A stretch of DNA of 64,000 bases from Candidatus Latescibacterota bacterium (lineage in GTDB: Bacteria > Latescibacterota > UBA2968): NCBI GenBank assembly GCA_965204375.1, contig OZ241986.1, positions 3,200,001 through 3,264,000 of the forward strand. Direction: 5' to 3'. The first letter of the stretch is position 1, and each line of letters begins with the position of its first letter. The notes below the pieces were generated by a model. The model had not been told where the DNA came from. It ran no database searches and saw nothing but the letters and a program-made list of their open reading frames with translations. Positions 1-64,000 of this stretch are shown here, piece by piece. The translations under genes and the position numbers were made by a program.

Positions 1-1779
1 ATACGCACCATCAGCACGCTTTCCAAACGCGAAAAATCCTTCCTCGACGACTATTGCCACGCAGAACTCTACCCGGTTTTAACCCCGCTCACCATCAGTC
101 CCGCACACCCATTGCCACGCCTGATCAACAAAGCCCTCTGCATCGCTCTTTTGCTCAAAAATCGCGAAGGCGAAACATTGCTCGGCGTCGTGCAGGTTCC
201 CCGTCTATTGCCGCGTCTGATTCGCTTGCCCCGGGAAGAAGACAGCCAGCGCATCGACTTCGTCTTCCTCGCCGATATTGTCCAGGCGCACATTCCCGAA
301 CTTTTCCGGGGATATCAAATCCTCGACTCGGCGGCATTCCGCATCACCCGAAATAGCGATCTCTACTTAGACGAAGAAGAAGCCGACGACTTATTGCTCG
401 CCATTGAAGACGAATTGCAAAATCGACGCAAAGGCGACACCGTCCGCCTCGAAATCGAAGCCGATGCCAGCCGGGCACTTGTCAAGCGCCTACAATCGAC
501 ATACAGTCTGAAAAACAATCAGGTGTATCAGGTCAACGGACCGGTGAATCTCAACCGTTTGATGGGACTTTATAGCGCGACTCCCAGACCCGATTTGAAA
601 TATTCACCCTATCACCCGCCCGACCAGACGTATGAGGAAGTTGATACCCTCTTTGACCAGATCAGACAAAAAGATATACTGCTTCACCATCCCTACGATG
701 CCTTTACACCCGTTGTTCAATTCGTCAATTCGGCAGCAACCGACCCCGATGTACTCGCCATTAAACAGACACTCTATCGCACCAGCGAAGATTCCCCCGT
801 TATCGATGCACTGATTCGCGCAGCAGAGACGGGCAAAGAAGTAACAGTGGTTGTTGAACTCAAAGCGCGATTTGACGAGGCATCCAATATTCGATGGGCG
901 CGCCGCCTTCAGGATGCGGGTGTATGCGTCGTATATGGGGTTGTGGGCCTTAAAACGCACTGCAAACTCTCGATGCTGGTCAGACGTGAAACCAATAACG
1001 GGCTACGCCGCTACGCCCACATCGGCACGGGCAATTACAATCCCTCAACCGCCCGACTTTATACGGACCTGGGATTGTTCACAGCACGCGAAGACATCAC
1101 AAATGATGTAGCCGAAGTTTTTAACCTGCTCACCACGCAATCTGCACATCCCCAGGTCAGCAAGATGCTCATTGCACCCTCTACCATGCTCGATTCCATC
1201 CTTCAAAAAATCGACCGCGAAATCGACAATGCGCGCCAGGGACGCACAGCCCGTATTGTTGCAAAAATGAATTCACTTCAAGACCCCAAAGTCATTCGCG
1301 CGCTATATCGCGCATCCCAAAACGGCGTGCAAATTGACCTGATCGTACGCGGTATATGCTGCCTGCGTGCGGGGGTTCCCGGTATAAGCGATAACATCAG
1401 AGTGCGCAGCATCATCGGGCGCTTTTTGGAACACAGCCGCATCTACTACTTTGAAAATAACGGAGATCCCGATGTGTACATCGGCAGTGCGGATTGGATG
1501 CCTCGAAATTTGCGCCGGCGCGTAGAAACGCTTTGCCCAATTGAAGACCCGGATTTGATTGCACGGATAAAAACAGAACTCCTCAGCACCTGCTTTGCCG
1601 ACAATGTCAAATCGCGCGAAATACTGCCCGATGGCACACATCGTCACATTACACCCGCCCAAAATGAACCCGCATTCTGCATGCACGACATGCTCATGAA
1701 CCTTTCCCTGGGTGAACCCGTCGATATCCCCGACTTTTTCCAAACACCATCCTCAATCGAATCGACCGCTGCTACTTAG
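1..1779 (+). CDS. ppk1: Polyphosphate kinase 1 (5'-partial; frame open from base 1)
   Basis: LLHHPY, IKQTLYRT, ELKARFDE, GLKTHCK, HIGTGNYN, GRFLEHSR and GSADWMPRN motifs; frame 1 reads ...LYPVLTPLTISPAHPLPRL from the window edge. Confidence 0.97.
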   Translation: MRTISTLSKREKSFLDDYCHAELYPVLTPLTISPAHPLPRLINKALCIALLLKNREGETLLGVVQVPRLLPRLIRLPREEDSQRIDFVFLADIVQAHIPELFRGYQILDSAAFRITRNSDLYLDEEEADDLLLAIEDELQNRRKGDTVRLEIEADASRALVKRLQSTYSLKNNQVYQVNGPVNLNRLMGLYSATPRPDLKYSPYHPPDQTYEEVDTLFDQIRQKDILLHHPYDAFTPVVQFVNSAATDPDVLAIKQTLYRTSEDSPVIDALIRAAETGKEVTVVVELKARFDEASNIRWARRLQDAGVCVVYGVVGLKTHCKLSMLVRRETNNGLRRYAHIGTGNYNPSTARLYTDLGLFTAREDITNDVAEVFNLLTTQSAHPQVSKMLIAPSTMLDSILQKIDREIDNARQGRTARIVAKMNSLQDPKVIRALYRASQNGVQIDLIVRGICCLRAGVPGISDNIRVRSIIGRFLEHSRIYYFENNGDPDVYIGSADWMPRNLRRRVETLCPIEDPDLIARIKTELLSTCFADNVKSREILPDGTHRHITPAQNEPAFCMHDMLMNLSLGEPVDIPDFFQTPSSIESTAAT

Positions 1780-1935
1780 CCTGACTAATTCATGAAAAGT
1801 CATGATTTGGGGTAGTATGTAAGCGCAAAGTTGCATTTTCGCCCTCTGGCTGGAAATTTTGGGGTACTTTATTTGAGCCGTTAGATTGCGCGACAAAGGA
1901 ATAGCCCACACCTTTGGCGCACCTCGAGTACAGAA

Positions 1936-1967
1936 AAAGCCCGTCGATTACCACATCGACGGGCTTT
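1936..1967. terminator. Intrinsic terminator-like hairpin downstream of ppk1
   Basis: AAAGCCCGTCGAT-TACCAC-ATCGACGGGCTTT, perfect 13-bp stem. Confidence 0.7.
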
Positions 1968-2205
1968 ACCTTTGAGGCTGTGTTTGCTGCGGCCTTTGCA
2001 GATTTTCGGCTATTTCAACTAAAAATAGGACTTGACCTGAACTCTTGTTTAACGGTATATAGCATATAGCAAAAAAAAGCCAAACAAAATTTCGTTTGGC
2101 ACATATCATATTTATTAACAATTATTTAAAAAATAATTATTGGACGATATATAGACCTTATCAAAAATATTTTTGACTCGTTTGAAAGGAGATAGGAGGG
2201 GTACC

Positions 2206-2706
2206 ATGTTTAAGCAGGTGATGATGGTGGTTATCCTGCTACCTGCTTATGTACAGGCAGAACCGACTGTATCAGATTGCGATTTCAATAATAATGGCCA
2301 GGTGGATTTTTCCGATTTTATAGCATTTGCACAGGCGTTTGGGACAGATCAGGTACTGTTTGATCTGGATGGCAATGCCCTGGTCGATTTTCAGGACTTT
2401 ATCATTTTTGTCCAGTTCTACGGTCAGGAAACAACGCCCACATCTATTCCCATTGGCCTTCAAGTTGGGCAAAGAGCACCCGACTTTATGCTGAGAACGC
2501 TCACTGATACGCCTTTCAAACTTCATGATCAACGCGGTAAGCCCGTGTTCCTCAACTTCTGGGCGACATGGTGTGGCCCCTGTCTTGTCGAAATGCCCGA
2601 TATGGAAAAGCTGCAACAGGCTATGGGGGATCAAATTCTGATCGTTGGTATTGATATACAAGAACCGCTTCCGCAGGTACAGAGGTTTGTCCTGCTGTTC
2701 TCTTAA
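2206..2706 (+). CDS. Exported protein with N-terminal paired EF-hand/dockerin-like domain and C-terminally truncated TlpA/thioredoxin domain
   Basis: AGGAGG RBS, signal peptide, DFNNNGQVDFSDF...DLDGNALVDFQDF, then APDFML...LNFWATWCGPC; ends shortly after IVGIDIQE. Confidence 0.8.
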   Translation: MFKQVMMVVILLPAYVQAEPTVSDCDFNNNGQVDFSDFIAFAQAFGTDQVLFDLDGNALVDFQDFIIFVQFYGQETTPTSIPIGLQVGQRAPDFMLRTLTDTPFKLHDQRGKPVFLNFWATWCGPCLVEMPDMEKLQQAMGDQILIVGIDIQEPLPQVQRFVLLFS

Positions 2707-2787
2707 AAACCGAGCGGATACCGAATCAAAAAGTGCAAATTGCACTTTTTGGGAAAGCCGTTTATCACTCTTTCCAGGAGGATTGTC

Positions 2788-4221
2788 ATGTGGCGATTGA
2801 ATTCTCACAGATTGTTAGTTGCCCTGGTCATTATTTTTATCGGATGGGGACAGATGGAAGCACGTCCTCCCTGGATTGACCAAAAATTGGGTGCCCCGGA
2901 CGGCAGTCCCAATAGTGTTGCACAACAACAAGAACCTGAAACTATGGTAACTTCGTTTGTTATCGGCGGAGTGACGCTTCAGGAAGATGTAAAAAATCCG
3001 CCCGTGCCGAGCGGGATGCAGAGATTTGAAATCACAATGAATAAACCCGTCGTAACTGTTACCACATTAAGGGAACCGGAAATGATACCCAACTTCGATG
3101 GTGACACCATCACCCTGGTAACTGTCACCAGGGGCTTTGATATTGACCGAGATTTTGTCTCCTATCCCCTCGCGTTTCTTGCATCCATCTATACCGCGCC
3201 CGATCTGGCCGCCAGTCCGGATAGCTTGACACTAACAGGTACTATCAATTTACCCGAAGGTGTGGTCTATCAGGTGCTTATTGGCCAGTCAGACCCAGAC
3301 CCCATTGAAGAACAACAGCAGTATTTCTTCGGCACAGTAGAATTGCCAGAGACCACTGTTTCTGGCGTAGCGATATTGCCAGAGGGTTTTACTCCGAGCG
3401 AGAGAAGTGCCAGTTGGGTTGGACTGTTCGATCCCGCATTATATTCAAAAGCCTTGGAGATAATAGAAGAAGACACTGATCTAATCAACTTCGGCGTTGT
3501 TCGCGCAACCAATTTGAATGAACAACAGGAATTCGAGTTGCCACATGTGCAAGATGGATCTTATGCACTTATTGTAGGCCAACGTGCTGTGGATCCACAA
3601 GGAAACGAGGTTCAATTGCTTGCTTTTAGGGGAATAAATTCCGTAACGGGCGCGGTGACTGATCCCGAAGCATTGATTCAAGTGGTGGATGGGAAAAGTG
3701 TGACAGGCGTGGAAATTGTGTTGCAAAAGGAGCCAGAACCCGTTGAAATTCGAGAAGTCGGCGTTCAAAGCGTGGATGTTGAAAACAATTCGTTTTTCAT
3801 TCAACGCGGTATTCATCAAGTAAGAATAAGTGTCTCAGAAGCTTTGATGATTGACCTTGGCCAGAGGACTGTCGATGATATTCTCTCGATATTCTTTTCG
3901 GGCAATGTCGATAGTCTTGCCAGTCTGTTTTTCCCCATTTCTGACCTGATGCCGGGAGATACCGTCTCTATTCTTGGCATTCAAATATCTGATTCTCCAA
4001 CTGTGGTTCAAGCGGTAATCGTGATACGTGAGTCTCAACCGCTACGCGGCGATCTGGATAGGGATGGGGATATTGACTTCACCGATTTCTTGCTTTTTGT
4101 TGAGGCTTTCAATACAAACGCCGGGGATCCCAATTATAACCTGCTTGCGGATATAGACGATAATGGCGTCATTGACTTTACCGACTTTCTATCCTTCATC
4201 AACCTATTTGGAACCGCATAA
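2788..4221 (+). CDS. Exported hypothetical protein with C-terminal paired EF-hand/dockerin-like domain
   Basis: AGGAGG RBS, N-terminal hydrophobic signal, C-terminal GDLDRDGDIDFTDF...ADIDDNGVIDFTDF. Confidence 0.85.
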   Translation: MWRLNSHRLLVALVIIFIGWGQMEARPPWIDQKLGAPDGSPNSVAQQQEPETMVTSFVIGGVTLQEDVKNPPVPSGMQRFEITMNKPVVTVTTLREPEMIPNFDGDTITLVTVTRGFDIDRDFVSYPLAFLASIYTAPDLAASPDSLTLTGTINLPEGVVYQVLIGQSDPDPIEEQQQYFFGTVELPETTVSGVAILPEGFTPSERSASWVGLFDPALYSKALEIIEEDTDLINFGVVRATNLNEQQEFELPHVQDGSYALIVGQRAVDPQGNEVQLLAFRGINSVTGAVTDPEALIQVVDGKSVTGVEIVLQKEPEPVEIREVGVQSVDVENNSFFIQRGIHQVRISVSEALMIDLGQRTVDDILSIFFSGNVDSLASLFFPISDLMPGDTVSILGIQISDSPTVVQAVIVIRESQPLRGDLDRDGDIDFTDFLLFVEAFNTNAGDPNYNLLADIDDNGVIDFTDFLSFINLFGTA

Positions 4222-4386
4222 GTTGATCGGTGAAAAAGCTGAGATAACTATATGGACGAAGAAAAATGGCGGTCCCATACGCATAGCGGATAAAGAGACG
4301 GAGAGGAGGATATTAGAAATGGAGGAAAAGCTAAATGGTCTGGAAAATTTCATTGCTACTCTCTCCATTCCCAGCACTATCCACAA

Positions 4387-5679
4387 TCACCTCTTCACGC
4401 GCCTGTACCAATTTTGCAACACATCGTACAAATGCGCCTGTTTCTCGGCGTTTGTGGGATCGTCCAGCAGATTATTCATCTCGTAGGGATCATTTTCCAA
4501 ATCGAACAGATGTGTTGCCACAAAGCCTTCTTTCTCCACCACCAGCTTAAACGCGCCTTCGCGCACCATACACCAGGGCTGCATCTCTGAAAACACCGGT
4601 CGGTCTAAAGTATGCGAAGGATCGCTCATCAGAGGCGCGAAACTATCGCCTTCTACCGAAGGCTCGGGGGATTCTCCCGCATAATCTACACACGTCGCAA
4701 AAAAATCCACACCAGACACCAGATCATCCACCACCGCACCTGCCGCGCCCCCCGGTGCGCGAACAATCAGGGGAATGCGACTCGACTCCTCCCAGGCCTT
4801 GCCCTTATTCGTCTCTCCGTGACTGCCCTGCAAATCCCCGTGATCCGACGTAAACATCACCACCGTATTATCCCGCAACCCCATGCGATCCAGCGCATCC
4901 ATCATCCGCCCCACATTTGCATCCAACTGCGTCACCATCGCGTAATACGCGCGCAGATATTCATCGAGATCATTGCCATAGCGCTGATAAACCGGATCAT
5001 TCTCCTGGGGCTTGGGGCTCGGCGGACTATGCGTTCTCGTATAGGGATCAACCTCCACGCAATTCGGACGTCGCGCAAGGGGCACGCCCCGATACATCTC
5101 GTCGTATTCATATCCCGGCTGCTCGGGATAATGCGGATTCTGATAGGACACAAACAGCGCGAAAGGTGCGTTACCCACCATCTTCTCCATGCGCTCAATC
5201 GCAATATCACTCGTCACATCTGTTCGGTGATGATCGTACCAATGCTCATCGCCCGCTTCATCGTAAAATTTCACACTGTGCAAAAAATCGTTATAACACT
5301 GATACCCGATAAACTCCGTAAAATCCGCCCGCAACTCGGGTGGGATCCACACATTACCCGTTGCGCCCAAATGCCACTTGCCCACCCAACCGGTTCGATA
5401 CCCCGCATCATTCAGTGCACCTGCCAGTGTGCGCGTCCCCTCGGGAATATACCGCCCATTGCGCAACGTATCTGTCTGCGACCCGTATTGTCCCGAAATT
5501 AGCGTCGCGCGAAACGGCGTACAAACCGGTGCATTGGAATAACAATTGCGAAACAAAACCCCTTCTTGCGCCAGCTTGTCCAGATTTGGCGTATGAATAT
5601 CCTCCGTCCCCATACACCCCATTGCAAAAGCGTGCATCTGATCGGCAAAAAGAAACAGAATATTTGGTCTATCGCTCAT
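4387..5679 (-). CDS. Sulfatase (formylglycine-dependent)
   Basis: PNILFLFAD, CTPFR (CxPxR), GKWHLG, FTSDHG, LFDLENDPYE. Confidence 0.95.
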   Translation of the reverse strand: MSDRPNILFLFADQMHAFAMGCMGTEDIHTPNLDKLAQEGVLFRNCYSNAPVCTPFRATLISGQYGSQTDTLRNGRYIPEGTRTLAGALNDAGYRTGWVGKWHLGATGNVWIPPELRADFTEFIGYQCYNDFLHSVKFYDEAGDEHWYDHHRTDVTSDIAIERMEKMVGNAPFALFVSYQNPHYPEQPGYEYDEMYRGVPLARRPNCVEVDPYTRTHSPPSPKPQENDPVYQRYGNDLDEYLRAYYAMVTQLDANVGRMMDALDRMGLRDNTVVMFTSDHGDLQGSHGETNKGKAWEESSRIPLIVRAPGGAAGAVVDDLVSGVDFFATCVDYAGESPEPSVEGDSFAPLMSDPSHTLDRPVFSEMQPWCMVREGAFKLVVEKEGFVATHLFDLENDPYEMNNLLDDPTNAEKQAHLYDVLQNWYRRVKR

Positions 5680-5709
5680 TAGTTGCTCCTTGTGTTGGTT
5701 AATATCTTT

Positions 5710-6720
5710 CTAAAACCGCGACCCTTCAAATTGTCCAAACGGCGACAAAACCCCGACACTATCACCTACTTTCTCCAGCAGGTCGCGATGCTCATCGGTC
5801 ATGGGAATACCGATCTCGCGGTGCTCTCTTTCCCATTGCCATTCCATGCCGCCGGCCAACTCGGCGCGATCATGCCCCGGCAGGGGTTTTGTGGCGCGCG
5901 CCTCGCCGACATAGAGATCCATCTCCTGCTTAAACGCCTCCACATCTGCAAATCGCCTCACATCAAACACCGCAATAAACGCACCTTGATGTGGCGCTGC
6001 ACCTTCACCTTCACCGGTAAACTCATACCCTTCATTCCAGATACCGGCCAAAATCCCTCCCATCGCCTGCAGCACAGCCGCCAGCCCCAAACCCTTGAAA
6101 ACTGCCGCGGGAAACTTCTCAAATGATTCTTCACTGTAAGGGATAAAGTGCGCCGCCATATCCATAACCAGAGGGGGTTGTTCCCCAGTGGGTACGGCAA
6201 TGCTAATCGGCGACCCACCCGACGCACTCATAACCGTCGCATCTGGACGCGGGCGATAGCGATGAGAAGACAGGGCCATCCCAATACAATCGCTGGCAAG
6301 CACCATGCGGGAATAATTGCCCGCCGCGCCAAAGTGGAAGTGATTCCGCGTCGTCACCGTACTCACCCCCACCTTTAACGCCTTTTCAATCGCCATCTCC
6401 GTTCCCCGATGCGAGGGGAAATACCCCAACCCGCCATCCCCATCCAGTATAGCCGTCGCCTCGGACTCGGACACCACCGTCACATTGGGTCTCGGATTGG
6501 TATGCCCATTCTTCATTTCGGATATATAACTATGCACCTGGCGCGTGCCGTGACTGAATACACAGCGCAAATCATTTGCCGTCAACGTAACCGCCATGTG
6601 CTGCGCGTGTTCTTCGGACGTACCCACAGCGAGAAAAAGCGCGCGTACAAATGATTCCATCACCTCACATGGCACGCGAATCCCGTGATCTGGATGTGAA
6701 TTGAACAATCGCGATGGCAT
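5710..6720 (-). CDS. Ldh_2 family (malate/L-sulfolactate dehydrogenase-like) oxidoreductase
   Basis: DLRCVFSHG, LDGDGGLG, RNHFHFGAAG, PISIAVP, MDMA motifs. Confidence 0.9.
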   Translation of the reverse strand: MPSRLFNSHPDHGIRVPCEVMESFVRALFLAVGTSEEHAQHMAVTLTANDLRCVFSHGTRQVHSYISEMKNGHTNPRPNVTVVSESEATAILDGDGGLGYFPSHRGTEMAIEKALKVGVSTVTTRNHFHFGAAGNYSRMVLASDCIGMALSSHRYRPRPDATVMSASGGSPISIAVPTGEQPPLVMDMAAHFIPYSEESFEKFPAAVFKGLGLAAVLQAMGGILAGIWNEGYEFTGEGEGAAPHQGAFIAVFDVRRFADVEAFKQEMDLYVGEARATKPLPGHDRAELAGGMEWQWEREHREIGIPMTDEHRDLLEKVGDSVGVLSPFGQFEGSRF

Positions 6721-6732
6721 AAATCCTCCTTC

Positions 6733-8208
6733 TCACGCATGCCATTGAATCTGGGGCATATCGGATTTTGGGGGTGGGGGCCAGTGCAGCCCGCGCTGGC
6801 TGGTCAGCCCCCGGTTGGGACCGGGGTGATACGGCTGGTCTGGCAGGCCCACCAATTGTCCATTCTCGACCCATGCTTCATCCTCGCCGTAAAGTTCGCC
6901 AATCAAAAGCTCGGTCAACCGCGTCAGGGCCTCGGCGTGTTGCGGATCGGACGACAAATCCACGAGTTCACAGGGATCGTTTTTCAGATCAAAAAGCTGT
7001 CGAAAATTTCCCACAGAATAGTAAATCAACTTGTAGCGTCCATCGCAAATCATCCGCGTCGCGTGGGCATCTTCGCCAACCTCGCCGTAAAACCAATCCC
7101 GCTTCTGCTCGCCAACCATCGACATTCCCTCCACAGTATCGGGAATATCTACACCTGCCAGATCCAACAACGTGGGCATCACATCTTGCCACCCCACCAG
7201 GCGATCATCCACGCGATTGAACCCAACCCGCTCATCGCCAGCAGTACCGAGCAAAATCATTGGAATATTGGCCGACCCCTCGTAGAAAAGCCGCTTCGCC
7301 AACATATTGTGATTGCCCAACATATCGCCGTGATCCGACGTAAAACAAATAATCGTATTGTCGAGCAAACCTTCCTCCCTCAGCGTACCAATCAACACGC
7401 GCAGACTGTGGTCAATGTGGGTACACAGGGCATAAAACGCACGCCGCGCCATCTCGATTTGAACCGCACTGTGCTTGTCTCCTCGCGCAGTCATTGATTG
7501 GAGACTATAGGGAAGATTGCCAGACCGAACCCAATCGCCCATAAACGGCGTATCCATCTCCATATCCCGATAAAAATCCAGGTACTTCTGCAACGGCACG
7601 ATCGGAGGATGTGGATGCCGATAGGAAATAAACCAAAACGATGGACGCGTGGGATCTCGCCTTTTAATAAATCGCGCCATATTCTGAGTCGCCCAATTTG
7701 TCGCATGGGTTTCGTCGGGCAAATGCCAGGGCACCGCACCATACTCGTTATTGCTCATACCGTGATTAAAGTGCTCGCCCGCATAGCCCTGATCGCCTAA
7801 AAAAAGCTCGTAATCGTCGAGAACCCCGTACTGCGTGCGTCCCTCTTCGTCTAAAATCACATCGTCAAACCCAATGCGATCCCGCTGTGGAAACACATGC
7901 AACTTGCCCACGGCATACGCCTGATATCCCGCATCGCGAAAGGTCTGCGCCAGAGTTGGCATATCGGGCATTTCGAGTGTCTCCTTAAACACGCGATCCC
8001 CGTGTGTTCGCGGCGTGGTACCCATCATCAACGTGCGCCGCGCTGGAATGCACACCGGACATTCGGCATAACAATTGGAAAAACGCACACCACTTCGCGC
8101 CAATTCATCCAGCGTCGGCGTCTGAATAACAGGATGACCATCACATCCCAAAAGATGCGCCGGCCAGTGGTCTGTCGAAATCAACAAGACATTCGGTTGC
8201 ACAGACAT
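6733..8208 (-). CDS. Sulfatase (choline-sulfatase-like)
   Basis: Start MSVQPNVLLISTD after GAGG RBS; CIPAR, GKLH, FTSDHGDMLG. Confidence 0.95.
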   Translation of the reverse strand: MSVQPNVLLISTDHWPAHLLGCDGHPVIQTPTLDELARSGVRFSNCYAECPVCIPARRTLMMGTTPRTHGDRVFKETLEMPDMPTLAQTFRDAGYQAYAVGKLHVFPQRDRIGFDDVILDEEGRTQYGVLDDYELFLGDQGYAGEHFNHGMSNNEYGAVPWHLPDETHATNWATQNMARFIKRRDPTRPSFWFISYRHPHPPIVPLQKYLDFYRDMEMDTPFMGDWVRSGNLPYSLQSMTARGDKHSAVQIEMARRAFYALCTHIDHSLRVLIGTLREEGLLDNTIICFTSDHGDMLGNHNMLAKRLFYEGSANIPMILLGTAGDERVGFNRVDDRLVGWQDVMPTLLDLAGVDIPDTVEGMSMVGEQKRDWFYGEVGEDAHATRMICDGRYKLIYYSVGNFRQLFDLKNDPCELVDLSSDPQHAEALTRLTELLIGELYGEDEAWVENGQLVGLPDQPYHPGPNRGLTSQRGLHWPPPPKSDMPQIQWHA

Positions 8209-8279
8209 AAAATTCCTCGCATTTTGGTTAGTCACTATTAACCCCTTCTCACCTCTTTGACGAGCCGTAATACACAGAC

Positions 8280-8308
8280 TTGACACCGTGCAAAAGGTTC
8301 GCTAAGTT
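8280..8308 (+). promoter_or_regulatory. Sigma70-type promoter candidate for the 2-phosphoglycerate kinase-like gene
   Basis: TTGACA-17 bp-TAAGTT, 50 bp upstream of ATG 8359. Confidence 0.55.
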
Positions 8309-8358
8309 CGAGTATGAGCAGTTATTTTTGAAAAAGCTGCGTTTTATGGGAGATTGCC

Positions 8359-9498
8359 ATGGCGACAATTGTTGATGGCAAAAAAAGGATTCCATTTTTG
8401 CGGGGCATGCTGGCGCATTATTTAATCGAGCATGGATTCGCATTTCAAGAGGCATACAAATTCGCAGATGGCATCCGTCGGTCACTTCAAAAAGCGAAAG
8501 ACATCAACGCCGAAGATATGGCCGATCTGGTGCGCAAACAGGTGCAACGCGAATTTGGTGATCGGATAATTGGCGATGCCATTTTTTGGGAACCCACATC
8601 GCGGCAAATTTTTATCGAAGAAGGCGAAGATAGAACACTATTTTCTCTGGAGCGGCTCGCCGATTCACTCGAAGCTATTGGGCTGGATCACGACCTCACA
8701 CACCAGATTGCCTCAGAGGTCGAGCAACAACTTTCGCGGTCACAAGGCACGGTAATTAAGCGATCACAGATCTTTAAAATCACACTGAAAAGCTTAAAAG
8801 ATGGCTATGGATCTCAGTATGCCGAGCGCTATGAGGCATGGTATCGATTTCGCAAGGATCGACAACACAAGCCACTCATTATTCTCATCAGCGGCGCGAC
8901 TGGGGTAGGCAAAACATCCGTGGGAGTGGCATTGGCCAACCAGCTAAAAATTTCGCGTGTCGCATCCACCGATGCCATTCGACAGATTATGCGGTTGATG
9001 ATCGCACCCGAACTGATGCCCGCGTTGCACGCCTCCTCATTTTCTGCCTGGCAACATACGGGCGCGGAGTTGGCCGGTGAGAACCCACCGGTTGTACAGG
9101 CATTTCGCGAACAAGCTGTTCGCGTTGGCGTTGGCGTGCGAGCGATGATTGAGCGCGCCGTTGAAGAGCATGTCAACTTGATAATTGACGGGGTACATCT
9201 CCTGCCCGATTTGATCGATTTGAGCACCTATAAAGATCAGGCAACATTTATCTGGATGATTTTGTACCTGGATGACAAAAAGCAATATGTCGAGCGTTTT
9301 GAATTTCGCAGTGAAGAAGCAATGCAAAGAACATCGCACCACTATGTAGAAAACCTCGATGCCATTTTACAGATTCAGCAACATATCTTAGAGGTGGGCG
9401 AAGCCCATCGCATCATAACCGTTGAGAATGCAAATTTTGACGAAACCGTGCAATCGCTCTCAGCACACATTATGGATGTGTTGCGAAAACGCTACTGA
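8359..9498 (+). CDS. 2-phosphoglycerate kinase-like P-loop kinase with N-terminal ATP-cone-like repeats
   Basis: IPFLRGMLA and LFSLERLADSL cone-like starts; ILISGATGVGKTS, STDAIRQIMR, LHASSF, IIDGVHLLP. Confidence 0.85.
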   Translation: MATIVDGKKRIPFLRGMLAHYLIEHGFAFQEAYKFADGIRRSLQKAKDINAEDMADLVRKQVQREFGDRIIGDAIFWEPTSRQIFIEEGEDRTLFSLERLADSLEAIGLDHDLTHQIASEVEQQLSRSQGTVIKRSQIFKITLKSLKDGYGSQYAERYEAWYRFRKDRQHKPLIILISGATGVGKTSVGVALANQLKISRVASTDAIRQIMRLMIAPELMPALHASSFSAWQHTGAELAGENPPVVQAFREQAVRVGVGVRAMIERAVEEHVNLIIDGVHLLPDLIDLSTYKDQATFIWMILYLDDKKQYVERFEFRSEEAMQRTSHHYVENLDAILQIQQHILEVGEAHRIITVENANFDETVQSLSAHIMDVLRKRY

Positions 9499-9505
9499 TA
9501 CCCAC

Positions 9506-9811
9506 TCATTTTCTAATAATCACAGCGTATTGAAGCGGGCCATCGCCAATATTTTTTATCCCGTGCAAAATACTGCATTCGAGATGCATAGCTTCACCCG
9601 TATTGACCGGATGTGTTTGGTCGCCGTACAGAACTTCGCCATTGCCATTGATGACATAGAAAATCTCCCAACCATCGTGCCGGTGTGGCGGGTGAGCGCG
9701 CTGGCCTGGACCCACTTCTGAAACATGCAAGTGCAGACGGTCGGCATCTGTACCTTCGGTAAACAAAAAACGAGAAATGCCCTTGATATCGGTGCGGGTT
9801 TCGACAGACAT
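9506..9811 (-). CDS. Cupin domain protein
   Basis: HPPHRHDGWEIFYV...LHGIKNIG cupin motifs. Confidence 0.9.
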   Translation of the reverse strand: MSVETRTDIKGISRFLFTEGTDADRLHLHVSEVGPGQRAHPPHRHDGWEIFYVINGNGEVLYGDQTHPVNTGEAMHLECSILHGIKNIGDGPLQYAVIIRK

Positions 9812-9828
9812 AGATGAACTCCTGAAAA

Positions 9829-10080
9829 TTAATGGGGATGGTCGTCGCAGTCGGGGCGGTTGGGATCATCGGTAAACGTACCTGTATCGAGATATTCGAG
9901 AGCCTTAGTATAACTACGGCGCTCGAGAAAATGTCTGAGTTGTGCCGGCGTATCGCGATCAAGGCTGCGCTGAATATCGTCGAGTTTGAGCAAATGCTCG
10001 GCGATATTTTCTTTTTTATCAATAGCCTCAAACATCGCAATGAGTGTGGATCGAATATCTGTAGCTTGATCTGAGGTCAT
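9829..10080 (-). CDS. Small hypothetical protein
   Basis: GGAGG RBS; LRHFLERRSYTKALEYL helix; co-oriented with the cupin gene. Confidence 0.75.
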   Translation of the reverse strand: MTSDQATDIRSTLIAMFEAIDKKENIAEHLLKLDDIQRSLDRDTPAQLRHFLERRSYTKALEYLDTGTFTDDPNRPDCDDHPH

Positions 10081-10200
10081 ACGCCCTCCATTGTATTTAG
10101 AATTGTAAAAAATAGGCGTGTATAAAGAACGCCCGTCAAAATGGACTGCTATTGCAGTTGTACACCAAATAACGGGCGTTTACTTATCATCTCACGAGTC

Positions 10201-10584
10201 TCAAACTTTTGCATCAGAACAAATCTTTGAAAATACCGAGCGATAGTGATATAGCAGGTAGAGTTCAAGAAAGAAAATGAACAAGCCCATCAGAAAGCCC
10301 GCTGGGTCGAGAAAAATATGAAAGAGAAAGATATTCACGACAATGGGCGCGAGAAGCAAGAGGGCAAACGGAATACAAATGCCAATCAGGAGCATAATCC
10401 CACCCACCAACTCCACAATTTTTATGAAATAGAACATATAGCCCGAATCCATCAGTGCTCCGAGGAATGCGCCAGCCTCTGGAGTAGGCTCTGGCATGGG
10501 CAAAAAGGGCACAAAGAAATTGATGCTGAACACAGTAAAAATCAGCCCCAGTATAATGCGAGCGATCAGTGGCAACTTACTCAT
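10201..10584 (-). CDS. DoxX family membrane protein
   Basis: ARIILGLIF...FIKIVELVGG...LAPIVVNIFLFH. Confidence 0.9.
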   Translation of the reverse strand: MSKLPLIARIILGLIFTVFSINFFVPFLPMPEPTPEAGAFLGALMDSGYMFYFIKIVELVGGIMLLIGICIPFALLLLAPIVVNIFLFHIFLDPAGFLMGLFIFFLELYLLYHYRSVFSKICSDAKV

Positions 10585-10610
10585 AATGTCCTCCCTGAAG
10601 AGATAGGATT

Positions 10611-10985
10611 TCATTTGAACTTTGCAGGCGATACATCACCTTGCCCACGCATGAATTGTCGAACTTCAATCCGCGTACATTGAAGTGCGCGTTTTAAGTG
10701 AGTCAAAGCGCGTCTCGGTCTGGTCTGCGTGCCACATGTGAACAGATCAACCGCTGCAAAACCCTGCTCTGGCCAGGTGTGGATGGTCAGATGGCTCTCC
10801 TGAATGACTACAACACCCGATACACCAAAGGGCGAAAAGTGATGAAACATACTATTGATTACCGTAGCACCTGCGCGTTGGGCAGCTTCAACCATAACCG
10901 CTTCAAGTGCGGCGACATCATTGAGCAGATCGGCGGGGCAACCGTGCAGATCGACGAGCAGATGTTTGCTCAGTGCATGGGACAT
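10611..10985 (-). CDS. speD: S-adenosylmethionine decarboxylase proenzyme
   Basis: HLLVDLHGC, FSPFGVSGVVVIQESHLTIHTWPE, DLFTCG. Confidence 0.93.
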   Translation of the reverse strand: MSHALSKHLLVDLHGCPADLLNDVAALEAVMVEAAQRAGATVINSMFHHFSPFGVSGVVVIQESHLTIHTWPEQGFAAVDLFTCGTQTRPRRALTHLKRALQCTRIEVRQFMRGQGDVSPAKFK

Positions 10986-10993
10986 AGGCTCAT

Positions 10994-11764
10994 TCAGGAT
11001 AAAATTTTTTCGACATATACACGCGCTGCAGCACAAGCCTGGGCAGGTTCGCCCCAGGTGACTTTTTCCAATTCAATGACGAGTTCACCCTCATAACCCA
11101 CGCCTTTGAGAATACCGATAACATCCTCAAAAGGCAAATCGCCCTCGCCAAAAGGCACGGGTATTTCCCCCTTCTGATCTCTCAGATGAACAAGGCCAAT
11201 GCGATCGGCAAAAGCTTCTGCAAAAGCGCGCACATCAACCCCTGCTGAAAGAAGATGCCCCGTATCCATCAGCACCCTGGCGCGATCGGGAAGCTCGGGC
11301 AAAATGCCCTGATAATCTTCGATATTCTCGAACAAATTCCCCTTGTGATTGCCTATGTTGAGGGTAAAGTTGGAGATGCGCTCGAGCACGTGATTAATAC
11401 CCGTAATAAAATCCTCCCGCGCTTCGTTTGTGCGATCACCGCCTTTGAGATTGGCACACTGTAGTCGCAGAGCGCGAGAAAGATGGATATCCCATTCGAC
11501 CTGGCGCATATTGTATCCCAAATCGCGTTCGTCCTTACTGGAATTGCGTCCCGTGATATTGCGAATATTGAGGCCCGTGAGCGTAACGCCCGCATTGTCC
11601 AGACGCTCGCGCACCATACGCACCGATGTATCCACGTGAACCGGCGAACTCTCGGTAAACGTGCGAAAAAGTTCAATGCGATCAAAACCCGCTGCTGTAG
11701 CAACGTTCAGCGCATCGGGCAAAAGTAAATCGGGACAAACAGTGGTGCTAAAAGTAAGTTGCAT
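10994..11764 (-). CDS. Sugar phosphate isomerase/epimerase (xylose isomerase-like TIM barrel)
   Basis: AGFDRIEL, MDTGH, VHLRD, VPFGEGDLPF, GYEGELVIELE. Confidence 0.88.
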   Translation of the reverse strand: MQLTFSTTVCPDLLLPDALNVATAAGFDRIELFRTFTESSPVHVDTSVRMVRERLDNAGVTLTGLNIRNITGRNSSKDERDLGYNMRQVEWDIHLSRALRLQCANLKGGDRTNEAREDFITGINHVLERISNFTLNIGNHKGNLFENIEDYQGILPELPDRARVLMDTGHLLSAGVDVRAFAEAFADRIGLVHLRDQKGEIPVPFGEGDLPFEDVIGILKGVGYEGELVIELEKVTWGEPAQACAAARVYVEKILS

Positions 11765-11826
11765 AAGGGTATCTCTATAAAAAAGTTGTCTGCAGCCAGT
11801 AGTCAGTTCCCCCATCCCCTCACATC

Positions 11827-12201
11827 TCACCTCAGATAAAGCACAACATCATCACCCTCGGCCTCCACGCGATAGGTACGCACGCGCAAATCGTCATCTG
11901 TAATAGACTTACCTGTCTTCAACTCAAACTCCCAGTTGTGCCAGGGGCACTTGATAATTTCGTTTTCGCGTTCATGCCCGATATCGGTAAAACGCCCACC
12001 GCCCACCTCTTCGCCCTCCCAAACGACCAATGGGCGTACACGGCCCTTGCAGAGCGGACCCAAGCGGTGGGGGCAGATATTGCGCAGGGCATAGAGATTA
12101 CCATCCACATTGAGAACACCAATTTCCCGGTTATTAATCGTCACAATTTTGCGCTCGCCAGGGGGCAGATCCGCTATTTTCGCTACCCTGTGTTTCGACA
12201 T
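11827..12201 (-). CDS. Rieske [2Fe-2S] ferredoxin
   Basis: CPH...CPWH Rieske ligands; overlaps the upstream gene's stop codon. Confidence 0.93.
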   Translation of the reverse strand: MSKHRVAKIADLPPGERKIVTINNREIGVLNVDGNLYALRNICPHRLGPLCKGRVRPLVVWEGEEVGGGRFTDIGHERENEIIKCPWHNWEFELKTGKSITDDDLRVRTYRVEAEGDDVVLYLR

Positions 12202-13313
12202 CAGAAAAGCCCAAATATTTCGCTGGCATTCTCGCCCATAATACGCCTTTTCAGATCGCTGTCAATATTGCGAAGGACATGACCGGGCTCATCCCAGTCC
12301 CAATGTGGATAATCACTGGCAAAAACAAGGGTATCTTCGGCGTGCATCCAGCGCAGATAGGTTTCCAGATCTTCTTTTCCGCCGGGTATATCGGGCATAG
12401 GTTGCGTGCCCAGGCGGATGTGCTCGCGAATATATTCGCTGGGCAGACGTTTGACCCACGGCGTGTAATCTCGCAGCGCGCGCCAATCGAGATCGAGGTG
12501 CCACATAAGACCCGGCAGCCAGAAAGTATCCATCTCGACAAATATAAAGTGGAAATTCTGGAATTTCTCAAACACGCCCTCCACCACGAGACTCGTGACG
12601 TGAGCCTGTGCAATTTGGGGCCGCGCCATGCGCATCTCGAGATAATAGGTGGGATATCCCGCAGCAGTGGGCGGTGCTGCAAGACCCGCGCCTTCAGCCC
12701 CAAAATGAACCGAAACGGGCAACCCGTGTCTCTCACAGGCCTCGTAAATGGGATGGTAGTGGCGGTTGCCAAAAGGCATGCGGGCACCCGCGGGCATCAT
12801 AACCTGCACAAAATCCGGATCGGAACCCAGACGGTCAATTTCCACTACCGCGAGTTGCGGATCTACAGGACAAATATGAATCGAAGCCCGAAACCGCGGA
12901 TCGGCACTGATCCAGTGGTCTTTTGTCCAATCGTTAAACGCACTGCAATAAGCCGATGCGTAATCCGGGTTGTTGTGAACAGCTGCTGCATAAGGCCCAC
13001 CCGTGAGAACCGCGTAATCTATATCATACACATCGAGATGCTTCTCAATACAAACCTGTGGCTGATGGGCGGGATTTTCCTTTGGATCTTCCCACAAATC
13101 TTTTCGCGCACCGCCTCCCGGCATATTCGTATATCCGAGCCTGGGCATCATCGTACCAAAATCTTTGATATACTCGACAAAGTGGCGCGGCATATACGGA
13201 TAGAGCGCGTCACCCTTGTCCGGAGAATGGTGTACATCGCAATCTACAATCGTCATTTTTGTAAGAGCATTAGCCCTTCCATTGGCGCGCGGAGCAGTTG
13301 TAGTAGCAGACAT
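12201..13313 (-). CDS. Amidohydrolase_2 fold protein (possible amidohydrolase-related dinuclear oxygenase)
   Basis: IVDCDVHH, PVSVHFG, EGVFEKF, FASDYPHWD; coupled to the Rieske gene. Confidence 0.88.
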   Translation of the reverse strand: MSATTTAPRANGRANALTKMTIVDCDVHHSPDKGDALYPYMPRHFVEYIKDFGTMMPRLGYTNMPGGGARKDLWEDPKENPAHQPQVCIEKHLDVYDIDYAVLTGGPYAAAVHNNPDYASAYCSAFNDWTKDHWISADPRFRASIHICPVDPQLAVVEIDRLGSDPDFVQVMMPAGARMPFGNRHYHPIYEACERHGLPVSVHFGAEGAGLAAPPTAAGYPTYYLEMRMARPQIAQAHVTSLVVEGVFEKFQNFHFIFVEMDTFWLPGLMWHLDLDWRALRDYTPWVKRLPSEYIREHIRLGTQPMPDIPGGKEDLETYLRWMHAEDTLVFASDYPHWDWDEPGHVLRNIDSDLKRRIMGENASEIFGLF

Positions 13314-13368
13314 CGCAACCTCCTATGTGATGGTCAGGAGAATAGATTACTTCCTTTTTAATGTCAAG

Positions 13369-14115
13369 TCAAACGATATCAAACGTACGAGCCACCACCC
13401 AATCGGGTCGGGGACTATCCACCGCACGGGGCTTATTGGATATGGCATTGTACGCAATAATAAATGTCTTGCGAGGTAATGGCGACATATTGTGACCAGA
13501 GCCATGCACGATATTGCAATCAAAAAACAGCACATCGCCCGGTTTTCCCGTAATATGCTCAATATCTTCCTCACAGATTTTTTCTTTCAGAGTATCTGTA
13601 TCAATACACCACTGCTTATAGCTCGTCGTAACCGTATCCGCATAGTGCTCTTGACGTCCCCATTTATGAGACCCGGATACCACCATCAAACAGCCATTGT
13701 TGAGCGTGGCCCGATCGAGAAAAACCATAGCGGATACGAGACGCGGATCAACCCCATCCCACATCCAGTACCCATAGTCCTGATGCCACAGCCAGACCGT
13801 GCCCTCAAAAGCATCCTTGACATTGAGTTTCGAGTGCCAGATATACACATCGTCTTTGAGAACCTGCCGAACGGGATGCAGGATTTTGGGATGACTGATA
13901 AGCTCCTGAAAAGCGTCAACACTCCGATGGGCGAGATAAACCTGACGCACAGCCCCACCGCGTTCGCGTTCCCGATGCAACCCGTCGTTCTCTCCACTGA
14001 GCAAAAGCGGAACATCGCCATTGAGTGCATCGACCTCGTCGGATGAAAGCAGACCGGGCATAAAAAGATAACCCTGTTCATCGTATCGTGCGAGTTGTTC
14101 ATCTGTCCATTTCAT
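13369..14115 (-). CDS. PhyH family Fe(II)/2-oxoglutarate dioxygenase (EctD/proline hydroxylase-like)
   Basis: WHQDYGYW (HxD), NGCLMVVSGSH, PGDVLFFDCNIVHGS, PR. Confidence 0.92.
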   Translation of the reverse strand: MKWTDEQLARYDEQGYLFMPGLLSSDEVDALNGDVPLLLSGENDGLHRERERGGAVRQVYLAHRSVDAFQELISHPKILHPVRQVLKDDVYIWHSKLNVKDAFEGTVWLWHQDYGYWMWDGVDPRLVSAMVFLDRATLNNGCLMVVSGSHKWGRQEHYADTVTTSYKQWCIDTDTLKEKICEEDIEHITGKPGDVLFFDCNIVHGSGHNMSPLPRKTFIIAYNAISNKPRAVDSPRPDWVVARTFDIV

Positions 14116-14127
14116 GGGTAACTCCTA

Positions 14128-14964
14128 TTACTGAACGAGTTTGATCTCAAACAATTTGGGCCACCACTTGCCCGTAACAAAAATGCGGTCAGTCGCGGCA
14201 TCATAGGCAATGCCATTTAGCACGCCAACGCGGTGGTGCAAGCGATCGGTTTGAGAGAGAATACCCGTGAGATTAATCCATCCCGTAACCTTACCGCTTT
14301 TGGGGTCAATGCGGGCAATGCGATCGGTTTGCCACACATTTGCGAAAATCTGTCCCTTGATATATTCAAGCTCGTTGAGATAATGAACAGGCCCCGTACT
14401 ATCGGTCACTTCAATACGCCCAATTTCCCTGAATGTATTGGGATCTCGAAAATAAATAATATTCGTACCATCGCTCATAATCAGCTTTTCGCCATCGTGC
14501 GTAAGCCCCCAGCCCTCCGTAGAATATGTAAATTTGACCTGTAACTCAAATGTGTTCTTGTCGTACACAAAGCATATACCTGATTTCCACGTAAGTTGAT
14601 ACAGGCGGTCGCCAAAAATCGCGACACCCTCGCCAAAAAAATTGGACGCAATGCTTTTCTGCGTCAAAACCGCGCCTGTGGCGGGCACAACCTTGCGAAT
14701 GGTTGAAGCACCGTAGTTTCCGGTACCTTCATAAAAAAAACCATCTTCAAAAACCAAACCCTGAGTAAAAGCATTGGGATCGTGTAAATAGGTATTGACA
14801 ATAGTGTAGGTATAGATGGACGGAAGCGCAGATTCAGAAGAAGAGGAATCTGCACCTGGAAGAGGCGGCGTCTGGTTGCACATCGAAAAAAAGAAAATGC
14901 ACCAACAAATAGAGAAAACGCGAACACATCTTTTGGCATTGGCAATCAATGATTTAATTCCCAA
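14128..14964 (-). CDS. Glutaminyl-peptide cyclotransferase (beta-propeller type), exported; start uncertain
   Basis: HDPNAFTQGL, FGEG, QLTW, EGWGLT, LNELE, VLNGIAYD, VTGKWWP. Confidence 0.93.
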   Translation of the reverse strand: MGIKSLIANAKRCVRVFSICWCIFFFSMCNQTPPLPGADSSSSESALPSIYTYTIVNTYLHDPNAFTQGLVFEDGFFYEGTGNYGASTIRKVVPATGAVLTQKSIASNFFGEGVAIFGDRLYQLTWKSGICFVYDKNTFELQVKFTYSTEGWGLTHDGEKLIMSDGTNIIYFRDPNTFREIGRIEVTDSTGPVHYLNELEYIKGQIFANVWQTDRIARIDPKSGKVTGWINLTGILSQTDRLHHRVGVLNGIAYDAATDRIFVTGKWWPKLFEIKLVQ

Positions 14965-15071
14965 AAATTTTCATGTGCCTGGACAGTTGGTGTGACTCTT
15001 GTTAAATATACGATTATGGTGCATAATACTCAAGTAGATGAATATCCGAAAAACGCGAATGGAGGTTAATT

Positions 15072-16322
15072 ATGGCCGAAGGTAAATTCGACCTGCTGTT
15101 GAAAGGCGGGCGGGTGATTGATCCCGCCAACAAGGTAAATGGATTATGCGATGTGGGAATTGCAAATGGGAAAATTGCAAAAGTGGAAGCGGATATCGCC
15201 GCAGAAGAAGCAGACCATGTGGTAGATGTGTCAGACCTGATAGTAACACCCGGGTTGATCGATATTCACATCCACGCCTACTTCACCCGAGCATCAGGAG
15301 AGGGCCTCTTCAGTGCAAGCCTGAACCCAGATGCACATTTCCCACATTCTGGCGTAACAACATGCGTAGATACGGGCACCGCGGGATGCGAAGAAATAGC
15401 GCATTTTCGCCAAACCGTCATGGAACATGCAAAAACGCGGGTACTGGCCTATGTAAATATTTCCGCACCCGGTATGGGCGCGCCCGAGCAGGATATCCAA
15501 ACATTTGACGTAGATAGCGCTGCAAAAGCCGCCCTCGAACACAGCGAAGTAGTCGTCGGCATCAAAACAGCACATTACTGGACAAGCGCGCCATTTGACG
15601 ACATGCATCCACCCTGGGAATCAGTGGAAAAAGCAGTTGAAGCGGGCGATGGATGCGGCATGCCCGTCATGGTCGATTTTTGGCCGCGTCCCGAACGGCC
15701 CTATCCCACGCTGATTCTCGAAAAACTCCGCCCAAGTGATATTCACACCCATGTTTATGCGCGGCAATTCCCAGTAGTAGATGACAACGGAAACGTCGAA
15801 CCGTATATGTTTGAAGCCAGACAACGCGGAGTCTGGTTTGACCTGGGGCATGGCGCTGCGAGTTTCTGGTATCGAAACGGAGCGCGAGCCATTGCCAATG
15901 GATTTGCCCCCGACTCCATCAGCACAGACCTGCACATGGGCAATATTTCTGGTACCGTATTCAGCATGCAAGACACCATGTCAAAATGTCTGGCAATGGG
16001 CATGACCCTCGAAGACGTAATTTACAGATCAACCGCGACGCCAGCGCGTGCTATCGGACGACCGGAATTGGGCACCCTATCAGTGGGTGCAGAAGCGGAT
16101 GTTGCAGTCCTCGCTCTCGAAAAGGGGAACTTCTCATTTCAAGACTGCGGCTATACGCGGATAGATACAGATCAACGCCTGATCTGTCGGCTCACAATTC
16201 GCAATGGACAGATCATTTTTGATCGAGACGCGCGCACCGTACCCCATTGGGAAGATGCGCCCCCCGAATACTGGCCGGTAACTGAAATACCCGTCAGGGT
16301 CCCCAGATTGTGGCGGGCATGA
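15072..16322 (+). CDS. Amidohydrolase/deacetylase family metallohydrolase (dihydroorotase-like)
   Basis: GGRVIDP, PGLIDIHIH, GVTTCVDTG, FDLGHG, PDSISTDLH, GAEADVAV. Confidence 0.92.
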   Translation: MAEGKFDLLLKGGRVIDPANKVNGLCDVGIANGKIAKVEADIAAEEADHVVDVSDLIVTPGLIDIHIHAYFTRASGEGLFSASLNPDAHFPHSGVTTCVDTGTAGCEEIAHFRQTVMEHAKTRVLAYVNISAPGMGAPEQDIQTFDVDSAAKAALEHSEVVVGIKTAHYWTSAPFDDMHPPWESVEKAVEAGDGCGMPVMVDFWPRPERPYPTLILEKLRPSDIHTHVYARQFPVVDDNGNVEPYMFEARQRGVWFDLGHGAASFWYRNGARAIANGFAPDSISTDLHMGNISGTVFSMQDTMSKCLAMGMTLEDVIYRSTATPARAIGRPELGTLSVGAEADVAVLALEKGNFSFQDCGYTRIDTDQRLICRLTIRNGQIIFDRDARTVPHWEDAPPEYWPVTEIPVRVPRLWRA

Positions 16323-16332
16323 AAAGAACATT

Positions 16333-16412
16333 ATCCGCAGATGGACGCAGATAAAAGCAGATGAAGGCAGATGAAGGCAGACAAAAGCAGATGAAGGCAG
16401 ATGAAGGCAGAT
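16333..16412 (+). repeat. 10-bp tandem repeat (units like ATGAAGGCAG, about 7-8 copies) between 17-bp direct repeats
   Basis: atccgcag atggacgcag ataaaagcag atgaaggcag x2 acaaaagcag atgaaggcag x2; CAGATTGTGGCGGGCAT at 16304-16320 and 16408-16424. Confidence 0.9.
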
Positions 16413-16433
16413 TGTGGCGGGCATAAGTAAACG

Positions 16434-17441
16434 TCAACTCAGCGTTTCTGGGCGCACCATCTCGCCCCGTTCGGCCGATGTATCGGCCGCGCATGCCGCC
16501 GCGAGCGAGTCGAAGGCATCTTCACCGGTCACCGCGATCGGTGCATCGTTCACGACCGAATCGACAAACGCGTAAACGGCCCCCGCGATCCCCGACGCTG
16601 TACTGTTGTCCAAACCGCTTAAATCTTCCCAGTCTTCTGCCCCTTCACGATAGACATGCGATCCCACAATCATGCCTGCAGAAGCAACCACTCGGAACAT
16701 ATCGTCGAGAGAATTTGAACGCGGCCATCGCGCCTCGTAGGTCACCGTGACCTGACCCACGACATCACCTGCAAACTGGAACAGGGCGGATGTTGTCTTA
16801 TCTCTTGGGAACTCCAGATTACCGAGCCGATTGGCGAAAGCACAGACAGACTCGACAGGTCGCCCTGCGTAATGTCGCGCGAGATCCACTTCGTGAATGC
16901 CCGAACCGTTTAAAGCACTCCGCCCTGCCTCTACCGACGCATACCACGGCGAACGCGCAAACTGTCCGCGTTTGTCCTGAATTGCATCAATACGGAGGTG
17001 GATCAAATCGCCCACTTCGCCAGAATCGAGAATCGCTTTGATTCGCTTGAAGCGTGGCCGGAACCTGCGCTCGTGCGCCACCATCACTTTCCTCCCCGTC
17101 GCCTTTGCCGCGGCCAAAATTGCACGCGCATCCTCGAGGTTCGTCGCAAGCGGTTTCGTCTGCAACACATGGGCACCAGCCTCGAAACAAGCCGTTGAAT
17201 GTGGTCGATGGAGATGGTCGGGGGTCACGACACACACCGCGTCAGGACGCTCCTTTTCGAGCATAACCTCAATCATCTCATAGATGGCATCCACCTCGTC
17301 GTACTCATTATGAACCATTTCGGCTCGATCGGCGTCTGGATCCACCAGAACAAGCCTATCTATATCCGGATGCCCAGCCAGCGCACGAACAAAATACTGA
17401 CCCAACCCAAGCCCTACAACTGCTGCCTTTATTGATCCCAT
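16434..17441 (-). CDS. Gfo/Idh/MocA family oxidoreductase
   Basis: AAVVGLG, VTPDHLH, HVLQTKPLA, GSGIHEVD; AAGGAGA RBS before ATG 17441. Confidence 0.92.
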   Translation of the reverse strand: MGSIKAAVVGLGLGQYFVRALAGHPDIDRLVLVDPDADRAEMVHNEYDEVDAIYEMIEVMLEKERPDAVCVVTPDHLHRPHSTACFEAGAHVLQTKPLATNLEDARAILAAAKATGRKVMVAHERRFRPRFKRIKAILDSGEVGDLIHLRIDAIQDKRGQFARSPWYASVEAGRSALNGSGIHEVDLARHYAGRPVESVCAFANRLGNLEFPRDKTTSALFQFAGDVVGQVTVTYEARWPRSNSLDDMFRVVASAGMIVGSHVYREGAEDWEDLSGLDNSTASGIAGAVYAFVDSVVNDAPIAVTGEDAFDSLAAACAADTSAERGEMVRPETLS

Positions 17442-17465
17442 AACGTCTCCTTCTGCTTTAGCAAA

Positions 17466-17495
17466 AAGGCGATCCATCGCCTGGTAGATCGCCTT
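17466..17495 (-). terminator. Terminator-like hairpin after the ZIP transporter gene
   Basis: AAAGGCGATC...GATCGCCTTT stem followed on the minus strand by a T-run. Confidence 0.55.
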
Positions 17496-17521
17496 TCTCT
17501 TGGATTATCATATTTATTGCA

Positions 17522-18379
17522 TCAATGCATTTCGTGCGTCTCCAACCCGTGCATAGCTCCGGACTCGATAAAATACAGCCCATACGCAAGAGCGATCCCC
17601 ACGAGCAAGGACACAGTGAGCTTGACTCGATCGTGACAGTGAAAATGGATTTCCGGCAGCAGATCGCTCAGGGAAATACACAGAAACGCGCCGGCTGCAA
17701 AAACCAGCACATAACCGACCACCTCTTCCTCCCAATGTCCCAAAAACCCAATCCCCCAAAAAGTCAACAAAGCCACCACCGGACAGAGCACCGCGAATCC
17801 GATATTAACTGCTATACGAGCACGGAGGCTATGACCCGCGGCCTGCAACAAACCGATAATGGAGAACGCGTCGAGTGGCTTGTGAAAAAGAATCGCAAGA
17901 AACACCCCAAGCCCCACCAAACCGGCTTCGCCCTCGTGTATTTCACCAACCCGGATACTGGTGCCCAAAGCGATGCCCTCGGTCACAGTATGCAAACCCA
18001 GACCCAGGCAGATGCCGATCAACCTGCTTTCGGGACTGGTATGCTCGCGGGCATGCTCATGGAGAAAATCACCTGCCTCATCGCTGAAATCGTGCTGGTG
18101 AAAATGGAAGATACGCAACAACAACACCATCATTATGATGCCGAACATCATCAATACCATGGCTTTTTCGACGGCACCCGGCCCGGGAATCCATACCAGA
18201 CCGTGCGGCAGGAGATGATACAGAGCGATGCCCAGAATGAAACCTGCAACAAAACTCATCACCGTCTGGATGCGCGTATGCGTCATGGTAACCTTTGCTG
18301 GCAGATATCCGCCGAACAAAGACGCGGCAATGATAGCGATAGAGTATCCTATAAAAAGAGGTAGAAAATTCGAATCCAA
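17522..18379 (-). CDS. ZIP family metal transporter
   Basis: FVAGFILGIALYHLLPH, His-rich loop, LHTVTEGIALG, HKPLD, SDLLPE. Confidence 0.92.
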   Translation of the reverse strand: MDSNFLPLFIGYSIAIIAASLFGGYLPAKVTMTHTRIQTVMSFVAGFILGIALYHLLPHGLVWIPGPGAVEKAMVLMMFGIIMMVLLLRIFHFHQHDFSDEAGDFLHEHAREHTSPESRLIGICLGLGLHTVTEGIALGTSIRVGEIHEGEAGLVGLGVFLAILFHKPLDAFSIIGLLQAAGHSLRARIAVNIGFAVLCPVVALLTFWGIGFLGHWEEEVVGYVLVFAAGAFLCISLSDLLPEIHFHCHDRVKLTVSLLVGIALAYGLYFIESGAMHGLETHEMH

Positions 18380-18415
18380 AGTGATTTAAACCCCAAAAAT
18401 CCAAATGATCTGATA

Positions 18416-19666
18416 TCAAAGTTTGAACAGAGGGCGGATATTGAACAACGTATCCTCATAGCCATTCTTAAAAGCACCTGCGCGGAATCGCCAAACGATC
18501 AAGGCGATCAGGGCAAAAGCACTGCCCCATTGGATGAGCTGAATGGTCTCTGACTCCGAGGGACCAAGGTACACGGGAATCGTCACGCCGAGGGCGAGAA
18601 GCAGAATATCAACTGCAATGCCCAGTACGACAGTAACTGCGATCACCGATGACACATAGATAGAGGCAAAGCGCGTGCCGAACTGGCTGACAATAATCGC
18701 AATAGTGCCCGTATTGGTCGCCGGTCCAGTCATCAGAAAAATCATCGCCGCGCCAGGACTAAACCCCTTGGCGACCAGCGCGGCGGCTATCGGAGTACTC
18801 GCGGACGCACAGATATAGAGAGGTACACCAACCAGCACCATAACGGGGTAGGACAACCAGCGCGCATACGCATTTGACATCAGATCGCTCGGAATCGCCA
18901 GATAGATCACGCCTCCCAGCGCGATGCCCACGATCAACGCAAACAGAATATCGTCCGCTATTTCGACAAAGCCATAGCGAAAAATATGCCTGACGACTTT
19001 TTTAAAACTCAGATCATCCGCAGAAATTTGTTTGTCGTCGGCCCGAACCATATCGCGTTTGTGGTGATTGATCATCCTCACCCAGCCAAAAAATAACGTC
19101 TTCAATTGTGAGGGACTAACGTAGCAATCGTCGCTTCCAGATACCAGAGGTTCGTGCCCATGGTCGTGGTCACATTCATGATCGCAGTCCTGGTCATAGT
19201 CACGACCGCGATCGCTCCTCTCAGTCTCGTCGCGATCATCTCGTATGAGACCCATACAAAAAATACCGGCGACGACAGCGGTAATAAAACTGATGATGGG
19301 CCTGATAATAGCGACGATAAATCCAAAAAATGCGTTCGTGACCAGAATCGAATCCGCACCTGTTTCCGGCGCCGTAATCAGGAAAGACATACAGGACGAA
19401 CGAGACGCGCCCTTATTGCGCATCTCGGCAACTATTGGCACAACCGAGCAACTGCAAAGCGGCACGGGCACGCCAACCGCCGCACTTGTACTCACCGATT
19501 TCAAGCTATCCTCACGCAACCATCGCAGAATGGCCTCACGCGAGATAAATACGTGAATCAGACCTGAAAGAAATAGCCCCAGCATTAGCATAGGTGCTAA
19601 CAACAGGAACGATAACCAGAGAAAATCAAAGAAATCAGTCAATATTTGGAGAACTTTTAAAACCAA
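18416..19666 (-). CDS. ArsP/SO_0444-type heavy-metal permease
   Basis: GVPVPLCSCSVVP, FLITAPETGADS, His/Asp/Cys-rich linker, PLYICASASTP, FLMTGPATN. Confidence 0.9.
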   Translation of the reverse strand: MVLKVLQILTDFFDFLWLSFLLLAPMLMLGLFLSGLIHVFISREAILRWLREDSLKSVSTSAAVGVPVPLCSCSVVPIVAEMRNKGASRSSCMSFLITAPETGADSILVTNAFFGFIVAIIRPIISFITAVVAGIFCMGLIRDDRDETERSDRGRDYDQDCDHECDHDHGHEPLVSGSDDCYVSPSQLKTLFFGWVRMINHHKRDMVRADDKQISADDLSFKKVVRHIFRYGFVEIADDILFALIVGIALGGVIYLAIPSDLMSNAYARWLSYPVMVLVGVPLYICASASTPIAAALVAKGFSPGAAMIFLMTGPATNTGTIAIIVSQFGTRFASIYVSSVIAVTVVLGIAVDILLLALGVTIPVYLGPSESETIQLIQWGSAFALIALIVWRFRAGAFKNGYEDTLFNIRPLFKL

Positions 19667-19775
19667 TTGACCTCACCTCTTCTGCCAGACCGATGTTGAC
19701 GTGCTGGCCATCAACCCGGGCGGTTGTTGGCCTTTATCATTTTCATTTGTATTTGCAGTTTTTTTAACTTCAAAC

Positions 19776-21038
19776 TCATTCACGTGTAAGATCGAGCCAG
19801 ACATTCACCTGACCGGATGCGCGGAGCCACTCAAACCAGGCCTGCCAGGTCTGACCGCGTAGATCAATAATACTTTCTTGTACATCCAGAGCCTCTCCCA
19901 ATTGTCCAAAATAGTCAGCCATATCCATATCCCCGGCTTGCCAGAGTCGGCGTAATTGCTCGCTTTGTCGGTCCAGGCTCTTTCGTCCTGTATGTTCCCA
20001 CTCATCCCAGGCAGAGCGCGATAACCCGTAGCGCTCTGCCGCACTAATCAGGGAAGCGTGTGCCATCTGCACCGCGTCATCGGCGAGTTGTTGAGCCTGG
20101 ACGCGCTCTGCCATAGCTGCGGTAACTTCATGTGCAAAGCGGTTCCTGATCGGAATCGGAATGGACAGGCCCAAACCGAGCAACCTTTCGCCATCTTCGT
20201 ACCCACCGGTGAAACTCAGTGTCGGGTCTGGGCGACGTTCGCGTCGTTGCAATCCCACCACAGCATCAGCCATAGTGACCCGCTGCCGCGCAGCTACAAC
20301 CCCCGGTAGCGCCAGCACCATGGCCTGCGAATCAGCACTTTGCTCAGGTATCTCTGGTAGTTTTTCGGGAAGAGAGGGCCACTGCGCCTCGGGGGTTCGC
20401 GGGCCAAGGCTGTACACCGCTTGTCGCGCCTCGGCCAAATCGGCGGCCGCCATTGCTTTTTGAATGCGTACCTCGGCCAAAGAGAGGAGAACTTGATCGA
20501 GTTCCACCTGGTCTAATTCGCCAGCCTCAAACTGACGCTGCGCCAATGTCGCAAACTCCTCCATCAACTGCTGGCGCGTCTGGGACAGGCGATTGCGTTC
20601 AAAGCCAGTTTGGTACTGCGCGAGACCATTGAGCAAATCTACTGCGACCACCCATCTGGCGTCCATGTACTCCGCCTCGGCAACGAGACGGTCCAACTCC
20701 GCCACTGCGGTACGCGCCTTGCGTTTGCCGCCCCAGTCCAGCGTCTGACTAATCGATAGTGTGCGTATTCTGGCCTGTGCATTCTCAGCATCCAGCGACA
20801 ATTCGGGATTGTAGAGGGGGCGCGACGCTGCATCTCTAAGCGCACCACTCGCTTCTAAACCTGCGCGTGCCGCCTGCACGCGGTGATTGGAATCAACCAC
20901 AGCTTGCACAAAACGCGTTAACGCGACACTGGCCCGGGCATCTCCCAGCACCGTTGTCTCGGAGACCAGTGTCGTCCATGACACCAATATCAGGCCACAC
21001 AATACGAAAACGTATCGATAACATAGTTTTGGCATCAA
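19776..21038 (-). CDS. TolC family outer-membrane efflux protein (CzcC-like)
   Basis: Signal peptide, YNPELSL, ISQTLDWGGKRKAR, PDPTLS, GLSIPIPIRNR. Confidence 0.88.
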   Translation of the reverse strand: MMPKLCYRYVFVLCGLILVSWTTLVSETTVLGDARASVALTRFVQAVVDSNHRVQAARAGLEASGALRDAASRPLYNPELSLDAENAQARIRTLSISQTLDWGGKRKARTAVAELDRLVAEAEYMDARWVVAVDLLNGLAQYQTGFERNRLSQTRQQLMEEFATLAQRQFEAGELDQVELDQVLLSLAEVRIQKAMAAADLAEARQAVYSLGPRTPEAQWPSLPEKLPEIPEQSADSQAMVLALPGVVAARQRVTMADAVVGLQRRERRPDPTLSFTGGYEDGERLLGLGLSIPIPIRNRFAHEVTAAMAERVQAQQLADDAVQMAHASLISAAERYGLSRSAWDEWEHTGRKSLDRQSEQLRRLWQAGDMDMADYFGQLGEALDVQESIIDLRGQTWQAWFEWLRASGQVNVWLDLTRE

Positions 21039-21104
21039 TCATCCTCCCAATGGTGACAATCAAAAGTAATCCGGAAAATTTAGCGCGGAATATACAACTA
21101 TATA

Positions 21105-21290
21105 ACGTGATGTGTGACTTTAAAAGTAAATGTGCTACTATACCCTGTCATGCTGAGGAAGCCGATAGGCTGACGAAGCATCTGTTACCCATGCACACCG
21201 TTGAGGCAGCAGATTCTTCGACTCCGCTGCGCTCCGCTCAGAATGACAGTGCTCTTATGACCACTGATCTTGAAGTCACACATGGCGTAA
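21105..21290. repeat. Nested palindromic intergenic element (REP/MITE-like)
   Basis: Inner IR CTGTCATGCTGAG (21145) / CTCAGAATGACAG (21249); outer IR ATGTGTGACTT (about 21110) / AAGTCACACAT (about 21273). Confidence 0.7.
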
Positions 21291-21328
21291 CTATATACCC
21301 AAAATTGTTAATAGACAATTTGTAAAAA

Positions 21329-22711
21329 TCAAATCTGGTGCGTTTTCCAATGTCCCTGGGCAAATTTGCGAACGGTCAGTGCCCCCTGTACAATACTGTA
21401 AACAATAAGCGCGGCCCAGATACCGTAGATATCAAACCCAAGTGTAAACCCCAGGAGATATGCGACCGGCAGGCGAACCAGCCACTGGGCAATCAGGGTA
21501 TAATACATCGGAGGCATCGTATCGCCGGCACCTCTGAGACTGCCGCTACTCGTATTGGCAGCACACAAAAATGGTTCGGCAACGACCATCGCGTAAAGGT
21601 AGATGACACCGATGCCGATCACTTCCTGTGCATCCGTAAATATCGACATGAAAAACCCCGCAAACACCACGGCGGGCAGCGACAGGGCAATATTGGTCAC
21701 AACAGAAATAAAGAGAATCGTCCAACCGTGGCGCTCTGCACCAGCAGGCTCTTTCGCCCCCAAATGCTGCCCCACCATAGCCGTTGCAACCGTGCCAAAA
21801 GCCAGCCCGGTTCGCCGCAAAATGTGTTCCACCTGACTCCCAATCGCATACGCTGCAACCGCAGTTGTAGATAATGTGGACATTGCAATAAGTTTGAGAT
21901 AAACCACACCTGAGCCGTTGCGCAAAATCCCCTGAAGACCAGAAGGAACGCCAATCTTGAGGATGCGACGCGCAACATCCCAGTTAAACCTGTAGGACGT
22001 ATCGGGCAAAAGTGTGAGCGCGAAACGCCCACTATAAAGACACCCAAGCCCAATCAACGTTGCCGCACTGCGCCCCAAAAGACCGCCCACAGCAGCCCCC
22101 ACAACGCCCAATGCCGGCAAACCCCAGTGACCAAAGATGAGGAGATAACACATCACAATTTGAATGCTACTACTGATCAAACTCAGATAGAAAGGCGTAC
22201 GCGTATCTCCAGCACCCTGAAAACAACTCGCAATCGCGCGATTCAGCGTCATAAAAGGAACACCCAAAAAGAAAACCTGTAAATACGGCGTGCCCAGAGC
22301 CGCCACCTCGGAATCAGAAGTCATCATCGGAATCAAAAAAGGCGAAAGAGCCAAACTGCCCAGACCAAAAGCGATACTAAACAAAAAAAGCAGGGAAAAC
22401 GCCTGCTTCGCCGCTGCACTGGCTTCGCGCATAGAATCTGCGCCAATCGCCTGTGCGACCATCGTCAGCGCGCCCCTCGAAATGGACATCATCGCGGTAA
22501 AGAGCACGCGCGTAAACGCCTGGGCAATACCCACCGCAGAAAGGGCGACAGGACCGAGCTTCCCAATCATAAAGAGTTGCGCCATATACACAGCCGTCTC
22601 GATCATGCCTCCCCCAGCAACGGGTAAGGTCATCCAGAGGACCTTACTGGTTAGTGAAAGATCGACTTTGCGCTCGGTGGATTCTACTGTCGTTTCGAGT
22701 GGTTTAGACAT
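21329..22711 (-). CDS. MATE family efflux transporter
   Basis: IGKLGPVALSAVG, FQGAGDTRTP, LGVVGAA, LRGAGDT; about 12 TM segments. Confidence 0.93.
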   Translation of the reverse strand: MSKPLETTVESTERKVDLSLTSKVLWMTLPVAGGGMIETAVYMAQLFMIGKLGPVALSAVGIAQAFTRVLFTAMMSISRGALTMVAQAIGADSMREASAAAKQAFSLLFLFSIAFGLGSLALSPFLIPMMTSDSEVAALGTPYLQVFFLGVPFMTLNRAIASCFQGAGDTRTPFYLSLISSSIQIVMCYLLIFGHWGLPALGVVGAAVGGLLGRSAATLIGLGCLYSGRFALTLLPDTSYRFNWDVARRILKIGVPSGLQGILRNGSGVVYLKLIAMSTLSTTAVAAYAIGSQVEHILRRTGLAFGTVATAMVGQHLGAKEPAGAERHGWTILFISVVTNIALSLPAVVFAGFFMSIFTDAQEVIGIGVIYLYAMVVAEPFLCAANTSSGSLRGAGDTMPPMYYTLIAQWLVRLPVAYLLGFTLGFDIYGIWAALIVYSIVQGALTVRKFAQGHWKTHQI

Positions 22712-22715
22712 GGAG

Positions 22716-22900
22716 AATTAGGAATTAGGATTAAAAATTAGGAGCGGTGCATAACTGGTGATAGCCATTTCATCAACGAAAGTACCCCTTCGTGTCCTTT
22801 GTGTCCTTCGTGGATCATTTTGGGTGGTAGGGCGGGGTTCGTCTATTCGTCTATGAACTGGCCTGAGAGTCGGCCAGTTGTACCCCGCTCCGTCTATTCG
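22716..22900. repeat. Mosaic of short intergenic repeat modules
   Basis: AATTAGG tandem; CCTTCGTGT tandem (22785-22815, also at 59983-60013); module 22817-22854 (inverted copy at 55367-55404); hairpin 22853-22887 (copy at 55427-55461). Confidence 0.85.
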
Positions 22901-22901
22901 T

Positions 22902-23651
22902 CTAAAGATGTTCGGGAATACCCTGTCCCATCACCATAGCTGCGACATCGTCCTGCGTAACATCACAGATCGGAAAATCGCCGACCTTTTCGCCGTGGCT
23001 GAGAATAGTTGCCCGATCAGCAACTTCAAACACATGAGTAATATTGTGCGTAATAAAAATGACACCTATACCTTTTTCTTTAGCAGCCGTGATATAGCCG
23101 AGCACCTTGCGCGTTTCGCCAACGGAAAGCGCAGAAGTCGGCTCATCGAGAATAAGCACGCGAGACCCAAAGTGAAGGGCGCGGGCTATGGCAATCGATT
23201 GTCGCTCCCCACCGGAAAGACGGGCAACAGATTCACTCGCATTGCGAATGTGAATACCTATCTCACCCAGCGCCGCAGCCGCACCTGCATCCATCGCCGC
23301 CTGATCGAAAAGCGCAAACGGACCGACCCGCTTGACGAGTTCCCTGCCCAGATAAAAATTGCGCGCAATGCTCATACTCGGCACGAGCGCGAGATCCTGA
23401 TAAACGGTCTCAATCCCCAGATCTCGGGCATCCTGCGGCGAGTCGAACCGAATAACTTCATCTCCAAAATACATATCGCCTTCGCTCGGCGGATAAACAC
23501 CCGTAATCACCTTAATCAGCGTAGATTTACCCGCCCCATTATCGCCTAAAAGCGCGAGAACTTCACCATCCTCAAGTGTGAAATCAATGCCTTTCAGCGC
23601 GACAATATGCCCAAAACGGCGACCGATATTTTTTAGCTCCAGCAAAGCCAA
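22902..23651 (-). CDS. Sugar ABC transporter ATP-binding protein
   Basis: LGDNGAGKST, IETVYQDLAL, LSGGERQ, ILDEPT, FITH; TTG start inferred. Confidence 0.93.
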   Translation of the reverse strand: MALLELKNIGRRFGHIVALKGIDFTLEDGEVLALLGDNGAGKSTLIKVITGVYPPSEGDMYFGDEVIRFDSPQDARDLGIETVYQDLALVPSMSIARNFYLGRELVKRVGPFALFDQAAMDAGAAAALGEIGIHIRNASESVARLSGGERQSIAIARALHFGSRVLILDEPTSALSVGETRKVLGYITAAKEKGIGVIFITHNITHVFEVADRATILSHGEKVGDFPICDVTQDDVAAMVMGQGIPEHL

Positions 23652-23658
23652 AGTAGCC

Positions 23659-24837
23659 TCAGCGTTCTTTCCGCACAAAATTGTTAATCACAACAGCCGC
23701 GATCATAATAGCGCCAATAGCACCTCGAAAGGCATTGGAGGGAACCTGCATAAGAACAAGCCCCGTGCGCAACATACCCGTCAGCGCCGTGCCAATAGCC
23801 GAACCGATCAAACTGCCATACCCTCCTGTGAGCAGCGTTCCACCAATGACAACCGCGGCGATGACTTCGAGTTCCAGCCCCGTACCGCGCAATGGATCAA
23901 CACTCTTGAGGCGCGCGACCTGAATAATACCCGCAAGTGCGGCGAGAAATCCCGAAATGACAAAATTGATCACGCGCACGCGATCAATACGAATACCCTG
24001 CAAACGCGCCGCCTGGGCATTGCCCCCCGTGGCAAAAACAGCGTTGCCAAAGCGCGTTTGACGCAACACAATTGCAAAAACAGACGTAAGCCCAATCCAC
24101 CAGAGAATACTGGTGCGATAATTATCCGTTCCAATGCGTCCGTTGAGCGCATAAAAAAAATCAATTTTAACCGGCATCAAAGGATGGGGTACAAGTGCCT
24201 CAATGACGAGATAAGCGACAAAAAGAAGCGCGGCAATAACCAGAATTTTGGACTTTATGGATTGATTTCTCGCCCGCCAGATATCCCGCGCCGACCACAG
24301 AACAAGAAAAAAAAGTGCGAGCGTCAAAATAAAAACCACCAGACCGGGCACTTCGAGAATTGGAGACTCGCGCGAATAGTCGGCATATCGTATAATGCGC
24401 CCCCCAGAAATAGCCGTAAGGGGAATGGCGCGATAAGCGAGCATCGTCCCCAGCGTAATAATAAACGATGGAATGCCCGTGGATATGAGAAGCAACCCAT
24501 TGATCAGACCGAGCAAACAACCGACAATTAATCCAATGGCTGCCGCGAGTAAAACAGGTACACCATTTACAGTTGCATAGAGAAACGCGAGAGAAGACAC
24601 CCCGAGAATAGAACCAACTGAAAGGTCAAACTCTCCAGAAATCATCAAAAGCGTAATACCAATCGCGAGGATGCCTGGAACGGCCTGACTGTTGAGAATG
24701 GATGAAATTGCGCTATGGGAGAGAAATGTATCTGGCGTGGCGAATGCAAAGATCAAAAATATAACGGAAAAACCCGCTGCAGCGCCAGCTTCTGGAGAGC
24801 GCACAAAGCGGGTGCGAATGGCGTCATAAGGCTTCAA
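23659..24837 (-). CDS. Sugar ABC transporter permease (RbsC-like)
   Basis: ISGEFDLSVGS, IPSFIITLG, ATGGNAQAARLQG, LEVIAAVVIGG. Confidence 0.93.
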   Translation of the reverse strand: MKPYDAIRTRFVRSPEAGAAAGFSVIFLIFAFATPDTFLSHSAISSILNSQAVPGILAIGITLLMISGEFDLSVGSILGVSSLAFLYATVNGVPVLLAAAIGLIVGCLLGLINGLLLISTGIPSFIITLGTMLAYRAIPLTAISGGRIIRYADYSRESPILEVPGLVVFILTLALFFLVLWSARDIWRARNQSIKSKILVIAALLFVAYLVIEALVPHPLMPVKIDFFYALNGRIGTDNYRTSILWWIGLTSVFAIVLRQTRFGNAVFATGGNAQAARLQGIRIDRVRVINFVISGFLAALAGIIQVARLKSVDPLRGTGLELEVIAAVVIGGTLLTGGYGSLIGSAIGTALTGMLRTGLVLMQVPSNAFRGAIGAIMIAAVVINNFVRKER

Positions 24838-24845
24838 TAGAAATC

Positions 24846-25816
24846 CTATCTATAACCCGCGGTCACTAATCTGGCAATGCGGTCAACATTTGATGCATTA
24901 ATGGCGAAGGGACCTGTGAGCACATCCTGTGCGAGAGTGAGACCATAGGCATTATTCAAATACAAAAAAGAAACAGTCAGATAACCCTGCAAATAGGGCT
25001 GTTGATCAACAGCCTGAACCGTATATCCCCTCCGAATATGCTCAAATATGGACGTACTCGTATCGTGGGTAACATGCAAAATTTCGCCAGCTTTTTTTCC
25101 CGCTTCCTCCACAAAAAGGTAAAAAGCATCGGCTGGCAGTGGTCCCAGGGTGGCGATGGCATTGGTCTCAGGATGGCCGAGAAAATAGTCGCGCAACAAA
25201 CCCGCGGACTGCTCGACATCGTTCGATATGGTCAAGCCATCAACCACAATGCCTTTCTCCACAAAAATACTCGAGAACCCGGCAAACCGCGCTTCGAGAC
25301 CACTGTGCCCGAGTTCCTGGATAGGACATACCGCGCGTTGAACCGCTATCCCGCGCTTTTCCGCCTCGGCGAGAATAGCTCTTGCATTGGATTGACCGCC
25401 GAGATACTCGCTGGCACCCACATAGAATTGCGTGGGCAATGCATGATCTCCCCCCGCGTTGGGATCCGCCGTATTGAGCACAATAATGGGGATACCCGCC
25501 GCGTGTGCACGCACAACGCTCTCCCCCGGATAGCTTCGGGATCCGGGCACGTAATACCAATACCATTGACCTTATTTGCAATCGCATCGTCGAGAAAATT
25601 GGGCATATCCGCAATCGAAAATGTGGGATTGCTCAGCCATTGCACATCCACGTCATAGCGCTTAGCCGCATCTTCCATACCCTTAATCACCACATTCCAG
25701 AATGGATTTCCCGGCCCACCATGCGTGACAAAAGCAAATTTATAGCGTTCCTGAGCAATTGCCGGGTGCAGGCAAGAGAAAGCAAAAAAAAGTGCGAAAA
25801 TATAGCGAATAACCAT
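24846..25816 (-). pseudogene. Sugar ABC substrate-binding protein split by a frameshift (real or sequencing error)
   Basis: N-half (FVTHGGPGNPFWNVV...PDPEAIR) and C-half (ESVVRAHAAGIPII...DQQPYLQGY) lie in different frames, joined at a G5 run (25523-25527). Confidence 0.85.
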
Positions 25817-25868
25817 TGAGAACTCCTATCTCAAAATGAAGGCTTCGCAAGATACGCGCCCAAAAAGA

Positions 25869-26546
25869 TCAAGTCAAGTTCGACAAACAGGCATGCGTGT
25901 ACGGTAAGGGATCTATGCCCGTAGCGAGTTTTGCAGCACGCGCATGGGCGAGAAGAAAATCGAGTTCATCGGGGGTATCGACATCAAACCAGGGAGGAAC
26001 GAGACCGAGCGTATTCCCCGCGCACTGAACGCGGTCAATGGTCTGCGATAGAACGCTGGGCGTGCTCCATTCGACATCCTCGAAAATTTCCGGCGTAGAT
26101 TTTGAAACACCAACGAGATAGTATCCGCCATCTATACTCGGACCCAAAACAACATCCTTTGTGTACAGCAGATCGAATGCCTGTGTAATATGGTGGGCTG
26201 GCAGAGAAGGGATATCCGTACCAATGAGAACGGCTGCTGATGCACCAGCGTCGAGTTCTTGAACAAGAGCTTCTCGCATACGCGCACCGAGATCATCCTG
26301 CACCTGAGGAACGTACTGCCATTGAGCCTTCCCACCACCAAAAAGCGCGCGCACCTCGGATTCTGCATCGGGCGGATCAAAAGCGATCACCCGTCGATCG
26401 ACATCAATACCTTCGACCCGCGCCAACACATCGCGCACAAACGCGGTGTAAAGGGCTGCAACCTGATCGGGTGCATAGCGCGTCTGCAAGCGGGTCTTAA
26501 CCGCACCGGGAATTGGGTTTTTGACAAAGACAATTAGAGACGTCAT
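25869..26546 (-). CDS. TIGR04282/DUF2064-type glycosyltransferase-like protein
   Basis: FVKNPIPGAVKTRL, DLGARM, IGTDIP, VLGPSIDGGYYLVG, WST, DVDTPDEL. Confidence 0.9.
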   Translation of the reverse strand: MTSLIVFVKNPIPGAVKTRLQTRYAPDQVAALYTAFVRDVLARVEGIDVDRRVIAFDPPDAESEVRALFGGGKAQWQYVPQVQDDLGARMREALVQELDAGASAAVLIGTDIPSLPAHHITQAFDLLYTKDVVLGPSIDGGYYLVGVSKSTPEIFEDVEWSTPSVLSQTIDRVQCAGNTLGLVPPWFDVDTPDELDFLLAHARAAKLATGIDPLPYTHACLSNLT

Positions 26547-26732
26547 GTGAAGTGTGAAGTGTGAAGCACCATCCAACACTACCCAATGCTTCATCTCACC
26601 ATTGTCGCATTGATAGGCTGTTTACGCAAACATAAAATTTTTGTATCATAACAAAGCCAATGAACATAGTACCGGAAAAAGATCTAAAAATCAAATTATT
26701 AACTCTCTCAACCCCAAAGGAGAACCTGAAAA

Positions 26733-28646
26733 ATGAGTTCCCGCTCCCAAAAATCTGATTTTATCCCCCTCACATATACCACCCCCGACCGTCTGGTCAC
26801 AGATTTTGCAAGCCGGGGCATTGTCATCCTTTCCCCTGAAGACCTGGGCATCCCCGCCGAAATCCACAAACGCGTTTACGATTTCGAAAAAAAGGCTTTA
26901 AGCGAAAAAAAGCGCGTCACAACAGGCATCATCCCCGACGTACTCGAAATCCTCAACGCACCCGGCCTCGTCTCTGCCTGCGACAAGCTCGCAGGTAAAA
27001 ACTGGGCCATCGTCCCCTTTACCCACAACGCAGTCTTTACCAGTGGACCCAGAGATCAACACTGGCACAAAGACGACAACGGTCCCTACAACAGCCGAAA
27101 ACAACGCCACCATCAGGCCGTCCAACTGGAAATGCTGTACTATCCTCAAGATGTCACAGCAGAAATGGGGCCCACAGCAACCATACCCTACTCACAATAT
27201 TGGACCTTTAACCACGAAGAAAACCACGACAACTTTGCGGGCGCAGACCACCTTGATTTTGCCTACTTCTTCGACATGCAAAGCGAACACGTCAGCGGCC
27301 CCCAATCCAAATACGACATCGAAGACATCGGCAACCAGCGCACCGCCCACGACATTCGCATGCGCGATGCCGTCACCAACACACAATGGCCCCTCGTACT
27401 CCCCTTTGAAGCGGGACCACTCCGCGCAGGCAGCGTGATCATCTACTCGCACAACACCTTCCACAGAGGCAACCACCGGCGCGATGACTGGCGCACCTGG
27501 GACGACAACCCGCGCTTTATGTGGCGCTTCTGGCTCTACCGCACCACCGATCCATCACCCAACGGATCAACAACCGTTGTGCCAATGAACGACCTCGGCA
27601 TCGACCCCATCACCTGCGTCAACCTCTCCGAGGCACCAGACAATGTCACCGAAGTGTGGCGCTATCATCACCACTGGATCAAAACCGGTCAGGCACCGCC
27701 GCCCCGGCCCGAATCAAAATCTGCTTCACCCGAACAAAAAGAGCGCGAAGCCGAAGCTCTGTTCGAACAACTCCACGCCAAATATGACGAAGCTGAACCC
27801 GTCCGAATTGGAGCAGCTTACAAACTCGCCTCAATTGGCGACCCGGCATTGGCGACCAAATTCCTCGGACGCGCGCTCCACACCGACCGCGAAAATGTCC
27901 GACGCGCAGCCACATATGGCCTGATCGCCGTGGGACCAGACGCGACAGACACACTCATCGAAGCAACCCGATCACCCATCAAATGGATTCGCAAAGCAGG
28001 CGTCTATGGTCTGGGCGACGCCAGCCATCTCACAAAGGATGTACTCGACGCAGTTACCTCCTGCTTACACAACGACTCCTCTGTCTATGTCCGCTCTGTA
28101 GCCGCGGGAACCCTGGGCTGTTTGGGTCGCCGTGCAGTAGCTACCAGCACGGGCACCGATCTCATTCCCAATTGCATTGACGCGCTCTTGCAAAGCCTCG
28201 GCCGCGAAGAAAACCGCCTCGGCATGGACAAGGCCCAAAAACGAAGCATCAAATTTGTTCGCCCAACCGACGACTGCGACGTCTGCGAAGGCGGTGGCGT
28301 CGATTTTGGCCTCGACCGCTTTGACCCTGTTCGCTCTGCCGTCCGGGAAAACGCCCTGTGGTCCATCGTCATCCTCTGTTCCCACGGCACCAAAATCCTC
28401 GGCAATGCACTTGAGCCGACAATCGAAACCTTAAAAGACATTATCCGAACGGACAAAAATGTCATCGACGTCGGATTCGCCATGGACGCGCTAATTCGCC
28501 TGGTCAACTTGAGCACGAAGGAAATTTCTCAAATCAACCGGGAAAATCTCCTGAATACCTTGAAAGAACTCCCCGTACACAGTTGGGAAACATTCATCCG
28601 CGGTGGCCTTAGTCTGGACACCGTATCAAAATTCAACAAACCCTGA
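26733..28646 (+). CDS. PhyH-like dioxygenase domain fused to HEAT repeats
   Basis: WHKD, YYPQDVTAEMGPT, AGSVIIYSHNTFHRG; C-terminal VRIGAAYKLA, VRRAATYGL, VRSVAAGTLG, VRENALWS repeats. Confidence 0.85.
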   Translation: MSSRSQKSDFIPLTYTTPDRLVTDFASRGIVILSPEDLGIPAEIHKRVYDFEKKALSEKKRVTTGIIPDVLEILNAPGLVSACDKLAGKNWAIVPFTHNAVFTSGPRDQHWHKDDNGPYNSRKQRHHQAVQLEMLYYPQDVTAEMGPTATIPYSQYWTFNHEENHDNFAGADHLDFAYFFDMQSEHVSGPQSKYDIEDIGNQRTAHDIRMRDAVTNTQWPLVLPFEAGPLRAGSVIIYSHNTFHRGNHRRDDWRTWDDNPRFMWRFWLYRTTDPSPNGSTTVVPMNDLGIDPITCVNLSEAPDNVTEVWRYHHHWIKTGQAPPPRPESKSASPEQKEREAEALFEQLHAKYDEAEPVRIGAAYKLASIGDPALATKFLGRALHTDRENVRRAATYGLIAVGPDATDTLIEATRSPIKWIRKAGVYGLGDASHLTKDVLDAVTSCLHNDSSVYVRSVAAGTLGCLGRRAVATSTGTDLIPNCIDALLQSLGREENRLGMDKAQKRSIKFVRPTDDCDVCEGGGVDFGLDRFDPVRSAVRENALWSIVILCSHGTKILGNALEPTIETLKDIIRTDKNVIDVGFAMDALIRLVNLSTKEISQINRENLLNTLKELPVHSWETFIRGGLSLDTVSKFNKP

Positions 28647-28674
28647 ACAACACACATCAAAGAATGGAGAACCT

Positions 28675-30033
28675 ATGTCTCAGGACCGACCAAATATTCT
28701 CTATATCATGGACGATCAGCACCGATGGGATTATCTGGGATCAATGGGCGCTGATTTTGTCAAAACGCCTAATCTGGACCGACTGGCCGAGCGCGGCATT
28801 CAATTTACACAATGTATAACAAATTGCCCGGTTTGCGCGCCATCTCGCATTGCGGTCGCGTCGGGCCTGCAACCCGTTCGCCTGGGAGCACTGGGTAACA
28901 ACAACTTTTTGCCACGCACAGCCACGACGTATTACCAACGGCTACGCGATCACAATTACTACGTAGGCTGCGTGGGCAAACTGGATCTGGCAAAACCCGA
29001 TGGGTACAATGGACGCGACGGAGATAGGCCAGCTACATATATGTGGGGCTTTACGCATCCCGTTGAAGTCGAAGGCAAAAGCCATGCTGGGAAGAGCAGA
29101 ATTCCCCAGGGACCCTACAATCATTTTTTAAAGAAAAAAGGATTACTCGATGCATTTGTCGATGATTATTCAGCGCGAAGTGGTCCCAAAACAAGTCATG
29201 ATTCGGTACTACCGACCGAAGCATTTGCAGATACGTACATCGGACAGCGATCTGTACAATGGATCGAAGACATCCCAGACGATTTCCCCTGGCATTTATT
29301 TGTGAGTTTTGTGGGACCACACAGTCCATTTGACCCTCCGACTGAATATGCCGAACGATATCGCAATGCCGAAATGCCAGGTCCGATTCCAGCAACGAGC
29401 AAAGGAAAACCCAGAAATATCGAAAGCAGCAGAAAAGGCCTGACCGGGGCTGAAATCCTGAAGACGCGACGGCAATATTGTGCGTATATCGAGCTAATTG
29501 ACGCTCAAATTGGCGAAATATTAGACGCGGTTGAAAAGCGGGGCATGATGGACAACACGTACATTATTTTTGCCAGCGACCACGGTGAAATGCTCGGCGA
29601 CCACGGGCTATATGGCAAGAGCGTGGCCTATGAGGCTTCGCTGCGCGTGCCACTTATTGTCGCAGGACCTGGTATTGAAGGAGGCAGGGTATCGGATGAA
29701 CCCGTAGAATTGATCGATACCAACGCGACGATCTGCGAATGGGCCGGATTGTCACCGCAGGAAAATATCGACGCAAAATCACTGGGACCCGTCTTAAGAG
29801 GCGAGACGGATGATCACCGCACAGAATCAGTCAGCCAAATTCGCAATTTCAGGTTGATCCGCACCAAAACACACAAATTGATCGAAAACCAAAACGATAT
29901 GAATGAGCTTTACGACCTGAAAAATGATCCCAATGAACTGAACAATATTGCCCGTGAAAATCCAGATATCGTACAGAAACTTGGCAGTCGGTTAGACGAA
30001 AGATTCAAAGAAGGCGCCTGGCTACGCGGTTAA
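28675..30033 (+). CDS. Sulfatase
   Basis: PNILYIMDDQHR, CAPSR, ASDHGEMLGDH, LYDLKNDPNE. Confidence 0.95.
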   Translation: MSQDRPNILYIMDDQHRWDYLGSMGADFVKTPNLDRLAERGIQFTQCITNCPVCAPSRIAVASGLQPVRLGALGNNNFLPRTATTYYQRLRDHNYYVGCVGKLDLAKPDGYNGRDGDRPATYMWGFTHPVEVEGKSHAGKSRIPQGPYNHFLKKKGLLDAFVDDYSARSGPKTSHDSVLPTEAFADTYIGQRSVQWIEDIPDDFPWHLFVSFVGPHSPFDPPTEYAERYRNAEMPGPIPATSKGKPRNIESSRKGLTGAEILKTRRQYCAYIELIDAQIGEILDAVEKRGMMDNTYIIFASDHGEMLGDHGLYGKSVAYEASLRVPLIVAGPGIEGGRVSDEPVELIDTNATICEWAGLSPQENIDAKSLGPVLRGETDDHRTESVSQIRNFRLIRTKTHKLIENQNDMNELYDLKNDPNELNNIARENPDIVQKLGSRLDERFKEGAWLRG

Positions 30034-30049
30034 GGTAAGGAGATCAATC

Positions 30050-31567
30050 ATGAGTAAACCCAATATCGTCTTTATTCTGGCAGATGACCTCGGGTTTGGT
30101 GATGTACGAGCAAATAATCCCGAATCGAAGATACCAACACCAAATCTGGATCGGATAGCAGCGGAAGGGATGCGGTTTACCGATGCGCATACCAATTCGG
30201 CAATGTGTTCGCCTACGCGATATGGATTGATGACGGGAAGGTATGCGTGGCGCACCTGGTTAAAGAGGACCGTGTTGCCACACTTTTCGAAACCACTGAT
30301 AGACAAAGGACGAATGACACTGGCGTCGCTTTTAAAGTCGCATGGATATGCGACCGCAGCGGTTGGCAAATGGCATCTGGGTTTGGGGTGGCAGGCCAAA
30401 GATGGCGAGACATTTGATCCGGAGGTTTGGACACCGCATCAGATTGATGCGATTGATTTTACCAAACCACTAAAGGGAAGCCCACTGGATCACGGATTTG
30501 ATTATTTTTTTGGGTTGAACGCGTCAAACAATATGCTGCCGTATTGTTTTATTGAAAATGACCGCGCAGTTTTGGAACCGGATGAGCGGAAGTGGCCAGT
30601 GTATGATACCGAATCGCCCGTGGGATTGATGTCGCCAGATTACACATCGGAGAAAATTGATCAGGTTTTGTTTAGCAAAGCAAAAGCGTGGCTGAATACG
30701 CATTTTGAAGAGCGGCAGGATGATCCTTTCTTTTTGTATTTTCCATCGTCGGCGATCCATCGTCCGTGTTTGCCATCCCATAAGTGGATTGGAAAAAGTC
30801 AGGCGGGTTTGAGAGGTGATAAGGTTGCAGAATTAGATGATATTGTCGGGCGTTTGTTGGGAGAATTGGAAAAACACGGCGTACTCAATAACACGCTGGT
30901 GATCTTTTCAAGTGATAACGGTGCGCTTGCAGGCGATTCCGAGCAAGCGTTGCAGGAATTGGCGGACAATGGGTATGGTCAGGTTTGGCCATCCCAGCAA
31001 TTGTTGGGCAGAATCGATGAAGGGATTCACAATGTGCGCGACAGAAAACATTTGACGTATGGCCATCGGTGCAATGGAGCGTTTTTTGGTTATAAAACAG
31101 ATATATATGAGGGCGGACACCGCGTACCTTTTCTGGTACGCTGGCCAGGTAAGGTGACAGCGGGAACAGTTTGTGATGAGACGATTTGCATGACGGACAT
31201 GCTGGCGACTGTGGCGACGCTTTTGGGTGAGACTTTGCCTGAAGATGCGGGTGAGGACAGTTATAATGTATTGCCATTAATATTGGGCGAAGAAATTGAG
31301 AAGCCGATTCGAGAGGCGACGGTCCATCACTCAGGTCAGGGGATGTTTGCAATCAGGAAGGGCGAGTGGAAACTGGTATTGGGAAAAGAGTCGGGTGGTA
31401 GTCAGACGGATCGCACGGTTGAGACTGAGGGACAGCTTTACAATATGAAAACAGACAAAGAAGAAACCACGAATGTGTATGAAGAACATCCCGAAGTGGT
31501 AAGAGAACTGACTGCCTTGTTAGAAAAGTATGAGCGCGAGGGACGGAGTGCTCCGGTTATGGCTTAA
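30050..31567 (+). CDS. Arylsulfatase A family protein
   Basis: PNIVFILADDLG, CSPTR, GKWHLG, SSDNG, YEGGHRVP. Confidence 0.95.
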   Translation: MSKPNIVFILADDLGFGDVRANNPESKIPTPNLDRIAAEGMRFTDAHTNSAMCSPTRYGLMTGRYAWRTWLKRTVLPHFSKPLIDKGRMTLASLLKSHGYATAAVGKWHLGLGWQAKDGETFDPEVWTPHQIDAIDFTKPLKGSPLDHGFDYFFGLNASNNMLPYCFIENDRAVLEPDERKWPVYDTESPVGLMSPDYTSEKIDQVLFSKAKAWLNTHFEERQDDPFFLYFPSSAIHRPCLPSHKWIGKSQAGLRGDKVAELDDIVGRLLGELEKHGVLNNTLVIFSSDNGALAGDSEQALQELADNGYGQVWPSQQLLGRIDEGIHNVRDRKHLTYGHRCNGAFFGYKTDIYEGGHRVPFLVRWPGKVTAGTVCDETICMTDMLATVATLLGETLPEDAGEDSYNVLPLILGEEIEKPIREATVHHSGQGMFAIRKGEWKLVLGKESGGSQTDRTVETEGQLYNMKTDKEETTNVYEEHPEVVRELTALLEKYEREGRSAPVMA

Positions 31568-31689
31568 AATGCCTCATGATAAGTCGAACCATCTGCTGCA
31601 CAGCCCGCAAGTTCCGGAATCTCAGCGATAAATGCCTTGTCTTCCTCACTCCAATAAATGATGATTTAGTATTTGTGATTATTAGTCAT
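31564..31689 (-). pseudogene. hicB: hicB antitoxin pseudogene (nonsense at codon 8, 3'-truncated)
   Basis: Reads MTNNHKY*IIIYWSEEDKAFIAEIPELAGCAADGSTYHEAF*. Confidence 0.85.
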
Positions 31690-32011
31690 TGCTTGAATTT
31701 CCCAACCGGTATATAATTCTTAAAAATAGATATGGAATATTAATACTCCATTGCGTTTCCATCGGTTTTGATAAAGAGGTTTATTTATAATCCAACGCAG
31801 TGCTACACATCCCACCTTTGATTTCTCCTGTTTACCAACCTTTTTGGCAGTACTTTGGCAACATCTCTTACGGCGAGATTGCTGGAAACGGAGCGTGATA
31901 TGAGCCGACGACAGTGCTCTTCTGCTCTAAATCAATGATTTGTATTTTTATATAACATATTGAAATAAATTAACTTATAATTCCACATTCAAAAAAAGAA
32001 AAAATTAGTTC

Positions 32012-32058
32012 TTGACATTTTACCAACACAACATTATTGTTGTGTTTCGGATTGTCAA
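32012..32058 (+). promoter_or_regulatory. Sigma70 promoter overlapped by a palindromic operator
   Basis: TTGACA(32012)-17 bp-TATTGT(32035); perfect IR AACACAACA-ttat-TGTTGTGTT (32025-32046) covers the -10 box. Confidence 0.65.
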
Positions 32059-32135
32059 TATCTTGTACTTTATTGGATCCAGCTTGGGCGGGAAGCTGCT
32101 ACCCGTCGGAATCTGTCAGAAGATACGGCGAATCT

Positions 32136-32585
32136 ATGATACCACTTTTCGATTCTAACGGATGCTTACCCGTCGGCATATATTGGACAACTTGGGAAAA
32201 ATTCAAAATCAGATTCGGTGTGACCGCTCATAGGCGCAGACTCTTGGATGGCCTGGAGCAAGGATTAAAGTCTTTGAAAGCGGCCGGCTGCTCGACTGTT
32301 TACATAGATGGAAGTTTTGTTACAGACAAAGAAATCCCTGGAGATTTTGATGCATGCTGGGATGGCAGCGGGGTTGATCTGGCATTACTTGATCCTGTTC
32401 TGTTAAACTTCGATAATCAACGGGCGGCACAAAAAGCCAAATATCGTGGAGAATTCTTCCCTGCTCATTTTGAGGCAGAAGCTACGCCTCCCTACAGGAT
32501 GTTTCTCGATTTTTTTCAGACCGATAAAGCTACGGGCGATCCAAAAGGGATTATAGCCATAGACCTAAGAGGATGGCAGATATGA
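32136..32585 (+). CDS. DUF6932-like minimal nucleotidyltransferase
   Basis: MIPLFDSNGCLPVG start; YIDGSFVTDKEIPGDFD (Pol-beta-type GS...DxD); FFQTDK...KGIIAIDL end. Confidence 0.8.
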   Translation: MIPLFDSNGCLPVGIYWTTWEKFKIRFGVTAHRRRLLDGLEQGLKSLKAAGCSTVYIDGSFVTDKEIPGDFDACWDGSGVDLALLDPVLLNFDNQRAAQKAKYRGEFFPAHFEAEATPPYRMFLDFFQTDKATGDPKGIIAIDLRGWQI

Positions 32586-34030
32586 TCAAAAACGCGAGAC
32601 AATATCGGATCACCAAGGCCCAGATGAGGAAGTTTGAGGGTGCTTTGGCGGAGTTGGCTCAAAATAAAAATAAGAATATTCATCCTCTACTTCAGAAAGC
32701 TCATCAGGATGCATTGAGAAGTCAACATGAGGAACTCCGTATGCAGTTGGAGGAATACGACGCGCTTGTAGAAGGTAAGCGCAATGTTCTCGAACGTCTT
32801 TCACTTACTGATCTTCCTCGTGCTCTCATTCAGGCTCGGATTGCTATGGGGTTGTCTCAGAAAGAACTTGCCCATCGTCTCGGACTCAAAGAGCAACAAA
32901 TACAGCGATACGAAGCAAATGAATACGCGACTGCCAATCTTGAACGATTGAAAGAGGTCGTAGAAGCTCTAGGTATTGAAATGCAAGAGGATCTTTTTCT
33001 TTCCTCGGACCACTTTTCACTGGAAGAAATCTTCAGTCGAATGAAAAAATCTGGTTTTGAGAAGAATTTCATATTCAATCGATTACTGCCGCGAGATTTA
33101 GTCGCATATATAGAGCAAGAGAATGAAAAGAGCCAAACCGGAAATGTGCCATTGCAAGTTGCTACAGCAATTGCTCGCGTATTTGGATGGTCTCCTACTC
33201 TGATCTTTGGTTCTCGTCCATTAATAATGGATCCTGCTATTGCGGGAGCTGGAAGATTTAAAACTCCTGTATATGCAAAAAGAACCAGATTAAGTGCCTA
33301 TACCATGTTTGCCCATATTTTGGGTCTGCATCTTCTTGATACAACGCAGGATTTGAAACCACAAAAAGTGCCTACAAATGGTCTCAAAGTGAGAGAGGAG
33401 ATACTGTCTTTCTATGGATCTGTCACATTTGAAAATGTGCTACGCTATGTATGGGGCTTAGGTATACCCGTATTGCCGTTGCGTGATCCAGGCGCGTTCC
33501 ATGGTGCCTGTTGGCGGATAGAATATCGGAATGTGATCGTACTAAAACAAGGGACGGATTCGTTAGCGCGTTGGCTATTCGATCTTTTGCATGAACTTGC
33601 CCATGCGGGCGAAGATCCCGACAGCGAAGAATATGCTATGGTTGAGACTGATCCAATAGAAAGGCAAGGCTCTGACGAGGAGGCTGCTGCGAATAAGTTC
33701 GCTGATGATGTCATGCTTGCGGGACGCGCGGAGGAACTTGCTGAAAAATGTGTTGAGGCTGCTGAAGGAAAAGTAGAATGGTTGAAAAGGGTAGTTCCCG
33801 AAGTGGCTGAAAAGGAGGGTGTAGAGACAGATTCTCTTGCCAATTATATGGCATATCGACTGTCGTTACAGCAGTTAAATTGGTGGGGAGCAGCCAGCAA
33901 CCTGCAGAAAAAAGATCCTCTGCCCTGGGTCACCGCTCGGGATATACTACTCGAACACGTAGATCTTAGTTACCTCAATGAATTCGATAGAGATCTACTA
34001 ATGCGTGCAATAGATGATGGTCTGTATTGA
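32582..34030 (+). CDS. XRE HTH regulator fused to ImmA/IrrE (M78) zinc metallopeptidase
   Basis: MIKNARQY start, GLSQKELAHRLGLKEQQIQRYE HTH, LLHELAH (HExxH), EAAANKFA. Confidence 0.9.
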   Translation: MIKNARQYRITKAQMRKFEGALAELAQNKNKNIHPLLQKAHQDALRSQHEELRMQLEEYDALVEGKRNVLERLSLTDLPRALIQARIAMGLSQKELAHRLGLKEQQIQRYEANEYATANLERLKEVVEALGIEMQEDLFLSSDHFSLEEIFSRMKKSGFEKNFIFNRLLPRDLVAYIEQENEKSQTGNVPLQVATAIARVFGWSPTLIFGSRPLIMDPAIAGAGRFKTPVYAKRTRLSAYTMFAHILGLHLLDTTQDLKPQKVPTNGLKVREEILSFYGSVTFENVLRYVWGLGIPVLPLRDPGAFHGACWRIEYRNVIVLKQGTDSLARWLFDLLHELAHAGEDPDSEEYAMVETDPIERQGSDEEAAANKFADDVMLAGRAEELAEKCVEAAEGKVEWLKRVVPEVAEKEGVETDSLANYMAYRLSLQQLNWWGAASNLQKKDPLPWVTARDILLEHVDLSYLNEFDRDLLMRAIDDGLY

Positions 34031-34034
34031 GGAT

Positions 34035-34385
34035 CCGCGCAGTTTTGGAACCGGATGAGCGGAAGTGGCCAGTGTATGATACCGAATCACCCGTGGGATT
34101 GATGTCGCCGGATTACACATCGGAGAAAATTGATCAGGTTTTGTTTAGCAAAGCAAAAGCGTGGTTGAATACGCATTTTGAAGAGCGAAAGGATGATTCT
34201 TTCTTTTTGTATTTTCCATCGTCGGCGATCCATCGTCCGTGTTTGCCAACCCATAAGTGGATTGGAAAAAGCCAGGCAGGATTGAGAGGTGATAAGGTTG
34301 CAGAATTAGATGATATTGTCGGGCGTTTGTTGGGAGAATTGGAAAAACACGGCGTGCTCAATAACACACTGGTGATCTTTTCAAG
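34035..34385 (+). repeat. 351-bp diverged direct copy of an internal part of the arylsulfatase gene (30562-30912); gene fragment
   Basis: Ungapped alignment at offset 3473 with about 12 substitutions by manual count. Confidence 0.95.
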
Positions 34386-34464
34386 GGGGACTATATACGA
34401 TGATACCGTTGTTTGTTTCTTAACCGTCATATCATTATACCCGACCAAAAAACAAATTTACAAG

Positions 34465-34497
34465 AAAAAACTCTCACCTAAAAAGGTGAGAGCTTTT
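34465..34497. terminator. Bidirectional terminator-like hairpin
   Basis: AAAAAA-CTCTCACCT-AAAA-AGGTGAGAG-CTTTT between convergent genes. Confidence 0.7.
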
Positions 34498-34535
34498 ATC
34501 TTCTATTTTTTATTATTTACTGCCTGTAAAGATTT

Positions 34536-34772
34536 TTAATCAAGTGCTTCTTCAACGTCAAAGATGCTGATATTAAAACGGGCACAGATACTTCTCATTA
34601 GTGTGGGTGCGATAATATCCCCATCATCAATAAAGGGGATGTGATACTTTTTTTCGCCGTGCTCAAAATAACAAAGCCCATTGGTTGTAATGTAATTACA
34701 ATTAAATTTGCAGGCAAGACAATCTCTAAACGCGCCAAAAGTCGACATTTGCCGCCTGAATGGAAATGGCAT
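34536..34772 (-). CDS. Small hypothetical protein, weak HicA-like toxin resemblance
   Basis: YFEHGEKKYHIP...DIIAPTLMRSICARFNI resembles the HicA C-terminal half; directly downstream of a HicB-like gene. Confidence 0.5.
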   Translation of the reverse strand: MPFPFRRQMSTFGAFRDCLACKFNCNYITTNGLCYFEHGEKKYHIPFIDDGDIIAPTLMRSICARFNISIFDVEEALD

Positions 34773-34792
34773 TTCGTGCTCCTGATTTTAAT

Positions 34793-35158
34793 TTAGGCAA
34801 ATGCGAGCTTTGCAGCGGGGATAGATTTTGCGACGGTTGGTGACACTCCATTAGGAACGGGGATATCAAATTGAGACTTCTTTTCATATTTCTGTTTTTC
34901 TTTCCCCAACTTTTCATATTCTTCTGCTAATTTGTGATATTCCCGCGGGGTTTCAGGTATTCCATCAAGCGGTTCTTTGCCGTCTTCAAGGTCTAAAAGA
35001 ATCTGACCTGAAAGAGTCTTTTTCCATTGATCTATCGCTATCTCAGGCGTATCGCCCTGAGATGCGATATCGTATTCAAGGCACTGAGCCACCCACTTTC
35101 CGCATTCGGGGATGAGAATAAGCGTCAAATGCAAGTAGTTCATCTGTTGGGCGTTCAT
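34793..35158 (-). CDS. HicB-like antitoxin (N-terminal partial RNase H fold)
   Basis: GGAGG RBS; GKWVAQCLEYDIASQGDTPEIA motif. Confidence 0.75.
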   Translation of the reverse strand: MNAQQMNYLHLTLILIPECGKWVAQCLEYDIASQGDTPEIAIDQWKKTLSGQILLDLEDGKEPLDGIPETPREYHKLAEEYEKLGKEKQKYEKKSQFDIPVPNGVSPTVAKSIPAAKLAFA

Positions 35159-35490
35159 GCTGACAACCTCCTTGTGTGCGCGGAATGCGCTTGTTAGCTG
35201 AATACTGTGACGAGGGCAAAAGTCAGCTAACTTTGCCCTCCCGTTTGCCGTATGACAGCTTAACCGTAATACACGTCAAGATGTCAAGAGAAAATACAAT
35301 ATAGTATAATATCACACAGGTCAAGCGGTTTTTCAGCAAAATCATGTCAAGTCCGTGTATAAAAATTTGAGAGGTACAGGCCTTTTTCATTGTGTTCTTT
35401 GCTCCCTTCTCATATATTTTCTAGGACAAAAAGGAAGCACGAAGATTAGTGTCCCTTCGGGCTTCAAACCCTCAAACGGGAGATAAAACA

Positions 35491-35754
35491 ATGGATGCGA
35501 AAAACGATACACCTAAGTTAGTTATCAATATCCCAAAATACGTGTCTGCTGACAAACAACCAACCTTTGCGCGTGAACAAGCTCAGGCTGAAGTAGATGC
35601 ACTAATTAAAGCAAAAGTGGCCGCTGGCGAAGATCTGCCGCAAAGAGTAGATGTTGAAGTAAAGTCGGATTATTTAACCCTCAATTATCGATTTGGGCCA
35701 CCAGATATCTCCGGCTTCCTCAGATGGTGCTCAAACGACGATAAAAATCCGTAA
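35491..35754 (+). CDS. Small hypothetical protein
   Basis: GGAG RBS, isolated 87-aa ORF; no motif recognised. Confidence 0.55.
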   Translation: MDAKNDTPKLVINIPKYVSADKQPTFAREQAQAEVDALIKAKVAAGEDLPQRVDVEVKSDYLTLNYRFGPPDISGFLRWCSNDDKNP

Positions 35755-35896
35755 AATAACTACAAAAAAGACCTTGCAAAACAAGGGTTATGACACTATA
35801 ATAGTTTTGTAATTATTTGTTTTTTATGTTCTTATCGCACACACATCCCTTTGCACATTCGGCTCGCCTCCCTCGAATGATCGTTCAACGCCATTC

Positions 35897-38266
35897 CTAC
35901 CTTCGGTTGCTCCAAGCTTCAGGTTGAGAGTCGAGTACTTCGGCGTATTTCAGTCTCTCGAGCCGATCTTTTAGTGAGTCTTTGTTGCCAATCGGACCAT
36001 TAAGATCCTGGTTTAACTTCAAGTCATCCCGGATCCGTCTGACATCCGTCAGGAGAGCATCGCCCTCTACGGATGTGTCGACAATGGCCTCAATCCTCTC
36101 GAGCAGCACAACAATATCCGCTTTTGTTGCCGTAGAAAGACGATCTTTGAGAAAGAGTGCCTTCTCTCTTTCCACGCGAGCCGCGATGGATTCCTGCTCC
36201 CGTTCTCGTTCAGCTTTGCGTTGCATGGCTGTCAACTTGGAAAATAGTGCTGCGAATCGGCTTCGCATTTTATTTGCGGCCTCGGAATTTCTTTCTGCAC
36301 AGACGTCAAGGGCATGTCGGGCAAATCCGAGTTTCTCAAGGCGAAGTTCGCTACCGGCCTTGTCAAGACCCTTCTGGATCGCCTTGAAGACCCCAGTGGA
36401 TTCTGACAGCGATTCTTTAATGGTATCTGCTTCGGGGAACTCCTCGGGTAGCTCTATGTCCATCTCGCTCAGGTATTTTTTCGCAGCCTCTATCGCTATT
36501 TCTACCGGAATGAGATCCTCAATTTCTAAAGGTCCACCACACCGGTCGCTTGAAAGACCATCAACCGCGTTGGGTTTTAACTGCAGGACGTATTCGTCTC
36601 TGATCAACTGCTTGTTGCGGGGGCCGCCTCGCTGCAGATCTTTCACAGCACGGTCGCCTTCCTCGTCGCCATCGAGGAGCACAATAACTGCAGGCTTGTT
36701 GGCATCTCTGCCACGAGCCAAGAATGCCATGTACGGAACATGACTGGCAGATCCTGCTGGAACCAGAGTGATCCGATTTAGATCGAGACGTTGGGTGCTA
36801 GCGAAATTTGCTTTGCCGAGTAGGTCAGACATGCCAGCGAGGTATACCTGATCAGCCATTCCTTCCAACATCAGGTTGCAGTTCCCGATGAATGCCATCT
36901 CCCCTACGAAACCTCCCAATGCGGTACGAAGCGGCTCAAAGTGGTTGCGCCCAACATCGCGTACGACACGCACGCCTTCCTCGCCGGAGCCTTTATCGAG
37001 GACCCGAATCCGGTCAGCGCGGTTTTTGTCGATTAGGAATGGTGAGTGGGTTACAAATACAACTTGGCCTCCCGGAGCAGTCTCTGTGGGCAGTGTGAAC
37101 TCATGCAGGACTCGAAGGAGGTCCTGCTGACCTTGGTTAGACAAATATGCGTCTGGCTCATCCATTAGGAGAATCTCCGACCCAGAGCGGTCCTTGACAT
37201 GGGCCAAGAATTGAACGAGGTAGCTGAGGAAATATTTTAGGCCACTACTGCGTTCAGCAAAGGAATACTCGCTGCCCGTACGATCTCGGATAGTAAAGAC
37301 GATGTCGAAGTCTCGAACGGCAATCGCTAAACGAAACTGGTGATCCTGTGACCACCACTTGGAGAGATTTAGAGAGCTTTCCAGTTGTGAGTTCATTGAG
37401 GCCACAATGCCATTAGCAAGCCCTTCATCATCATTACGAAGAGCCTTCTGTAGTTCAACGAATGCCGAGACGTGGATGCCACCAACAGTTACCAGAAGAT
37501 CAAAGGCAAGGTTCAGTTGGTTGCAATGGGATTCTGTTTCCTGCGCACTCATCCTAGAAATATTTGATAAGAAGGACTGGATTTTTTGGCTAAAGTGCTG
37601 TGAATCAGGCATCTGTTTCGATAAATCCTGAGCATGTCCGAGTAAAGAATCTAAGAGTGTCAAGCGATCGGTACGCATCAGGTCTGGTTTTGCGTTTTGA
37701 TCCCCGTCTCTGTCAATCAAAAATGAAATCGGTACACTGTTTGGGATGGCACGTGCTGGATCAATGCGGAAGACCTTTGGGAGAAAACCAGCTAGTTTTT
37801 CGAGATCATTGATTTCATAATGCTGATCGTCTGTATATAGTGTCGCACTGTCGGCGCTAGTACGGAAAACCCGAAACGAGGAGATATTTAAATCATCAGG
37901 GGATTCAATGAGTTCTGATATTTCTTCAGCCTCGTCGGATGTAACATCTTCGAAATGGAGGCCAAAGTGCGGGATCTTCATGGCTTCTGAGACGGTGAAG
38001 TAATCGGAATATCGGCAAAAGTCTGCTGGCGTTGGGCACTCATTGCCTAGCGCGCATTCGATCGCCTGAAGGAATTGACTTTTTCCAGATTCGTTAGCAC
38101 CGACAATAGCCGTGAGTTCAGGGTCAATGTCAAGAGAAACGTAGGGGTAGAATGTATCGTCCTCCATCTGATCCCAAGGATCAGGCTGGGCATTGGGGTG
38201 CTGTTTTCGCAGGTAGTCGAAGTTGAAGGCTCGGTAAAATCTGACGTATGCGGTTCGAAGTATCAT
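35897..38266 (-). CDS. OLD-like ATP-dependent nuclease (ABC-type ATPase + TOPRIM)
   Basis: IVGANESGKS (Walker A), ERSSGLKYF, LLMDEPD, VTHSPF, then MLEGMADQVY and LLDGDEEG TOPRIM motifs. Confidence 0.85.
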   Translation of the reverse strand: MILRTAYVRFYRAFNFDYLRKQHPNAQPDPWDQMEDDTFYPYVSLDIDPELTAIVGANESGKSQFLQAIECALGNECPTPADFCRYSDYFTVSEAMKIPHFGLHFEDVTSDEAEEISELIESPDDLNISSFRVFRTSADSATLYTDDQHYEINDLEKLAGFLPKVFRIDPARAIPNSVPISFLIDRDGDQNAKPDLMRTDRLTLLDSLLGHAQDLSKQMPDSQHFSQKIQSFLSNISRMSAQETESHCNQLNLAFDLLVTVGGIHVSAFVELQKALRNDDEGLANGIVASMNSQLESSLNLSKWWSQDHQFRLAIAVRDFDIVFTIRDRTGSEYSFAERSSGLKYFLSYLVQFLAHVKDRSGSEILLMDEPDAYLSNQGQQDLLRVLHEFTLPTETAPGGQVVFVTHSPFLIDKNRADRIRVLDKGSGEEGVRVVRDVGRNHFEPLRTALGGFVGEMAFIGNCNLMLEGMADQVYLAGMSDLLGKANFASTQRLDLNRITLVPAGSASHVPYMAFLARGRDANKPAVIVLLDGDEEGDRAVKDLQRGGPRNKQLIRDEYVLQLKPNAVDGLSSDRCGGPLEIEDLIPVEIAIEAAKKYLSEMDIELPEEFPEADTIKESLSESTGVFKAIQKGLDKAGSELRLEKLGFARHALDVCAERNSEAANKMRSRFAALFSKLTAMQRKAEREREQESIAARVEREKALFLKDRLSTATKADIVVLLERIEAIVDTSVEGDALLTDVRRIRDDLKLNQDLNGPIGNKDSLKDRLERLKYAEVLDSQPEAWSNRR

Positions 38267-38399
38267 GCTTAAAACCTTATTTTAAAGTAAATCTGCCTCG
38301 AGAGATGATTCGGCATTTCCCATACACGGCTTCAAGGGCGGCGAAGAAGCTTTCGTAAATCGGATTCGGCATCGGCATTGGACGTAAATTCCACGCCTC

Positions 38400-38445
38400 C
38401 CTCACTCCAATAAATGATGATTTCGTACTTGTGATTATTAATCAT
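38400..38445 (-). pseudogene. hicB: Second hicB 5' fragment
   Basis: MINNHKYEIIIYWSE, near-identical to 31644-31689, then unrelated sequence. Confidence 0.75.
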
Positions 38446-38476
38446 TGGTTTGATCTCTTGAAAAGAGTGTTTTTGG

Positions 38477-39265
38477 TCAAACAGATTCGCCAAAAGCACT
38501 TTTTTTGTACAGTTCCCTATGTTCTTCATCTATCAGTTCTACGGAAGATACATCCTCAAGAAGGGCATAATCCTCAACGAAATTTTTGAATTTGGCTCCT
38601 CGTTCGCTCAGACAATTGTAAAATAGAAGCCCCAATTCATAACTTGACAATTGTGCGCGGACAAGATTGGTATAGAGTTTTGTATCTTCTTTGAGAAGAT
38701 CGCTATGATGGTCAACAAATTTGACAACATTGTACAGATGCCTAAAGTAATACCCAACATGTGGCTCATAGGGAATTAAAAAACTTTCATAAGTATCATT
38801 GAGAATTTTCGCTTCAGGAGAATTACTACTTGCAGCTTTTTGGACTTTGGGATAATGTTCTTTTTTCAAATCATTAAGCATTTTAACAAAGCACTCCCGT
38901 CCGCCTACCATGTTCCGAATTTCCATTGTATTGACAATATCATTATGCAGGCTAAGAAGTTGAAAAAAGGCACTTCCAAAATTCTGCTTTTGAAGTTGTT
39001 CTTTTTGGAGTGCGAGTTCCGCTTGCTGAACGTGTAGCGTCCAAATGAGAATAGCAAAAGCCAGTCCAGTAAACAAAGCGGTGATAAAGCCAAACGAATC
39101 GCCCCATTGTCCTCTTTTCTCAACGCTAGGAACTAAATCTGGGAAAAACCATGCCCCCCAAAGAATGAGCAAACCAATGAGAACGACAAATATTCCCAAA
39201 CCTATTAAACCTGTTTTAATCTTTTTCCGCCAGTTCGTTTTCGATTCATCAGAACTTTTGTCCAT
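38477..39265 (-). CDS. Putative phage abortive infection protein (putAbiC-like), 2 N-terminal TM helices
   Basis: RGQWGDSFG, FFQLLSLH, YFRHLYNVVKFV, RAQLSSYELGLLFYN. Confidence 0.85.
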   Translation of the reverse strand: MDKSSDESKTNWRKKIKTGLIGLGIFVVLIGLLILWGAWFFPDLVPSVEKRGQWGDSFGFITALFTGLAFAILIWTLHVQQAELALQKEQLQKQNFGSAFFQLLSLHNDIVNTMEIRNMVGGRECFVKMLNDLKKEHYPKVQKAASSNSPEAKILNDTYESFLIPYEPHVGYYFRHLYNVVKFVDHHSDLLKEDTKLYTNLVRAQLSSYELGLLFYNCLSERGAKFKNFVEDYALLEDVSSVELIDEEHRELYKKSAFGESV

Positions 39266-39279
39266 GGAAACAACCTTTC

Positions 39280-41868
39280 CTAAATTTGCGCGTGTCCATT
39301 TATCTTCAATGCCTGATACAGGCTGTCCTTAAATTTATTCTCATCTTCATTGTTGTAAAACGGCACGCCAATCAAACGGTAGTTTTCGTTCTCAAATGTC
39401 AAGGTTTTGCAGTCAAACTCGGAAGAGATGTCCTGTAAGAAGTTTTCCTTCCAACGGTCATTCTCTTTCAGATGCTTCCCTTTGGGTTCAATAAACATCT
39501 GATAGGTAAGCAGGTTTCCATCTTGTTCTCGCAGAAACAGAACAAAATCTGGCTCAAATGCCTGTCCATCCTCAAAGTTATAAATCTTGAAATGCCTTTC
39601 GTTTCGCAGCAGATATATCTCGTCGTAATCTTCTGTTAGCTTGCCCATCTGGCGGTCGAGCATTCGCACAAATGCCTTTTCCTCACTCGTGCCGTAAACT
39701 GTATTGAAGGCAAACCAGTCTTTGGATGATACGAAATGTACGAATTGTGCATCCTCAGCGGCCTGCGGGTTTTGAGCGTCAAATTTTAACACTTTATCCT
39801 TGAAGACGTTATGCACCCTATCGCTCCTGAAATCTCGCGAGCCTTCGTATTCGGTAATTTGCTGGCGGATTTCGGATTCGATTTGGTGCAAAAGCCCGCA
39901 CACAGCTTCCCGCTGTTCAGCGCGGTTGTATTGCAACGCAGACACCTGGCCTTCAAAAGTGATCTCCAGCCCCCCAAGATAATTTTCAGAACTAATGAAT
40001 TCTCGAATAGATGCTATATTGGGGAAATAGCGTCTGAGGGATGAGAACGTAAAGAATGGATTGCGTGCAATAGCAGATTGAACAATATTCCGTCCAAAGT
40101 CTTTAACCTTCATATCCCGACGGTTTTCATCTTTCACAATTGCGCCCTGATGTTCGCTTGCCAAAACTGTTTGTGTGCCACCGTGACCTGTGGCGATGGT
40201 ATGAACGTAGTTTTGCATTTTCACACCTAAATCATCAAAAGATTGTACCCTCTGATAATTTTTGGGAAGACGGTCATTGAGCCAGACCACACCGTATTTG
40301 TAGAAGTCGGTCTGCTTGAACGGGTCTTTGAGTTTCAGTTTGCGGGTCACTTCGCGCTCATCCATCATGCCTTGCTCGATCAGCGCGGTGCGAAGTTCAG
40401 AGATATATCGGGAATCATGGATACTGTGATAATGCAACTCCTCCAGCACGCGCAGTTCATTTTCAAGGTCATCATCAAATTTTCGACAGAAGCGGTCAGT
40501 GTTCTCGGGTAAAACAAAAGGAAAATAACGCGCTCCACGACCAATGAGTTGCGCTTCGGAAAGGGTTGTTCTCCCAATTCTATTCTTTCCCGAGTCACGC
40601 GCTTCGTAACAGCGGACAATGTCGAACAGATTCAGGACATCCCAACCCTCATTGAGTTTTTGTACAGCAAAGATAGCGCGGATGAGATTGTCTCGGTCTT
40701 CGAGCGTGTTGACCAGTATTTGGTAGTTCTCCTTCTCTTTTTCTGCGTTGACTGAGATGCAGTAGTCTTCCTGAAATGCCCGCTTGAGGCGTTCTGCCAA
40801 CTGCGCGTCACTGATATTGTGATCATCAAAGAATTGAAACGCCCGCAAAACAAGAGGAATATCCGATCTGCGAATGCGAGCTATATGGTCTGCTGTGAGA
40901 CCATCAACGAGTGTGTGAAAGTTGGTCTTGTTCTCTTGCGATTGTGCAATCGTACGCTGTGCTTTGAACAAAATCACGGGTTTGAGATTGATCTGATATT
41001 TCGCAGCCACTTCCTGTTTGTACTGGCTAAGAATCAGAGCTTGTAGGATGCGCTCGTCCAGGTCGAAGTCGGATTGCACAATGACTACATCTTTTGAAAA
41101 ACGGTCGTTGCGGAATTGAAGCAAATCATAGCGGTATAATACCTTGTTGCGGTATTTTTCCACCATCGCAGGCGTCTCGTAATCGTGCGTGGCCGTGAAC
41201 TCCAAGAGGAGATTGTCTTCATTCTGGGAGAAGATGCGCTCAACGGTATTTTCCCAACTCTCGAACATCTCTCGCTGAGATTTGGTCGTAACGTTCATGT
41301 GATGGGCTTCATCGGCAATCAACACAATCCTGTGTTTGCGGAAGTCTTCAAAAGTGATGGCATTTTCTTTTTCAGTAGTCAGATCGGAGTGTAGTTTTTG
41401 GATGGTGGTGAAACAGATATTGATATCGTTGGGATTAACCGACTCGAAGTTCTCTACTGGTGCGATTCGCACGGAGCGGTTGGCGATGTGAATATCCCTG
41501 CTGAACAGGTATTTGATACTGACGGGATTGAGAAAATTGTCCCGCGTCTTTTCGATGATATTGGTGGAATTGACGAAAAAGAGAAAGTTTCTATATCCCT
41601 TTTCATACAAGTAGAGAATCAGCCCCGCCATGATAAGCGTCTTGCCGCTGCCTGTCGCCATGTTGAACAGAAAATGCAGTGGCCGTTCCTTGCCGGGAAA
41701 CTCCTTATCAAGACAGTGAAAGAACCGGGTAAACGCCTCTTCTTGATAGGGGCGGAGTTCAAATTTAGGATTCAGATTGTCTTTGAGGTAGGAGGGGATT
41801 TCTTTTTGGAGAAATCCCATTTGGAAAACAGCATCAAGCTGCTCATATAGAAAATTATCAGCCATCAT
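39280..41868 (-). CDS. res: Type III restriction endonuclease Res subunit
   Basis: LRPYQ, MATGSGKT, DEAHH, EFTAT, LNEGWDV, QLIGRGAR, PDFVLF...IEPKG (PD-(D/E)xK). Confidence 0.93.
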   Translation of the reverse strand: MMADNFLYEQLDAVFQMGFLQKEIPSYLKDNLNPKFELRPYQEEAFTRFFHCLDKEFPGKERPLHFLFNMATGSGKTLIMAGLILYLYEKGYRNFLFFVNSTNIIEKTRDNFLNPVSIKYLFSRDIHIANRSVRIAPVENFESVNPNDINICFTTIQKLHSDLTTEKENAITFEDFRKHRIVLIADEAHHMNVTTKSQREMFESWENTVERIFSQNEDNLLLEFTATHDYETPAMVEKYRNKVLYRYDLLQFRNDRFSKDVVIVQSDFDLDERILQALILSQYKQEVAAKYQINLKPVILFKAQRTIAQSQENKTNFHTLVDGLTADHIARIRRSDIPLVLRAFQFFDDHNISDAQLAERLKRAFQEDYCISVNAEKEKENYQILVNTLEDRDNLIRAIFAVQKLNEGWDVLNLFDIVRCYEARDSGKNRIGRTTLSEAQLIGRGARYFPFVLPENTDRFCRKFDDDLENELRVLEELHYHSIHDSRYISELRTALIEQGMMDEREVTRKLKLKDPFKQTDFYKYGVVWLNDRLPKNYQRVQSFDDLGVKMQNYVHTIATGHGGTQTVLASEHQGAIVKDENRRDMKVKDFGRNIVQSAIARNPFFTFSSLRRYFPNIASIREFISSENYLGGLEITFEGQVSALQYNRAEQREAVCGLLHQIESEIRQQITEYEGSRDFRSDRVHNVFKDKVLKFDAQNPQAAEDAQFVHFVSSKDWFAFNTVYGTSEEKAFVRMLDRQMGKLTEDYDEIYLLRNERHFKIYNFEDGQAFEPDFVLFLREQDGNLLTYQMFIEPKGKHLKENDRWKENFLQDISSEFDCKTLTFENENYRLIGVPFYNNEDENKFKDSLYQALKINGHAQI

Positions 41869-41870
41869 AT

Positions 41871-42131
41871 CTAATCTCTGTACACTTCACGACGATGCTG
41901 GACCCGGTAAACTTCAATCTCCCGCTTTTTTCGGTCAACAACATAGACGACGCGATAATCGCCCACGCGCAGTCTGAACCGGCCTTGATCCGGTCCAGTG
42001 AGTGCCGTCAGTTTGGTAGCCTCAAAGTTCTCGGCTAACCACCGCAGTTTTCCAATTACGCGCTGTGCTGTTGCCCTATCCAAACGTCGTACATCAGATT
42101 GAGCACGATCCGAAAATACCACATCATACAT
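41871..42131 (-). CDS. relE: RelE/ParE family toxin
   Basis: YDVVFSDRAQSDVRRL, LTG, FRLRVGDYRVVY, HRREVYR; ATG overlaps the mod stop (TAATG). Confidence 0.93.
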   Translation of the reverse strand: MYDVVFSDRAQSDVRRLDRATAQRVIGKLRWLAENFEATKLTALTGPDQGRFRLRVGDYRVVYVVDRKKREIEVYRVQHRREVYRD

Positions 42132-44254
42132 TACCAATTAAGCCCCAATTCTTCGGCGACTTTCTCGGCAGGGGTAGTCTTTCCACCAGCTTTCACATCG
42201 GCGATGGTCTGCTGGAGATCTGCGACAAATTCGTCGCGCAATTCCAACCCCTCGTCGGGATCATGTCCGTAGAACTCCTCGTTTAATTCCTTGTCTCCCG
42301 CGCTTATGCCAAAGTCCTCGTCGTCAATCTCCGAAAAATTCACATACAACTGATTCTTGTCCAGCAGTTCCACCAGCAACTTCTTCTGCTTGCTCACCCC
42401 ATTTTCTCCTTCGCCGATGGCGATAAAATCGTTGACTGCATCTTCCGGGATTTCAGGATTCACATACCAATTCAAAAACGAATTTTCGGCAATATCTCGC
42501 CAGAGTGCTACAAGCTCTTTTGAAGATTGCGCGGCTTGAATTTTATCCATATAGACTTCGTTGTATTGCATCAGTTCACAATAGACAAAGTCGCCACCGC
42601 CCTTCCATGCGACGGATTTAGATATACCGCCAGCGTCATATTCAATTTTTTTGGGTAGTTTGTCCTTCGCCTTAATTTTTTTTCCAACAACTTTTTTTAT
42701 TCGTTCAAGCGTGATAGTTTCCACATAATCCATCTGTTCAATTCCGATATACTGACGTCCCATTTTGTGAGCGACAGAGCAAGTCGTTCCACTTCCCAAA
42801 TGGAAATCTAAAACAATATCTCCTTCTTCAGTTGTGTATTCAATAATGCGTTGAATGAGTAATTCAGGTTTTGGATAAGCAAACACTTTGCCCCCGAATA
42901 ATTCTACAATTTCATCCGTGCCTTTCTTGTTGGTCACACTCTTTAGCAATTCATCCATCACTTGATTGAGAAAGTTTGATGATACGTATGTTTTATCAAA
43001 GTCGGCTCCTTTTTTTTCAATTTCTTCCGACTTAAAAACTCGCATAGCAGGGCGTTTAAGATTGAGAAAATCATAATCGCCGGGAAAAACTATTTTCTTT
43101 CTTTTCAGATATTCATCTACTGAATCTTTAGTAATACCCCAGCAACGATTAGGATTAACGGGAAACTCTTGCTCATTTCTCGGATTGACCAATGTGAAAT
43201 TTGAATTAGGGCGTTCATGAATTGTGCGTTGAGTAGTAAGATCGCTCGTTCTCCATTCATCGTCTGGAAAATCGGGTGTTTTATAATACTTTCTTACAAT
43301 GGTGCGCCCGAAAAGCTCATCTTTCTTCGATGCGCCTTTTGTGTACATCAGCATCCAGTCAAAATCTTGTGATAGTTTATAAGGCACATCGCTTTTTCCA
43401 CTTCGTGTCTTTCTGGGAACAGTTGCGATAAAATTGTCTCTGCCAAATATATCGTCAGCAATGAGTTTCAAATAGTGCATTTCTTGGTCGCCAATGTGAA
43501 TGAAGATAACCCCTTCATTCTTCAACAACTCTCTCGCCACTTCCAGCCGATTCCTCATAAACGTCAGCCAGCTTGAATGTTTGAAATTGTCGTTATATCC
43601 AAAGCCATCACCATTGATGTTATAGGGCGGATCAATGTAAATTAGCGTCACCTTACCCTGGAACTGCTGTTTGAGCGTGTGCAATGCCACCAAATTATTG
43701 CCCTTTATAATCAAGTTTTCACGGATCGTGCCACTTTCATCCCGTTTGAACCCCATCACGTCCTCTTCACCATCCACCGTATAGCGTTTCCACTGGGTCA
43801 ATACCTTTGGATCAAATAGCCGGTCAATCTCGTCCTGTGCCAGAATTTCATTGAAGAAAATCTCTTTGCGCTTTTCCTCTTCCTTGGTCTGCCCGCCCTC
43901 CAGTACACAATCTTTGTACGGCCACACCAGGGACACTTCACCTCGCTCCCGCAGAAATTTATCGTCGATATTCAAACCAATCCTGTTGCGGAATCGGGTG
44001 TATGCATTGGCGAGAAAGTTCTTATCGGAAACATATTCGATAAAGGTGTTGATATTGAAAATCCAGTGGCCTTCGATTTCGTCAAAAAATTTTGCCTTGA
44101 TATCCGCATCACCAAGCAGCAGTCTCACAAGATCAGGATCAATCTTCCAAGCTCGATCTGTCACTGCAGCCTTGACCAACTCGCCCTCTTCATCAATGAA
44201 ACGGGCGTCGGTTTTGAGCAATTCGATCAATTTTTCGTTAAAGTTTTTTGACAT
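42131..44254 (-). CDS. mod: Type III R-M Mod subunit (beta-class m6A methyltransferase) with C-terminal antitoxin-like extension
   Basis: IIKGNNL, IYIDPPYN, HSSWLTFMRNRL, YPKPE, VLDFHLGSGTT; extra 44 aa after DKELNEEFYG. Confidence 0.93.
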   Translation of the reverse strand: MSKNFNEKLIELLKTDARFIDEEGELVKAAVTDRAWKIDPDLVRLLLGDADIKAKFFDEIEGHWIFNINTFIEYVSDKNFLANAYTRFRNRIGLNIDDKFLRERGEVSLVWPYKDCVLEGGQTKEEEKRKEIFFNEILAQDEIDRLFDPKVLTQWKRYTVDGEEDVMGFKRDESGTIRENLIIKGNNLVALHTLKQQFQGKVTLIYIDPPYNINGDGFGYNDNFKHSSWLTFMRNRLEVARELLKNEGVIFIHIGDQEMHYLKLIADDIFGRDNFIATVPRKTRSGKSDVPYKLSQDFDWMLMYTKGASKKDELFGRTIVRKYYKTPDFPDDEWRTSDLTTQRTIHERPNSNFTLVNPRNEQEFPVNPNRCWGITKDSVDEYLKRKKIVFPGDYDFLNLKRPAMRVFKSEEIEKKGADFDKTYVSSNFLNQVMDELLKSVTNKKGTDEIVELFGGKVFAYPKPELLIQRIIEYTTEEGDIVLDFHLGSGTTCSVAHKMGRQYIGIEQMDYVETITLERIKKVVGKKIKAKDKLPKKIEYDAGGISKSVAWKGGGDFVYCELMQYNEVYMDKIQAAQSSKELVALWRDIAENSFLNWYVNPEIPEDAVNDFIAIGEGENGVSKQKKLLVELLDKNQLYVNFSEIDDEDFGISAGDKELNEEFYGHDPDEGLELRDEFVADLQQTIADVKAGGKTTPAEKVAEELGLNW

Positions 44255-45125
44255 GTTGTGGTCCTTTAACGTTTATTTTTTTGGTGTTATCGGCCGTTTG
44301 TAGCTTTGAAACCAAATCATTTACAGCCGCTTGCACTACTGACCAGGATATTTGATACGTATCGGCATCTGGATATATACCTGTAGTCATCTGCTCATAT
44401 GGATGAATAAGATTTCTAAAATCTCTCAATGCATGTGAAAACTTTTGAACATCCGTATTGATCCAACCAATTTGATGCGCCACATCTATCATTTCGGCAA
44501 GTTTCCAATCGGAAAATTTTTTTATCTTGTTCGTTTTTGGATCTTTAGGAGCACTCGCGCATTTATTGGCTTCTGCTGGATTCTGTTGAAAAATTCCGAA
44601 CAGCAATCCTTCCAATATGCTACCCATGATAATTATTGCCGATAAATATGTTCCAGCTTTACCACAATTTTGCGCTTCATCCCATCTGTTTTTTAGTATC
44701 TTTCCGACCTCGGGTCTTAATCCAATTGACAAAAAATCTGGAGGTGGAAACAGCTTCATCTCTTTTGTAACCTCACCATCATCTGAAAAATCTACAGCGA
44801 TTTTTTTAAATTTTGGTTCATTGCCATCAAGTATTATTTTGAATCCTTCAAAATAAAATATGTTATTTAGCTGCTTAAGCGCAGTTCTAATTTGCTCCTG
44901 ATTACCGCCGTACTCAAATGGTGAGGCCAGCCTTTTAAGTACAAGTGCAAGTTGTTCTCTGTTACACGCTTTTAGTGTTTCTAAAACCCATAACCGACGG
45001 GTTGAGCCATCATGAACAAATTGAGGTAATCCCACTCTTTGAAAGAATTTAGTTAGTTCGTGGCCAGATCGATAAGGATAACCACAAATAAACTCGGCAA
45101 TTTCATTGAAAGTACTTTCATCCAT
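44238..45125 (-). CDS. Defence-associated protein: AbiJ-NTD-like N-terminus plus HEPN-like C-terminal domain
   Basis: YRSGHELTKFF N-terminus; SAIIIMGSILEGLL and LRDFRNLIHP (HEPN-type R...H); overlaps the mod start. Confidence 0.75.
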   Translation of the reverse strand: MDESTFNEIAEFICGYPYRSGHELTKFFQRVGLPQFVHDGSTRRLWVLETLKACNREQLALVLKRLASPFEYGGNQEQIRTALKQLNNIFYFEGFKIILDGNEPKFKKIAVDFSDDGEVTKEMKLFPPPDFLSIGLRPEVGKILKNRWDEAQNCGKAGTYLSAIIIMGSILEGLLFGIFQQNPAEANKCASAPKDPKTNKIKKFSDWKLAEMIDVAHQIGWINTDVQKFSHALRDFRNLIHPYEQMTTGIYPDADTYQISWSVVQAAVNDLVSKLQTADNTKKINVKGPQHVKKL

Positions 45126-45166
45126 TTCAAACTTCCTCAGACACTACAAAACTTTATAGCTGTATT

Positions 45167-46618
45167 CTATCCCAGTTTCTCCCGCAATAACTGACTGGCT
45201 TTTTGGGGATTCGCCTGGCCTTTTGTAGCTCTCATAAGCTGGCCCATAAAGAACCCCATAAGCTTCTGGTCGCCGCCTTTGAACCGCTCAACCTCGTCGG
45301 GATTATCCGCTATAATCTGATCGATCACGCCATCGAGTTCACCCGCATCGCTAATCTGCACAAGCCCCTTCTTCTCCACAATAGACGATGCACTCTCCCC
45401 TGTCTCCACCATATCGTCAAAAACCGTTCGCGCGATATTGGTACTGATATCGCCCTTATCGATCAAACCAATCAATTCTGCGAGAGATTCAGCCGAGACA
45501 CGCAAATCGCCAATCGCGATCTTCCGATCATTGAGAACGCGCATCACATCGCCCTGTATCCAATTGGCCGCGAGCCTGCTCTGCACACCCGCCGCAACCG
45601 TAGCTTCAAAATAATCCGCAACATCTCGACCTGCAGTAAGCACCTCAATCTGATCGACAGACATATCGTAATCTTCTGCAAACCGCGCGCGTTTGGCCTC
45701 TGGCAACTCTGGAATCTGGTTCTGAACGCGCTCGACCCAGGCATGATCTACGACAAGTGGAACCAGATCCGGATCGGGGAAATAGCGATAATCGTCCGAC
45801 TCCTCTTTTGTACGCATAGCGCGCAAAATATTGCGATCGGGATCGTAGAGCATCGTCGCCTGCTCAATTTCACCGCCGGTCTCAACCAAACCAATCTGCC
45901 GCTGAATCTCGGACTCAATAGCGCGCTGGCAATTGCGAAAAGAATTGACATTTTTGATCTCAACCTTTGTGCCGAGTTGGGTTTCTCCAACGGGCCGAAT
46001 CGACACATTGGCATCAATCCGCATATGTCCTTTCTCCATATCGCCTTCAGAAACACCCGTGTACACCAGCAATTGATGCAAACTCGTCAGATAGTGAAAA
46101 ACTTCCTCCGGCGTCGAAAGATCCGGCTCACTCACAATCTCGATAAGCGGCACCCCACAGCGATTGACATCCACGAGAGACTCCCCTGCAGCCACAAAAG
46201 CTTCCTGATGGATGCTCTTGCCAGCATCTTCTTCCATATGGATACGCGTAAGACGAATAGTCTTTGTACCGCCGTCCTCCGTGGGCACCTCAACACCCCC
46301 GCCAGTAGCCAGAGGCATTTCTTCATTCGATTGAAACTGCGAAATCTGATACCCCTTGGGCAGATCGGGATAAAAATAATTCTTCCGCAAAAAACGGCTG
46401 CGCGGTTGAATCGTACAACCTGCGGCCAGCGCAATACGCATCGCCAGTTCAACGACATTCTGATTCAGCACGGGAAGCGCACCCGGCAAGCCCAAACACA
46501 CCGGACAAACATGGGTATTGGGATCGGCGCCAAACTCGGCACTACATCCGCAAAAAATTTTGGTCGTAGTCGCAAGTTGGGCGTGTACTTCCAGACCGAT
46601 GACAGATTCGTAAGTCAT
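45167..46618 (-). CDS. gatB: Asp/Glu-tRNA amidotransferase subunit B
   Basis: [44 protein letters not shown]. Confidence 0.98.
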
Positions 46619-48072
46619 AACGCCAATTCTCTTTCCACAACCGCAGACGCGCTCAAAATGGTCTCTTCGGCAAAAGTATTGCCGAGCAATTGCAAGCCCA
46701 CGGGCAAGCCTTCAGTCGATGTACCACAAGGCACCGAAATACCGGGAATACCCGCGAGATTCACAGAAACAGTATAAATATCGGAAAGATACATCTGAAG
46801 CGGATCGTCGAGTTTTTCACCCAGCTTGAATGCCGGAGTAGGCGATACGGGCGAAGCGAGAAGATCGCAGGATTCAAACGCGCGGTCAAAATCTCGACGA
46901 ATAAGCGTCCGCACCTGTTGCGCCTTGCGATAATACGCATCGTAATACCCCGCACTCAGCGCGTAAGTACCCAGCATAATGCGACGCTTGACCTCTGCGC
47001 CAAAACCCTTGCTACGCGTTTGAACATACATATCAATCAGGTTTTCTGCCTCATCGCGGAAGCCGTATTTCACCCCATCGTAACGCGACAAATTTGACGA
47101 CGCCTCAGCCGTAGCGATAATATAATAAGCGGCAATAGCAAAAGCGGGATGGCCGGCAGTTGGCAGCGAAACTTCGCGAATAGACGCGCCATTTTTTTTC
47201 AGAATGTCAACCCCTTGCATGACGGCATTGCGAACATCGGATTGCAGACCCTCGCCGAAAAACTCTGTCGGCAAGCCAATGGTGAGACCATCAACGCCTC
47301 TTTGACAAGCCAAAAGGTAATCGGGCACCGGTACATGGGCAGAGGTAGAATCGCGGGAATCGTGCCCGGCAATAACGCCGAACAGGGTGGCCGCATCTTC
47401 GACAGTACGCGCAAATGGGCCAATCTGGTCGAGAGAAGAAGCATAAGCGATCAGGCCATAACGAGAAACGCGACCGTAAGTGGGTTTAAGCCCCACCACA
47501 CCGCAGAAAGATGCGGGCAAACGAACAGACCCCCCTGTGTCAGACCCCAGAGTCATAAGAGCCTGACCGGCAGCAACAGCAGCTGCAGAGCCACCGCTGG
47601 ACCCACCTGTTACACGGGTTTGATCACGCGGATTTTTGACCGAACCAAAATGGGAATTTTCGCTGGAAGAGCCCATGGCAAACTCATCCATATTGAGTTT
47701 GCCCAGGATGATTGCATCGGCCTGACGCAGACGGGTAACAACGGTTGCATCATAAGGTGGGATAAAATTATCGAGAATTTTTGAAGCACAGGTCGTGCGC
47801 AGCCCTTTGGTACACAACACATCTTTCAGGGCAATCGGGATGCCTGCAAGAGGGCCAAGGACCTGCCCCTCTGCGGCCTTTTGATCGACAGCATCTGCAG
47901 CTTTGAGCGCGCCTTCTTCATCAACGGTAATGAAGGCATTGATATCGGGGTTTGTATTTTGGATGTGCGCGAGGATCTCTTCCGTTATTTCGCGGGCTGT
48001 GTGCGTACCCCTGCGAATGCCCTGTACAAGCTCCCGCGCTGTTTGGACGGAAAAAACAGAGTCGTCAGACAC
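46615..48072 (-). CDS. gatA: Asp/Glu-tRNA amidotransferase subunit A
   Basis: [51 protein letters not shown]. Confidence 0.98.
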
Positions 48073-48084
48073 CCTGCCTCCAGA

Positions 48085-48339
48085 TTACGATTTTGTTTCT
48101 GTACCCGACGTGGTCTGTGTAGTCTGTGTGGTCTGCGCGGTCTGCGCGGGTTGCTGTTCAGGGGGCGGATCAATATTGACGTTAGTTTCTATTTCGGTCT
48201 GAACGTCCTTCACGCCGCGCTTAAATTCGGTAATGCCCTTGCCCAGTGACTGGGCAATTTCGGGAATGCGTTTTGCACCAAACACCAGCAAAACAACGAC
48301 CAAAATCATCACGATTTCCCATGGTCCCATGCCAAACAT
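48085..48339 (-). CDS. tatA: Twin-arginine translocase TatA/E
   Basis: MFGMGPWE...LVFGAKRIPEIAQSLGKGITEFK. Confidence 0.93.
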   Translation of the reverse strand: MFGMGPWEIVMILVVVLLVFGAKRIPEIAQSLGKGITEFKRGVKDVQTEIETNVNIDPPPEQQPAQTAQTTQTTQTTSGTETKS

Positions 48340-48359
48340 ATCGCACCTCCAGAAATAAC

Positions 48360-48638
48360 TCAATAGGAATACTTGACGTAATACCAGGCTATTCCTATAC
48401 CGAGAAAGCTCAACACATTGAAGTTGAGCGAAAAACCAAATGTAAGGGTCATAACGATCAAGTTGATCTCAATGGGATTGAGCCTATAGACATAAGATTC
48501 AATAAGCACTTTTTCTACCACATTATTTTCCAGACCGAGACCGTCAAAAATAACAGCGAGGATCTGACCAACCACGTTACCGGCAAGAATGCCGATAACA
48601 ATCGCAACAATGAGAATTCCCAGACTTCTTCGCCCCAT
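48360..48638 (-). CDS. DUF4321-like small membrane protein
   Basis: Hydrophobic; INLIVMTLTFGFSLNFNVLSFLGI motif. Confidence 0.75.
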   Translation of the reverse strand: MGRRSLGILIVAIVIGILAGNVVGQILAVIFDGLGLENNVVEKVLIESYVYRLNPIEINLIVMTLTFGFSLNFNVLSFLGIGIAWYYVKYSY

Positions 48639-48666
48639 AACCACGCTTTTTTAGAAAGGTGAATTT

Positions 48667-49398
48667 TTAGTCCCGTACATCTGCCACTTCGCGGTCTGTG
48701 ATAGCGTAATACAACCATCTGAACAGGCCAGATAAGGAAATGGCGAGTGCCATGGGAAAGAATACTTCATAAGTATAAAAAAACATAAGCACAATAACAC
48801 ATAGTAGAAAAATCAAGCGAACGCGATCGCGTCTGGTTTCAATAGATAACCTCGAAAATACACTGTATTCGATTGTACTGATCATGAGTAATGAGAGCAC
48901 AACGCACAGGGCAATGGCAATATGAGGCGCGTGGGTACTACTCTGCCACACCCGTTCTGTAAAAAGAATATATGCGGCCAGAGTACCCGCTGCCGTTGGA
49001 ATCGGGAGGCCGGAGAAATTCTCTTTATCAAATCCCTTTAATTGTGCGTTGAAACGCGCCAGCCTCAGCGCACCACACAGGAGAAACAAAAAACAAACGA
49101 CAAAAGGCAACCAGCGAATGACCAGCAAGGTATCGAGATAGTACAACATGAGCAGAGCCGGGGCCACGCCAAAAGAGCAGACATCGACAATGGAATCAAA
49201 TTGGACGCCAAAGTTGCTGGACGTATGGAAGTATCGCGCAATTTTTCCGTCGCACGCATCGAGAAGTCCCGCAATAACGATGAGAAGTGCTGCACCGATA
49301 AAACGCCCATTCACAGCGTAGTACATAGATAAAAAGCCACAAAACAAACTGCTAATGGTAAACAGGCTGGGCAGAGCTGCTTTGGCATTCATCGACAT
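48667..49398 (-). CDS. pssA: CDP-diacylglycerol--serine O-phosphatidyltransferase
   Basis: LPSLFT, DACDGKIAR...FGVQFDSIVDVCSFGVAP, LRLARFN, FSGLPIP. Confidence 0.92.
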   Translation of the reverse strand: MSMNAKAALPSLFTISSLFCGFLSMYYAVNGRFIGAALLIVIAGLLDACDGKIARYFHTSSNFGVQFDSIVDVCSFGVAPALLMLYYLDTLLVIRWLPFVVCFLFLLCGALRLARFNAQLKGFDKENFSGLPIPTAAGTLAAYILFTERVWQSSTHAPHIAIALCVVLSLLMISTIEYSVFSRLSIETRRDRVRLIFLLCVIVLMFFYTYEVFFPMALAISLSGLFRWLYYAITDREVADVRD

Positions 49399-49413
49399 GG
49401 CTCCAATCGGGAA

Positions 49414-50532
49414 TTACTCGTTGCGTGGGTCGGCTTCTAAGACAAGTTGGGTACCAAATACGTCCTCGCCACGCAAAATTTTGAGATTAAATGTATCGGC
49501 AACAGCCGCGTATCGAAAAGCATCTACGACATCATCAGCACTACTTGTATGTTTATCGTTGACCATCACAATCACATCGCCGGGCAGCAACCCGGCACTT
49601 TCGCCTGGGCTGAGGGGATCGACGACGGTGATCAAAGCACCTTTAATTGTCTGAACCCCAAGGGTGCGAGCAATGTGCGAGTTGATATTGTGAATGTCCA
49701 GCCCGGTCCAGAACTCGCGGCTACCCTGGTCAATGAGCTGGCAAGCCACCTGGATTGCGCGATCAATGGGCACTGCAAAACCGATGCCCAGCGATCCGCC
49801 CTGTGAAAAAATAAAAGAATTAACGCCAATAACTCGGCCGAGACTGTTCACCAGAGGACCGCCGCTGTTGCCCGGATTAATTGAAGCATCCGTTTGAATC
49901 ATACCTTTGTACGCGCGTTCGTTTTGCTCTGGGCGAACAATGCGATCTACTGCACTAATAACACCAACCGTAACGGTGGGGTTGAGATCTTCAAAGTGCA
50001 AGCCAAAAGGATTTCCAAGCGCGATTGCCCATTCGCCTATAATGACGCTTTCAGATGTCCCAATCTCGGGAACATAGAGGCTATCGGCATCGATCTGCAC
50101 AACTGCAAGGTCCCACTGGCGATCTATAAAAACGTCGAGAACATCAAAACCGCGCCCGTCGGGAAAAATTACAAAAATTTCTTTAGCACCATCGACAACA
50201 TGGCTGCTGGTCAGGATATAACCATCGGTCTGGATCACGAATCCCGAGCCGATTCCGGGAATGCGCTGCCTGTTGGACAAAGGTTCAAAGGGTTCAAAAA
50301 AGCGATCGGGATATCGGGGATAATCCCGATCGTAAACCGTATTGATACTAACGACGGCTGGCGCCACATTTTCAATCGCTCGAACAATGGCATTTCGGCG
50401 CGAAGTCTCAATACTTGTACTTACCGCGCTCGTGTTGGACGAAGACCGATTGAGCAGGGGAAATAGTGCCAGGCCAATGCACAGGCCCAATAGCAAAATC
50501 AGCAAGGGGTGCTTCACGGCACTCATCCTCAC
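49414..50532 (-). CDS. HtrA/DegP-like trypsin serine protease with one PDZ domain
   Basis: GSGFVI, TSSHVV, DLAV, GNPFG, IQTDASINPGNSGGPL. Confidence 0.93.
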   Translation of the reverse strand: MRMSAVKHPLLILLLGLCIGLALFPLLNRSSSNTSAVSTSIETSRRNAIVRAIENVAPAVVSINTVYDRDYPRYPDRFFEPFEPLSNRQRIPGIGSGFVIQTDGYILTSSHVVDGAKEIFVIFPDGRGFDVLDVFIDRQWDLAVVQIDADSLYVPEIGTSESVIIGEWAIALGNPFGLHFEDLNPTVTVGVISAVDRIVRPEQNERAYKGMIQTDASINPGNSGGPLVNSLGRVIGVNSFIFSQGGSLGIGFAVPIDRAIQVACQLIDQGSREFWTGLDIHNINSHIARTLGVQTIKGALITVVDPLSPGESAGLLPGDVIVMVNDKHTSSADDVVDAFRYAAVADTFNLKILRGEDVFGTQLVLEADPRNE

Positions 50533-51269
50533 GGAAGTTCATCGTCGTAAATCACCCTTTCGAGAAACAAACCCTGGGCAGGAGCGGATTCTCCGGCACT
50601 TTGGCGGTTGCGAGCACCGAGAATATCGTGCATAGATTCGGCTGGTCGCGCCCCTCGGCCCATTTCTACGAGGGTGCCAACGATGCTGCGCACCATTGCG
50701 CGTAAAAAGCGATCACCGGAAATATGAAATGTTAGCCCGTCACTCTGCCGTTGCCAATCGCAGGTATAGACCTGGCAGACTCGATTTTCTTTTTCATTGG
50801 CCGCCACGCAAAAGGACGTGAAATCGTGCCGACCAATGAGAACTTTGCTCGCCCGTTTTATCACATTCAGGTCGAGTTTGCGACGTATATACCACGCATA
50901 GTGCCGGCCGATGGGCTGTTTGTTATACCGGATGCGATAAAAATAATAGCGGCGCTGGGCATCGAAACGCGCGTGAAAGTCAAGACCGACATAATCGGCT
51001 CTTTTGACGGCAACATCGGGTGGTAACATGCCATTGAGCGCGTGCTGCAAGCGATCGAGCGGAATATCGCGCGAAGGCGTAAAATTGACGACCTGCCCGA
51101 GTGCGTGAACGCCCGCATCTGTGCGACCAGACGCCGTAACCGAGATCGATGCACCATAGAGTTGCTCAAGGCGTGCCTGAAGTTCGCCCTGGACCGTGCG
51201 CTGGTCGGGCTGAATTTGCCAGCCCTTAAAGTCGGTTCCATCGTATTCGAGCGTCAGGCGAATCTGCAT
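50529..51269 (-). CDS. truA: tRNA pseudouridine(38-40) synthase
   Basis: YDGTDFKGWQ, SGRTDAGVHA, FHARF, HDFTSF, FLRAMVR. Confidence 0.97.
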   Translation of the reverse strand: MQIRLTLEYDGTDFKGWQIQPDQRTVQGELQARLEQLYGASISVTASGRTDAGVHALGQVVNFTPSRDIPLDRLQHALNGMLPPDVAVKRADYVGLDFHARFDAQRRYYFYRIRYNKQPIGRHYAWYIRRKLDLNVIKRASKVLIGRHDFTSFCVAANEKENRVCQVYTCDWQRQSDGLTFHISGDRFLRAMVRSIVGTLVEMGRGARPAESMHDILGARNRQSAGESAPAQGLFLERVIYDDELP

Positions 51270-51510
51270 AATAACGGCCCGCACCAAACGCGAAGAGAGA
51301 ACGATCCCAACTTCCACAAAAAGCATACAGTAGAAACTCAGTTTCGAACAGTTTTGCAAATATACCATCTCACATGGTGAAAGTCAATGACGAAAAGGGA
51401 GAACATTTTTTTCAGACAAGTGAACAGTTTTTTCCCAAAATAGCTGAATGAGCACGCCATGAGAGATGGCACGAAAATTGCCACAATACGGGATCAAAAA
51501 AGGAAACAAC

Positions 51511-53883
51511 ATGAGACGACCCGCATTGTGGACTGCGCTGTACTTTGCTTTGGGAATCGGCTTACACAGGTATATTGGGGTGTTTCCAGTCCCCACCATG
51601 CTCTGTGCCTTTGCGGTTATTTGCATTTGTGGCGTGGGGCTGTGGAGAAACTGGAATAAGGGAAAGATGAGCATCCTTTTTGCGGGCCTTCTCATTTTGC
51701 TGGGTGCATTGAGAAGCGCGCAGAGCCTGGAACGCGCTGTAGATCACTTTGCCCAGTTCTTACCTGCAGACCGCACACTTGCCGAAGTCGAAGGATTGGT
51801 ATCATCGGACCCCGAAAACATCGATGGCGATTATCGCACCGTCTTTGACGTACTTCAAATCGTCTTCAAAGACACGGCACGCGCTGTAAGCGGCAGGGCG
51901 CTAATCAGGTTTAAGGCGGGTACTGCATTGCCCACCTACGGGGATCGAATGCAATTGCAGATACAGCTTTATCAACCGGATCCCCCGAGAAATCCAGGCG
52001 CATTTGATTACCGGGAATTCCTGAAGCGAAGGGGCATTGATGCTCTGGGCACGGTGCAAAAGCCTTTTCAGATTATTGCACAGCGACGCGAAAAAGACGA
52101 CTGGTGGGCGCAGATCGTATTACCCGTCAGAAATCTCATTCGCCAGGCAATTGAGCAGAATCTTTCCGGCGGGCCTGCTGGCCTCCTGAAAGGGGTGCTT
52201 TTGGGCGCAAAACACGCTGTGCCCGAAGAAGTCAAAACCGCATTTACGCAAACCGGCGTCAACCACGTCTTAGCGGTGTCTGGACTTCACGTGGGATTGA
52301 TTGCTGGAGCTATATTTTTCTCGCTAAAGATACTGGGAATCGGGCGGGCTATCACTGCCGCATTGACGATCTGCGCGCTGGTATTTTACGCGCTGATAAC
52401 CGGGTTGCCCCCTTCAGTCGTGCGCGCTTCGACAATGGGCTGTGTGGCACTTTTGGGCATAGTGGGACAACGCGATATAGACGGAGGAAACATCCTGGGC
52501 ATAGCGGGTTTGGGGCTGTTAATCGCTCGACCGCAGGATTTATTCGACGTGGGTTTTCAACTGTCATTTGTAGCCACGGGCGGCATTTTGATCTTTTATC
52601 GGCCATTGCGCGATCTGTTACCCCAAAAAAAGGGATGGTACGATACCTGTATCGCTGGACCGCTGGCTGTTTCTCTCGCCGCTCAAGCAACGACCCTTCC
52701 CTTTATTGTGGCATATTTTGGGCTGGTATCGGTCATTGGCCTGATTGCTAATTTAATTGTCGTACCGCTCATAGGCGTTGGCGTTGGACTGGGACTCCTG
52801 ACTGTATTGGCTTTCGCCTGTTGGGAACCCATAGCGACGGTATTAAACGCCGCGAATTGGCTCATTTTGAGCACGGCAATCAAATGTACAGAATTTATGG
52901 CCAAGCCAGAGTGGGCTGCCTTTGAAATAGCGCGTCCCTCCTGGGTTATCTTTGCTATTTATCTGGTCCTGCTTCCTCTGATTCACTCTACTGCCAGACG
53001 ACTTTGGGGTACTTATTGTCTCATAATCGCCCTTGTTCTGGCAAATATCGGGATTTGGAAAAATATCTGGCAAACAGAATCAGCCCTTGAAGTCTATTTT
53101 CTCGATGTCGGTCAGGGCGATGCCATTTTTTGCAAATACCCAAATGGGCTAACACTTCTGGTCGATGGTGGTATTCGCACGCAATATACCGACATGGGAG
53201 AGCGCGTGATTCTCCCATTTCTCAAAAGTCAGAGTATTGATCATATCGATGTCGTGGTTGGATCTCATCCACATGCCGATCATATTGGTGGCCTGATTTC
53301 CATTTTGGAACACCTATCGGTAGGTCATTATCTCGACGCGGGACAGCACGTCGATTCTTTTACGGGCAAACGGCTTCAAGAGGTCGTAAAGACAAAAGGT
53401 ATCAGATATCATACTGTGGCTGCGGGAGATAGTCTGGTGGGTATTGGCGGTCTGGTCCTCCATCCGACATCGGCTTATGTTTCCAACTCGGGACCGGCAC
53501 CTGATGGCGTGAATAATGGTTCGGTCGTCATTCGAATCGTCTATCGGGGAACATCGATATTGTTGACCGGAGACATAGAGCACGAGACAGATGGCGACCT
53601 GATGCGCTGGGACCATCGTCTGCGCTCAAGCATCCTCAAAGCAGCGCACCACGGCTCGCGCACTTCCTCGACGCCCGAATTTCTCGCGGGTGTCAATCCC
53701 AGCATTGTGGCCATATCGTGCGGAAAAAACAATAAGTTCCGACATCCTTCGCCAGAAGTTGTGCAGCGCTTTCACGAGATGGGGATACAAATTTGGAGAA
53801 CCGATCATTCGGGTGCAATCGCAGTGAGAATAGATCGTGGACACATCGATATCGTGCCGTGGATAAAGAATAATGAACCTTAG
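51511..53883 (+). CDS. comEC: ComEC/Rec2 DNA uptake protein with metallo-beta-lactamase domain
   Basis: RNPGAFDY, HVLAVSGLHVG, GFQLSF, FLDVGQGD, SHPHADHIGG, HHGS. Confidence 0.95.
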   Translation: MRRPALWTALYFALGIGLHRYIGVFPVPTMLCAFAVICICGVGLWRNWNKGKMSILFAGLLILLGALRSAQSLERAVDHFAQFLPADRTLAEVEGLVSSDPENIDGDYRTVFDVLQIVFKDTARAVSGRALIRFKAGTALPTYGDRMQLQIQLYQPDPPRNPGAFDYREFLKRRGIDALGTVQKPFQIIAQRREKDDWWAQIVLPVRNLIRQAIEQNLSGGPAGLLKGVLLGAKHAVPEEVKTAFTQTGVNHVLAVSGLHVGLIAGAIFFSLKILGIGRAITAALTICALVFYALITGLPPSVVRASTMGCVALLGIVGQRDIDGGNILGIAGLGLLIARPQDLFDVGFQLSFVATGGILIFYRPLRDLLPQKKGWYDTCIAGPLAVSLAAQATTLPFIVAYFGLVSVIGLIANLIVVPLIGVGVGLGLLTVLAFACWEPIATVLNAANWLILSTAIKCTEFMAKPEWAAFEIARPSWVIFAIYLVLLPLIHSTARRLWGTYCLIIALVLANIGIWKNIWQTESALEVYFLDVGQGDAIFCKYPNGLTLLVDGGIRTQYTDMGERVILPFLKSQSIDHIDVVVGSHPHADHIGGLISILEHLSVGHYLDAGQHVDSFTGKRLQEVVKTKGIRYHTVAAGDSLVGIGGLVLHPTSAYVSNSGPAPDGVNNGSVVIRIVYRGTSILLTGDIEHETDGDLMRWDHRLRSSILKAAHHGSRTSSTPEFLAGVNPSIVAISCGKNNKFRHPSPEVVQRFHEMGIQIWRTDHSGAIAVRIDRGHIDIVPWIKNNEP

Positions 53884-53905
53884 GCATTGTTGGGTAAAAA
53901 CAAAG

Positions 53906-53937
53906 AAAAAAAGCGATCCAAATAGGATCGCTTTTTT
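53906..53937. terminator. Bidirectional intrinsic terminator
   Basis: AAAAAAGCGATCC-aaata-GGATCGCTTTTTT. Confidence 0.85.
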
Positions 53938-53941
53938 GTAG

Positions 53942-54138
53942 AGGTGGATGAAGGGTTCTTTCCCATCAGCCTTCGCTGATTGGGGTGCACCAAAATAGGG
54001 ATGTGGTTTCTTCAGTATATCGGCCAGTACTATAGTATTATCTCCCCCGGTAATACCATAATTTGACCGTCAAAGGCCAACCCAAATTCCTCCTGGACCA
54101 ATTCAGGGCTGGAAGGTTAGAGCAACCTCCACCCACCT
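53942..54138 (-). ncRNA. ssrS: Probable 6S RNA (about 197-nt rod-shaped RNA)
   Basis: 13-bp closing stem AGGUGGGUGGAGG/CCUUCAUCCACCU, inner stems CAGCC/GGCUG and CUGAAUUGG/CCAAUCAG, central bubble, apical stem AUUAUGGUAUUA/UAAUACUAUAGU; G-U pairs work only on the minus strand; own promoter and terminator. Confidence 0.65.
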
Positions 54139-54208
54139 AAATAGAAATACCTGTAACCATATTAAAAATATAAAGATACAGAAAAAATTTCTTTTGAAGC
54201 ACGCATAG

Positions 54209-54237
54209 AATATATATAGTGAAAGTCCGCTCGTCAA
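54209..54237 (-). promoter_or_regulatory. Sigma70 promoter candidate for the putative 6S RNA
   Basis: Minus strand TTGACG-17 bp-TATATT. Confidence 0.55.
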
Positions 54238-54370
54238 CTACTAAATTGCCCTTTAATGTCGGTTTTTTTTGGGTGATTGAAATAAGGTCTTGAAACTTAA
54301 GGACATCGCCAACAAAAAAAATTTTACGGGGTTTTCCCGCACGGATATTCGGGCTGGATGTACGATCCCG

Positions 54371-55339
54371 CTATTTATGAGATTCTTCCCAAATCCCCAT
54401 TCGATTGAATTTTTCAACCCGCAATTTTGGAAGATTTTCAACGGGTATTTTGACAATCTCTGCAAGAGCATCTGAAACGGCTTTTTTGAGATTTTGCGCG
54501 GCCAACTCAAAGTTGCGATGTGCCCCCCCATAAGGCTCTGGCACAATGCTATCAATGACACCGAGGTCCAGGAGATCTTCAGCCGAGATTTTCATGGCTT
54601 CTGCGGCTTCTGTGCGTTTGTCGCGGTTGCGCCAGAGAATGAGTGAACAGGATTCGGGATTGATCACAGAGTACCAGGCATTTTCGAGCATGAGGATTTG
54701 GTCACCCACCCCAATGCCGAGTGCTCCCCCACTCGCGCCCTCACCGATAATAGCAACGACAACAGGAACGGGCAACCGTGCCATCTCAAAAAGGTTGCGA
54801 GCAATGGCTTCTGATATGCTTCGCTGTTCCGAAGCCAGTCCTGGAAACGCGCCTGGCGTATCGACCATACAAAGCACGGGCCGGCCAAATTTGGCAGCCA
54901 ATTGCATCAACCTCAGGGCTTTGCGATAACCTTCCGGATGTGGAAGGCCAAAATTGCGCTTGAGATTCTCGCTTGTATTGCGCCCTTTTTGTTGCCCGAT
55001 AACGACGATGGGTTGGCCTTCAAAATACGCCAACCCCCCGATAATCGCCTGATCATTCCCACTACAGCGATCGCCGTGCAATTCGATAAAATCAGAAGTT
55101 ATGCGGTCGATATAGTCCAGCGAATAAGGACGCTGAGGGTGGCGCGATAGCTGATACTTTTGCCACCGCGTGAGATTGCGAAAAATCTCGCGTTCGAGTT
55201 TCGCGCGGCGTTTCTCGAGAACTTCAATTGCGTCAGTCACATCCAGACCTTCCGCTTTGGCCCGTTCCCGAAGCGCGGCGATTTTCTCCTCCAACTCGGC
55301 CAGTGGCTGTTCAAAATCGAGATAAGATCGGTCGCTCAT
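54371..55339 (-). CDS. accA: Acetyl-CoA carboxylase carboxyltransferase alpha subunit
   Basis: YLDFEQP, RHPQRP, ELHGDR, PEGYRKALRLM, DTPGA, GEGASGGALG. Confidence 0.97.
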   Translation of the reverse strand: MSDRSYLDFEQPLAELEEKIAALRERAKAEGLDVTDAIEVLEKRRAKLEREIFRNLTRWQKYQLSRHPQRPYSLDYIDRITSDFIELHGDRCSGNDQAIIGGLAYFEGQPIVVIGQQKGRNTSENLKRNFGLPHPEGYRKALRLMQLAAKFGRPVLCMVDTPGAFPGLASEQRSISEAIARNLFEMARLPVPVVVAIIGEGASGGALGIGVGDQILMLENAWYSVINPESCSLILWRNRDKRTEAAEAMKISAEDLLDLGVIDSIVPEPYGGAHRNFELAAQNLKKAVSDALAEIVKIPVENLPKLRVEKFNRMGIWEESHK

Positions 55340-55360
55340 GAATGATCGTCCTTTCAAAGA

Positions 55361-55487
55361 AGACGAATAGACGAATAGACGAACCCCGCCCAACCACCCA
55401 AAATCACTACGAGCTTCGATTCGTTGATGAACTGGCCTGAGAGGCGGCCAGTTGTACACCGTTTCGTTGATTCGTTGATTCGCTGAT
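55361..55487. repeat. Mosaic intergenic repeat sharing two modules with 22817-22887
   Basis: AGACGAAT tandem + CCCCGCCCAACCACCCAAAAT; AACTGGCC/GGCCAGTT hairpin; TTCGTTGA tandem. Confidence 0.85.
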
Positions 55488-55489
55488 TC

Positions 55490-56692
55490 TCATAAAAGTG
55501 CGGTCAAAGCCGCTTCAATGCGATCCATGCCCCGGGCAATTTGCTCGGGTGACGCGGCATAGGAAAACCGCAGATACCCCGGCGCGCCAAAACCCGTACC
55601 GGGAACGCAGGCGACACGCGCTTCTTCAAGCAGAAAATTGCAAAGTGCAACATCGCTGTCAATGCGCCCGCAAGACGACGACTTGCCAATATATTTAGAG
55701 ATATCGGGAAAAACATAAAACGCGCCCTGGGGCATATTGCAAGACACGCCCGGCATCTGATTGAGACGAGAAACGATTTGATTGCGTCGTTTAACATAAG
55801 CTTTTCGCATCACTTCGACACAATCTTGAGGGCCTGTAAGTGCTTCGATCGCGGCGTATTGGGAAATCGAGCACGTATTTGTAGTCTCCTGAGTCTGGAC
55901 TTTAATCATCAGATCGATCAAATTCTGGGGACCTGCGCCATACCCCACGCGCCATCCGGTCATCGCATAGGATTTTGATACGCCATTAACCGTCAGCGTT
56001 TTATCTGCCAACTCGGGCAACAAAGCCGCAATAGACACATGCTCTGCCTCTTCGTAGAGGAGCTTTTCGTAGATTTCATCGGCAATCACATAAATATTAG
56101 CACCCGCAATCACATCGGCCAGTGCATTCAGATTTTCACGGGTATAAACACTTCCCGTCGGATTGCAGGGACTATTTAAAAGCACAAATTTTGTTCGTGG
56201 AGTAATAGCATCCTGGAGTTGTCGCGCCGTCATGCAAAAATCCGAGTCTTGCGTAGTCGGCACAATGATCGGATTGCCACCCATTAAGCGCACCTGATCG
56301 GCATAGCTCGTCCAATAAGGAGCGGGAATAACGGCTTCGTCCCCCTCCTCTATTAAAACAATAATGGCGTCAAAGATGGTTTGTTTTGCCCCACACGTCA
56401 CGATAATTTGTGAGGGGTCATAATACAAATTATTGTCGCGCTCAAATTTGTCACATATCGCGAGTTTGAGTTCGGGAATACCCGACGCGGGATTGGTATA
56501 TCGCGTATGGCCCGCATTAATAGCCCGAATCGCAGCATCTCTTATATGTTCAGGGGTCTCAAAATCGGGTTCACCCGCAACGAGAGAAATGAGATCAACG
56601 CCCTGTCGTTTCAGTTCTCCTGCCCTGGCAAAAGCCGAAACCGTCGCAGAAGCCTGGATATTGAGAACGCGCTGTGTAAAAGGAGATTTCAT
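55490..56692 (-). CDS. Aspartate aminotransferase (class I PLP)
   Basis: AGEPDFETP, NSPCNPTG, DEIYE, NGVSKSYAMTGWRVG. Confidence 0.93.
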   Translation of the reverse strand: MKSPFTQRVLNIQASATVSAFARAGELKRQGVDLISLVAGEPDFETPEHIRDAAIRAINAGHTRYTNPASGIPELKLAICDKFERDNNLYYDPSQIIVTCGAKQTIFDAIIVLIEEGDEAVIPAPYWTSYADQVRLMGGNPIIVPTTQDSDFCMTARQLQDAITPRTKFVLLNSPCNPTGSVYTRENLNALADVIAGANIYVIADEIYEKLLYEEAEHVSIAALLPELADKTLTVNGVSKSYAMTGWRVGYGAGPQNLIDLMIKVQTQETTNTCSISQYAAIEALTGPQDCVEVMRKAYVKRRNQIVSRLNQMPGVSCNMPQGAFYVFPDISKYIGKSSSCGRIDSDVALCNFLLEEARVACVPGTGFGAPGYLRFSYAASPEQIARGMDRIEAALTALL

Positions 56693-56702
56693 TTGAAGTG
56701 TG

Positions 56703-56736
56703 ATCCGCAGATGAACGCAGATAAACGCAGATAAAA
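56703..56736 (+). repeat. 10-bp tandem repeat, same family as 16333-16412
   Basis: atccgcag atgaacgcag ataaacgcag ataaaa. Confidence 0.8.
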
Positions 56737-56809
56737 AAGAAGGGCTGTGAAGTGTAATAAAGCACCCGCCCAGGGGTGATGTTGGGTGGGGTATTCTTAA
56801 TTCGTAATT

Positions 56810-58018
56810 CTATGTCGTGTACTCCGCATTTATGCGGACGTAGTCATAAGTCAAATCACAGGTATAAATGGTAGCCGATGCCTCGCCGATATTCAAATTG
56901 ATGTCGATATCTATATCGGAAGCACCCAGAGCTTCGATAGCGTGGTCCTGGTCAAAAGGAAGACCACTACCATTATCATAAATGGGGATGCCAGCCATTG
57001 AAACGGCTGTGCGATCGGGATCAATAGCAACACCGGCATAACCCGCTGCGCACAAAATTCGCCCCCAGTTGGGATCGCGCCCAAAAACAGCGGTCTTAAC
57101 GAGATTCGAGTTGGCGACAGACAGCCCCACAGTGCGTGCATCGGCTGCTGTGGGCGCGCCATCAACGCGAACCGTGATAAGTTTGGTCGCACCTTCGCCA
57201 TCGCGTGCAATTTGTTTGGCCAGACTAATACAGACTGCATTGAGCGCAGCCTGGAAGACCCGAAGGTCTTCGCCCGAAAGTTCGCTCTTCCTCGCCGCGC
57301 CATTTGCCAGAGCCAGAACCGTATCATTGGTACTCATATCGCCGTCAACAGTAATACAATTGAAAGATTGTGTTACAGCTTCACAAAGCGCGTTTTGGAG
57401 CACCTCAGGGGAAATATCTGCATCTGTAAGCACAAAAGCGAGCATAGTCGCCATATTTGGTGCAATCATACCCGCGCCCTTGGCTATCCCCGCAATGGTA
57501 ATTTCGCACCCATCTATTTCACATCTCACAGATGCTTTTTTGGGCACAGTATCAGTCGTCATAATCCCCTCTGCGGCATCGTCCCATCCCTCAACACTGA
57601 GTTGAGGAATGATATTTCGGATACCCGCTTCAAGGCACGCCATTGGCAAAGGCACACCAATGACCCCCGTCGAATTGACCAGCGCATCTTCTGGTGCAAC
57701 ATCCAACCCACTGCCCACCCATTGCGCCATCTGGCGCGCATCGGCCATGCCCTGATCTCCGGTACACGCATTGGCATTTTTGCTATTGATCACAATGGCT
57801 CGCGCCCGTCCATTTTGCAAATGTTCCCTATTGAGATGCACGGGTGCTGCACACACGCGATTTGTCGTAAACATCCCCGCTGCCGAAGCCGCTCGATCAG
57901 AGACAATAAGCGCGAGATCTTTGTCATCCCCTTCTTTGAGACCACAATGAAGCCCCGCGGCCACATAACCTTTCGGAGGATAGATGGTATTTTCTATAAT
58001 GTTCACAAAACACCTCAA
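56810..58018 (-). CDS. argJ: Glutamate N-acetyltransferase/amino-acid acetyltransferase; start uncertain
   Basis: NANACTG, STGVIG, IMTTDT, KGAGMIAPNMATML, DGDMSTND, RDGEGATK, DPNWGR, INAEYTT. Confidence 0.97.
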   Translation of the reverse strand: MRCFVNIIENTIYPPKGYVAAGLHCGLKEGDDKDLALIVSDRAASAAGMFTTNRVCAAPVHLNREHLQNGRARAIVINSKNANACTGDQGMADARQMAQWVGSGLDVAPEDALVNSTGVIGVPLPMACLEAGIRNIIPQLSVEGWDDAAEGIMTTDTVPKKASVRCEIDGCEITIAGIAKGAGMIAPNMATMLAFVLTDADISPEVLQNALCEAVTQSFNCITVDGDMSTNDTVLALANGAARKSELSGEDLRVFQAALNAVCISLAKQIARDGEGATKLITVRVDGAPTAADARTVGLSVANSNLVKTAVFGRDPNWGRILCAAGYAGVAIDPDRTAVSMAGIPIYDNGSGLPFDQDHAIEALGASDIDIDINLNIGEASATIYTCDLTYDYVRINAEYTT

Positions 58019-58051
58019 TTGTAATAATTCGGAATGTCTGTCTCTCTAATC

Positions 58052-58620
58052 TCAGTACCCAGGTACGCCGGTCTTATCGCCAATCCAATCAATCATGTCA
58101 CGGAATGCCGGACACTGTTTCGCTATCTCTCGCAAGTCTGCATTTCTGAGAATGGCATTGCTATCCGAATTTTCAAGATAGGCTCGCTTAAGATGCCGCA
58201 GAAAGAGTTCCTCAACAATTTTCTTTGGGGGCCTGTTTTGGTTTTGATCCTCAGGAGGCCGCCGCCAACCGCTGGGCCTGTTCCGCATCTTAAGTCGGGA
58301 TTGAAGTTGACTCGTCGCAGCGAGGAGAAGCACTTCCAAATCGTATTTCAACGCACTGGCATAAAAACGCGCCATGTGGCTATCAACGTCAGCCCTTCTG
58401 ACCTGCTGTTGTAAATTCTGTTTTACGAGTTGCGTTTGCACATCTTGAAGTTGTTTCAAATTGTCGTGTTTGTAGTCCGTATTCGCGTATTCTCGATTAG
58501 GGTAGAGATCCGGTAATCCCACAGCCAGATCGCTTGTATCATACAACAACTTCCTGATCACTCGGGGGCCAATATTTCTGAAATAGTTGGACTTGTTTCC
58601 AAGAGATATTAGCTGAATGC
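58052..58620 (-). pseudogene. DUF4276-like protein, apparently 5'-truncated
   Basis: Frame reads IQLISLGNKSNYFRNIGPRVIRKLL...GLPDLYP...YDLEVLLLA...PEDQN...PPK with no proper start; runs back into the ATPase 3' end. Confidence 0.65.
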
Positions 58621-59913
58621 GCCGGCCTCCAGTTCGCCGGAGCGGTGAAGGTCGCCCAGGGTTTCGCCGGTAATGTTGTCGAGCATTGGCAAAAGCGTAT
58701 TACGACTCGCGGGACGATGCCACACGACCTTTGCGTCATATATATCCCGCGCCATCACGGCTACATCACCTATCTCAAAACAGTTGAGCAAGTCCGGGCT
58801 ATGCGTCGTCACGAGCACCTGGGTGCGCTCAGCCGCTAACTTGATCATTTCTGCCACAATCGGCAACAGGCCGGGATGCAAGCCCAATTCCGGTTCGTCA
58901 ATCGCCACCAAGAGTGGAGGGTGCGGATCCAATAGGGCAGTCGCCAAGCAAAGGAATCGCAGCATACCGTCCGACAACTCCCACAACTCCATAGAGCGGG
59001 ACATGCCCTTCTCTCGCACCCTGACGAGCACTTGTGCTGGCGTTCCATACGTGGTATCACAATGAATTTCCTCAAATGCAGGATAGGCTACGCGCAGAAA
59101 ATCGCGTAACTCTTCTGCTGATGAACGGTAATCATATCGGGTCAGGATTTCGTGTAGCACGGTACCCAAATTGTCGCCGTTAGTCGATAATGCTGTAACC
59201 GGTCTGATATCGGCGGCCCTGGTGCGGAGCGCGGAAGACCGTGTTACATCGAAACCCGGATAGAACGCCATGTTTGCCAATAGAACGCGTACCCAGGAGG
59301 GAATGGGAAACTCGTTGAAGAATCGGATTTGTGAAAGCAACAACGCAGGCTCCTGTTGTACTGATTGCAGCAGACCGCTTTTTGAGGTGGCTTCCACCGA
59401 ATCGGACTCGCGGACAGCATCAGGGGAAGATTGTGCTTCATCAAACGGTACCAATTGACGTCGTTTTCTGTCAAATATGCGTCGTTGATCCGGAGTTGCT
59501 TCCAGTAATGTGGAGGAATCGCCATATCCTTGCATTGGTTCTCGATACCTGAGAACCTCGTATTGCGGGTACATCTGGCTCTGTGCATCGGCCTGGAGAA
59601 CGACCTCGTACACCAAGGACTGTCCCTTTTCCAATGGAACAGTATTCCACGGAATCGCCGCGGACTTATGAAAAGTGATCTTCCAAGTCAACCGTCGATT
59701 TTCGTTCCCTACTGTAAGAAGAGAGGCTGTCCCCCCTTGCCAACTCATTGCGGCATTTACCGGTACCGTGTTACACCGAGCAATCAGTTCTAAGCAACTA
59801 ATTAGCGTGCTCTTGCCAACGGCATTCGCCCCTATAACTACTGTTAGCTGTGTGAGATCGGCCTCAAACTCGTCGAGAAGCCGGTAGCCCCCGATCTCGA
59901 TTTGTGTAATCAT
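58609..59913 (-). CDS. AAA_21-type ABC ATPase (TA/defence associated)
   Basis: VIGANAVGKST, LSDGMLRF, IDEPELGLHP, TQVLVTTHSP. Confidence 0.9.
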   Translation of the reverse strand: MITQIEIGGYRLLDEFEADLTQLTVVIGANAVGKSTLISCLELIARCNTVPVNAAMSWQGGTASLLTVGNENRRLTWKITFHKSAAIPWNTVPLEKGQSLVYEVVLQADAQSQMYPQYEVLRYREPMQGYGDSSTLLEATPDQRRIFDRKRRQLVPFDEAQSSPDAVRESDSVEATSKSGLLQSVQQEPALLLSQIRFFNEFPIPSWVRVLLANMAFYPGFDVTRSSALRTRAADIRPVTALSTNGDNLGTVLHEILTRYDYRSSAEELRDFLRVAYPAFEEIHCDTTYGTPAQVLVRVREKGMSRSMELWELSDGMLRFLCLATALLDPHPPLLVAIDEPELGLHPGLLPIVAEMIKLAAERTQVLVTTHSPDLLNCFEIGDVAVMARDIYDAKVVWHRPASRNTLLPMLDNITGETLGDLHRSGELEAGAFS

Positions 59914-59982
59914 GATTTATTACCCTATTTTTACCGGGACATGCCTGTATTTGCTTTCAGTCTTCAGATTCTTGTTTTGCTT

Positions 59983-60013
59983 CCCCTTCGTGTCCTTCGT
60001 GCCCTTCGTGGAT
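59983..60013 (+). repeat. 9-bp tandem repeat (CCTTCGTGT family), copy of 22785-22815
   Basis: ccccttcgtgtccttcgtgcccttcgtggat, 29/31 identical to the other copy. Confidence 0.85.
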
Positions 60014-60018
60014 ATCCA

Positions 60019-61191
60019 TCAAAACAACGCGCGTTTGACATTGCGAACAGCCTGGCGGATTCGGTGTTCATTTTCGACCAGAGAAATGCGTACATATCCC
60101 TCGCCCATATCGCCAAAACCAATACCGGGAGAAACCGCGACTTCGGCCTCTTCCATGAGCTTGAGGGAAAAATTCATAGAACCGAGATACCGATACTTTT
60201 CTGGAATAGGCGCCCAAACAAACATCGACGCTTTGGGCTTATTGACGGGCCACCCAATGCGATTGAGGCCTTCTACCAGCGTATCCCTGCGGCTCTGATA
60301 CCTGGCGGCTGATTCCCGCACGCAGTCTTGTGGACCATCAAGCGCGGAAATTGCGGCGACCTGGATGGGGGTAAAAACGCCGTAGTCATAGTAATTTTTG
60401 ATCACGGAAAGCGCTTTAATCACCTCCGGATTTCCGAGGCAAAACCCCACGCGCCAACCAGCCATATTGTAGGACTTGGACATCGTGTAAAATTCAACCC
60501 CCACATCTTTGGCACCCTTAACCTGTAAAAGACTGGGCACCACAGTGTCGTCAAACGCGATATCCGAATACGCCATATCGTGAATAACAATGATATTTTG
60601 ACGGCGGGCAAAAGCCACGATCTCCTCAAAAAAAGAAATATCGACAGTAGCTGTGGTGGGATTGTGGGGAAAATTAAAAATCATCACTTTGGGTTTGGGC
60701 CACAATTCCCGCGGGATCATTTGCAGATCGGGCACAAATTCTTTTTCCGGACGCAATGGCAAGCTGAAAACATTGCCATTGGCAATCGCAACACCATAAA
60801 GATGCAGAGGATATGCCGGATTTGGCACAATGGCGAGATCGCCCGGATCGAGAAGCGCGAGACAAATATGCGCCAGTCCCTCTTTCGAGCCAATCGTGAC
60901 AATCGCTTCTGTTTCCGGATCGAGATCAACGTCAAAACGGCGTTTGTAATGGCGACAAATCGCCCGCCTCAACGCTGGAAGGCCCGCCGATGGCGAATAC
61001 CCATGCGTCTTGGGGTCGCGAACAACTTCGGTGAGTTTATCAATAATATGTGGCGGTGTCGGCTGGTCGGGATTGCCCATGCCCAGATCAATAATATCAA
61101 CACCCTTGCGCCGCAGATACATCTTGCGGGCATTGACCTCGTGAAAAACATAGGGCGGCAAGCGTTCAATGCGGCGAGAATTGATTTGCAT
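60019..61191 (-). CDS. Class I/II aminotransferase (AlaC / LL-DAP aminotransferase-like)
   Basis: [50 protein letters not shown]. Confidence 0.92.
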
Positions 61192-61211
61192 ACAATACTC
61201 TTTGAAAAAGG

Positions 61212-62792
61212 TCACTCAACGACGATGATGCCATCGAGCAGCAATTTATAAGTCAAACTATCGACCAGTGCGGTCCAACTGGCTTCGATAATATTTTCAG
61301 ATACACCCACAGTACTCCACACGCGCCGCCGGTCAGAAGACTCGATCAGCACCCTTATTTTGGCTGCTGTGCCTTTGGCACTGGATAACACGCGCACTTT
61401 GTAGTCTTCCAGGCGCACATCTTTAAGCGTGGGATACATGCTTTCAAGTGCCCGGCGCAAAGCCGAGTCAAGGGCATTAACCGGGCCATTGCCTTCGCCA
61501 ACCGTGTGGTAGATCTCTCCTTCGATATCTATTTTCACAATAGCTTCTACTTCAGAGCCTTCAGCACTGTTGCGATTGAACGTCCTGTAACTGATGAGCT
61601 TGAACGGTCTGCGAATACTACCCAATATCTGGCGGGCAATAATTTCAAACGACGCTTCAGCGGCTTCAAAAACATAGCCCTCGTGTTCGAGTTGCTTAAT
61701 TCTTTGCAGCAATTTTTGGACCGTTGGATGGCGTTTGTCCAGACCCGGAATCAAATGGTCCAATTTTGCTGCAACAGCCCCGCCGCCCGATTGTTCCGAA
61801 AGAAGAAAACGGCGCTGATTGCCCACAGATTCTGCATCGCAGTGTTCATACGCCACGGGTTGTTTGAGCATGGCATCTACGTGAACACCCGCTTTGTGTG
61901 CAAAAGCACTCTCGCCCACATAAGGTTGGCGGTGGTCGTGATAGACATTGGCTATCTCGCTGACAAAACGCGATAATTCCATCAGTCTTTTCAGATTTTT
62001 CGCGCCAATAGCTGTCTTCCCCAGCTTAAATTCAATATTTGGAATCACTGAACACAGGTTGGCATTGCCACAGCGTTCCCCATATCCATTGATAGTCCCC
62101 TGCACATGCGTGGCACCCATTTCGAGTGCGACAATGCTATTGGCCACAGCCATACCCGCGTCATTGTGCGTGTGAATGCCCAAAGGCACATCGAGCCTGG
62201 GTTGAATAGCACTGATAATCTCCTGTACCTGATACGGCATTGCGCCGCCATTGGTATCGCACAAGACGAGTATCTCTGCCCCGCCTTCTTGTGCTGTCAA
62301 CAAAGTTTCCAGCGCGTATTCGGGATCGGCTTTATAACCGTCGAAAAAGTGTTCGGCATCGTAAATAACTTCGCGGCCGTTTTCCTTGAGCCAGGCGCAG
62401 GAATCCCTGATAATTTGCAGATTTTCGTCCAGTGTTGCCCGCAAAACATCCGTCACGTGAAGCGTCCAGCTTTTCCCGAAGAGCGTGATAACCTCTGTTC
62501 CTGCCTTGAGCAAAGTGGTAAGAGTGGGATCGTCTTCGGGCGGATTGTCAACCCTGCATGTACTGCCAAAAGCGACAATTTTGGTATTGTGAAATTCGAG
62601 ATCGCGCACGCGGTCAAAAAATTCGAGATCCTTGGGATTCGTTGGATTGGGCCAACCGCCTTCAACATAGTGAATGCCCATCGCATCGAGATGCTGTGCA
62701 ATCATGGTTTTGTCTTCAGCCGAAAACGAAATACCCTCGGCCTGCGCGCCGTCTCGAAGGGTCGAATCGTAGATTTGTACAAGTTCAGACAT
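61212..62792 (-). CDS. cimA: Citramalate synthase
   Basis: [69 protein letters not shown]. Confidence 0.93.
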
Positions 62793-62928
62793 GTGATTTC
62801 CTCTGGTTTGGGGTCAAAAAAGAGCGGTCATGCAAAACGATCCAACTCCCAAACCAATGGCCTCCGGGCAACGAGTGCCCGGATAATATCTCCTGCCTGT
62901 TCGCATGTGAGAATGCATAATAACTCGC

Positions 62929-62953
62929 AAAAAAGCCCGCGAGATGCGGGCGT
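62929..62953 (-). terminator. Intrinsic terminator after leuD
   Basis: Minus strand GCCCGC-atctc-GCGGGC-TTTTTT immediately after the leuD stop. Confidence 0.7.
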
Positions 62954-62961
62954 AAAAAAGG

Positions 62962-63555
62962 TTAAAAGCCCGTAACATAGGGAAGTTTATTGGCAACCTC
63001 CCGCACCGCATCGCGGCCTTCGAGAAGCATACCCGTCGCATCCCACGCGCCTTCGATAAGTTGGAGCCGATTGCCTTCTGCAATTTGGAGATCGACTTCT
63101 ATATCGCCAAATGTCAATTTTTTTTCTGTTAAATCAACAGTCATTTCCCGTTGTGGGTCTGCTTCGGCCGCGTCCTGAATTTTGACAATATCCCCGGTCG
63201 AAGCCGTCAGACAAGGCACGCCCATAGCCGTGCAATTGCCCAGAAAAATCTCGGCAAAAGATTCGCCTACAATGGCTACAATTCCCCAGCGCATCAGCGC
63301 CTGGGGCGCGTGTTCTCTCGAAGACCCACACCCGAAATTGCCATTGGCAATAAGGATGGACGCGCCCTGATAGCGCGGATCATCAAATGGGTGATCGGGA
63401 TTTGATTTGCGGTCGTCTTCAAACGCGTGCTCACCCAGGCCGTCAAACGTAATAGCGCGAAGATATCGCGCGGGAATAATGCGATCGGTATCGATGTCAT
63501 TTCCCCGAACGGGAATCGCGCGTCCTTCTACCTGCTGGATTACAGATGAATTCAT
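62962..63555 (-). CDS. leuD: 3-isopropylmalate dehydratase small subunit
   Basis: NDIDTDRIIPARYL, NFGCGSSREHAPQAL, SFAEIF. Confidence 0.96.
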   Translation of the reverse strand: MNSSVIQQVEGRAIPVRGNDIDTDRIIPARYLRAITFDGLGEHAFEDDRKSNPDHPFDDPRYQGASILIANGNFGCGSSREHAPQALMRWGIVAIVGESFAEIFLGNCTAMGVPCLTASTGDIVKIQDAAEADPQREMTVDLTEKKLTFGDIEVDLQIAEGNRLQLIEGAWDATGMLLEGRDAVREVANKLPYVTGF

Positions 63556-63568
63556 AAATAACCTTCCT

Positions 63569-64000
63569 TCACATAGCGCGTACGTCAATAACCTCACCGG
63601 CGACGGCCGCGGCTGCAACCATTGCGGGACTCATCAAGAGCGTGCGCCCCGTGGGGCTGCCCTGACGCCCTTTGAAATTGCGATTGCTCGACGACGCGCA
63701 CACTTCGCGTCCCTGCAATTTGTCGGGATTCATAGCCAAACACATCGAACACCCCGCACCGCGCCATTCAAAGCCCGCATCTTCAAAAACGTGGTGCAAG
63801 CCTTCCGCCTCGGCAGTCTTGAGAACGGATTTAGACCCCGGCACGACCAGCGCTTTGACGCCATCGGCCACCTTGTGGCCCTCAACAACTCTGGCAGCTT
63901 CTCTGAGATCGGAAATGCGACTATTAGTACACGACCCCACAAAAGCCACGTCAATAGGCATACCAGATATGGCCGTACCCGGTTTCAAGTCCATATAATC
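63569..64000 (-). CDS. leuC: 3-isopropylmalate dehydratase large subunit (5' part outside the window)
   Basis: [40 protein letters not shown]. Confidence 0.96.

Follow-up and report, generated by a model that had tools for sequence, protein, structure and literature searches.

What keeps a RelE toxin silent when its gene lies between the two genes of a type III restriction-modification (R-M) system and no antitoxin gene accompanies it? Toxin-antitoxin (TA) pairs and restriction systems are addiction and defence modules that often adjoin one another; here the two are physically merged, by a natural and conserved fusion. All positions refer to the window, i.e. the whole stretch of 64,000 nucleotides that was analysed. 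The operon, entirely on the minus strand, comprises mod (42131-44254), the methylase gene of 707 aa including a C-terminal tail, relE (41871-42131 including the stop codon), which encodes an 86-aa toxin of the RelE/ParE superfamily, and res (39280-41868), the gene of the 862-aa restriction helicase-nuclease subunit. The stop codon of mod (42133-42131) and the ATG of relE (42131-42129) have one base in common, giving a TAATG junction at 42129-42133, and the stop codon of relE (41873-41871) is followed by a 2-nt gap and by the start of res at 41868. An earlier note on this DNA had described this layout, an in-frame 44-aa extension of Mod devoid of Met and the lack of a separate antitoxin gene, and had proposed that Mod itself is the antitoxin. 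It had suggested searching with the tail alone, looking for the same gene order in other genomes, checking the sequence across the fusion and modelling the tail together with RelE. When the locus was re-derived, the same overlap, gap and strand were obtained, the extension was seen again in the translation, and no other antitoxin-like ORF adjoined relE. For relE, a TTG start two codons upstream was considered and set aside in favour of the ATG, which fits the MY.V.F start conserved in 15 homologues.

Both restriction subunits were assigned by profile matches. Mod matched PF12564 (6.6e-19, residues 39-94), PF01555 (2.8e-45, residues 202-512) and the PADLOC MTase_III profile PDLC03635 (2.6e-174, residues 128-663), which correspond to the N-terminal domain and the beta-class N6/N4 methyltransferase domain of a type III Mod; its translation contains DPPY near residue 208 and FHLGSGTT near residue 484. 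Res matched PF04851 (1.1e-32) and the PADLOC REase_III profile PDLC03651 (2.5e-143, residues 7-851). As in type III systems, this SF2 helicase-nuclease gene lies downstream of mod on the same strand, with only relE in between. Downstream of the operon, Pfam and PADLOC recognised an AbiP/AbiC-like gene and an AriA/Old/GajA-like ABC ATPase; the mod-relE-res operon sits in a defence island.

The native body of Mod (residues 1-663, 42266-44254) ends with ELNEEFYG, and the PADLOC methylase profile stops at residue 663, leaving outside it the 44 residues for which the frame remains open (residues 664-707, 42134-42265). This tail runs from HDPDEG to GLNW (HDPDEGLELRDEF...AEELGLNW). That Mods of this subfamily usually end near FYG, with mod next to res, had been stated in the earlier note; among the best 120 Mod homologues, 83 end 1 to 14 residues past FYG and 37 bear the tail, and mod abuts res in 9 of 13 tail-less loci. 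We considered whether a missed stop or an indel might hide a separate antitoxin gene, since frameshifts inside the tail are found in the database proteins P0134 and P0135, as indel errors or real pseudogenes. However, the tail is preceded by the native C-terminus of Mod and not by the N-terminal half of an antitoxin, so that no indel could restore a stand-alone antitoxin. Furthermore, the same in-frame fusion occurs in 36 other protein clusters and in six more genomes of this phylum. A separate study yielded a DNA contig of 2730 nt (an independent assembly, not raw reads), which covers 41554-42648 with 38 substitutions and no gap. An artefact is refuted for practical purposes, and we regard the fusion as real with near certainty. 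The structure model of Mod (mean pLDDT 62.2, pTM 0.49) is too weak to tell whether the tail is free; it shows two helices (674-688 and 696-702) following a linker (653-673) with pLDDT below 50.

Searched separately, the tail recovered stand-alone antitoxins of about 74-81 aa, to whose C-terminal half it is 73-80% identical; with five 81-aa proteins (P0007-P0011) the identity reaches 80% over their residues 38-81 (43-44 aligned). The toxin side led to the same family. At the loci of RelE homologues with 52-58% identity, a 72-85-aa ORF of the tail's family lies directly upstream and abuts relE in all cases (6/6); these loci are unrelated, belong to five differently labelled lineages and encode antitoxins with which the tail aligns, while a further locus (L009), where the match was 35% over 46 residues of a 553-aa frame, was left out of the count. 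Where the antitoxin stands alone, 2-3 nt separate the end of its coding sequence from the relE start, and its stop codon reaches or overlaps the ATG, which is the stop/start geometry of the mod-relE junction. As in type II TA systems, a protein antitoxin is encoded right upstream of the toxin, here as a domain of Mod. The alignment also shows that the N-terminal helix of the stand-alone relatives is absent from Mod. These data bear out the resemblance to the toxin-binding C-terminus of small antitoxins on which the earlier note had built its proposal.

The tail's family comprises 899 representative clusters, typically of 70-78 aa. One large protein, a Mod, was found among its best 150 members, and all 34 longer proteins retrieved with the tail as query were Mods or Mod fragments. 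Against the RelB profile NF048017, the tail scored 15.1 bits for a cut-off of 50 (E = 0.02, profile positions 39-68 of 70); at the sequence level, its likeness to RelB is a resemblance below threshold and not membership of the RelB family. For the stand-alone relatives, Pfam returned no family above threshold, and naming of the antitoxin through Pfam or PDB gave sub-threshold matches only (HAAS, 16.9 against 27; a designed coiled coil, E = 1.4), PDB containing no relative. By these comparisons, the tail belongs to a separate small antitoxin family without a Pfam model. Elsewhere in the genome, the family is represented by a single 55-aa remnant with no relE adjoining, and the three other RelE paralogues are paired with unrelated antitoxins. 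No second cognate antitoxin for relE was found in the whole genome beyond the tail and this remnant.

RelE matched PF05016 well above the cut-off (1.1e-11, 45.5 bits for a cut-off of 23), which places it in the RelE/ParE superfamily. Its score against TIGR02385, the RelE/StbE mRNA interferase model, was 24.3 bits and thus below the cut-off of 27.9; we therefore file it as RelE-like within the superfamily and not in the RelE/StbE subfamily. A profile of 16 RelE homologues retrieved from PDB 2khe (1.6e-15), Rv2866 (3g5o, 4.4e-07) and RelE (9g12, 1.6e-06). In these homologues, down to 51% identity, H79, R81, Y84 and 19 other positions are invariant, and the three named residues align with H-A-R-D-V-Y-R of 2khe and H-R-A-D-I-Y-R of Rv2866. 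The C-terminal Arg/Tyr motif is catalytic in E. coli RelE.

Modelling of the tail together with RelE supported binding, with ipSAE values of 0.72, 0.73 and 0.73 against 0.01 for the best control, a partner pLDDT of at least 75 and at least 87% of the contacts common to the runs. Of 80 solved complexes, 58 attain the mark passed by this pair, as do 2 of 110 mismatched pairs. In the model, the interface extends from DPD of the tail through the final W and involves RelE residues 3-11 and 80-85, the tail covering the conserved motif at the C-terminus of RelE; no contact with the toxin was made by the eight residues of native Mod that the query contained. The model was built on our own alignments, and because solved RelE-antitoxin complexes have a similar architecture, the pass may partly reflect this likeness. 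The predicted contact positions of the tail were not significantly more conserved than its other positions (mean entropy 0.59 versus 0.68, one-sided p = 0.28). Together, the homology of the tail and its predicted binding support well the idea that Mod itself is the antitoxin, and we consider it likely that the tail is its working part.

Within the phylum, 7 of 168 genomes carry the fusion, and tail-bearing Mod records are labelled Latescibacterota, Gemmatimonadota and Gammaproteobacteria. By sequence, the 37 tail-bearing Mods form two clades in which the distance from DPD to the C-terminus is identical, and both diverged clades retain the pattern DPD..L.L..EF..T..LG. In four of the seven fused loci of the phylum, relE is intact and is accompanied by an in-frame tail and an intact res; the rule that an intact relE implies an in-frame tail is drawn from these four related loci only. 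In the three others (G085, G090 and G076), relE is deleted or truncated and the tail persists, with the fused Mod and Res still intact in two of them. This indicates that relE is dispensable and that the presence of the tail alone is no proof of function. Where relE is intact, dN/dS is 0.26-0.49 for relE and 0.28-0.41 for the tail. In G085, in which relE is destroyed, the L of LGL, invariant elsewhere, is changed in the tail, whose dN/dS is 1.16, calculated on very few sites.

When two fused loci (G000 and G117) were compared, dS was 0.29 in the tail and 0.25 in relE, estimated on few sites (29 synonymous in the tail, about 64 in relE), whereas the N-terminal and C-terminal parts of Mod gave 1.56 and 1.22, respectively, and Res was saturated. 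The tract of high identity extends from about nucleotide 1605 of mod to about nucleotide 300 of res (operon nucleotide 2685). The low dS of both tail and relE, unlike that of Mod and Res, suggests that the two have a common history. The sister genome G089, of the same genus, carries Mod and Res 86% and 88% identical and is unfused: mod stops after FYGDS and is followed by a 37-nt spacer, a full-length antitoxin gene, a toxin gene (VapC) and res. Cargo is also present between mod and res in 4 of the 13 tail-less loci, and includes a transposase and a VapBC-like pair of antitoxin and PIN toxin (L056). Hence the mod-res junction is a recurrent insertion point at which TA cargo is not unusual, and what is new here is that the cargo is fused and not that it is embedded. 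For the surroundings of clade 2, the Gammaproteobacteria-labelled tail clade, metagenomes were scanned with seven aligned tails (292 pattern hits) and viral contigs were scanned as well (175 hits), neither scan giving a confirmed tail-bearing locus; a metagenome scan with the full-length protein P0149 of this clade returned 22 loci, all of them tail-less Mods.

We regard as fairly probable that a type II TA cassette is nested in the type III mod-res junction with the C-terminal half of its antitoxin grafted onto Mod, and the methylase itself probably keeps the toxin silent. The tail would wrap RelE, with its GKTTPA segment placed against the first strand of the toxin (residues 3-6) and its first helix covering the C-terminal H-R-R-E-V-Y motif. 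If so, translation of RelE would be coupled to that of mod, and the toxin would be kept inactive on Mod. Neutralisation would then depend on the ongoing synthesis of full-length, in-frame Mod, and RelE would be freed by loss of the operon, by shut-off of its expression or by a nonsense or frameshift mutation anywhere in mod. The most likely role would be that of a self-stabilising addiction device that makes the cell dependent on an intact mod and operon, with an abortive-infection effect as a possible by-product. The lost half of the antitoxin may have been needed for dimerisation, regulation or full neutralisation. A carrier of 707 aa would hardly show the turnover of a labile antitoxin, and this makes a classical addiction mechanism less convincing. 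As to its origin, the fusion would likely result from a deletion of about 150 nt in an ancestral mod/antitoxin/relE/res array, which would have eliminated the stop codon of mod, the spacer and the first 38 codons of the antitoxin. Recombination in the conserved sequences of the Mod C-terminus and the Res N-terminus could later have carried the cassette of tail and relE from one type III operon to another, divergent one.

A bolder version appears doubtful to us, according to which RelE would be a built-in third subunit of the R-M enzyme and at the same time a frame-lock and a portable insurance cassette. Mod2Res would carry as many as two RelE molecules and let them go when a phage blocks or degrades Mod or stops its supply. 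Any nonsense, frameshift or phase-variation event in the 2.1-kb mod gene would be lethal, protecting the defence system from decay, and recombination in the conserved flanks would pass the tail-relE module from one type III operon to the next.

The same binding of RelE by the tail could have been selected for another function. In this guardian or abortive-infection reading, already put forward in the earlier note, RelE would be carried on Mod2Res and released when a phage inhibits or degrades Mod or blocks its synthesis; translation would then cease and the infected cell would be sacrificed. This guardian function shares the mechanism of the nested cassette and differs from it in the selected function alone. 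The location of the operon in a defence island, next to AbiP/AbiC-like and AriA/Old/GajA-like genes, is in line with such a role, as is the existence of restriction guardians such as PrrC in a type Ic locus and PARIS (PMC12707154), and if the tail binds RelE as modelled, the toxin would be tethered to the restriction enzyme. However, a large folded carrier would be slow to release its toxin unless the low-confidence linker (653-673) were cut, relE has been lost in three of the seven fused loci, two of which keep intact restriction genes, and the unrelated cargo (a transposase, another TA pair) at 4 of 13 tail-less junctions points to an insertion hotspot and not to a designed partnership. We tentatively take addiction or frame-lock as the main role, and consider the phage-triggered guard rather unlikely.

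Two further explanations would take the function away from the fused protein, and both are improbable. The fusion could be a neutral deletion scar, RelE being non-toxic or otherwise controlled and the tail idle. The tails kept in the three loci that have lost an intact relE, as well as the score of RelE below the TIGR02385 cut-off, would fit such a relic. Against it stand the invariance of H79, R81, Y84 and 19 more positions in RelE, the low dN/dS of relE and tail among the intact loci, the pattern and length held by two diverged tail clades, the lack of another cognate antitoxin in the genome and, in G085, the change at the invariant L together with a dN/dS of 1.16 on very few sites. Slightly less probable still, a free small antitoxin would be produced by internal initiation in the 3′ end of mod or by clipping of the linker, with Mod as a mere translational vehicle. 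The linker is modelled at pLDDT below 50, in-frame TTG codons occur at both Leu of GLEL, and gene callers proposed C-terminal ORFs of 90 and 110 aa on other contigs; these ORFs begin, however, inside conserved Mod sequence and may only reflect contig ends or frame errors. The tail contains no Met, and the scanned region held 7 promoter-like sites for 11.7 expected by chance, with none in the 3′ end of mod or beside relE. Moreover, according to PMC10440598, an isolated neutralising segment failed unless it was placed on a stabilising carrier.

The nested cassette shares with RelBE-type modules a toxin of the RelE/ParE fold (PF05016, with 2khe, 3g5o and RelE as relatives), a neutralising segment encoded immediately upstream with a stop/start overlap, and, in the model, coverage of the conserved C-terminal motif of the toxin by this segment. 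RelB proteins with C-terminal truncations are reported to have been made in order to understand the suppression of RelE by RelB, and the title of the paper describes this terminus as essential (PMC12301738). Unlike in RelBE, the antitoxin is here no separate small labile protein, its C-terminal half being carried by a methyltransferase of 663 residues; the N-terminal half is gone, and with it any autoregulation through that half; and the antitoxin is not a RelB by sequence and has no relative in PDB. A parallel in genomic setting is PrrC, a latent anticodon nuclease embedded in the type Ic R-M locus EcoprrI, with PARIS as another guardian (PMC12707154). In these systems, the gene of a translation-targeting toxin lies in the R-M operon, as relE does here between mod and res, and the toxin is presumably silenced by contact with an R-M protein. 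PrrC is an analogy and not a relative: the R-M system here is of type III and not of type I, the toxin fold differs, no homology is claimed, and silencing is predicted to occur through a grafted antitoxin peptide instead of native subunit contacts.

Insertion at a gene junction is common to the present locus and to other R-M operon cargo, such as the rlo genes of type I loci (RloB being cited in PMC10440598) and the TA pairs and transposases found at mod-res; whereas such cargo keeps its own reading frames, the cargo antitoxin has here merged with the host gene. A short linear segment on an unrelated globular carrier is also found in modular or fused antitoxins (accessory-domain antitoxins such as PanA, single-chain CapRel and the engineered Phd-C-SUMO); for instance, the Phd-C segment is reported to retain neutralisation of its toxin when fused to SUMO (PMC10440598). 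Unlike in these cases, the carrier is here an enzyme subunit of another defence system, the fusion is natural and conserved in several labelled phyla, and the toxin remains a separate gene. In the main text of openly accessible papers, we found no antitoxin fused to a Mod subunit and no RelE gene between mod and res. For the TA field, the locus would provide a natural example of a neutralising segment transplanted onto an unrelated carrier, and it documents a widespread antitoxin family of about 74 aa without a Pfam model. Unlike type II systems, those of type III are not known for classical post-segregational killing, since Res depends on Mod. If the tail works as predicted, survival of the cell would hinge on the continued production of intact Mod, which would offer a type III system a simple route to becoming addictive and resistant to decay; an mRNA-cleaving toxin would also be placed on a restriction enzyme, making the guardian-of-restriction idea directly testable.

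As regards phase variation, no simple-sequence repeat was found in mod, and the region 39000-45300 contains only two weak 2-copy repeats. Finally, one contig of an RNA library, 4158 nt long, runs across res, relE, the tail and mod. Contigs of this kind may include DNA carry-over, give neither transcript ends nor levels and are uninformative for uncovered parts; within these bounds, the contig gives a hint of transcription across the gene junctions.

The type III operon lies on the minus strand. Its mod gene (42131-44254) encodes 707 residues with the type III N-terminal domain (PF12564) and the N6/N4 methylase domain (PF01555), and is classified by PADLOC as MTase_III. The methylase profile match of PADLOC ends at residue 663, exactly at ...EEFYG, leaving beyond it a tail of 44 residues without methionine (42134-42265, minus strand; HDPDEG...GLNW). 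The mod stop shares one base with the start of relE (TAATG; relE 41871-42131, minus strand, 86 residues counted from the ATG, PF05016 at 45.5 bits against a cut-off of 23), whose stop precedes the start of res by 2 nt (39280-41868, minus strand; 862 residues, PF04851, PADLOC REase_III). Coordinates and translations agree with an earlier note in every element of this layout: the in-frame, Met-less tail, the TAATG overlap and the 2-nt gap. The tail is not a normal terminus; that Mods usually end near FYG, also stated there, holds for 83 of the best 120 among 1608 homologues (E ≤ 0.001), which stop 1-14 residues past this motif, the other 37 being tailed.

The tailed Mods form two clades, with an identical length from DPD to the end in both. 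Clade 1 reads ..EEFYG[HQ]DPDEGLELRDEF...LGLNW and the more divergent clade 2 ..HEFFTGEHVDPDEGLEL.EEF...NLG..L. Their metagenome-bin labels, which may be imprecise, are Latescibacterota and Gemmatimonadota, and for clade 2 Gammaproteobacteria. Among 34 longer proteins found with the tail, 31 have Mod Pfam domains and three are short C-terminal fragments of Mod. One cluster labelled Gemmatimonadota (P0037) has a mosaic tail: the first half resembles the fused clade (..RDEFVAELQQSIADVEAG) and the final 16 residues (KTVPAQKVAERLGLTW) match exactly those of stand-alone antitoxins from the window's genus, which suggests recombination between fused and free antitoxin copies. In two other records (P0134, P0135) a frameshift within the tail is followed by reading in the +1 frame (..WKDYPCRESR..); these are either real pseudogenes or assembly indel errors.

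The last 52 residues of Mod, searched separately against proteins of 28-91 residues, matched five stand-alone proteins of 81 residues. Over their C-terminal 43-44 residues these share 80% identity with the tail, and nothing in Mod corresponds to the 38 residues at their N-terminus (..KVADLTIDEFRELVQEVVIQTLSEMM.). When species-representative genomes were scanned with RelE, nine loci emerged. Two are near-identical operons from genomes labelled Latescibacterota, and six carry RelE homologues 52-58% identical, in genomes labelled Acidobacteriota, Anaerolineales, Cytophagia, Planctomycetaceae (two) and Desulfarculaceae; the ninth, a spurious 46-residue match within a 553-residue frame, was dropped. 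In all six loci with the 52-58% homologues, an ORF of 72-85 residues lies directly upstream of relE and abuts it, with the pattern ..ADLTVDEF..L.REVV.QTL.E..GDPDEGLELR.DF..EL....A.....GKT.P...VA..LGLTW. On this sequence evidence, the Mod tail is the C-terminal half of this RelE family's usual partner antitoxin, which bears out the antitoxin-like character ascribed to it earlier. The antitoxin family is widespread (899 representative clusters at E ≤ 0.001, most of 70-78 residues). Among its best 150 clusters, seven have 132-183 residues and the sole large protein is a Mod. No Pfam model scored above threshold for the family, the search for solved structures gave no relative, and the likeness to RelB is below threshold.

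The fusion is found well beyond one assembly. A tail-like match occurs in 28 of 168 genomes of the phylum and ends a long Mod frame in seven. A DNA contig of another study spans 41554-42648 with 38 substitutions and zero gaps, and one of 4158 nt from an RNA library extends over 41300-42741 (res, relE, tail and mod), its sole gaps being two compensating single-base gaps in the mod body (42665 and 42670); for co-transcription of the four this contig is a hint, no more. An indel origin is excluded because the sequence preceding the tail is the conserved native C-terminus of Mod and not the missing half of the antitoxin. We therefore consider it very improbable that an assembly or sequencing error produced the fusion. 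The runs containing this stretch or close relatives (X4, X12-X17; 12 studies) are mostly labelled sponge, coral or marine metagenomes; with four runs aligned, these labels point to a habitat without establishing it.

The history of the tail appears to be tied to that of relE. Between the window and G117, a genome of the same class in a different family, amino-acid identity is 62% for Mod, 65% for Res, 83% for RelE and 80% for the 44-residue tail. Synonymous divergence is 0.29 in the tail and 0.25 in relE, both from small site counts, 1.56 in the Mod N-terminus, 1.22 in the Mod C-terminal domain, and saturated in Res. In a sliding window, nucleotide identity is 80-93% from about mod nt 1605 to about res nt 300, with flanks at 60-70%, and the same trend is seen against two same-genus genomes. 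The low divergence, albeit from few sites, and the high-identity tract therefore argue that tail and relE travel together and were swapped between divergent type III operons after these had diverged, the simplest route being recombination within the conserved sequences that encode the C-terminus of Mod and the N-terminus of Res.

The orthologous operon of G089, a genome of the window's genus (in the portions compared, Mod is 86% and Res 88% identical), shows that in this lineage the mod-res junction can hold a separate antitoxin gene. There, mod ends ...NRAFYGDS* and, after a 37-nt spacer, is followed by a full-length antitoxin gene with its N-terminal helix, the last residues swapped for a VapB-like extension, then by a PIN-domain vapC and res. 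The fusion seen in the window would result if about 150 nt were lost, taking with them the stop codon of mod, the spacer and the first 38 codons of the antitoxin. Stand-alone antitoxin-relE pairs occur directly downstream of gatB in four further genomes of the genus, and in the window gatB (45167-46618) is one gene upstream of mod; the gatB neighbourhood is thus a variable hotspot.

The VapB-like extension marks another way in which this antitoxin has been fused: its residues 1-79 are followed by ..QLSDDKFE.LAD.LADEFM.YVGPDCPPLSDYAVSREGLYEDHL, 125-138 residues overall. It occurs at six loci (L024, L026, L028, L030, L031 and L041, in G074, G089, G082, G083, G087 and G090), in four of which a 147-residue PIN-domain VapC comes next and relE is absent. 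In G090 the spacer replacing relE behind the fused Mod ends ..MLSREGLYEYHL, a remnant of this extension. Two of the loci are decayed: in L030, gatB is followed by a truncated form of the extended antitoxin and by what is left of the RelE C-terminus (..HFAKHRREVY) and of the Res N-terminus, and L031 has mod (..FYGE*), a different small pair of genes, the extended antitoxin and pieces of res.

Structure prediction supports binding of the tail to RelE. With RelE (16-row alignment) and a 52-residue tail query (16 rows), the complex reached ipSAE values of 0.72, 0.73 and 0.73 against 0.01 for the best control, with a partner pLDDT of at least 75 and at least 87% of contacts common to the runs. Of 80 solved complexes 58 reached the pass mark, as did 2 of 110 mismatched pairs; since RelE-antitoxin complexes of similar general architecture are known, a pass is a likeness and not a measurement. 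The predicted interface runs from the first antitoxin-derived residue (D of DPD) through the final W, the GKTTPA segment contacting RelE residues 3-6 and the first tail helix residues 80 and 82-85. The residues touched by this helix belong to the RelE motif H79-R80-R81-E82-V83-Y84, which is invariant or nearly so in 16 homologues and aligns with the C-termini of 2khe and Rv2866. The genome holds no other antitoxin candidate for this RelE, in accordance with the earlier claim that none lies by relE; the sole other tail-like sequence is a 55-residue remnant, and the three further RelE paralogues have unrelated antitoxins. In the pertinent passages on Phd-C (PMC10440598), its neutralising segment still neutralises the toxin when fused to SUMO and the isolated segment fails. 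By this analogy it is plausible that the tail neutralises RelE from a foreign carrier, Mod.

The reading we favour is that Mod with its tail is the antitoxin and that RelE, made by coupling to mod, is held on it, so that cell viability depends on continued synthesis of full-length Mod. The selected effect is most likely stabilisation of the cassette, together with the mod reading frame and the operon that it parasitised; abortive infection, if a phage shuts off host expression, is a possible consequence. The proposal of the earlier note, that RelE sits on the R-M complex as a phage-triggered backup, would be compatible with this arrangement, but is made less likely by how often relE is lost and by the junction's character as an insertion hotspot. 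Among 13 tail-less metagenomic loci that cover the junction from the end of mod to the start of res, the two genes abut (-10 to +78 nt) in nine, as that note had expected of the family, but not in the other four, where cargo intervenes: an IS200-like transposase, a GxxExxY protein with a RhuM-like protein, an antitoxin and PIN-toxin pair, or a 215-residue protein of unassigned family. Embedding of cargo at this junction, toxin-antitoxin pairs included, is thus ordinary, and the fusion is the special element.

Among the seven fused loci of the phylum, relE is intact in four (G088, G072, G117 and G000, which is the window's genome), each with the tail in frame and res intact, so the order Mod-tail, relE, res does recur in other genomes. 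In G085 an in-frame deletion removes relE residues 2-70 and the L of LGL, invariant elsewhere, is changed in the tail; 217 unrelated bases stand in place of relE in G090. The whole locus has decayed in G076: Mod, which lacks residues 267-501, is split in the region of residue 80, relE breaks off after codon 25, and of Res just residues 760-859 survive. If the tail is an antitoxin, the safe course is for the toxin to go first. The dangerous state, an intact relE with no tail, is absent among the seven, the four related intact loci being too few for a test. We give little credence to the fusion as a neutral scar, and hold it similarly doubtful that a small separate antitoxin product, rather than Mod, does the work.

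A short Mod of 457-458 residues makes up 15 of the 37 tail-bearing clusters (P0012, P0013, P0015, P0019-P0030). It has lost residues 267-501 through the same in-frame deletion, and with them the target-recognition region and the FxGxG motif, and keeps the N-terminus, C-terminal domain and tail. The G076 locus (L042) pairs a Mod of this type with the cut relE and the res remnant, and an 8233-nt contig (depth 166.7) of RNA library X17 shows the same two breaks, at window 42056 and 42735-42739. The short form gives the impression of a collapsed operon's remnant that has persisted for long.

Toxin-antitoxin modules, restriction-system cargo and guardians are already known; parts of a 2025 restriction-modification review (PMC12707154) treat PrrC and PARIS as guardians, and describe no such fusion. 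What is new is the natural graft of a neutralising peptide onto a methylase, conserved across records labelled three phyla. Like the earlier note, which knew of no description, we found neither an antitoxin-Mod fusion nor a relE between mod and res in searches of openly available full texts.

Downstream of res are genes for a 262-residue AbiC-like membrane protein (38477-39265, minus strand; putAbiC domain PF16872, 6.8e-24; PADLOC AbiP, 8e-17) and a 789-residue ABC-type ATPase (35897-38266, minus strand) with AriA/Old/GajA-like matches, whose LLDGDEEGD motif may be Toprim-like. With these two defence-type genes, the operon sits in a defence island beside gatB/gatA (45167-48072). An ORF of 295 residues (44238-45125, minus strand) overlaps the mod start by 17 nt and has no Pfam or PADLOC match. 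It is probably separate island cargo, because the genes preceding mod in L001 and L002, the two sister operons, differ from it in length, the one feature compared. Its language-model look-alikes are unnamed clusters, with weaker leads of DUF4145/AbiJ_NTD5 type (scores 0.91-0.94).
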